Virus record (IMG/VR): IMGVR_UViG_3300017764_004042
Strand: one strand, 5' to 3'
Origin: a virus
Length of the DNA: 5,046 nucleotides
Shown here: piece after piece, positions 1-5,046 of the stretch
How the letters are laid out: every line of letters begins with the position of its first letter
Position numbering within the stretch: the stretch's first letter is position 1
The notes under the pieces: model-generated
Databases searched by the model: none
What the model was told of the DNA's origin: nothing
Seen by the model: the letters and a program-made list of their open reading frames with translations, nothing else
Made by a program: the position numbers and the translations under genes

Positions 1-123
1 ATGATGAGGGAGAATTCACAGGCAAACTAGTTACAGCAAACAAAGGGGTTGTCTTAGCACCGTATGAAAGGAGACAATACCAAAGGGTAATTGGAACTTT
101 GAATCAACAGATTGATGCTCTCA
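1..123. repeat. Terminal direct repeat, copy 1 (exact duplicate of 4924..5046); circularisation overlap
   Basis: Compared base by base. atgatgagggagaattcacaggcaaactagttacagc...caacagattgatgctctca occurs at both window ends in the same orientation, with no mismatch seen. Implies a unit length of 4923 bp. Confidence 0.95.
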
Positions 124-185
124 AGGCTGAGAGAGACGCTCTCCGCTCTAATAGGTTCAAGTTTTGGAAAAAGATACCTCAATAG
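1..185 (+). CDS. 3' part of the junction-spanning gene (same gene as 4779..5046): putative ribbon-helix-helix plus coiled-coil DNA-binding protein
   Basis: The frame with codons at 3-5, 6-8 and so on is open from the window start to TAG at 183-185, and is in phase with the ORF that runs off the 3' end. The joined ORF (4779..4923 + 1..185) is 330 nt and encodes 109 aa. The C-terminal part YERRQYQRVIGTLNQQIDALKAERDALRSNRF looks like a coiled coil. Confidence 0.7.
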   Translation, partial: DEGEFTGKLVTANKGVVLAPYERRQYQRVIGTLNQQIDALKAERDALRSNRFKFWKKIPQ

Positions 186-191
186 GGGGTA

Positions 192-596
192 TTAACCAAA
201 TATTGCATCTAATAAAGCCGCCAATCCTGCTCTAGAGACAGGGGTTGAACCCGGTAATGGTAAACCTGTTACAGAATCAATAATTACATCACTTCCAATT
301 TCTCCGTAATCAATTGTTAAACCTGCTTCTTTTGCAGCATCGTATTGATTCTTAAAATCTTGATATATTTCACCGACTTCAGTTAGTCCCGGTGCGGCTA
401 CATATTTTATTCCAAAGTAACTACCGATTAATGAAAAGATAAAAGTCATCGCTGAAACGTCGGAAACTAATGCTACTGCAGGGGTTGCGATTTTGTTTAC
501 TTGATATGCAACTAATGCACCTTCAATTAATTCTCTTTCAGATCGGCCAAAAACAATTTCATGTCTTATGACTTGATCTGGTTTTGGCTTAGGCAT
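192..596 (-). CDS. 134-aa hypothetical protein with a central hydrophobic (membrane) segment; last gene of the minus-strand operon
   Basis: ATG start at 596 is preceded by GAGTGAT (SD-like) 3 nt upstream and lies 8 nt after the stop of the upstream gene. The hydrophobic stretch ATPAVALVSDVSAMTFIFSLIGSYFGIKYVAAPG suggests 1-2 TM helices. No family recognised. Confidence 0.8.
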   Translation of the reverse strand: MPKPKPDQVIRHEIVFGRSERELIEGALVAYQVNKIATPAVALVSDVSAMTFIFSLIGSYFGIKYVAAPGLTEVGEIYQDFKNQYDAAKEAGLTIDYGEIGSDVIIDSVTGLPLPGSTPVSRAGLAALLDAIFG

Positions 597-604
597 AAAA
601 TCAC

Positions 605-1837
605 TCAGAATTTAATAGACCATGCAACTTGATTTATTTTGTTTAATTGGTTGTCTGCTTTTGTAAATGAAGCCGGTAAACTTGAGGCTGTGCTGGTGGA
701 TCTAATACAATTGTAAACTGTACCGTTGTAATGACTTAACCCTAAACAAGCAGCCATTGAAGCGCGTGGGACAGTGCTGACATTAGGTCCAGCGCTACCT
801 GTCATAACAATCGCCATCCAATAAGTTTGACCTTGAGTTATTGAAACTGAACTGGTGAAGGTTGTTTGAGTATACAAATCCGCGCCACCGTTCACATCTA
901 ATGTTACTGAACCTTGTAAAGAATCGGGATAACCCTCTGAATCAGTATCATAAACGCCCATAATTAGAGTATCTTTACTAGTATTTGTTACACCCGTTCT
1001 AATTGTAATTTCAGATAAAGTACCCGTTTTATTTGCTATAAATCTATGATAAACTACATATTCATCTTGAACCGCATTATTCAAAGTGTAGTCCATTAAA
1101 CAATTAATATCCCACGGTTGAAACCTAGAATATGTCCCGTCTAATTGAGCGGTTATGGGTTGGAATGCTAATGTTGTTGATCCCCCACCACTCGCCGCCG
1201 TTGATTGAGTTGTTCCGTCGGGAAATGTCAGGCCACCAGAAGCACTTGATACATCCAAGACAAATGAAGCAGATCCGCCTTTAACTTTCAATTTCTGATT
1301 TTCATCACAAATCAAACTAACTGCCTTTGTTGCTGAAGAAATATTGATTTCTGCATCACCAGAAGAAGCAACTAAAGTAAACGTGTTTGTTTTGTTTGTG
1401 GCTAGTAAACCTGTAGCAGATAAAACACCGGCTACGTTGTATTGGATCTGGCCGTCTGCGCCGCCGGGTGTTGCAGATATTGTCATATCATCGTTAGCGC
1501 CCGCACCATGAGCCATTGAAATGTTATTACCGACTACTAATTTACGTGCTGCTGTTAATGCTGTTGGGACTGTTCCTTGATCGTATGCCAATAAATAATC
1601 CGCATCAGTAGGCGCACCACCCGATCCACCGCTTAGAAACCCATCCCAATCACCACGAACCGCCATCCTAGCAAGTTGAACAAGCACTAATCTTCTCAAT
1701 TCATCTTCATTCTCTGGTTCAATGAATAGTTTTTCTGCTACACCTTGAAACTGAGCATACGATAAATTCTCTAGATCGGTCTCTTTTAGTAATTCATATA
1801 TCCTACTGGACCAATTATTTGTATCTGGTAACGGCAT
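605..1837 (-). CDS. 410-aa putative spike / fibre (receptor-binding) protein: N-terminal anchoring module, Gly linker, beta-rich repeat region, C-terminal beta-sandwich-like domain
   Basis: The ORF track gives 605..1870 with a TTG start. I prefer ATG at 1837 (MPLPDTNNWSSRIY...) for two reasons: it parallels the MPLPNAERKSSRIY start of the 72-aa paralogue, and it has GAGTTGAT 4 nt upstream. A linker SGGSGGAP follows the module. The Ser/Thr/Gly/Ala-rich beta region contains LTFPDGTTQSTA, a motif of the kind seen in tail-fibre and glycoprotein repeats. The C-terminal ~180 aa (YHRFIANKTGTLSEITIRTG...GQTYWMAIVM) has a jelly-roll or lectin-like alternating pattern. Confidence 0.85.
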   Translation of the reverse strand: MPLPDTNNWSSRIYELLKETDLENLSYAQFQGVAEKLFIEPENEDELRRLVLVQLARMAVRGDWDGFLSGGSGGAPTDADYLLAYDQGTVPTALTAARKLVVGNNISMAHGAGANDDMTISATPGGADGQIQYNVAGVLSATGLLATNKTNTFTLVASSGDAEINISSATKAVSLICDENQKLKVKGGSASFVLDVSSASGGLTFPDGTTQSTAASGGGSTTLAFQPITAQLDGTYSRFQPWDINCLMDYTLNNAVQDEYVVYHRFIANKTGTLSEITIRTGVTNTSKDTLIMGVYDTDSEGYPDSLQGSVTLDVNGGADLYTQTTFTSSVSITQGQTYWMAIVMTGSAGPNVSTVPRASMAACLGLSHYNGTVYNCIRSTSTASSLPASFTKADNQLNKINQVAWSIKF

Positions 1838-1848
1838 TTTAATCAACT

Positions 1849-2067
1849 CTATGTCAGGAATCCATCCCAATCACCTTTACAGGCTGTGATTGCGAACTTA
1901 ATTAGTACTAATCTTCGTAACTCATCCTCATTCAACTGCATAACGTCTAACGGTTTGCCGACGTTATCAATCGTGGGATTTTCACCGCTTGCGATCTCTT
2001 CAAGCGTTTTACCTTGCATGATAGGATAAATCCTTGAGGACTTCCTTTCAGCATTAGGTAACGGCAT
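1849..2067 (-). CDS. 72-aa protein, free-standing paralogue of the N-terminal module of the 410-aa spike protein
   Basis: ATG at 2067 with AGTGAT SD-like motif upstream. Residues shared with the spike N-terminus: MPLP, SSRIY, NEDELRRLVL, GDWDGFL. The ORF stops exactly where the spike protein continues into its Gly linker. Confidence 0.8.
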   Translation of the reverse strand: MPLPNAERKSSRIYPIMQGKTLEEIASGENPTIDNVGKPLDVMQLNEDELRRLVLIKFAITACKGDWDGFLT

Positions 2068-2077
2068 TCATATCACT

Positions 2078-2248
2078 TTATAATTTTTTAAGATATTTAC
2101 TAACCATGGCTTCAATAGCAATATAATCTTTGGTACTCATAGCCCCAAACTGTTGTTCGCTAGAACCTAACATCCAAAGTTTCTTCGCTTTAGATAATAT
2201 TCCTTTGTAAGCGTTTTTTCTTTGAGTCTTAGTCATCTTCTTAGCCAT
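2078..2248 (-). CDS. 56-aa highly basic small protein (not in supplied ORF track); possible nucleic-acid-binding or internal virion protein
   Basis: Hand translation: MAKKMTKTQRKNAYKGILSKAKKLWMLGSSEQQFGAMSTKDYIAIEAMVSKYLKKL, with TAA at 2078-2080. ATG at 2248 is preceded by GGTGAT, which directly follows the TAA stop of the 228-aa gene (TAAGGTGATTAAATG). It fills an otherwise unexplained 190-nt gap in a tightly packed operon. Confidence 0.65.
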   Translation of the reverse strand: MAKKMTKTQRKNAYKGILSKAKKLWMLGSSEQQFGAMSTKDYIAIEAMVSKYLKKL

Positions 2249-2257
2249 TTAATCACC

Positions 2258-2944
2258 TTAAGCAGAAGTTATGTATTGTGCTGTGTAGTTTAGATCAACA
2301 CGCATTGAACATGGTTTCATGTAAGGTTGAACGACAATAGGATTTGATGCGGCAATAGCGCCACTCAGATTTCCGTTGCTCATTGTTACTTGACATCCCC
2401 CTGCAACGGATGTAATCAATGCTTGATCGATTGAAGTAAATTGGGCTTGGGTTACAACTTGACCTTGAAGAGTTTCTCCAATTGTGTTAGAAGTCTGCAA
2501 ATCAACAAGTTGGAATGTTCCCGCACCTGCTGCTACACTAGCACCAATAAAGATACGTGGAACGCCTTGATTAGTATAAACTGCTAATGAAGCATTCCTG
2601 CCGCCAGCAACCATAGTGAAAACTCTTAACTGATCTCCAGCCATTAGAGTTACAGGGCGAGCGAGACCGGGAGTTCCACACGCAACACCTTTCACGGCAA
2701 AGGGGACCAGAGATAGAATCAATCCTTTCCTTAAGATGTATGCGTATGAAATGTTAGCGCCTGCTGTAACTAATCCAGAAGTTACAGTTTGGCCTGTTGC
2801 GAAGTCCCCGATATTCTGGGCTGTTACGGTATAAGCGGTATCTGTGGTTAGACTTGCTTCGGTTCCGTCAGTAATTGTTGCATTTAGAGGAATCTTGAAA
2901 CCGCTTGAGCAGTTTAGAACACCTGTTACGTTTTGTGTTGTCAT
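2258..2944 (-). CDS. 228-aa beta-rich protein, candidate major capsid/structural protein
   Basis: ATG at 2944 is preceded by the strongest SD in the genome, GAGGTGATC (plus-strand 2949-2957), which overlaps the upstream stop codon. The sequence is rich in Thr/Ala/Gly/Val/Ser with no long hydrophobic segment and an alternating beta-like pattern. The capsid role is inferred from position, size and expression signal only. Confidence 0.85.
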   Translation of the reverse strand: MTTQNVTGVLNCSSGFKIPLNATITDGTEASLTTDTAYTVTAQNIGDFATGQTVTSGLVTAGANISYAYILRKGLILSLVPFAVKGVACGTPGLARPVTLMAGDQLRVFTMVAGGRNASLAVYTNQGVPRIFIGASVAAGAGTFQLVDLQTSNTIGETLQGQVVTQAQFTSIDQALITSVAGGCQVTMSNGNLSGAIAASNPIVVQPYMKPCSMRVDLNYTAQYITSA

Positions 2945-2955
2945 CTTAGATCACC

Positions 2956-3390
2956 TCAAAGTTTGAAACCTGCCCCTAATGGTTTGAATATGTTGCGATT
3001 TACATTTGCTATAGGTCTGCGAAGTAATTTTCTGCCTAGACGAAAACCGATTCCTATTCCTAAAGACTGCACTGCCATTGCTTGATAGTTGTTCATGAAG
3101 TTGTTTTGAACAATTCCAAATGCTTGATCTGGCGCTGAGACTATATCAGCCAAAGAGATCTGGCCGGCACCTACTTCCATAGTTACCATACCAACACCTG
3201 CGCCACCGAATCCGGTCTTGTAACCTAGATCGGCACCACCTGTTACGAATCCAACGGGAGATGTCCCCATTAATCCTTGGGATAATACATTAGCATAAGC
3301 ATAACTTTCTGCTACATTCAATAGTGAAGTCGCTCGACTTCTGCGTGGGCTTCTTGACTTTTTTCTGCGGGCCATGCTGAGATCGGCCAT
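2956..3390 (-). CDS. 144-aa protein with Arg/Lys-rich N-terminus and Gly-rich hydrophobic segments; candidate genome-binding or membrane-associated structural protein
   Basis: First gene after the 3391-3480 spacer, with no SD. N-terminus MADLSMARRKKSRSPRRSRATS, followed by GFVTGGADLGYKTGFGGAGVGMVTMEVGAG and LGIGIGFRLG. An alternative start at Met6 (ATG at 3375) would be leaderless relative to a TATAAA element at 3399-3404. Confidence 0.8.
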   Translation of the reverse strand: MADLSMARRKKSRSPRRSRATSLLNVAESYAYANVLSQGLMGTSPVGFVTGGADLGYKTGFGGAGVGMVTMEVGAGQISLADIVSAPDQAFGIVQNNFMNNYQAMAVQSLGIGIGFRLGRKLLRRPIANVNRNIFKPLGAGFKL

Positions 3391-3480
3391 ATTTCCGGTT
3401 TATAGTAGTTGACTGTCATTTTCCGGAATTCGGAGCAAATTTAGCTAATTTTTTTCCGGAAAACGGAAACCTGGTTTCCG
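3391..3480 (-). promoter_or_regulatory. Intergenic spacer with clustered TTTCCG / CGGAAA half-sites and two perfect palindromes; candidate operator, promoter of the structural operon, or origin
   Basis: TTTCCG occurs at 3392, 3420, 3453 and 3475. CGGAAA or CGGAAT occurs at 3424, 3457 and 3464. There is a 12-bp palindrome TTTTCCGGAAAA at 3452-3463 and a 17-bp palindrome CGGAAACCTGGTTTCCG at 3464-3480. A TATAAA element (minus strand) lies at 3399-3404. Confidence 0.5.
3460..3480 (-). terminator. Possible terminator of the 100-aa gene: hairpin followed by a T-run on the minus strand
   Basis: Immediately after the TAG stop (3481-3483), the minus strand reads CGGAAACCAGGTTTCCG (8-bp arms) and then TTTT. 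The 1-nt centre means the real stem would be about 6-7 bp. The same sequence could instead be a protein-binding palindrome. Confidence 0.3.
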
Positions 3481-3783
3481 CTATTCGTCTTTAGATACAA
3501 ATAATCCTTTATCGTCTCTTTCGATCACTTTCATAGCAGCCGGTTGTTGATTTTGTTGGCTCATGTTAGCAATTAACTGACCGATTGCCATTTGAATTGG
3601 ATTAATCGGCTCACTTTCACCCATTCCCGGGATTTTTTCAACCACTGATCGTATTGCTAACGCCAGTTTTTCGTCTAATTCAATTAATCCGTCTTCAATT
3701 TTATGTCCTAGATCTATTAATAGTTTGAAAACTACGCCAAAACCTACAATTATTGTTCCTATAATATAGAGGGTCTCCATCAT
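3481..3783 (-). CDS. 100-aa protein with N-terminal transmembrane anchor and a helical, Gln-rich C-terminal part
   Basis: The ORF track gives 3481..3915 with a TTG start. I prefer the ATGATG at 3783/3780 (MMETLYIIGTIIVGFGVVFKLLIDLGHK...), which is preceded by GGGGT. An alternative GTG at 3816 would add a basic n-region, FKNRKGLVGV. The longer extension runs through the G-tract region and the divergent promoter region. Confidence 0.7.
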   Translation of the reverse strand: MMETLYIIGTIIVGFGVVFKLLIDLGHKIEDGLIELDEKLALAIRSVVEKIPGMGESEPINPIQMAIGQLIANMSQQNQQPAAMKVIERDDKGLFVSKDE

Positions 3784-3785
3784 GA

Positions 3786-3834
3786 CCCCAACCAACCCCT
3801 TTCGGTTCTTAAACACCCCCCAAACCCCAATCCC
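3786..3834 (-). other. G-tract cluster on the minus strand (C-tracts on plus); potential G-quadruplex / i-motif element
   Basis: Plus-strand C-runs lie at 3786-3789, 3796-3799, 3816-3821 (six C), 3825-3828 and 3832-3834. The minus strand reads GGGATTGGGGTTTGGGGGGTG...GGGGTTGGTTGGGG. This stands out in an AT-rich genome. Confidence 0.4.
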
Positions 3835-3955
3835 AATCCTTTTAATTGGCTTCGTGTGCGAATATACATATTCACAGCCGGTAGGCTGCCGCTTGAAAGG
3901 AATTGAGAGCGTCAAAAAACTGCGTTTTTTTCCTGCCGGCTGAACGCCGGATGTA

Positions 3956-3962
3956 TTATATA
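3956..3962 (+). promoter_or_regulatory. TATA-box-like / -10-like element for the plus-strand operon
   Basis: TTATATA is centred about 26-29 nt upstream of the ATG at 3988, and that ATG has no SD. This geometry fits an archaeal TATA box driving a leaderless or near-leaderless mRNA. It could also be read as a bacterial -10 (TATTAT/TATATA), but I found no convincing -35. Confidence 0.4.
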
Positions 3963-3987
3963 GCCCCTACGGGCCAAAATCGATATT

Positions 3988-4116
3988 ATGGAGACACGCG
4001 ACATTAACGCAGACGCAGAAACAGTTGAAATAAAACGCCATTTGAAAGCATTAGGGGTAAAAGTATCCGGATCAAGAAAAGAATGTTTAGAAAGATTGCA
4101 GGAATCGATATTATGA
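3988..4116 (+). CDS. 42-aa stand-alone SAP / HeH-motif DNA-binding protein
   Basis: Hand translation: METRDINADAETVEIKRHLKALGVKVSGSRKECLERLQESIL. The segment EIKRHLKALGVKVSGSRKECLERL matches the helix-extended loop-helix SAP pattern (ELRxxLxxRGLxxxGxKxxLixRL) nearly position for position. The stop TGA at 4114-4116 overlaps the next ATG (ATGA). Confidence 0.7.
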   Translation: METRDINADAETVEIKRHLKALGVKVSGSRKECLERLQESIL

Positions 4117-4247
4117 AGAGGGACTATCGGTTTGACGACAAGTGTTGTATTTGCAGAATACATCAAAGATACAAAGATGAAAAAATGAGATTATGGGGCA
4201 TTTGTGAAAAATGTAAAGACATGATTAACGGAGATTGGATATTATGA
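4113..4247 (+). CDS. 44-aa zinc-ribbon micro-protein (CxxC-x16-CxxC)
   Basis: Hand translation: MKRDYRFDDKCCICRIHQRYKDEKMRLWGICEKCKDMINGDWIL. Both the start and the stop overlap neighbouring genes in ATGA fashion. Two CxxC pairs are spaced as in a zinc ribbon. Confidence 0.65.
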   Translation: MKRDYRFDDKCCICRIHQRYKDEKMRLWGICEKCKDMINGDWIL

Positions 4248-4366
4248 ATCTAAGATGTTCTAAGTGTCAGTTAGTGTTTCTAGTCAACACCTTTGAAGAT
4301 GTAAGGATCATACAGGCTATGTCTTGTCCAGAAGGAGCAGGTCATAAATTAAGTGAGGTGGCATAA
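4244..4366 (+). CDS. 40-aa putative zinc-binding micro-protein (CxxC ... C-x5-H)
   Basis: Hand translation: MNLRCSKCQLVFLVNTFEDVRIIQAMSCPEGAGHKLSEVA. The stop TAA overlaps the methyltransferase ATG (TAATG). The 3' end of the gene carries the GAGGTG SD for the methyltransferase. Confidence 0.6.
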   Translation: MNLRCSKCQLVFLVNTFEDVRIIQAMSCPEGAGHKLSEVA

Positions 4367-4782
4367 TGTCAAGTGATGATTACAGGACAGACCAATGGAT
4401 TCTTGATCTCTTTCCTAATTTCTTTGACCCTTGCCCATTCAAAGGCATTCACTTGAAACATAACGGACTGCATATGTCATGGAATTATGCAGATTATGAC
4501 GGCGTGTTTGTTAATCCACCTTATTCAGACCCGAACCCTTGGGTTAAGAAAGCAATACAAGAACAGAAAGATGCAAGAAGAAGAGCATATGACCCCGAAG
4601 ATGAGCAAGAGATTTGGTCGGCTGGTACTATTGTTATGCTTCTAAAGCACGACACATCAACAGAATGGTATAGATTGTTACATGAAGCAGACGCTAAGTT
4701 TTTGCTTGTTAATGGTCGTCTAAAACATCAAACAGGTAAGTCTTGCGCTTTTCCTTCAGTTTTGGCGGTGATGTGCTTATGA
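4366..4782 (+). CDS. Phage-type DNA N6-adenine methyltransferase (Dam-like, PF05869 / TIGR01712-type architecture)
   Basis: Contains the catalytic NPPY motif (DGVFVNPPYSD) followed by PWVKKAIQE. Other family-typical blocks are DQWILDLFPNFFDPCP, TIVMLLKHDTSTEWY, LVNGRLKH and AFPSVLAVM. SD GAGGTG lies 6 nt upstream of the ATG. Confidence 0.92.
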   Translation: MSSDDYRTDQWILDLFPNFFDPCPFKGIHLKHNGLHMSWNYADYDGVFVNPPYSDPNPWVKKAIQEQKDARRRAYDPEDEQEIWSAGTIVMLLKHDTSTEWYRLLHEADAKFLLVNGRLKHQTGKSCAFPSVLAVMCL

Positions 4783-5046
4783 GTAAAATATTACATTCGT
4801 TTACTTTACATAAGCATACATCTGAGTTGCTACGATCTAAATCCAAAAAAGGGTATATGTCTGACAATGTATCAACTGCAATTGAATGGTATTACACTTC
4901 ACCGATCTGGACAAAAGAGCGAGATGATGAGGGAGAATTCACAGGCAAACTAGTTACAGCAAACAAAGGGGTTGTCTTAGCACCGTATGAAAGGAGACAA
5001 TACCAAAGGGTAATTGGAACTTTGAATCAACAGATTGATGCTCTCA
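4779..5046 (+). CDS. 5' part of the junction-spanning gene: putative ribbon-helix-helix (Arc/MetJ/CopG-like) plus coiled-coil DNA-binding protein, 109 aa when circularised
   Basis: ATG at 4779 overlaps the methyltransferase stop (ATGA). The N-terminus MSKILHSFTLHKHTSELLRSKSKKGYMSDNVSTAIEWYY fits a strand, helix, turn (G), helix RHH pattern. The ORF is still open at the window end and continues in phase at 124-185. Confidence 0.75.
   Translation, partial: MSKILHSFTLHKHTSELLRSKSKKGYMSDNVSTAIEWYYTSPIWTKERDDEGEFTGKLVTANKGVVLAPYERRQYQRVIGTLNQQIDAL
4924..5046. repeat. Terminal direct repeat, copy 2 (exact duplicate of 1..123)
   Basis: See copy 1. The repeat falls inside a coding sequence, as expected for an assembly or permutation overlap rather than a functional LTR. 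Confidence 0.95.

What the first reader, a model, noticed from the sequence alone, without database searches (positions are those of the whole stretch)
1..5046. The window is a complete ~4,923-bp circular (or terminally redundant) genome
Bases 1-123 and 4924-5046 are identical direct repeats. The ORF starting at 4779 is open at the window end and reads in phase into 124-185, ending at TAG 183-185, so a full 109-aa product only exists on the joined molecule. With the ends joined, the gene order forms two clean modules that diverge at 3784-3987 and converge at 185/192. A self-contained replicon this small, carrying a fibre-like protein, candidate structural proteins and a phage-type methyltransferase, looks like a minimal virus genome rather than a chromosomal fragment.
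Basis: seen in the sequence. Interest (0 to 1): 0.85.

Follow-up and report, generated by a model that had tools for sequence, protein, structure and literature searches.

The report
Complete circular Charybdis-element genome
The window is one complete 4,923-bp circular genome of a "Charybdis element", a marine virus-like element of Marine Group II archaea first described in a 2025 preprint, whose way of replicating and packaging its DNA is still unknown.

Summary
Bases 1-123 and 4924-5046 are identical, and the 109-aa ORF that crosses the join is a real, conserved gene. The repeat is an assembler overlap from a circular or concatemeric molecule, not a physical terminal repeat. Thirty-one of 44 related IMG/VR contigs carry exact end repeats of k-mer-like lengths at different genome positions. 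All longer contigs are concatemers of a 4.4-4.9 kb unit.

The genome belongs to the Charybdis elements (Kirchberger & Luque, bioRxiv 2025). It has the hallmark Gp3, 91% identical to a genome named in that paper. It also has the gp1-gp2-gp3 synteny, a "Type II" fibre, an accessory methyltransferase and no recognisable replication, packaging or plasmid gene. The host is probably Marine Group II archaea. Whether it is a virus, a satellite or a vesicle-borne element is unresolved.

Details I did not find in the preprint:
- The divergent control region has two conserved TATA-like boxes, 24-25 nt from each module's first ATG.
- Between them lie four covarying hairpins and a conserved G-rich block. 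This is a candidate origin or control element.
- A free-standing copy of the fibre's N-terminal knob (g72) is conserved.

Novelty is modest because the family is already described.

The parts
1..123 (.). First copy of the 123-nt exact terminal direct repeat (assembly overlap of a circular or concatemeric molecule). It lies inside the g109 coding sequence.
4924..5046 (.). Second copy of the 123-nt terminal direct repeat. The non-redundant genome is 1-4923.
4779..5046 (+). g109, 5' part (residues 1-89). It continues at 124-185, with the stop codon TAG at 183-185. It is a core, family-restricted orphan protein with a C-terminal coiled-coil-like segment and a basic tail.
1..185 (+). g109, 3' part on the joined molecule (residues 49-109 plus the stop codon).
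192..596 (-). gp6 equivalent (134 aa). The N-terminal half is conserved and contains a predicted transmembrane helix (residues 40-58). The C-terminal half is variable.
605..1837 (-). gp5 'Type II' protrusion or fibre (410 aa). It has an N-terminal three-helix knob (residues 6-60), a Gly-rich stalk and a C-terminal lectin-type beta-sandwich (about residues 240-410).
1849..2067 (-). g72, a free-standing paralog of the gp5 N-terminal knob (44% identity over 72 aa, E 8e-19). It is conserved at 83-97% identity in the clade.
2078..2248 (-). g56, a small basic ORF (13 K/R in 56 aa). It is detected in only 5 related genomes.
2258..2944 (-). gp3 hallmark protein (228 aa). It is an all-beta, two-domain protein and the candidate capsid protein.
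2956..3375 (-). gp2 (139 aa from M6). It has an arginine-rich N-terminus (8 K/R in the first 20 residues), a Gly-rich variable middle and an invariant C-terminus. It is a candidate DNA-binding internal protein.
3406..3483 (-). Insertion of about 81 nt just after the gp1 stop codon, containing TTCCGGAA palindromes and hairpins. Among the contigs searched it is present only in this window, L011 and L054. The boundaries are approximate.
3481..3783 (-). gp1 (100 aa) with an N-terminal transmembrane helix (residues 5-23).
3808..3813 (-). Invariant TTTAAG box, 24 nt upstream of the gp1 ATG. It is the candidate archaeal TATA box of the structural operon and would give a leaderless mRNA.
3814..3848 (-). 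Conserved G-rich non-coding block (AAAAGGATTGGGATTGGGGTTTGGGGGG...).
3859..3950 (-). Array of four short hairpins whose stems covary between lineages. In window coordinates: HP1 3936-3950, HP2 3914-3930, HP3 3875-3888, HP4 3859-3874.
3954..3962 (+). Invariant TATTATATA box, 25 nt upstream of the first accessory-module ATG. It is the candidate archaeal TATA box of the accessory operon.
3988..4116 (+). g42, a 42-aa SAP-motif ORF. It is unique to this genome among the 45 compared and is flanked by 17-nt direct repeats (3978-3994 and 4103-4119).
4113..4247 (+). g44, a Cys-rich (CxxC...CxxC) small ORF that is a core gene. Its start overlaps the upstream stop codon (ATGA).
4244..4366 (+). g40, a Cys-rich small ORF that is a core gene (85-100% identity in the clade).
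4366..4782 (+). Dam-type N6-adenine DNA methyltransferase (PF05869, NPPY motif). It is an accessory gene, present in 5 of 45 genomes.

Best explanation
The window is the complete, circularly closed 4,923-bp genome of a Charybdis element. These are small, probably double-stranded-DNA, virus-like elements of marine Group II (Poseidoniales) archaea.

Shown:
- The 123-nt end repeat is the overlap an assembler leaves when it walks once around a circle or a head-to-tail concatemer.
- The genome has two opposed operons. The structural module is gp1 (membrane helix), gp2 (Arg-rich N-terminus), gp3 (two-domain beta protein, the family hallmark), g56, g72 (knob only), gp5 (knob, stalk and lectin-like head) and gp6 (membrane helix). 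The second module holds two Cys-rich ORFs and g109 as core genes, plus swappable cassettes. In this genome the cassettes are a SAP-motif ORF and a Dam-type methyltransferase.
- The 200-nt divergent spacer is conserved in architecture. It contains TATA-like boxes 24-25 nt from the first ATG of each module, four hairpins whose stems covary, and a G-rich block.

Inferred:
- Both operons are transcribed from archaeal-type promoters as leaderless mRNAs. Internal genes use GGTGAT-type Shine-Dalgarno sites or ATGA stop-start coupling.
- The hairpin and G-rich region, which would lie outside both transcripts, is the cis-acting origin or control region.
- Because no replication protein is encoded, replication depends on host or helper factors.
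- gp3 forms a small shell, probably associated with membrane. gp2 binds the DNA inside it, and gp5 trimers anchored by their helical knob serve as the receptor-binding fibre.

I put the autonomous tail-less virus reading at about 0.45, a vesicle- or plasmid-like element at about 0.3, and a satellite of a helper virus at about 0.2.
For: Circularity and completeness:
- The exact 123-nt terminal repeat and the in-frame junction ORF.
- The junction gene is contiguous in 40 of 43 relatives, and the join is collinear at the nucleotide level.
- Forty-four relatives are 4.2-5.9 kb. Thirty-one of these have exact end repeats of 123, 127, 99 and similar lengths at different genome positions.
- Synteny is complete.
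- Contigs of 9-16 kb are concatemers of a 4.4-4.9 kb unit.

Family membership:
- gp3 is 91% identical to that of L012 (IMGVR_UViG_3300017782_005554), which the preprint names in its Fig. 5D.
- The gp3 model is confident (pLDDT 88, pTM 0.86) and all-beta with two domains. It has no PDB neighbour. Its only neighbour in the viral library is a half-size homolog.
- gp5 has a three-helix knob, a stalk and a beta-sandwich head. Its best match is the cyanophage A4 Z protein (E 5e-7), as the preprint reports for Type II.
- The genome has a Dam methyltransferase (PF05869, E 1e-13) and no other family hits.
- gp3 is absent from the curated plasmid and phage collections.

Host:
- A gp3 homolog is binned in a Poseidoniales MAG.
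- L052 is a Marine Group II scaffold on which RtcB and an archaeal-type AlaRS (TIGR03683, 918 bits) abut gp1-gp3.
- The preprint reports 24 integrated clade-P copies.

Control region:
- The TATATAATA and TTAAG boxes are invariant.
- No sigma-70 consensus is present there.
- All 35 spacers fold into the same hairpin array, with a mean z-score of -4.5.
- On the covariance-model alignment, 95.4% of cells are paired against 82.6% when shuffled. Fourteen of 25 pairs carry double changes, against 3 or fewer in the slid controls.
- Shine-Dalgarno-like motifs occur before 6 internal genes and before neither first gene.
- gp1 and gp6 have predicted membrane helices, and gp2 has a basic N-terminus.
Against: - No reads were available, so closure rests on the assembly and on comparison with relatives.
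- A head-to-tail concatemer would give the same end repeat as a monomeric circle.
- No capsid, packaging or replication protein is recognisable by sequence or fold, so the virion model is inference.
- The gp3 fold has no known capsid counterpart.
- The promoter assignment rests only on conservation and geometry. No transcription start data exist, and the preprint found no transcripts.
- The pair counts were made on an alignment fitted to the model. RNAalifold on an unfitted MAFFT alignment recovered only 2 invariant pairs.
- Palindromic protein-binding sites that co-evolve with a binding protein could mimic hairpin covariation.
- The L052 junction truncates alaS at profile position 793 of 902, so it may be an assembly chimera.
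- The GC-skew minimum lies in the spacer, but this is confounded by gene orientation.
Confidence: 0.9

Rival explanations
1. It is a vesicle-borne or plasmid-like element and not a virus. The circle is replicated by host factors and exported in membrane vesicles. gp1, gp2 and gp6 would be membrane proteins, and gp5 and gp3 would be surface or adhesion factors.
For: No capsid, packaging or replication hallmark is found. Two or three proteins of the structural module are predicted to be membrane-associated. The preprint finds the elements in the extracellular-vesicle / small tail-less virus density fraction.
Against: Genome size is tightly constrained (3.7-5.2 kb across thousands of genomes; 4.2-5.0 kb units here), which is unlike plasmids. 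There is no Rep or mobilisation gene, and gp3 has no hit in PLSDB. gp5 has the modular knob-stalk-head design of viral receptor-binding proteins, and its head is homologous to phage proteins.
Confidence: 0.3
2. It is a satellite that borrows its capsid, replication functions, or both, from a helper virus of Marine Group II archaea, and supplies only its own fibre and accessory proteins.
For: There is no replication or packaging gene. The gp5 head resembles proteins of tailed phages. Concatemers are seen.
Against: There are no homologs of helper-manipulating satellite genes, and no integrase or primase in this clade. The elements are nearly absent from the tailed-virus density fraction. gp1, gp2 and gp3 are conserved as a strict core, which suggests the element builds a structure of its own.
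Confidence: 0.2
3. It is a linear genome with genuine 123-bp physical terminal repeats.
For: An exact direct terminal repeat is present.
Against: The same repeat length (123) recurs in 9 other relatives, alongside 127, 99, 55 and other lengths. These repeats fall at different genome positions and inside different genes. The repeat cuts through a conserved gene that is contiguous elsewhere. Multi-unit concatemers exist.
Confidence: 0.03
4. It is a single-stranded-DNA virus (Microviridae- or CRESS-like) recovered as its replicative form.
For: Its size and circularity resemble small ssDNA viruses. The origin-like hairpins and the concatemers are compatible with rolling-circle replication.
Against: There is no HUH Rep, no F-type or single-jelly-roll capsid gene and no PHROG or Pfam hit. 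DNA methyltransferases are common cassettes. The preprint reports detection in libraries that exclude ssDNA.
Confidence: 0.04

Closest known systems
Charybdis elements (Kirchberger & Luque, bioRxiv 10.1101/2025.08.03.668216)
   Same: The window shares all the family's features: a circular genome in the 3.7-5.2 kb range, two opposed modules, gp1-gp2-gp3 synteny and the Gp3 hallmark (91% identical to a genome named in the paper). It also has a Type II gp5 with an N-terminal three-helix knob and a lectin-type head, a membrane/helical gp6, methyltransferase cassettes, no replication gene and a link to Marine Group II archaea.
   Different: This genome lies near the upper end of the size range. It carries a SAP-motif cassette not seen in the 44 relatives, and an 81-nt insertion in the gp1-gp2 spacer. 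A term search of the preprint found no mention of the promoter boxes, the covarying hairpin array or the G-rich block (the terms 'promoter' and 'intergenic' do not occur). 'gp4' does not occur either, so the knob-only g72 position appears undescribed.
Small tail-less membrane-containing Varidnaviria (for example Corticoviridae PM2 and Autolykiviridae)
   Same: Both have a candidate capsid protein made of two beta-sandwich domains, vertex-type fibres with a conserved anchoring N-terminus, small membrane proteins and low buoyant density.
   Different: Foldseek finds no double-jelly-roll match for gp3. There is no FtsK/HerA packaging ATPase and no single-jelly-roll penton gene. The genome is about half the size of the smallest members.
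Pleolipoviridae and vesicle-forming archaeal plasmids such as pR1SE
   Same: All are small circular elements of Euryarchaeota with membrane proteins. Some lack a recognisable replication protein.
   Different: There is no homology to pleolipovirus spike or membrane proteins. The genome is smaller. A conserved beta-rich gp3 and a knob-stalk-head fibre are present.
Clavaviridae (APBV1, 5.3-kb circular dsDNA archaeal virus; from my own knowledge)
   Same: It is a precedent for a roughly 5-kb circular dsDNA archaeal virus with orphan genes and no identifiable replication protein.
   Different: APBV1 has an alpha-helical capsid protein, a bacilliform virion and a hyperthermophilic host. No sequence or fold similarity was found.
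Microviridae
   Same: The genome size and circular topology are the same, and both are found in the small-virus fraction.
   Different: Microviridae have ssDNA, a large F capsid protein and an HUH replication protein. None of these is present here.

Membership tests
Charybdis elements | Encodes the Gp3 hallmark (about 230 aa, at least 30% identity across the family, two beta-sandwich domains, no match to known folds) | tested here: met
   g228 is 228 aa and 73-97% identical to the gp3 of 42 IMG/VR relatives. This includes 91% identity to L012, which the preprint names. The AlphaFold2 model has pLDDT 88 and about 18 strands in two domains. There is no PDB hit (best E 0.06). The only BFVD hit is a half-size homolog.
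Charybdis elements | Circular genome of 3.7-5.2 kb recovered with direct terminal repeats; larger contigs are concatemers | tested here: met
   The unit is 4,923 bp with a 123-nt exact repeat. Relatives are circularly permuted. Concatemers are seen in L045-L047, L050 and L053.
Charybdis elements | Two oppositely oriented modules; the structural module begins gp1-gp2-gp3 | tested here: met
   The ORF map and synteny in all 44 relatives.
Charybdis elements | gp5 protrusion with an N-terminal antiparallel three-helix bundle; Type II adds a stalk and a C-terminal lectin-type jelly-roll resembling the cyanophage A4 Z protein | tested here: met
   Helices at residues 6-19, 27-39 and 44-60, and a C-terminal beta domain with pLDDT 80-91. 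The best PDB match is 9jwb_Z (E 5.1e-7, TMt 0.61). The trimeric state was not tested.
Charybdis elements | gp6 downstream of gp5, predicted to be alpha-helical | tested here: inconclusive
   g134 is syntenic and conserved in its N-terminal half, and has a predicted transmembrane helix. No structure model was made.
Charybdis elements | Accessory module enriched in methyltransferases; no recognisable replication gene | tested here: met
   PF05869 Dam in this genome. C5 and N6 methyltransferases occupy the same slot in relatives, and no Rep or integrase is present. g109 is an orphan.
Charybdis elements | Exclusively marine origin; enrichment in the low-density (vesicle / small-virus) fraction | not testable with these tools
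   The source of the window is not given. Some relatives come from Tara and Red Sea assemblies.
Varidnaviria (double-jelly-roll viruses) | Double-jelly-roll major capsid protein and an FtsK/HerA-type packaging ATPase | tested here: not met
   There is no ATPase ORF and no Pfam or PHROG hit. Foldseek on gp3 gives no double-jelly-roll match in the PDB or BFVD.
Caudoviricetes or their satellites | HK97-fold capsid, terminase and portal; for satellites, an integrase or primase plus capsid-redirecting genes | tested here: not met
   No such PHROG or Pfam hits were found. Only the head domain of gp5 resembles phage fibre or decoration proteins.
Microviridae / CRESS ssDNA viruses | HUH rolling-circle Rep and an F-type or single-jelly-roll capsid protein | tested here: not met
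   No Rep or capsid family hits.
Plasmids | Replication initiator, partition or mobilisation genes; relatives among known plasmids | tested here: not met
   No such domains were found. gp3 tblastn finds nothing in PLSDB.

The most novel reading that the evidence does not exclude
The element is an autonomous, tail-less archaeal virus whose shell is built from gp3, a capsid-protein fold unrelated to any known one. That would make it the seed of a new viral realm. In this reading it carries no replication protein because the conserved array of four covarying hairpins plus the G-rich block, set between two leaderless promoters, is a minimal origin that recruits the Marine Group II host replisome directly.
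Probability: 0.35. Interest if true: 0.85.

Novelty: new member of a known kind. Interest (0 to 1): 0.55.

Why it matters
Charybdis elements are abundant and globally distributed. They are linked to one of the most common uncultured archaeal groups in the ocean, yet they carry none of the genes used to recognise viruses, plasmids or transposons. If they are viruses, their capsid protein would define a new lineage. They would also be among the smallest dsDNA viruses of prokaryotes.

This window adds one complete genome, with a SAP-motif cassette and a spacer insertion. More usefully, comparing it with its relatives exposes a conserved control region: two promoter-like boxes, four covarying hairpins and a G-rich block. 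This gives a concrete, testable candidate for how a genome without a replication gene is transcribed and copied.

Tried and rejected
- Pfam and PHROG scans of all 12 ORFs hit only Dam and SAP.
- blastn of the whole genome and tblastn of gp3 against GenBank phages and PLSDB plasmids found nothing.
- Profile searches of g109 and gp2 against PDB sequences found nothing meaningful. ETS-domain hits at E of about 1 were ignored.
- A large-database profile search for g109 found only family members, with no domains.
- RNAalifold on a plain MAFFT alignment of the spacer recovered only 2 invariant pairs, because loop-length differences shift the registers. I replaced it with per-sequence folding and a covariance-model alignment.
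- The Rfam scan gave only a sub-threshold gut-2 match (21 bits against a threshold of 39.8) over the G-rich block, which I rejected. There are no tRNAs.
- The sigma-70 promoter scan found nothing upstream of either module.
- The TTCCGGAA motif is not enriched beyond chance over the whole window.
- I tested whether the 81-nt spacer insertion is a widespread mobile element. It occurs only in two other Charybdis-sized contigs.
- I considered L052 as proof of integration. I downgraded it to ambiguous because alaS is truncated exactly at the junction.
- The SAP ORF was too short for the related-loci tool.
- By eye, g109 residues 3-40 resemble a ribbon-helix-helix motif. No tool result supports this, so I do not claim it.

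Full report
**Observation**

Bases 1-123 and 4924-5046 are identical, and 123 nt is the longest exact terminal overlap. The non-redundant unit is 4,923 bp with 40.4% GC.

The ORF starting at 4779 is open at the window end. On the joined molecule it reads in frame to TAG 183-185 and gives a 109-aa product.

A minus-strand module runs from 3783 to 192. A plus-strand module runs from 3988 across the join to 185. They diverge at 3784-3987, and their stop codons converge 6 nt apart.

**Is the closure real?**

I searched IMG/VR with the 228-aa protein. This returned 44 contigs, all 4.2-5.9 kb, encoding it at 49-97% identity and starting at widely different offsets.

Thirty-one of these contigs carry exact end repeats. 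The lengths are 123 (nine contigs), 127 (five), 99 (two), and values such as 55 and 47. From my own knowledge, these are typical maximum k-mer sizes of metagenome assemblers. The repeats lie at different places in the shared gene map. That is what circular molecules opened at arbitrary points would produce. Fixed physical ends would not.

All core genes are syntenic in all relatives. The junction-spanning protein is recovered full-length in one piece in 40 of 43 relatives. The joined nucleotide sequence is collinear with four relatives that I checked.

Every contig longer than one unit that I examined is a direct or inverted concatemer of a 4.4-4.9 kb unit, without host flanks. These are L045 (15.7 kb), L046 (9.0 kb), L047 (12.4 kb), L050 (11.1 kb) and L053 (7.1 kb). 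The window is therefore one complete genome.

**What is it?**

Only two ORFs match any Pfam or PHROG family:
- A Dam-type N6-adenine methyltransferase (PF05869, E 1e-13).
- A 42-aa SAP motif (26.4 bits against a threshold of 23.9).

The genome and its 228-aa protein have no match in GenBank phages or PLSDB plasmids.

A full-text search found one paper that describes this kind of element: Kirchberger & Luque, bioRxiv 10.1101/2025.08.03.668216. Their "Charybdis elements" have the following features:
- They are circular, about 4.6 kb (3,706-5,181 bp), exclusively marine, and carry about 10 genes in two opposed modules.
- The hallmark protein Gp3 is about 230 aa with a two-domain Greek-key fold.
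- There is a variable gp5 "protrusion" and a helical gp6.
- The cassettes are rich in methyltransferases, and there is no replication gene.
- The elements are enriched in the low-density vesicle / small-virus fraction.
- One clade is integrated in Marine Group II (Poseidoniales) genomes.

One of my related loci, L012 (IMGVR_UViG_3300017782_005554), is named in their Fig. 5D. Its Gp3 is 91% identical to the window's.

**Independent membership tests**

*gp3.* The model, built from 32 homologs, is confident (pLDDT 88.3, pTM 0.86). It is all-beta with two domains. Foldseek finds no meaningful neighbour in the PDB (best E 0.06, TM about 0.17). The only neighbour in the viral structure library is an unnamed 103-aa protein that matches one domain (36% identity, TMt 0.88). 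This fits the split-Gp3 clades the preprint mentions.

*gp5.* It has 334 homologs, all on contigs of element size. Its model shows three N-terminal helices (residues 6-60), a Gly-rich stalk that cannot be modelled as a monomer, and a confident C-terminal beta-sandwich. The best structural match of that domain is chain Z of the cyanophage A4 capsid (E 5e-7). Phage baseplate, central-fibre and tail-tip proteins follow. This is the preprint's "Type II" protrusion.

*Methyltransferase.* It is present in only 5 of the 45 genomes. It clusters with GenBank AXH79284.1 from a "Circular genetic element sp.". The same slot in relatives holds C5 or other N6 methyltransferases, or small Cys-rich ORFs. It never holds a Rep or an integrase.

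*g109.* This is the one well-conserved larger protein of that module. It has relatives only in these elements, no Pfam domain, and no sequence relative with a solved structure.

**Host**

- One gp3 homolog is annotated in a Candidatus Poseidoniales MAG, but on a 5-kb contig.
- A scan of GTDB genomes found three relatives. Two are free elements binned to bacteria. This is probably spurious binning, as the preprint also argues.
- The third, L052, is a Marine Group II scaffold. On it, RtcB and an archaeal-type alanine-tRNA ligase (TIGR03683, 918 bits) run directly into gp1-gp2-gp3 and the knob protein.
- Homology to free elements begins exactly at the ATTAAGAACCGATG box, 30 nt upstream of gp1. 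GC drops from 50.7% to 43.9% at that point.
- However, the ligase is cut off at profile position 793 of 902. I therefore treat L052 as either an integration junction or an assembly chimera.

**The control region**

A term search of the preprint found no occurrence of 'promoter' or 'intergenic', and 'origin' occurs only in other senses.

I made a whole-genome alignment of 33 closed relatives. In it, the non-coding stretch just upstream of gp1 is as conserved as coding sequence (about 0.80). At nucleotide level the roughly 200-nt divergent spacer has the same architecture in all of them:
- An invariant TATATAATA box (window 3954-3962) lies 25 nt from the first accessory-module ATG.
- Four short inverted repeats follow.
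- Next comes a conserved G-rich block.
- An invariant TTAAG box (window 3808-3813) lies 24 nt from the gp1 ATG.

Both boxes persist in relatives whose gp3 is only about 50% identical. No sigma-70 consensus is present there.

The first gene of each module lacks a Shine-Dalgarno motif. Six internal genes carry GGTGA/GTGAT-type motifs, and two others use ATGA stop-start overlap. From established knowledge of archaeal transcription, a TATA box centred about 26 nt upstream of the start site, leaderless first cistrons and Shine-Dalgarno sites at internal genes form the typical archaeal operon layout. On that basis I infer two back-to-back archaeal promoters.

The inverted repeats differ in sequence between lineages, but their arms stay complementary. 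Hairpin 1, for example, runs GCGGC/GCCGC, CCGGC/GCCGG, GCTCG/CGAGC, CGCCG/CGGCG and AGGGCA/TGCCCT. The tests gave these results:
- Folding each of 35 spacers with DNA parameters gives the same array. Z-scores run from -2.95 to -5.8 (mean -4.5) against dinucleotide shuffles.
- RNAalifold on a plain MAFFT alignment failed because the registers shift.
- A covariance model seeded from seven well-aligned sequences hits once per genome, always in this spacer. In the window the hit is 3838-3962 on the minus strand.
- On the resulting alignment, 95.4% of cells pair, against 82.6% in shuffles (0 of 500 shuffles reach the observed value).
- Fourteen of 25 pairs show changes on both sides. The slid controls show 3 or fewer, with 42-53% of cells paired.

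That alignment is fitted to the model, so the counts lean towards the structure. The per-sequence folds and the slid controls do not share that bias.

If the promoter assignment is right, the array lies outside both transcripts, so the constraint would act on DNA. I propose it as the candidate origin or control region. The cumulative GC-skew minimum falls there too, but gene orientation confounds this.

**Proteins of the structural module**

- gp1 and gp6 each have a strong predicted transmembrane helix.
- gp2 has 8 K/R in its first 20 residues, a variable Gly-rich centre and an invariant C-terminus. An arginine-rich N-terminus is common in proteins that bind packaged nucleic acid. This is the basis for my inference that gp2 is an internal DNA-binding protein.
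- g72 is a free-standing paralog of the gp5 knob (44% identity over all 72 residues, E 8e-19). It is conserved at 83-97% in the clade and is also present on L052. The preprint text does not mention a gp4. g72 may cap or co-assemble with the fibre anchor. This was not tested.

**Features specific to this genome**

- The SAP-motif ORF is unique among the 45 genomes. It is bracketed by 17-nt direct repeats that copy the native start context, AATCGATATTATG. This suggests cassette insertion at that junction.
- An insertion of about 81 nt follows the gp1 stop codon. It contains TTCCGGAA palindromes and hairpins. Among the contigs searched it is shared only with L011 and L054.

**Verdict**

This is a complete circular genome of a Charybdis element with a Type II fibre, so it is a new member of a kind described in 2025.

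Whether it is an autonomous virus, a satellite or a vesicle-borne element cannot be decided from sequence. I favour a small membrane-associated tail-less virus that depends on host replication factors, at about 0.45.

Noticed in passing
window 3859-3950 (minus strand); equivalent position in L001-L042, L047, L048 and L050: Four consecutive short hairpins sit in the divergent spacer. Their stems differ between lineages but stay complementary. The mean z-score is -4.5, and 14 of 25 pairs carry compensatory changes. A term search of the preprint did not find this described.
   Followed up: yes
window 3954-3962 (+) and 3808-3813 (-): Invariant TATA-like boxes lie 25 and 24 nt from the first ATG of each module. 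The first genes lack Shine-Dalgarno motifs, while internal genes carry GGTGAT-type motifs. This is an archaeal-style leaderless operon layout.
   Followed up: partly
window 3814-3848 (minus strand): This is the most conserved non-coding block of the genome. It is a run of G-tracts (GGGATTGGGGTTTGGGGGG) immediately upstream of the TTTAAG box. It is G-quadruplex-capable in most relatives (which have a G7 tract) and less so here. Its function is unknown.
   Followed up: partly
window 1849-2067 (minus strand); L052 6165-6389: g72 is a stand-alone copy of the N-terminal three-helix knob of the gp5 fibre (44% identity, E 8e-19). It is highly conserved across the clade and is also present in a distant relative.
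   Followed up: partly
window 3978-4119: The 42-aa SAP-motif ORF is unique to this genome. It is flanked by 17-nt direct repeats (3978-3994 and 4103-4119, 94% identical) that duplicate the start context of the module's native first gene. This suggests cassette insertion.
   Followed up: partly
window ~3406-3483; L011 ~100-200; L054 ~2567: An insertion of about 81 nt follows the gp1 stop codon. It has TTCCGGAA palindromes and 7-bp stems that covary between the window and L011. Among the contigs searched it occurs in only these three elements.
   Followed up: partly
L052 (LUSA01000020.1) 1-6821: On this Marine Group II scaffold, RtcB and an archaeal AlaRS abut gp1-gp3 of a relative. The breakpoint is exactly at the ATTAAGAACCGATG promoter box, and alaS is truncated at profile position 793 of 902. 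It is either an integration junction or an assembly chimera.
   Followed up: partly
L050 1-11061: This dimer-like contig has two copies of the structural module that are 99.6% identical, but the flanking accessory regions differ (a C5 methyltransferase versus small ORFs). This suggests co-occurring variants that differ only in their cassettes.
   Followed up: no
L045 1-15041: This concatemer contains both direct and inverted copies of the unit. It could be a long-read or assembly artefact, or a palindromic replication intermediate.
   Followed up: no
BFVD entry A0A345N4I3: An unnamed 103-aa viral-database protein matches one domain of gp3 (36% identity, TMt 0.88). It is probably a split-Gp3 gene of a basal Charybdis clade.
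   Followed up: no
L043, L045, L046, L051-L053 versus window and L001-L042: Relatives whose gp3 is about 50% identical have 42-55% GC, against 37-40% in the window's clade. This suggests different host lineages.
   Followed up: no
window 4113-4116 and 4244-4247: Successive small accessory ORFs end and start in the same ATATTATGA context, with ATGA stop-start overlap. This is consistent with translational coupling.
   Followed up: no

Follow-up and report, generated by a model that had tools for sequence, protein, structure and literature searches.

Charybdis elements are circular marine elements of about 4.6 kb linked to Poseidoniales (Kirchberger & Luque, bioRxiv 10.1101/2025.08.03.668216, August 2025; also PMC12324425; cited below as Kirchberger & Luque, 2025). 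Apart from topoisomerases, present in fewer than 100, and integrases, limited to a single clade, no replication gene was found in 2,975 complete genomes, and 24 integrated copies were reported from Poseidoniales (Kirchberger & Luque, 2025). The window studied here, that is, the whole 5,046-nucleotide stretch of IMG/VR record IMGVR_UViG_3300017764_004042, is almost certainly the complete genome of one such virus-like element, linked to archaea of the Poseidoniales (Marine Group II). An earlier note on this DNA overlooked this membership in an already described family. The lack of replication genes is thus not new, as it was stated for the whole family in the 2025 preprint.

Gp3 of the window is 89-92% identical to Gp3 of many circular IMG/VR contigs of 4.4-5.0 kb, including IMGVR_UViG_3300017782_005554, which is named in the preprint, and the gene order and two divergent modules agree with the published description. 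This 91%-identical hallmark protein, together with the gene order, places the window among Charybdis elements. The AlphaFold2 model of Gp3, the putative capsid protein, is a confident two-domain all-beta fold (pLDDT 88, pTM 0.86, 17 strands) without a PDB match, as the preprint reports for the family. Window and family have in common the hallmark Gp3, gp1, gp2 and gp3 in that order, a gp5 protrusion of Type II whose N-terminus forms a knob, gp6, an accessory module that runs in the opposite orientation and includes a methyltransferase, and no recognisable replication gene; as a member, the window shows no essential difference. Peculiar to it are a SAP-domain cassette and a palindrome-bearing insertion of about 80 nt between gp1 and gp2. 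The link to the host is seen in a 5-kb contig that carries a close Gp3 (82% identity) and was binned with a Poseidoniales genome, and in a Marine Group II scaffold on which a relative adjoins rtcB and alaS. Both promoter-like elements of the window are TATA boxes about 28-30 nt ahead of an ATG, which we take to be the archaeal leaderless pattern.

Genome form and gene content

End-to-end comparison showed that bases 1-123 match 4924-5046 exactly, so the unit is a circle of 4,923 bp. Assembler-type terminal overlaps were likewise present in 31 of 44 related IMG/VR contigs (unit lengths 4.38-5.02 kb), which bears out the earlier claim of a complete genome, and re-analysis of the circularised window returned the same 12 genes. 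Its features are as follows.

1-123: terminal overlap, identical to 4924-5046
192-596, minus strand: gp6-like protein, 134 aa, last gene of the structural module
605-1837, minus strand: gp5 'Type II protrusion' protein, 410 aa; ATG at 1837, a TTG at 1870
1849-2067, minus strand: stand-alone paralogue of the gp5 N-terminal knob, 72 aa (BLASTP)
2078-2248, minus strand: basic helical protein, 56 aa (MAKKMTKTQRK...), no profile match in Pfam, PHROGs or NCBIfam
2258-2944, minus strand: Gp3, 228 aa, family hallmark
2956-3390, minus strand: gp2, 144 aa; relatives start at MARRKK, 3375 in the window
3391-3480: insertion of about 80 nt between gp1 and gp2, with TTTCCGGAA palindromes and repeats D7, I2, I11 and I21
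3481-3783, minus strand: gp1, 100 aa from MMETLY, N-terminal transmembrane helix; the structural module starts with this gene
3784-3987: divergent intergenic region, 204 nt, candidate cis-acting origin and control region
complement of 3807-3814, minus strand: TATA box TTTAAGAA, about 28 nt ahead of the gp1 ATG
3815-3840: C-rich tract, G-rich on the minus strand
3860-3873: intergenic hairpin H1
3875-3888: intergenic hairpin H2
3914-3930: intergenic hairpin H3
3936-3950: intergenic hairpin H4
3954-3962: invariant TATA box TATTATATA, about 30 nt ahead of the ATG at 3988
3988-4116, plus strand: SAP-domain protein, 42 aa (Pfam SAP PF02037)
4113-4247, plus strand: Zn1, 44 aa from MKRDYRF, putative zinc ribbon (CCxC...CxxC)
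4244-4366, plus strand: Zn2, 40 aa (MNLRCSKCQLVFLVNTFEDVRIIQAMSCPEGAGHKLSEVA), putative zinc-binding protein (CxxC...C..H)
4366-4782, plus strand: Dam-type N6-adenine DNA methyltransferase, 138 aa, NPPY motif and profile matches
4779-4923 then 1-185, plus strand: RHH-like/coiled-coil protein, 109 aa, ORF reconstructed across the circle junction

The structural module (gp1, gp2, Gp3, two small proteins, the gp5 protrusion and gp6) lies on the minus strand, and a short accessory and regulatory module (SAP, Zn1, Zn2, Dam and the RHH-like protein) on the plus strand. The DNA is probably double-stranded: methyltransferases of interchangeable types occupy one position among relatives, and the elements were detected in libraries that exclude single-stranded DNA (Kirchberger & Luque, 2025).

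Within the structural module, gp2 was found in all relatives, gp1, which had no match in profile searches, in 43 of 44 and the gp6-like protein in 42 of 44. Gp2 has an Arg/Lys-rich N-terminus, a Gly-rich hydrophobic middle and an invariant basic C-terminus (LLRRPISNVNRNIFKPLGAGFKL), and is a candidate DNA-condensing or membrane protein; in the gp6-like protein a hydrophobic helix comes after the conserved N-terminus (MPKPKPDQVIRHEIV..GRSERE), and Pfam, PHROGs and NCBIfam gave no match to it. In gp5, whose layout agrees with the preprint's Type II protrusion, a conserved N-terminal knob domain is followed by a Gly-rich linker, a beta-rich stalk and a variable C-terminal domain; the N-terminal 70 or so residues are kept in all loci while the C-terminus varies, and there is a weak match to DUF4082 (E=0.25). 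The 72-aa paralogue shares 44% identity with gp5 residues 1-69 (E=8e-19) and occurs in 44/44 relatives at 81-97% identity, except in L043, where a 267-aa fused form is 44% identical. A cluster of 48-56-aa ORFs occupies the position of the basic helical protein in 44 genomes.

The accessory genes are kept less evenly. The SAP domain (E=5e-6; 26.4 bits, above the gathering score of 23.9) has no homologue in the 44 relatives, and its gene, bordered by a 17-nt direct repeat AATCGATATTATGRAGA at 3978-3994 and 4103-4119 (D6), is an accessory cassette confined to the window within the 45 genomes. The Dam gene (PF05869 1e-13, phrog_111 7e-16, TIGR01712 6e-9) is also accessory, being present in five of 45 genomes, with a C5 (PF00145) or DPPF-type methyltransferase instead in other relatives. 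Therefore, neither gene can explain how the family replicates. Among the non-structural genes, the conserved ones encode the 109-aa RHH-like protein and the two zinc-ribbon-like proteins of about 40 aa, which the preprint does not discuss (Kirchberger & Luque, 2025). Zn1 has no significant profile match; 35 of 44 relatives carry a homologue, and in these its gene comes first downstream of the TATA box. Zn2 (36 of 44, 82-100% identity, and also in L047 and L050) has just weak zinc-ribbon matches (E=0.13-0.14; Zn_ribbon_4 E=0.14). The labels 'RHH' and 'Zn ribbon' describe sequence patterns and predicted helices only.

The RHH-like gene starts across the methyltransferase stop codon (ATGA), and its own stop at 183-185 converges with that of gp6 at 192. 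In the predicted layout of its product, two helices follow an N-terminal beta-strand (ILHSFTL), and a beta-hairpin and a long helix lead to an invariant NRFKFWKK tail (AlphaFold2 pLDDT 66; H5-21, H29-40, E44-48, E54-60, H69-105). It has no PDB sequence or fold match, and its best profile match is DUF5371 (E=0.12). The family profile matches 55 of 59 loci; genuine members are 38-176 aa long and none is fused to an enzyme domain, and Tyr70 is replaced by Phe in several members of alignment A1. Judged by this absence of fusions and of an invariant Tyr, the protein is not an enzyme. It is missing from the complete clade L045/L046, which has other small zinc-binding proteins instead, so no non-structural protein is universal, a point that counts against the host-based reading given below.

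Replication, packaging and integration genes

We confirmed that the element encodes no recognisable polymerase, primase, helicase, HUH or other nicking initiator, packaging ATPase or integrase. Regular-expression scans of all six frames of the circle found no Walker A ([AG]xxxxGK[ST] or looser) and no Walker B (hhhhD[DE]) motif, and HUH only in open frames of 12-24 aa and in none above 24 aa; the two HxxR...Y strings present fall within frames of 60-63 aa on the strand opposite gp3. Pfam, PHROGs and NCBIfam gave just two significant matches, the methyltransferase and the SAP domain, and none to a Rep, primase, helicase, terminase or integrase, so the earlier statement that the methyltransferase is the only recognisable enzyme stands. 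PDB-sequence profile searches covered three proteins, the RHH-like protein, gp2 (no match at E<=10) and gp6 (only transmembrane-helix stretches, at E>0.7), and identified nothing; Foldseek searches of the PDB covered two AlphaFold models, those of the RHH-like protein and Gp3, without a match at E<=0.001. The relatives add nothing: when gene conservation was tabulated across the 44 IMG/VR contigs, no extra replication gene was seen, and ORF families common to at least two of the 45 genomes belong to the window's set or are at most 105 aa long, methyltransferases (138-194 aa) excepted.

The divergent intergenic region

The repeat-rich non-coding regions to which the earlier note looked are of two kinds, and the 204-nt region at 3784-3987 is the conserved and structured one. 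The TTCCGGAA-palindrome region (3391-3480) is an insertion present in just one other relative and is not a core feature: in 42 relatives, 23-28 nt separate gp1 from gp2, and a long gap is confined to the window (105 nt to MARR) and L011 (115 nt), with no nucleotide conservation. The intergenic region, by contrast, is conserved across related loci, also in the more distant clades L047, L050 and L055. Its hairpins form perfect stems of at least 5 bp in 83-95% of loci against 4-10% of shuffles. For H1 and H2 together, pairing reaches 90.9% of cells, as opposed to 34-48% with a slid partner, six pairs have changed on both sides, and the covariation score is 0.352 against 0.145 in shuffled data (0/500). 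The single-strand DNA fold z-score is -2.8 for the plus and -1.9 for the minus strand. G-T wobbles and A-C mismatches account for eight cells each, an equality that gives no indication of a strand or RNA preference, and the GC-skew minimum that falls here is confounded by the switch in gene orientation.

With its four positionally conserved hairpins and compensatory changes, this region, which the preprint does not mention (Kirchberger & Luque, 2025), is a candidate cis origin. Alternatively, H1-H4 could serve the structural operon as a structured 5' leader, since TATTATATA is nearly palindromic and could fire leftwards, or the hairpins could be a packaging signal or operators.

Possible replication mechanisms and known systems

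How, then, might such an element replicate? The reading we favour, tentatively and at somewhat less than even chances, is that the host replisome would provide every replication enzyme in trans, guided to a cis-acting site among the hairpins, C/G-rich tract and two archaeal-type TATA boxes of the intergenic region. The absence of enzyme genes, the hairpin conservation and the compensatory changes argue for it, and from these we infer the mechanism. The RHH-like and zinc-ribbon-like proteins, putatively DNA-binding, may act as non-catalytic origin-binding or regulatory adaptors. The earlier proposal of small DNA-binding recruiters may hold for these conserved proteins, whereas SAP, in this genome only, drops out. 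Packaging would be ATPase-free, the small genome co-assembling with Arg-rich gp2 inside a small Gp3 shell or vesicle. That replication must be supplied from outside the element or by a novel protein was also concluded by the preprint's authors, but the earlier note missed a third option, a helper virus.

Under that option, which we consider unlikely although the preprint's authors lean towards it, a point against host-supplied replication, the element would be a satellite or hyperparasite with its own attachment and shell parts that depends on a co-infecting Poseidoniales virus such as a magrovirus for its replication proteins and perhaps for parts of the capsid; the helper's proteins would act on the intergenic region. 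Homology of gp5 variants to tail fibres or spikes fits this idea, as do the thousands of genomes without a replication gene (Kirchberger & Luque, 2025) and a 73-aa protein of some relatives with a precomputed match to PF16778 (phage tail assembly chaperone). Yet searches of the GenBank phage collection gave no DNA or protein similarity to any record, and in IMG/VR the H2 hairpin core plus six flanking bases is confined to Charybdis contigs, the bare 15-mer occurring in about 45 large contigs, which we estimate to be near the chance number. Moreover, the elements lie in the low-density vesicle and small-virus fraction and are almost absent from the tailed-virus fraction, carry no genes common to known satellites, and in one clade integrate into host chromosomes, so that at least passive host replication is possible (Kirchberger & Luque, 2025).

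A novel self-encoded initiator seems no likelier than a helper. An orphan protein would melt or nick the hairpin region, the best candidate being the RHH-like protein, by itself or together with Zn1 and Zn2: it exceeds the other conserved proteins of the accessory module in size, is restricted to the element family (29 representatives among 1.84 billion proteins, no plasmid match), and has a strongly conserved, putatively DNA-reading N-terminal strand and a basic tail. Conserved-loop hairpins, such as H2 with its ATGCA, resemble the nick-site hairpins of rolling-circle origins, and concatemer contigs exist. However, the Y70 replacement leaves the protein without an invariant Tyr, it has no HUH, metal-binding triad or ATPase motif, the L045/L046 clade does without it, its monomer model is of low confidence and matches nothing, and multiple displacement amplification, the method behind the discovery data set of the preprint (Kirchberger & Luque, 2025), may have produced the concatemers as rolling-circle artefacts. 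That a replication gene was simply missed, on a second segment (a multipartite option is raised in the preprint, with no direct support), in an assembly gap or as a Rep hidden by an alternative genetic code, is most improbable given the motif-free frames, the exact terminal overlap, a gene set closed as a circle in 31 independent 4.4-5.0-kb assemblies, head-to-tail concatemers repeating the same Charybdis unit and nothing else, a code 11 coding density that leaves about 300 nt non-coding, and integrated copies that argue against segmentation (Kirchberger & Luque, 2025).

In its predicted appearance, the element resembles small tail-less membrane-containing Varidnaviria such as PM2, with a beta-sandwich shell protein, vertex protrusions, several small membrane proteins and a low-density fraction, but its genome is half the size, and it has no match to a double jelly-roll capsid protein and, as no frame holds a Walker A motif, no FtsK/HerA packaging ATPase. 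Aeropyrum pernix bacilliform virus 1 (Clavaviridae), the precedent offered earlier, is archaeal, with a circular double-stranded DNA of about 5.3 kb and no recognisable replication genes; it has a hyperthermophilic crenarchaeal host and a helical bacilliform virion with a small alpha-helical capsid protein. By this general description it would be a fair analogy, not a relative. ColE1-type plasmids are small circles without a self-encoded initiator that host enzymes replicate from a structured cis region; they are bacterial and use an RNA II primer, RNase H and Pol I, a mechanism for which we know of no archaeal equivalent. The likeness is conceptual, and no sign of a primer RNA was seen in the element. 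Pleolipoviridae have 7-17 kb genomes and a core of spike, membrane proteins and an NTPase-like ORF. They have no Gp3 homologue, but those without a Rep gene resemble the element in being archaeal, with small circular genomes and vesicle-like particles that need no packaging ATPase, and their replication, attributed to host factors, has been cited as a precedent (Kirchberger & Luque, 2025).

Genome layout and membership in the Charybdis elements

Bases 1-123 of the window recur exactly at its end, and with this exact terminal repeat the unit is a 4,923-bp circle, on which we find 12 genes. They form two modules, which run away from each other on either side of a 204-nt non-coding region (3784-3987) and converge at 185/192. 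No tRNA or tmRNA was found in a scan of the window, and sigma-70 promoter and intrinsic terminator scans gave counts not above those of shuffles.

Genes on the circularised sequence of the window
3783..3481, minus strand: gp1, 100 aa, N-terminal transmembrane helix
3390..2956, minus strand: gp2, 144 aa; Arg/Lys-rich N-terminus MARRKKSRSPRRSR, Gly-rich hydrophobic middle of variable length, invariant basic C-terminus LLRRPISNVNRNIFKPLGAGFKL
2944..2258, minus strand: Gp3, 228 aa
2248..2078, minus strand: small basic protein, 56 aa
2067..1849, minus strand: knob paralogue, 72 aa
1837..605, minus strand: gp5, 410 aa
596..192, minus strand: gp6, 134 aa
3988..4116, plus strand: SAP-domain protein, 42 aa
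4113..4247, plus strand: Zn1, 44 aa, Cys-rich
4244..4366, plus strand: Zn2, 40 aa, Cys-rich
4366..4782, plus strand: Dam-type methyltransferase, 138 aa
4779..185, plus strand, spanning the circle junction: RHH-like/coiled-coil protein, 109 aa

Sequence, gene order, size and predicted fold agree in placing the window among the Charybdis elements, and on this agreement its membership is established. Its Gp3 is 91% identical over 228 aa to that of IMGVR_UViG_3300017782_005554, which has been named as an example of the Type II protrusion (bioRxiv 10.1101/2025.08.03.668216), and an AlphaFold2 model of the protein is all-beta with two domains (pLDDT 88, pTM 0.86). This corresponds to the hallmark that defines the family, a double Greek-key Gp3 of ~230 aa with two beta-sandwich domains and at least 30% identity family-wide (bioRxiv 10.1101/2025.08.03.668216). 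The model had no Foldseek match at E<=0.001 and none to a PDB capsid protein; the preprint likewise obtained no meaningful Foldseek match for Gp3 (bioRxiv 10.1101/2025.08.03.668216). The 4,923-bp circle falls within the family range of ~3.7-5.2 kb, and gp1-gp2-gp3, the downstream structural genes and gp6 are opposed to an accessory module bearing a methyltransferase. Charybdis elements have been described as circular, ~4.6 kb long and probably double-stranded DNA, found exclusively in marine data and enriched in the low-density vesicle/small-virus fraction, with a structural module of gp1-gp3, a variable gp5 protrusion and gp6 opposed to an accessory module rich in methyltransferases (bioRxiv 10.1101/2025.08.03.668216). 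Type II gp5 consists of an N-terminal three-helix knob, a stalk and a C-terminal lectin-type jelly-roll (bioRxiv 10.1101/2025.08.03.668216); in gp5 of the window, conservation with all relatives covers the N-terminal ~70 aa, the C-terminus varies, and there is a weak match to DUF4082 (E=0.25).

The search for related metagenome contigs that the earlier note had suggested, with the 228-aa Gp3 as query, retrieved 44 IMG/VR contigs of 4.2-5.9 kb, 31 of them with a terminal overlap (closed units of 4.38-5.02 kb). Orthologues stand in identical order across these 44 relatives, and core could be separated from accessory genes. None of the 226 Gp3 relatives in the protein database carries a functional name or a Pfam domain, and searches of GenBank phages and PLSDB plasmids by blastn and tblastn matched nothing.

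The window is identical to contig Ga0187220_1003223 of JGI metagenome 3300017768. Its marine character is that described for the family (bioRxiv 10.1101/2025.08.03.668216), and its association with Poseidoniales is indirect, through binning and one possibly chimeric junction. A close Gp3 relative comes from a Poseidoniales genome bin, on a contig of 5 kb. A genome scan for proviruses gave three loci, one of which, L058, carries host genes: on its positions 1-6821 (Marine group II euryarchaeote REDSEA-S43_B8 scaffold20), rtcB and alaS directly adjoin the gp1-gp2-Gp3 block. Element homology begins there ~31 nt before the gp1 ATG, the junction lying immediately upstream of the TATA-like element of gp1; the host side has a GC content of 50.7%, the element side one of 43.9%. 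Either the element integrated here, within the intergenic region, or the assembly is chimeric at this junction. Charybdis elements of one clade have been reported as integrated in Poseidoniales genomes, in the reverse of the arrangement on L058, and integrases were found only in clade P (bioRxiv 10.1101/2025.08.03.668216).

Enzymes sought, core genes and accessory genes

The earlier note had claimed that this is a complete genome without any recognisable replication, packaging or integration enzyme, and motif scans, searches of Pfam, PHROGs and NCBIfam, PDB profile searches and structure models bear it out. Pattern scans found no Walker A motif in any of the six frames, nor a Walker B-like string, and HUH is confined to open frames of at most 24 aa. 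In Pfam, PHROGs and NCBIfam no Rep family, integrase or other recombinase profile matched, so the integrase/recombinase of integrative elements is missing. The significant matches in these databases are two: the Dam-type methyltransferase (PF05869 1e-13, phrog_111 7e-16, TIGR01712 6e-9) and the SAP domain (E=5e-6, exceeding the Pfam gathering score). Profiles of the RHH-like protein, gp2 and gp6 had no match among PDB sequences. Structure prediction with Foldseek, also proposed in that note, gave no fold match for Gp3 or the RHH-like protein; for the latter every match had E>1 and TM<0.25, a null result that is uninformative because the AlphaFold2 model reaches a pLDDT of only 66. 'RHH' and 'Zn ribbon' remain labels derived from sequence patterns. 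The absence of replication genes in the family was already in the literature in August 2025, with helper viruses, host factors, rolling-circle replication and multipartite genomes discussed (bioRxiv 10.1101/2025.08.03.668216); since both the family and its missing replication genes had been published, our finding is a rediscovery.

Across 45 genomes the core comprises gp1, gp2, Gp3, a 48-56-aa protein, the 72-aa protein, gp5, gp6, the RHH-like protein (43/45), Zn2 (37/45) and Zn1 (36/45). The Dam gene occurs in five of the 45 and the SAP gene in the window alone, which shows both to be accessory. The methyltransferase slot (4366-4782 in the window, and likewise in the related contigs L013, L033, L047 and L050) is a swap site, occupied in other genomes by a 191-194-aa C5 methyltransferase (PF00145) or by a 170-174-aa DPPF-type enzyme; many genomes in the set have no methyltransferase in the slot. 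Methyltransferases aside, ORF families that the window lacks and at least two of the 45 genomes share include none above 105 aa. Copies of a 17-nt direct repeat that includes the start-codon context, AATCGATATTATGRAGA (3978-3994 and 4103-4119), lie on either side of the SAP gene, which has the look of an inserted cassette lying between promoter and Zn1. A start context resembling that of SAP, ...ATATTATG, stands ahead of three consecutive small genes. The 72-aa gene (1849-2067), present in all relatives, is a stand-alone paralogue of the N-terminal knob of gp5 (1631-1837; 44% identity, E=8e-19), and its product may compete for, or share, the gp5 docking site on the particle.

The divergent intergenic region

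Most relatives, and also clades with only ~50% Gp3 identity, show nucleotide-level conservation of the region 3784-3987.

Features of the divergent intergenic region
~28 nt before the gp1 ATG, minus strand: TTTAAGAA, TATA box
3815-3840: C-rich tract
3860-3873: H1, hairpin-capable inverted repeat
3875-3888: H2, hairpin-capable inverted repeat
3914-3930: H3, hairpin-capable inverted repeat, A-run/T-run
3936-3950: H4, hairpin-capable inverted repeat, GC-rich
3954-3962, ~30 nt before the first plus-strand ATG: TATTATATA, invariant, TATA box

The two TATA boxes, ~28-30 nt before their ATGs, we take to be archaeal promoters of leaderless transcripts, in agreement with the host assignment. TATTATATA is nearly palindromic, so the gp1 transcript could have a long 5' leader that contains H1-H3.

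The four hairpins are conserved in position, and their stems vary in sequence while complementarity is kept. H1 occurs as GCTAAG/CTTAGC, GGAAGG/CCTTCC, GAAAGG/CCTTTC and GAATA/TATTC, and H4 as TGCGGCA/TGCCGCG, CGGCA/TGCCG, CGCCG/CGGCG, CGGCT/AGCCG and TGCTCG/CGAGCA; H2 reads GCGAT-ATGCA-ATCGC in the majority of genomes, its loop being invariant. Perfect stems of at least 5 bp are present in 83-95% of loci vs 4-10% of shuffles. On a MAFFT alignment of H1 and H2, 90.9% of cells are paired vs 34-48% with the partner slid, and the covariation score is 0.352 vs 0.145 in shuffles (0/500), with both-side changes at six pairs. Wobble-pair asymmetry was rejected as a marker of the folding strand: wobble pairs and A-C mismatches are equal (8 cells each), so neither that strand nor a DNA as opposed to an RNA role can be read from them. 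Intergenic region, origin, RHH and zinc go without mention in the preprint (bioRxiv 10.1101/2025.08.03.668216).

Other candidate signals were set aside. The GC-skew minimum at the intergenic region was rejected as an origin marker because it is confounded by gene orientation. The sole Rfam match at E<=1, to gut-2 RNA over the G-rich tract upstream of gp1 (3788-3856, minus strand), is probably due to chance, its score lying far under the gathering threshold (21.2 vs 39.8 bits; E=0.3). The gap between gp1 and gp2 carries an insertion of ~80 nt at 3391-3480 with TTCCGGAA/TTTCCGGAA palindromes; the gap is 23-28 nt in 42 relatives, and an insertion resembling that of the window, with CGAATTCCGGAAAA in common, was found only in the related contig L011. 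Because the insertion is common to one relative only, the TTCCGGAA palindromes were rejected as iterons or origin-recognition boxes of the family; the insert could be a small mobile or regulatory one. H2 was also considered as a clue to a helper among larger viruses, and rejected: in IMG/VR its 21-mer matches Charybdis contigs only, and a 15-mer also matches ~45 large contigs, by our estimate near chance.

Replication and packaging

We infer, tentatively, that the host replisome would supply the replication enzymes in trans, recruited to the intergenic region 3784-3987, with the small DNA-binding proteins of the element as adaptors. The interchangeable methyltransferases point to a double-stranded intracellular life under host restriction, an argument for the host replisome, which is further backed by the integration of one clade into host chromosomes. 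Packaging without an ATPase would plausibly proceed by co-assembly of the genome with gp2, whose Arg/Lys-rich N-terminus and invariant basic C-terminus suggest DNA condensation; with the Gly-rich hydrophobic middle added, they suggest a protein that also associates with a membrane or shell.

Replication supplied by a helper virus, among the options discussed in the preprint, seems unlikely to us: the elements do not co-fractionate with tailed viruses (bioRxiv 10.1101/2025.08.03.668216), which again backs the host replisome.

We are similarly doubtful of a novel self-encoded initiator, for which the RHH-like protein might be considered. Partly by prediction, its N-terminus forms an invariant strand (MSKILHSFTL), followed by two helices with a G-x-S-type turn and by a beta-hairpin; a long helix comes next, and the protein ends in the invariant tail NRFKFWKK. 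Its profile is positive in 55 of 59 loci, distant ones included, and missing in the complete clade of the related contigs L045 and L046, so that none of the non-structural proteins occurs throughout. No Tyr is invariant in the RHH-like protein, Y70 being replaced by Phe in several members, and among 1.84 billion proteins its family has 29 representatives, the genuine members being 38-176 aa long and none fused to an enzyme domain. A 455-aa match to a repetitive, unrelated protein looks spurious, and a 2,241-aa protein with 12 matched stretches was also among the matches. On these features the RHH-like protein resembles an adaptor or regulator that binds DNA more than it does a catalytic initiator, and the sole sizeable conserved non-structural protein is thus probably a small non-catalytic DNA binder. 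In place of the RHH-like protein, the L045/L046 clade (e.g. L046 4595-5287, minus strand) has other small zinc-binding proteins: an acidic 100-aa Cys-rich one and an uncalled ~110-aa basic CxxC...CxxC protein within a 589-bp gap left by the gene caller.

It is very improbable that a genome segment is missing or a gene recoded, because 31 circles closed independently and the concatemers are of unit length.

The longer contigs with a Gp3 or RHH-like gene were rejected as proviruses, being concatemers instead: L045, L046, L047 and L054, at 9-17 kb, repeat a single unit of 4.4-4.7 kb, and the Gp3 genes of L045 lie on both strands, so its copies are in both orientations. These multimers could be replication intermediates, or artefacts of amplification or assembly. 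Multiple displacement amplification itself yields concatemers from small circles. The discovery data of the preprint were made with this method (bioRxiv 10.1101/2025.08.03.668216), and the concatemers are therefore no proof of rolling-circle replication.

A bolder proposal, which we consider rather improbable, is that the hairpin array and the RHH-like and zinc-ribbon-like proteins form a new enzyme-free initiation module, in which a non-catalytic adaptor would recruit Orc1/Cdc6-MCM or primase to a structured origin, or that the RHH-like protein is itself a new type of initiator. If true, either would account for the replication of a possible new virus realm with only ~5 kb. The worldwide abundance of Charybdis elements in the ocean, together with their possible status as a new kind of archaeal virus, gives weight to the question of how their DNA is copied and packaged. 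Our comparison narrows the search by separating the accessory genes (Dam, SAP) from conserved non-enzymatic small proteins and one structured region of 204 nt, the place to seek an origin or packaging signal. The remaining interest is the mechanism itself, with the intergenic hairpin array as a concrete lead: region and small proteins can be tested with synthetic DNA and proteins although the host is not culturable.

Among known systems, HUH Rep replicons (Monodnaviria, RCR plasmids, alphapleolipoviruses) differ from the window in their HUH motif with catalytic Tyr, and Varidnaviria in their double jelly-roll capsid and FtsK/HerA-type ATPase, the window having no Walker A motif and an unmatched Gp3 model; structural phylogeny also places Gp3 outside the double jelly-roll proteins (bioRxiv 10.1101/2025.08.03.668216). 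The HK97-fold capsid, terminase and portal of Duplodnaviria found no Pfam or PHROGs match in the window, and as regards the helper-homologous genes of known phage satellites, the window matched no GenBank phage record. By analogy, the window may be likened in concept only to ColE1 plasmids, and also to APBV1 (Clavaviridae) and the Rep-less pleolipoviruses.

What the first reader, a model, noticed from the sequence alone, without database searches (positions are those of the whole stretch)
1627..2067. Tandem duplication of a ~70-aa module: a free-standing copy next to the copy fused to the spike protein
The 72-aa ORF and the N-terminus of the 410-aa protein align along their full length, sharing MPLP, SSRIY, NEDELRRLVL and GDWDGFL. 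The similarity is also visible in the DNA: CCATCCCAATCACC occurs at 1641-1654 and 1862-1875, and ACTAATCTTC at 1686-1695 and 1907-1916, both pairs offset by 221 nt. The short copy stops exactly where the long copy enters its SGGSGG linker. This suggests a capsid- or vertex-docking module present in two forms. The short form could be an adaptor, plug or assembly competitor, with the long form carrying the receptor-binding domains. Alternatively the short form is the remnant of a second, swapped-out spike gene. Spending about 4.5% of a 4.9-kb genome on a duplicate argues that it is functional.
Basis: seen in the sequence. Interest (0 to 1): 0.7.

Follow-up and report, generated by a model that had tools for sequence, protein, structure and literature searches.

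The report
Spare anchor module beside spike gene
A tiny marine archaeal virus-like element encodes a conserved stand-alone copy of its spike's anchoring domain, probably to fill the two empty places when a three-chain spike sits on a five-fold site, as in phage PRD1/PR772.

Summary
ORF72 (1849-2067, minus strand) and residues 1-69 of the 410-aa protein (605-1837) are paralogs: 44% identity, E 8e-19. ORF72 stops where the long protein enters its Gly-rich linker.

The window is a complete 4,923-bp circular "Charybdis element" (bioRxiv 10.1101/2025.08.03.668216), a marine element linked to Poseidoniales archaea. The long protein is its Type II protrusion. The shared module is the preprint's N-terminal triple-helix "knob". 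The text and stored supplements of the preprint do not mention a free-standing copy.

- All 135 assessable relatives with a long knob-bearing protrusion have an intact free knob just upstream; in 116 it overlaps the spike start or lies within 13 nt.
- It is under strong purifying selection (dN/dS 0.09), so it is not a remnant.
- None of 74 relatives with the short Type I protrusion (predicted pentameric) has a second knob.

Best explanation (inferred, confidence about 0.45): two free knobs plus three spike knobs complete a five-membered ring. This resolves the 3-fold/5-fold mismatch as P31 and P5 do in PRD1/PR772, but with an unrelated helical fold.

The Type I/II association is one event on my tree, and no multimer model or particle structure was available. 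It is a new variant of a known kind.

The parts
1849..2067 (-). ORF72 ('S'): free-standing copy of the knob/anchor module, 72 aa plus stop
   Evidence: A complete homolog lies upstream of the spike gene in 135/136 loci; the exception is cut by a contig end. dN/dS 0.09. AF2 monomer model is helical (H13-17, 22-26, 31-34, 47-64) but of low confidence, pLDDT 61.
1838..1848 (-). 11-nt spacer between the ORF72 stop and the spike start (AGTTGATTAAA)
   Evidence: In relatives the spacing is -7 to +13 nt in 116/135 loci and overlapping in 58, which suggests translational coupling.
1631..1837 (-). Knob/anchor module fused to the spike (residues 1-69 of the 410-aa protein)
   Evidence: 44% identical to ORF72. 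dN/dS 0.05. In the profile search of 1.84 billion representative proteins, the module lies within the first ~20 residues of 148 of the 150 listed hits. [quoted passage not shown]
1616..1630 (-). Gly/Ser linker (GGSGG, residues 70-74) directly after the fused knob
   Evidence: Across 170 distinct long proteins the 12 residues after the knob are 35% Gly and 70% G/A/S/T.
1163..1615 (-). Stalk region of the spike (about residues 75-225)
   Evidence: Shared at E 1e-55 to 1e-82 only with the closest relatives (L045, L025, L008, L004 and others); weaker, partial matches (E 1e-15 to 1e-23) to other clade-0 spikes.
605..1162 (-). Head domain of the spike (residues 226-410, plus stop)
   Evidence: Homologous to the C-terminal domains of 91 other long proteins. 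The best matches are in other gp3 clades (L074, L140, L078, E 1e-32 to 1e-36), which indicates domain exchange.
2078..2248 (-). 56-aa basic ORF between gp3 and ORF72; equals the preprint's gp4 / 'djr_sjr_connect'
   Evidence: Same position, size and 'MTKTQ.KNA' start as gp4 in the preprint's Table S1. Present in both Type I and Type II genomes.
2258..2944 (-). gp3, the 228-aa hallmark protein (putative capsid protein, double Greek-key beta-sandwich)
   Evidence: 91% identical to gp3 of L012, which is the preprint's Type II example genome. AF2 model is all-beta, pLDDT 90, with no PDB match at E<=0.001.
2956..3375 (-). gp2-like protein with a basic N-terminus, Gly-rich and hydrophobic (139 aa from the ATG at 3375; 144 aa from 3390)
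   Evidence: Resembles gp2 of the preprint's clade A genome by eye (MARRR... start, same position); not aligned.
192..596 (-). 134-aa ORF downstream of the spike (position of the preprint's gp6 / 'alpha')

Best explanation
ORF72 is a functional, free-standing copy of the anchoring 'knob' at the N-terminus of the element's spike (the Type II protrusion). I propose that the two proteins co-assemble. The spike is predicted to be a trimer and so supplies three knobs through its flexible Gly-rich linkers. Two ORF72 chains supply the missing two, completing the five-membered knob ring that the pentameric Type I protrusions of sister lineages are predicted to build on their own. This would let a 3-fold fibre sit on a 5-fold site without leaving gaps. 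ORF72 stops exactly at the domain boundary because any extension would clash with the three linkers converging into the stalk.

Shown here: paralogy, universal conservation with Type II spikes, absence with Type I, purifying selection, tight gene coupling, and the conserved stop position. Inferred: physical co-assembly, the 3:2 ratio, and location at a 5-fold vertex. The weaker claim, that ORF72 is a structural partner of the spike's anchor, I hold at about 0.75. The specific 3+2 ring I hold at about 0.45.
For: 1. Paralogy is solid: E 8e-19 for the pair and hhalign 99.9% for the two families.
2. 135 of 136 loci with a full long protein carry a complete short copy 150-700 nt upstream on the same strand. 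The one exception is cut by the contig end. These loci span nine knob clades, with gp3 identity to the window down to 49%.
3. None of 74 Type I loci has a second knob ORF, even at E<=10 with a Type I knob HMM. There the gap from gp3 stop to gp5 start is only 94-204 nt, room for gp4 alone. The preprint's annotated clade A genome agrees.
4. The preprint's AF3 models give Type I as a pentamer with an N-terminal helical ring; when Type I is forced to a trimer it yields 'incomplete pentamers (missing two proteins)'. Type II and III are modelled as trimers.
5. dN/dS is 0.09 for the short copy and 0.05 for the fused knob, at dS of about 1.
6. 204 of 206 distinct short copies end 0-2 residues after the last knob motif. 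Long copies continue into a linker that is 35% Gly.
7. The short copy's stop and the spike's start overlap or lie within 13 nt in 116/135 loci.
8. Short and long copies share lineage-specific derived residues more often than expected: 33 observed against 17.7 +/- 3.2 for mismatched clade pairs. One clade lost the MPLP N-terminus and changed RRLVL in both copies. Synonymous sites between the copies are near saturation, pS 0.53-0.81, so this is not recent gene conversion.
9. There is an exact precedent of logic in PRD1/PR772. Gene XXXI (P31, 126 aa) lies immediately upstream of and overlaps gene V (spike P5). The two are 38% identical, E 1e-20. P31 ends at ...GVW, exactly where P5 enters its collagen-like Gly linker. 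Cryo-EM shows a penton of three P5 plus two P31 (PMC6750898).
10. Many short Type II genomes also carry a separate tail-fibre-assembly chaperone after the spike gene (PHROG 4912, E 4e-14). That fits a trimeric fibre and makes a chaperone role for ORF72 less necessary.
Against: - No particle, capsid or oligomer has been observed for these elements. The oligomeric states come from AF3 predictions in one preprint.
- I could not run a multimer prediction. The ORF72 monomer model is of low confidence (pLDDT 61, pTM 0.39).
- On my gp3 NJ tree, Type I and Type II are reciprocally monophyletic with one transition. The presence/absence association is therefore a single evolutionary event, not repeated independent evidence.
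- My Type I sample came from one peptide pattern in one metagenome scan and may not cover all Type I clades. I did not obtain clade P (no protrusion gene) or confirmed Type III genomes.
- About half of the concordant derived residues (16 of 33) come from one clade in which the copies are unusually similar. Ancient gene conversion cannot be excluded there.
- Homology between Type I and Type II knobs is only weakly supported by sequence (hhalign 64%, E 7e-5, 37 columns).
Confidence: 0.45

Rival explanations
1. ORF72 forms a ring or plug on its own (for example a homopentamer). This ring either caps the sites that carry no spike or serves as the base onto which the spike trimer docks.
For: The Type I knob is predicted to form a closed five-membered ring by itself. 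In PRD1, P31 alone can build pentons in the absence of P5 (cited in PMC6750898). ORF72 is conserved as an independent gene under purifying selection.
Against: If the spike docked onto an ORF72 ring, it would have no obvious reason to keep a homologous knob with the same terminal motifs and lineage-specific co-changes. The tight start/stop coupling of the two genes suggests joint assembly. The two models are not exclusive: mixed populations are possible, as in PRD1.
Confidence: 0.2
2. ORF72 is a regulator rather than a building block. It could be a competitor that occupies anchoring sites to limit the number of spikes per particle, or a chaperone that caps the spike's knob until assembly.
For: It has the same binding surfaces as the spike's anchor but carries no receptor-binding part. 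It is co-expressed with the spike. The monomer model is poorly ordered, as is common for proteins that fold onto partners.
Against: A dedicated tail-fibre-assembly chaperone already accompanies the spike in many genomes that also carry the free knob. A pure competitor would be equally useful to Type I genomes, yet none of 74 has one. The strict conservation of the C-terminal end point is better explained by steric fit in a structure.
Confidence: 0.12
3. ORF72 acts outside the particle. For example, an intracellular or secreted decoy might block anchoring or receptor sites as a form of superinfection exclusion, or the gene might have an unrelated function that merely reuses the fold.
For: No direct evidence. 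It cannot be excluded because nothing is known experimentally about these elements.
Against: The gene sits inside the structural gene block, is coupled to the spike gene, and co-varies with the spike's knob. It has no signal peptide-like or membrane segment by eye.
Confidence: 0.05
4. ORF72 is a decaying remnant of a second, swapped-out spike gene.
For: Spike distal domains are indeed exchanged between lineages.
Against: The gene is intact in 135/135 assessable genomes across nine knob clades. dN/dS is 0.09 at saturating dS. The end point is conserved in 204/206 distinct sequences. Where the ATG is lost, the start codon is kept as GTG or TTG.
Confidence: 0.01

Closest known systems
Charybdis elements (Kirchberger & Luque, bioRxiv 2025, doi 10.1101/2025.08.03.668216): gp5 Type II protrusion with an N-terminal triple-helix 'knob'
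   Same: The window is a member of this family. It is a 4.9-kb circle with the gp1-gp3 block and a gp3 that is 91% identical to that of the preprint's Type II example genome (L012). It has an accessory block with a methyltransferase. Its spike has a conserved knob, a Gly linker, a stalk and an exchangeable head.
   Different: The preprint's main text does not contain 'gp4', 'duplicat' or 'paralog' and does not mention a free-standing knob. Its gp4 is the 51-aa basic ORF, which corresponds to the window's 56-aa ORF and not to ORF72. The stored part of its annotated GenBank file holds only genomes without the MPLP module. The free copy and its restriction to Type II genomes are therefore new observations as far as I can see.
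PRD1/PR772 (Tectiviridae) vertex: penton protein P31 plus the N-terminal domain of spike P5, a 2:3 heteropentamer
   Same: A small free-standing protein is paralogous to the N-terminal domain of a trimeric spike (38% identity there, 44% here). Its gene lies immediately upstream of the spike gene with start/stop coupling. The short protein ends exactly where the spike enters a Gly-rich linker. The spike's distal part does host recognition (searches compared).
   Different: P31 and the P5 base are beta jelly rolls that form the penton of the capsid shell itself. The knob here is helical, and the knob profile finds no solved structure at E<0.8 (no tectivirus chain among the weak hits). The 3:2 ring is solved by cryo-EM in PR772 and is only inferred here. 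The host is bacterial rather than (putatively) archaeal, and the genome is 15 kb linear rather than 4.9 kb circular.
Adenovirus fibre on the penton base, and vibriophage NO16 (two trimeric GP13 spikes on a pentameric GP14 penton)
   Same: These also solve the problem of mounting trimeric fibres on a 5-fold vertex (PMC6750898 discussion; PMC13552765 abstract).
   Different: In both, a homopentameric base leaves some binding grooves empty or shared. There is no free-standing paralog of the fibre's anchor that fills the vacant positions.

Membership tests
Charybdis elements | Small circular genome of about 3.7-5.2 kb | tested here: met
   A 123-nt direct terminal repeat gives a unit of 4,923 bp. 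Most related contigs are also circular, 4.1-5.0 kb.
Charybdis elements | Encodes the hallmark gp3 (about 230 aa, two beta-sandwich domains, no known capsid fold) | tested here: met
   The 228-aa ORF is 91% identical to gp3 of IMGVR_UViG_3300017782_005554, the preprint's example. A profile built from it finds gp3 in 61 Type I loci; these were retrieved with the gp5 of the preprint's clade A genome, which L150 matches at 100%. The AF2 model is all-beta, pLDDT 90, with no PDB match at E<=0.001.
Charybdis elements | Two oppositely oriented gene blocks: a structural block (gp1-gp3, gp4, gp5, gp6) and an accessory block with methyltransferase(s); no recognisable replication protein | tested here: met
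   ORF map. The Dam-type methyltransferase domain (PF05869, E 1e-13) is the only enzyme hit, and no replication protein was found among the 10 larger ORFs scanned in Pfam or PHROGs.
Charybdis Type II protrusion (gp5) | N-terminal knob, then a stalk, then a C-terminal lectin-type jelly-roll head | tested here: inconclusive
   The knob is homologous to that of the preprint's Type II example. The head domain is homologous to the heads of 91 other long proteins, including the ~265-aa short forms. I did not model the fold of the head, and the protein has no PHROG or PDB sequence hit.
Charybdis Type II protrusion (gp5) | Assembles as a trimer | not testable with these tools
   Only monomer prediction was available. 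The trimer state rests on the preprint's AF3 scores and, indirectly, on a tail-fibre-assembly chaperone gene next to the spike in relatives.
P31/P5-type heteropentameric vertex (PRD1/PR772) | Free-standing paralog of the spike's N-terminal domain, encoded immediately upstream and ending at the domain/linker boundary | tested here: met
   for the window and its family; for PRD1.
P31/P5-type heteropentameric vertex (PRD1/PR772) | Three spike chains plus two short chains form one pentamer at the 5-fold vertex | not testable with these tools
   No multimer modelling or particle data were available. The only support is that the free copy occurs only with the predicted trimeric spikes.
P31/P5-type heteropentameric vertex (PRD1/PR772) | Homology to P31 / jelly-roll fold | tested here: not met
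   The module is predicted helical. Its profile finds no solved structure at E<0.8 and no tectivirus chain. It is therefore an analogue and not a member.

The most novel reading that the evidence does not exclude
The free knob and the spike knob form a 2:3 hetero-pentameric ring. This would be an independent, helical-fold reinvention of the PRD1/PR772 P31/P5 solution to the trimer-on-5-fold mismatch. If so, the gene pair is the first genomic sign that Charybdis elements build particles with true 5-fold vertices. That would make them autonomous icosahedral viruses of marine group II archaea with a new capsid fold, rather than plasmids in vesicles or satellites.
Probability: 0.4. Interest if true: 0.78.

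Novelty: new variant of a known kind. Interest (0 to 1): 0.62.

Why it matters
Charybdis elements are abundant worldwide in the ocean. The only paper on them leaves open whether they are viruses, satellites or vesicle-borne plasmids. A dedicated 'filler' copy of the spike anchor, kept only where the spike is predicted to be trimeric, is hard to explain unless the anchor site has a symmetry higher than three. That argues for a particle with 5-fold vertices. It also gives a concrete, cheap experiment that needs no host culture: co-express ORF72 with the spike's N-terminal part and measure the stoichiometry. More generally, it would be a second, structurally unrelated case of the heteropentamer solution known so far only from PRD1-like phages. 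That would suggest the solution is a recurrent design and not a tectivirus oddity.

Tried and rejected
- Pfam and PHROG scans of ORF72 and the spike gave nothing usable.
- PDB sequence searches with the spike and with the knob profile gave only noise.
- A tblastn of gp3 against GenBank phages found nothing.
- The AF2 monomer model of ORF72 was too uncertain (pLDDT 61) for a fold search, so I did not run one.
- The gp3 model has no meaningful PDB neighbour, in agreement with the preprint.
- Three scans of the viral contig collection for Type I genomes failed: the prototype gp5, a Type I gp5 alignment and clade A gp3. None of these three scans retrieved a Type I genome. Type I genomes had to be taken from the metagenome collection.
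- The genome collection gave only three loci, all Type II with a free knob and none integrated. I could not examine clade P, which lacks a protrusion gene.
- Two genomes (L134, L145) first appeared to lack the free knob. This was an artefact of calling ATG starts only: both have intact copies starting with GTG or TTG. L057 and L078 likewise have intact copies.
- The ~170-200-aa hits of the knob profile looked like possible Type I proteins but are frameshifted or truncated Type II sequences.
- Recent gene conversion as the cause of the similarity is rejected, because synonymous sites between the copies are near saturation.
- Long contigs that might have shown integration into a host are concatemers of the 4.5-kb unit.
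Full report
**1. The observation**

The window carries a 123-nt terminal direct repeat, so it is a complete circular genome of 4,923 bp. On the minus strand, ORF72 (2067->1849) is followed after 11 nt by a 410-aa ORF (1837->605).
- BLASTP aligns ORF72 with residues 1-69 of the long protein over its whole length: 44% identity, 63% positives, one 3-residue gap, E 8e-19.
- The DNA copies are 54% identical.
- ORF72 ends ...GDWDGFLT*, while the long protein continues ...GDWDGFLSGGSGG.

**2. What the window is**

None of the structural ORFs matches Pfam or PHROGs. The only enzyme hit is a 138-aa Dam-type methyltransferase on the other strand. GenBank phages hold no relative of the 228-aa protein.

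Scans of public contigs with that protein, with the long protein and with the module returned well over a hundred circular contigs of 4.1-5.0 kb, all with the same gene order.

A literature search identified the family as the 'Charybdis elements' of Kirchberger & Luque (bioRxiv 10.1101/2025.08.03.668216). These are circular elements of about 4.6 kb, probably dsDNA, found only in marine samples and enriched in the vesicle/small-virus density fraction. One clade integrates into Poseidoniales (marine group II archaea). Their nature (virus, satellite or plasmid) is explicitly unresolved.

The preprint's parts map onto the window as follows.
- **gp3** is the hallmark, a ~230-aa double Greek-key protein. 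The window's 228-aa ORF is 91% identical to gp3 of the preprint's Type II example genome (L012). My AF2 model is all-beta with pLDDT 90 and has no PDB neighbour.
- **gp5** is a 'protrusion' with a conserved N-terminal three-helix 'knob'. It comes in three types:
  - Type I: about 170 aa, knob plus jelly roll, predicted pentamer with a ring of knobs.
  - Type II: knob, stalk and lectin-like head, predicted trimer.
  - Type III: knob plus tailspike, predicted trimer.

The window's 410-aa protein is a long Type II form. Its stalk is shared strongly (E 1e-55 to 1e-82) only with its closest relatives. Its 185-aa head is homologous to the heads of 91 other long proteins, with the best matches in other gp3 clades. 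That shows head exchange on a constant knob.

**3. What the preprint does not say**

The main text does not contain 'gp4', 'duplicat' or 'paralog'. Its gp4 (Table S1) is a 51-aa basic protein that corresponds to the window's 56-aa ORF at 2078-2248, not to ORF72. The stored part of the annotated GenBank supplement contains only genomes without the MPLP module. As far as the text and stored supplements show, the free-standing knob has not been described.

**4. Comparative anatomy of the pair**

I translated every locus stop-to-stop, so that non-ATG starts are not missed.
- **Presence.** 135 of 136 loci with a full long protein have a complete short copy 150-700 nt upstream on the same strand. 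The single exception is cut by the contig end. Apparent absences in L134, L145, L057 and L078 were artefacts of ATG-only ORF calling; the copies are intact and start with GTG or TTG where checked.
- **Spread.** The pair occurs in nine knob clades, with gp3 identity to the window down to 49%.
- **Age of the duplication.** Between clades, short copies are about 55% identical to each other, fused knobs about 57%, and short versus fused about 46%. The duplication therefore predates the radiation of these clades.
- **Selection.** Within the window's clade, dN/dS is 0.09 for the short copy and 0.05 for the fused knob, at dS of about 1.
- **End point.** 204 of 206 distinct short copies end 0-2 residues after the last motif G[FLW][LTFI]. 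In 170 distinct long proteins, the next 12 residues are 35% Gly and 70% G/A/S/T.
- **Gene coupling.** The short copy's stop and the spike's start overlap (58 loci) or lie within 13 nt (116 of 135 in total).
- **Restriction to this family.** A profile search of 1.84 billion representative proteins found 229 hits. Of the 150 listed, 148 carry the module within their first ~20 residues, and they are mostly either 70-85 aa or 250-494 aa long, the rest being fragments. No listed hit shows another domain context.

The remnant hypothesis is refuted.

**5. The discriminating pattern**

The preprint's annotated clade A (Type I) genome runs gp2-gp3-connector-Type I gp5-alpha with no extra knob. I retrieved 80 Type I loci from metagenomes.
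- In the 74 with a Type I gp5, a Type I knob HMM finds no second knob ORF even at E<=10.
- The Type II knob HMM was tested only on the Type II loci and the three genome-collection loci, not on these Type I loci.
- The distance from gp3 stop to gp5 start is 94-204 nt, which leaves room for gp4 only.

So the free knob accompanies the long Type II protrusions (predicted trimers) and is absent with the predicted pentamers. The preprint adds a telling detail: Type I chains forced into a trimer give 'incomplete pentamers (missing two proteins)'. The knob ring therefore appears intrinsically five-membered.

Caveat: on my gp3 NJ tree the two types are reciprocally monophyletic, so this association is one evolutionary event. 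I did not sample Type III, clade P or all Type I clades.

**6. Signs that the two copies evolve together**

Consensus sequences of the nine clades show more lineage-specific derived residues shared by the short and fused copy of the same clade than by mismatched clade pairs: 33 against 17.7 +/- 3.2, with a maximum of 27 in 1,846 derangements. Examples:
- The residue after the last Gly is F/F, L/L or W/W in every clade.
- The 'VL' of RRLVL becomes 'CL' in both copies of one clade and 'II' in both copies of another.
- That second clade has also lost the otherwise near-invariant MPLP N-terminus in both copies.

Synonymous differences between the two copies within a genome are near saturation, pS 0.53-0.81. 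Recent gene conversion therefore does not explain this. Shared constraint does, for example mutual contacts or a common partner. About half of the signal (16 of 33) comes from one clade, where older conversion cannot be excluded.

**7. Mechanism proposed**

The best-supported reading is that ORF72 is a filler subunit. Three knobs come from the spike trimer through its flexible linkers, and two come from ORF72. Together they close the five-membered ring that Type I proteins are predicted to build alone. The short protein must stop at the domain boundary to leave room for the three converging linkers.

The model rests on a solved precedent with the same gene-level signature. In PRD1, gene XXXI (P31, 126 aa) lies immediately upstream of and overlaps gene V (spike P5). 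P31 is 38% identical to the P5 N-terminal domain (E 1e-20). It ends at ...GVW, exactly where P5 enters its collagen-like Gly linker. In PR772, cryo-EM shows a penton made of three P5 and two P31 (PMC6750898).

The fold differs, helical here against jelly roll there, and there is no sequence relationship. This is an analogue, not a member.

Shown: paralogy, conservation, selection, coupling, the end point and the Type II restriction. Inferred: co-assembly, the 2:3 ratio and the 5-fold location. I put about 0.75 on 'structural partner of the spike anchor' and about 0.45 on the 3+2 ring.

**8. Rivals**

- **A ring or plug of ORF72 alone**, at spike-less sites or as a base for the spike. This is compatible with the PRD1 genetics and is not exclusive of the main model (0.2).
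- **A competitor or chaperone role.** This is less likely because many Type II genomes already carry a tail-fibre-assembly chaperone after the spike gene (PHROG 4912, E 4e-14), and because Type I genomes never have a free knob (0.12).
- **A function outside the particle.** This cannot be excluded but has no support (0.05).
- **A decaying remnant.** Excluded (0.01).

**9. Limits**

No multimer prediction could be run. The ORF72 monomer model is weak (pLDDT 61, pTM 0.39), which fits an obligate oligomer but equally a shallow alignment. Oligomeric states come from one preprint's AF3 models. No particles are known.

**10. Verdict**

The finding is real, and the duplicate is functional and ancient. 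It appears to be unreported, and it points to a specific, testable assembly mechanism that bears on whether these ubiquitous marine elements are true icosahedral viruses. It is a new variant of a known kind (a P31/P5-like heteromeric anchor in an unrelated fold and element family). Interest 0.62.

Noticed in passing
window 3977-4782 (+ strand): The plus-strand genes form a chain of overlapping stops and starts: ATGA at 4112-4116, 4243-4247 and 4779-4782, and TAATG at 4364-4368. Three successive starts sit in a repeated 16-nt context, (A/G)A(A/T)T(C/G)GATATTATG(G/A)A, at 3977, 4102 and 4233 (repeat families D4/D8). The real starts of the second and third small ORFs are probably ATG 4112 and ATG 4243, not the upstream starts listed.
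   Followed up: partly
window 3392-3462: TTTCCGG occurs four times within 70 nt, spaced 28 and 33 nt, one pair forming the palindrome TTTCCGGAAA. About 0.45 matches are expected in the whole window, and 0 of 200 shuffles reach four. The cluster lies in the gap between the gp1-like and gp2-like ORFs and may be a regulator-binding or origin site. Conservation in relatives was not checked.
   Followed up: partly
window 3784-3987 and 3376-3420: The divergent intergenic region holds a C-rich tract (CCCCAACCAACCCC...CCCCCCAAACCCCAATCCCAATCC) and a TTATATA box about 25-30 nt before the ATG at 3988. A TATAAA lies about 25-30 nt before the ATG at 3375 on the minus strand. This layout resembles archaeal TATA promoters with leaderless mRNAs and would fit the proposed Poseidoniales host. 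Seen by eye only.
   Followed up: no
window 605-1162 compared with L074, L140, L078: The spike's head domain has its closest relatives (E 1e-32 to 1e-36) in genomes of other gp3 clades, whereas its stalk matches its closest relatives best. This indicates horizontal exchange of the head on a constant knob.
   Followed up: partly
L100, L102, L109, L120, L090 (knob clade 1): In this lineage both the free knob and the spike knob have lost the otherwise near-invariant MPLP N-terminus. Both also changed NEDELRRLVL to NREE(L/C)IRLII and NEQEMVDLII respectively. The MPLP arm and the RR helix may contact each other between subunits.
   Followed up: partly
L048:2262-2504 and the ~80-aa ORF after the spike gene in many short Type II loci: This ORF is a tail-fibre-assembly chaperone homolog (PF16778; PHROG 4912, E 4e-14). 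The window and its clade have no such ORF; there the spike is followed directly by the 134-aa gp6-like ORF.
   Followed up: partly
L134:1621-1914, L145 unit 4937-5173, and the 60-97-aa ORFs between gp4 and the free knob in many loci: Many Type II genomes have an extra small ORF between gp4 and the free knob. In L134 and L145 it is Pro-rich with an IPDNF[YF]GFL..GG tail. The window lacks it. Function unknown.
   Followed up: no
L047, L048, L049, L070, L077: The contigs longer than 6 kb that I examined are head-to-tail concatemers of the ~4.5-kb unit, and L048 holds about three units. L070 and L077 join non-identical units, with spikes of 279 and 267 aa in L070. This could reflect rolling-circle intermediates, recombinants or assembly chimeras.
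   Followed up: no
viral contig collection compared with the metagenome collection: The prototype Type I gp5, a Type I gp5 alignment and clade A gp3 all found nothing in the viral contig collection. The clade A genome (L150) and 79 other Type I loci were found in the metagenome collection. All Charybdis genomes I retrieved from the viral collection carry the Type II knob, a sampling bias to keep in mind.
   Followed up: yes
window 4366-4782 (+): A very short (138-aa) Dam-family N6-adenine methyltransferase homolog carries the NPPY catalytic motif (VFVNPPYSD). No replication protein is recognisable among the ORFs scanned.
   Followed up: no
P0036/P0185 and P0116: Close relatives are deposited in GenBank as ~5-kb contigs binned into a 'Candidatus Poseidoniales archaeon' MAG and a 'Myxococcales bacterium' MAG, and L147-L149 sit in three unrelated MAGs. 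The contigs are whole elements or slightly longer linear contigs (5.2-7.1 kb); integration was not examined, so these bins say little about the host.
   Followed up: partly

Follow-up and report, generated by a model that had tools for sequence, protein, structure and literature searches.

Very small genes in the accessory operon of ~5-kb marine viruses and the probable recent gain of a SAP gene at its head

In the window (the whole 5,046-nt stretch of IMG/VR virus record IMGVR_UViG_3300017764_004042) three very short ORFs – referred to here as SAP, zr1 and zr2 – run into a methyltransferase (MTase) gene, and the same sequence recurs at their starts. Two questions arise: are these ORFs genes, and does the recurrent sequence act at each start, or does it record how the locus was assembled? 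The window has a 123-nt terminal repeat and thus represents a circular genome of ~4.9 kb, marine and phage-like. It was compared with 44 related genomes (~4.3–5.9 kb, mostly circular, most of them with terminal repeats) that make up a marine virus family. The 228-aa protein of the window is 73–97% identical to its counterpart in 43 of these relatives; L043 is the most divergent (49%), and there the operon genes were unmatched and the leader junction was not located. The whole window genome and its 228-aa and 411-aa proteins were unmatched among GenBank phages, the 228-aa protein and zr2 were unmatched in 185,579 GTDB genomes, and searches with the structural proteins against PDB sequences were empty.

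A chain of very small genes

The first-pass annotation described three micro-ORFs chained into the MTase gene by overlapping stop and start codons. Coordinates (Table 1) and overlaps read directly from the sequence agree: ATGA at 4113–4116 and 4244–4247, then TAATG at 4364–4368. A further ATGA, at 4779–4782, extends the chain to a fifth gene. It had also been stated that none of the three ORFs has a Shine-Dalgarno (SD) sequence. This is true of SAP alone, the first gene and the sole chain gene in the window without one: AGGA, GGAG and GAGGTG precede zr1, zr2 and the MTase gene, respectively.

Table 1. Positions of genes, start junctions and SD elements in the window
Feature	Position	Strand	Remarks
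Junction copy 1	3978..3990	+	conserved leader end plus first-gene start codon; without upstream SD
SAP micro-gene, 42 aa, chimeric	3988..4116 (ATG to TGA)	+	Pfam SAP; absent in 44/44 relatives
125-nt insertion against every relative	3991..4115, equally 3978..4102	+	MAFFT alignment with 9 relatives
AGGA, SD-like	4100..4103	+	9 nt before zr1 ATG; at joint of SAP 3' end and leader copy (CAG GAA)
Junction copy 2	4103..4115	+	now SAP stop/zr1 start overlap (ATGA)
zr1, 44 aa, four-Cys zinc-ribbon-like	4113..4247 (ATG to TGA)	+	36/44 genomes; normally the operon's first gene
GGAG, SD-like	4230..4233	+	10 nt before zr2 ATG, within zr1 codons
Junction copy 3	4238..4246	+	codons D-W-I-L-stop of zr1 allele A, overlapping zr2 start
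zr2, 40 aa, putative C2-CH zinc-binding	4244..4366 (ATG to TAA)	+	37/44 genomes; most conserved operon gene
GAGGTG, SD	4355..4360	+	5 nt before MTase ATG; encoded by zr2 C-terminal codons (S-E-V)
Dam-type N6-adenine DNA MTase, 138 aa	4366..4782	+	Pfam PF05869, phrog_111; 5/44 genomes, optional operon member
109-aa conserved gene, chain end	4779..5046, into terminal repeat, stop 183–185	+	43/44 relatives, ATGA overlap with MTase

This construction – stop and start overlapping and the SD placed within the preceding gene, as in translationally coupled operons – is found at the window junctions and family-wide. In a simple motif count, an SD-like motif precedes 132 of 135 internal genes, compared to 15% of all ATGs and nine of 43 first genes, and about 120 of the 135 stop/start gaps lie between -7 and +2. 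The zr2 start in L012 and L027 is TTG, within a TTGA overlap, while in L036 a 9-codon zr1 stub is joined by TAATG to the next gene. The terminal codons of each gene would thus double as the SD of the next, and the SD-less first gene would start at the conserved leader junction, AATCGATATTATG. Operon content is hypervariable: genes encode 23–83 aa and fall into about 34 protein families over the 44 genomes. The arrangement suggests that coupling is actually operating. We consider it likely that positions 3988–4782 (and on to 185 across the circle) form a rightward accessory operon in which very small protein-coding genes are translated in a coupled manner and, as part of the same explanation, that its SAP gene was gained recently with duplication of a junction.

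Conservation of the micro-ORFs in relatives, a check that had been proposed, gives a clear result. No copy of zr1 or zr2 has an interrupted frame (36 and 37 genomes), and both are under strong purifying selection: variable sites number 16/13/27 by codon position in zr1 and 12/9/31 in zr2 (31 of 40 third positions), dN/dS is 0.12 and 0.043, and zr2 always has 40 codons. SAP exceeds the curated Pfam threshold in two diverged versions, that of the window (PF02037, 26.4 bits against a gathering score of 23.9; residues 13–40 on profile positions 8–35 of 37) and a homologue in L049 (28.1 bits).

These data bear on the possibility that SAP, or all three ORFs, are untranslated – the region being a structured non-coding leader of the MTase gene – or that an antisense ORF of 84 aa (3912–4166, minus strand) is the real gene. 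The ORFs are indeed very short, the first without an SD; each of the five SAP-bearing sequences keeps the antisense frame open through the SAP core, with wobble positions falling at the same sites as in the sense frame, and zr1 is nearly absent from the protein collections searched (a word-index search gave zero word-sharing candidates and an exhaustive HMMER search two family members only). However, a non-coding leader is contradicted by the third-position bias, the dN/dS values and the intact copies of zr1 and zr2, and by the Pfam scores of SAP; zero Rfam families matched in the region. The antisense ORF is not conserved: it has no ATG in the other phages, variable ends and a higher dN/dS, and is impossible in the 44 relatives without the insert. 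Frames broken in relatives and evidence for the antisense ORF as the real gene were the two observations that the first-pass annotation had named as fatal to its view, and neither was made. We regard an untranslated or antisense origin as extremely unlikely: on the evidence of the sequences, all three micro-ORFs are genuine genes and not a non-coding leader. A 54-aa version of zr1 from ATG 4083 was rejected, as relatives start at the equivalent of 4113.

ORFs of 40–44 aa that gene finders miss are, on this reading, the conserved core of an accessory operon in an uncharacterised ~5-kb marine virus family, and the family provides a clean, well-sampled case of genuine micro-proteins.

The repeated start sequence and the SAP insertion

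The 13-mer AATCGATATTATG is present exactly as copies 1 and 2, spaced 125 nt, and at no other site with one mismatch or fewer (expected 0.01; 0 of 200 shuffles reach two); the 9-mer GATATTATG is found at 3982, 4107 and 4238 (expected 0.06; 0 of 200 shuffles reach three). Exact matching and shuffles thus confirm the shared start sequence, and the repeat is longer than first noted: copies 1 and 2 extend over 17 nt with one mismatch and all three over 16 nt with two, the 16-mer at 4233–4248 (copy 3) being identical to copy 2 at 14 of 16 positions. The explanations offered for it were a shared initiation context, a protein-binding site or a trace of serial duplication.

Were the repeat a functional cis-element – an SD-less initiation context, a regulator site or a TATTAT -10 – selected independently at three starts, one could understand why each of three copies, so rarely expected by chance, closes on a start codon, why the leader copy is kept across the family, and why the 16-nt likeness of copy 3 to the leader junction extends to several relatives. 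Promoter-like consensus matches also use TATTAT at 4109–4114 and 4240–4245. The relatives, however, have the 13-mer once and not at successive gene starts: their lone copy (gGAATCGATATTATGGAG) lies at the leader/first-gene junction, which reads AATC[GA]ATA[TA]TATG in 42 of 43, and copy 2 is found in 0 of 44. At least five other junctions precede zr2 – the best conserved gene – in relatives, including GGCTATG, GGTTATG, GATTGAATG, GAAGAATG and TATTG. Copy 3 is coding sequence found only with zr1 allele A (it is retained in L001, L012, L017, L018, L019 and L030, whichever gene comes next); allele B has GATTGGCTATGA in its place. Moreover, a -10 overlapping an ATG could not serve that gene, and the promoter-like matches are weak, scoring 9/12 (7 found in the region, 2.9 expected). 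A cis-element at the three starts is, in our judgment, unlikely; the part of the earlier proposal that stands is serial duplication, and it stands for copies 1 and 2.

Two narrower candidates were also set aside. Internal promoters via TATTAT are at roughly background level in the consensus scan (no terminator-like site was found in 3988–4400), and the ATCGAT palindrome is not kept in relatives (AATCAAT, AATTGAT).

Copies 1 and 2 are the leader junction doubled around a 125-nt SAP insertion, the placement of which is ambiguous (Table 1) because of the flanking 13-nt repeat. Copy 1 and the codons that follow, to about 4002 (ATG GAG aca CGC GAC), reproduce the zr1 start of relatives (ATG GAG CGC GAC), specifically that of L001, L018 and L012; the right copy goes on ATGaAGAGGGAC, like L030 and L017. 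SAP itself is a composite. Codons 1–5 match the resident zr1 start, the next 13–21 nt or so match nothing, the core (codons ~10–39) is homologous to the first gene of another phage type, and the last three codons and stop (SIL-stop) are read from the duplicated junction. Genomes of that phage type are ~15 kb in size and code for a terminase-like protein as well as a DNA polymerase. Its SAP homologues are P0001 and L045–L051. Those of L045–L051, 39–43 aa long, open micro-gene operons; they are 83–86% identical to the window in nucleotides, including one run of 27 identical nt, with dN/dS of 0.09–0.24, and have other N- and C-termini. Also common to the two are a Dam-like MTase and a 57-aa stretch of 54% identity between the window's 421-aa ORF (queried from an internal ATG, 411 aa) and a 768-aa protein of L049; both phage types are found in marine metagenomes. 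Back-translated peptide patterns recovered no SAP from IMG/VR or JGI metagenomes, a degenerate DNA pattern recovered three true loci and one chance match (L052), and by exact-sequence look-up the window's SAP protein is not on record. The insertion is known from one genome only, without a second sample.

From this composite structure we infer that SAP is probably a recent acquisition, and that transfer was into the operon. A SAP core related to the first early gene of the DNA-polymerase-encoding phage type would have joined the operon head by illegitimate, microhomology-level recombination, with the 5' end in frame behind a few opening codons of zr1 and the 3' end running, at CAGGA, into another copy of the leader junction. 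The 13-mer repeat would be the junction so duplicated, and its second copy would now provide the SAP tail, the AGGA and the ATGA overlap with zr1.

Loss is the obvious alternative to gain: SAP could be ancestral, and deletion across the two 13-nt direct repeats could have removed it from every sampled relative. Direct repeats of 13–17 nt around 125 nt are the expected substrate for precise recA-independent deletion, the family tree is unrooted, and PMC3029335 remarks on an equal ambiguity in its own case. Nevertheless, the relatives have a single junction (43 of them with a 228-aa protein as similar as stated above, the junction of L043 not being located), the homologues are a conserved first gene elsewhere and have other termini, and a gene that opens with the first codons of zr1 and closes in leader sequence is what is expected of fusion into an existing zr1 start. 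We consider ancestral SAP quite unlikely. Very unlikely, too, is an assembly chimera of two co-occurring phages. Both types are present in marine metagenomes and the arrangement has been seen once only, but the flanking repeat (13–17 nt) is below usual assembly k-mers, the core is merely 83–86% identical to any sampled donor, and both joints keep reading frames, stop/start overlap and SD, which is not expected of a random chimera.

Acquisition remains the preferred reading, and the splicing-in of SAP is an ordinary case of phage mosaicism, here within an uncharacterised family of viruses. The locus would then display gene gain by doubling of a start junction: the incoming gene takes over the entry point, and the gene pushed downstream acquires both an overlap and an SD.

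Copy 3 stands apart. The SAP event does not account for its match to the leader junction at 14 of 16 positions (chance ~0.01); the copy is either a coincidence or what remains of an earlier event of like kind.

The encoded proteins

The operon has long included both zr1 and zr2, predicted zinc-binding micro-proteins under purifying selection. In zr1 the ligand pattern is C11-x2-C14-x16-C31-x2-C34, and these cysteines are invariant in 19 aligned sequences and across the 35 genomes with a recovered CCxC...WGICExCK pattern; the full set of invariant residues is K10, C11, C14, D22, W28, G29, I30, C31, C34, K35, I38 and W42. Being missing in eight of 44 genomes, zr1 is dispensable. Its single-sequence AF2 model is unusable (pLDDT 52.7), it has no Pfam, PHROG or NCBIfam match, and its profile gave a best E of 0.81 against PDB sequences. 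For zr2 (C5-x2-C8 ... C28-P-x4-H34; C5, C8, C28 and H34 invariant) the AF2 model has pLDDT 87.6 and consists of a beta-hairpin, a helix (17–25) and a strand; conserved putative metal ligands are thus combined with a compact predicted fold. The protein search returned family members only (70–95% identity), Foldseek against PDB a best E of 3.4 with generic zinc modules as matches, the profile against PDB sequences E > 0.5, and Pfam and NCBIfam nothing. For both proteins, relatives outside the virus family were undetected and structural matches were lacking in these searches.

A nucleic-acid-binding signature had been ascribed to each of the three. This holds for SAP, which is above the Pfam threshold, has the canonical pattern L-x2-L-G-x-K-x-S-G-x-K-x2-L-x2-R-L and may well bind DNA; it does not carry over to zr1 and zr2, as a zinc ribbon alone is no proof of nucleic-acid binding. 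The further idea that these peptides may recruit host replication or transcription factors is weakened for SAP, because the gene is missing from 44 of 44 relatives.

The window MTase scores 51.7 bits for PF05869 (gathering score 28.1) and has an NPPY motif at residues 50–53, and is below the NCBIfam equivalog cut-off (35.7 against 97). It is one of four MTase types among the family operons: a C5 MTase is above the Pfam cut-off (30.7 > 22), and two N6/N4-like families give sub-threshold matches with DPPF/NPPF motifs. The filling of the same slots by four unrelated MTase families suggests a possible role of the operon in anti-restriction or host takeover. No replication protein is recognisable in these 5-kb genomes, and their operon concentrates Cys-rich micro-proteins together with DNA MTases of four kinds. 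The best candidates for follow-up are zr2 and its mutually exclusive substitute, a protein of 80 aa, SAP being an optional extra.

Comparison with known systems

A literature search on phage SAP or zinc-ribbon micro-proteins found nothing specific, and comparisons are therefore with broader classes. The SAP domain is reportedly a helix-extended-helix DNA-binding motif, and the characterised examples are modules within chromatin proteins of greater size, mostly from eukaryotes. The window's SAP resembles PF02037 in score and pattern but differs from characterised domains in that the phage version is a stand-alone protein of 39–43 aa, the motif only. With the Lar-like restriction alleviation family (phrog_6422) zr2 shares its short length, an N-terminal CxxC knuckle and proximity to MTase genes; identification as a Lar-like protein was rejected, since the profile match is not significant (E 0.044, 15.2 bits) and the ligand set of zr2 is C2-CH.

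Phage "morons" are said to be mosaic gene insertions at gene boundaries, and the classical moron has its own promoter and terminator. Like a moron, SAP sits between two elements that are adjacent in relatives – the leader and zr1 – and was apparently acquired by recombination close to gene boundaries. Unlike the classical moron it is without promoter or terminator of its own; it starts at the junction already present and forms a link in a coupled chain. Morons and mosaic insertions at gene boundaries are summarised in PMC3029335, which describes an inserted mycobacteriophage gene, Island3 gene 68, the end of which duplicates the end of the upstream gene. SAP shows the same type of junction duplication, but the duplicated segment is a 5' junction of 13–25 nt rather than ~50 bp of 3' coding sequence.

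It is tempting to go further and to view short conserved junctions (SD, stop/start overlap and terminal codons) as portable linkers that wire newcomers into the chain and serve as recombination hot-spots, with the micro-genes an exchangeable, integrase-free, integron-like cassette pool on which unrelated families of marine phages, probably with a host in common, would draw. We hold this broader view to be doubtful; if true, the window would record a capture of this kind that had only just taken place. Junctions that illustrate the type are AATCGATATTATG, GGTGATTGAATG and GAAGAAGAATG, together with the ends of zr1 and zr2.

Translationally coupled operons with ATGA or TAATG overlaps are familiar from, for example, the trp and ribosomal-protein operons and the early regions of small phages. 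The operon described here resembles them in that the stop overlaps the next start and the SD lies within upstream coding sequence. It differs in extreme density – 132 of 135 junctions in the family so built, joining genes of such small size – and in the very fast turnover of its content within genomes of <6 kb.

Reality of the micro-genes

In the window the chain comprises three micro-genes and a methyltransferase gene (see table). The first-pass annotation had placed the three ORFs correctly: their coordinates, the ATGA, ATGA and TAATG overlaps that chain them into the methyltransferase gene, and the Cys/His patterns of the second and third were all confirmed on the sequence, while the SAP signature of the first scores 26.4 bits against a curated threshold of 23.9. 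A further ATGA links the methyltransferase gene to a conserved 109-aa gene that crosses the window end.

Features of the window discussed in the text
Feature	Position	Strand	Remarks
421-aa ORF	605-1870	-	
72-aa ORF	1849-2067	-	
144-aa protein	2956-3390	-	arginine-rich N-terminus (RRKKSRSPRRSR), then glycine-rich hydrophobic region
Intergenic region	3391-3480		several TTTCCGG / TTCCGGAA-like words, iteron-like; flanked by two minus-strand genes
Leader	3905-3987 (segment with the repeats and stem)		
Inverted repeat AAAAAACtgcGTTTTTT	~3914-3930		
Inverted repeat CCGGCtgaacGCCGG	3936-3950		
Small stem CCCctacGGG	3964-3973		
SAP ORF	3988-4116	+	42 aa; Pfam SAP score above threshold
zr1	4113-4247	+	44 aa; four-Cys pattern
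zr2	4244-4366	+	40 aa; Cys/His pattern
Dam-type methyltransferase gene	4366-4782	+	Pfam PF05869, 51.7 bits

The window, whose first 123 nt are identical to its last 123 nt, represents a circular genome in full (~4923 bp). A search of IMG/VR with its 228-aa minus-strand protein retrieved 44 related contigs (L001-L044) of 4.2-5.9 kb, mostly with terminal repeats; since nothing among GenBank phages and GTDB genomes resembles the genome or the proteins searched, the family is uncultured. All but one of the 44 relatives share a single plan: between a divergently transcribed membrane-protein gene and the 109-aa gene lie a conserved leader of ~190-200 nt and then two to five chained micro-genes. Profile searches detected no replication-initiator family in any ORF of the window. 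The N-terminal 70 residues of the 421-aa protein have a paralogue in the 72-aa ORF (44% identity, E 9e-19); the two genes are neighbours and overlap by ~20 nt.

The micro-ORFs are real genes. Among 44 compared genomes (the window and 43 relatives), zr2 is present in 37, never interrupted and always 40 codons long; its variable codon sites number 31 of 40 at the third position, 12 at the first and 9 at the second, dN/dS is 0.043, residues C5, C8, C28 and H34 are invariant, and in two genomes the start is a TTG within a TTGA overlap. zr1 is present in 36 of the 44, again without interruption (dN/dS 0.12), with invariant K10, C11, C14, D22, W28-G-I-C31, C34-K35, I38 and W42. Frames broken in relatives, which had been proposed as the sign of a non-coding leader, were thus not found for either gene. 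An upstream start for zr1 at ATG 4083 was rejected: relatives begin at the equivalent of 4113. The other proposed alternative, that an 84-aa antisense ORF is the real gene, fares poorly, because other SAP-bearing sequences lack its ATG, its ends vary and its dN/dS is higher; it is also impossible in the 44 relatives, which are without the insert described below. Antisense and sense frames have common wobble positions, so a codon-position test does not tell them apart. No Rfam family matches the micro-ORF region.

Duplication of the start junction and the origin of SAP

The repeats noticed at the gene starts were borne out: AATCGATATTATG occurs at 3978 and 4103 and nowhere else in the window (expected 0.01), and GATATTATG at 3982, 4107 and 4238 (expected 0.06). 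The likeness extends beyond the lengths first reported, copies 1 and 2 matching over 17 nt with one mismatch and all three over 16 nt with two. Alignment with nine relatives places a single 125-nt insertion in the window, with the 13-mer on both flanks; relatives have one copy, ...gGAATCGATATTATGGAG..., which is the junction between leader and first gene, and its consensus AATC[GA]ATA[TA]TATG is kept in 42 of 43 first genes. Copy 3 consists of the last codons of zr1 allele A (GAT TGG ATA TTA TGA, D-W-I-L-stop) and is present in every allele-A genome (L001, L012, L017, L018, L019, L030) whatever gene follows; allele B ends GAT TGG CTA TGA. L001, L018 and L030 are already two-copy, with leader junction and zr1-A end 131 nt apart. 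Copy 3 matches the leader junction at 14 of 16 positions (chance expectation ~0.01) and may be left over from an earlier capture of this kind. The motif had been offered as a shared initiation context, a protein-binding site or a trace of serial duplication. Duplication holds for copies 1 and 2, whose 13-mers flank the insertion; a shared start context or binding site is not supported, copy 3 being coding sequence. The motif is mainly a start junction that the capture of a gene left in duplicate, rather than a regulatory signal common to the genes.

The left copy is followed by ATG GAG aca CGC GAC, which is the zr1 start of L001, L018 and L012 (ATG GAG CGC GAC) plus one codon, and the right copy by ATG aAG AGG GAC TAT, the zr1 start of L030 and L017. 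Homology of the SAP core to foreign SAP genes begins at CAGAAACAGT and ends at ...TTGCAGGA, beyond which the foreign genes read GGTGATTGAATGA and the window ATCGATATTATGA; the CAGGA at this 3' joint is common to the leaders of several relatives (gaCAGGAATCG). Judged by these contexts and homology limits, the SAP gene is a chimera: its start and opening codons are resident, its SAP core is foreign, and its tail (S-I-L-stop) comes from the duplicated leader junction. This second junction copy also supplies zr1 with its AGGA and its ATGA overlap.

The SAP ORF is in none of the 44 relatives. Marine contigs from ENA and JGI, 10-15 kb long (L045-L051), carry homologues of 39-43 aa, with dN/dS of 0.09-0.24 across the core. 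In them SAP opens a different micro-gene chain, linked via GAGGTGATTGAATGA, with zinc-ribbon micro-proteins and a Dam-like methyltransferase downstream. This ~15-kb phage type has genes for a DNA polymerase and a terminase-like protein, and its methyltransferase is 31% identical to the window's. The junction GTGATTGAATG is found in both phage types and is confined to these operons. A 57-aa stretch is shared, at 54% identity, by the window's 421-aa ORF (queried from an internal ATG as 411 aa; residues 159-215 of the query) and a 768-aa protein of contig L049 (850-3156, minus strand): this may be a shared module for receptor binding and so hint that the two phage types have a host in common, which is plausible. 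The conservation of SAP in four diverged genomes of the ~15-kb type, versus its presence in one of 45 in this family, makes gain by the window's lineage the parsimonious direction. Loss from all other members of the family by deletion between the repeats is an unlikely alternative.

Translation and gene content of the operon

The first-pass annotation held that none of the micro-genes has an SD; SD-like elements nevertheless precede zr1 (AGGA, 4100-4103), zr2 (GGAG, 4230-4233) and the methyltransferase gene (GAGGTG, 4355-4360), and the first gene, SAP, is the sole one of the four without. Family-wide, such a motif lies at -17 to -4 in 132 of 135 internal genes, against only 9 of the 43 first genes and 15% of ATG triplets overall. 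The stop/start distance is between -7 and +2 in ~120 of the 135 cases, and the SDs are encoded within the last codons of the preceding gene (...SEVV/SEVA, ...EDWL, ...VIE, ...EEE). From this arrangement we infer that the operon may work by translational coupling. In L036 (variable region, ~193-225) a nine-codon zr1 stub (MDATTPEEE-stop) sits at the leader junction and is joined by TAATG to an unlike 43-aa gene: a second case of recombination within the first gene with the entry point preserved. Because this stub stays coupled to the next gene, the leader junction is a putative point of ribosome entry for the chain. Within the leader, the two inverted repeats are followed by a conserved TATTATATAG box and the small stem; stems are kept in relatives via changes on both sides (GCGGC/GCCGC, CCTaatAGG), and could be a promoter/operator or 5'-UTR structure.

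The operon is hypervariable. Across the 44 genomes it holds ~34 protein families (approximate, given the clustering of very short proteins), mostly Cys-rich and of 23-83 aa, and methyltransferases of four families are found in it in different genomes (L007, L008, L013, L014, L024, L029, L033 and the window). Two of these families, the window's Dam type and a C5-cytosine type (30.7 > 22), score above curated Pfam cut-offs; the other two have sub-threshold N6/N4-methylase hits plus DPPF and NPPF motifs. Together, hypervariability and the four methyltransferase families point to a possible role in anti-restriction or host takeover. SAP is an optional member, and zr1 is absent exactly where a large methyltransferase or other gene occupies the first slot, from which the three large methyltransferases always displace it. 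zr2 never occurs together with an unrelated 80-aa protein (MIGLRAKEWDVICGALL..., 7 genomes), yet each genome has one of the two, which suggests that they substitute for each other in an essential function.

Protein searches found no relatives of zr1 or zr2 beyond the virus family, and profile searches no family assignment. The predicted structure of zr1 is unusable; that of zr2 is confident (pLDDT 87.6) and matches generic zinc modules alone (E > 3). The suggested recruitment of host replication or transcription factors is putative; zr2 is the best candidate for it and SAP the poorest.

Comparison with known phage mosaicism

The interest of the case, which is moderate, lies mainly in a clean example of micro-proteins and of micro-gene exchange between phage families. 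Phage mosaicism and translational coupling are both known phenomena, well documented here in a virus family that is new and very small. An inserted mycobacteriophage gene with a duplicated gene end on its flank has been described, with the same ambiguity between gain and loss stated (PMC3029335); the window's SAP insertion resembles that case in being an inserted gene flanked by duplicated sequence.
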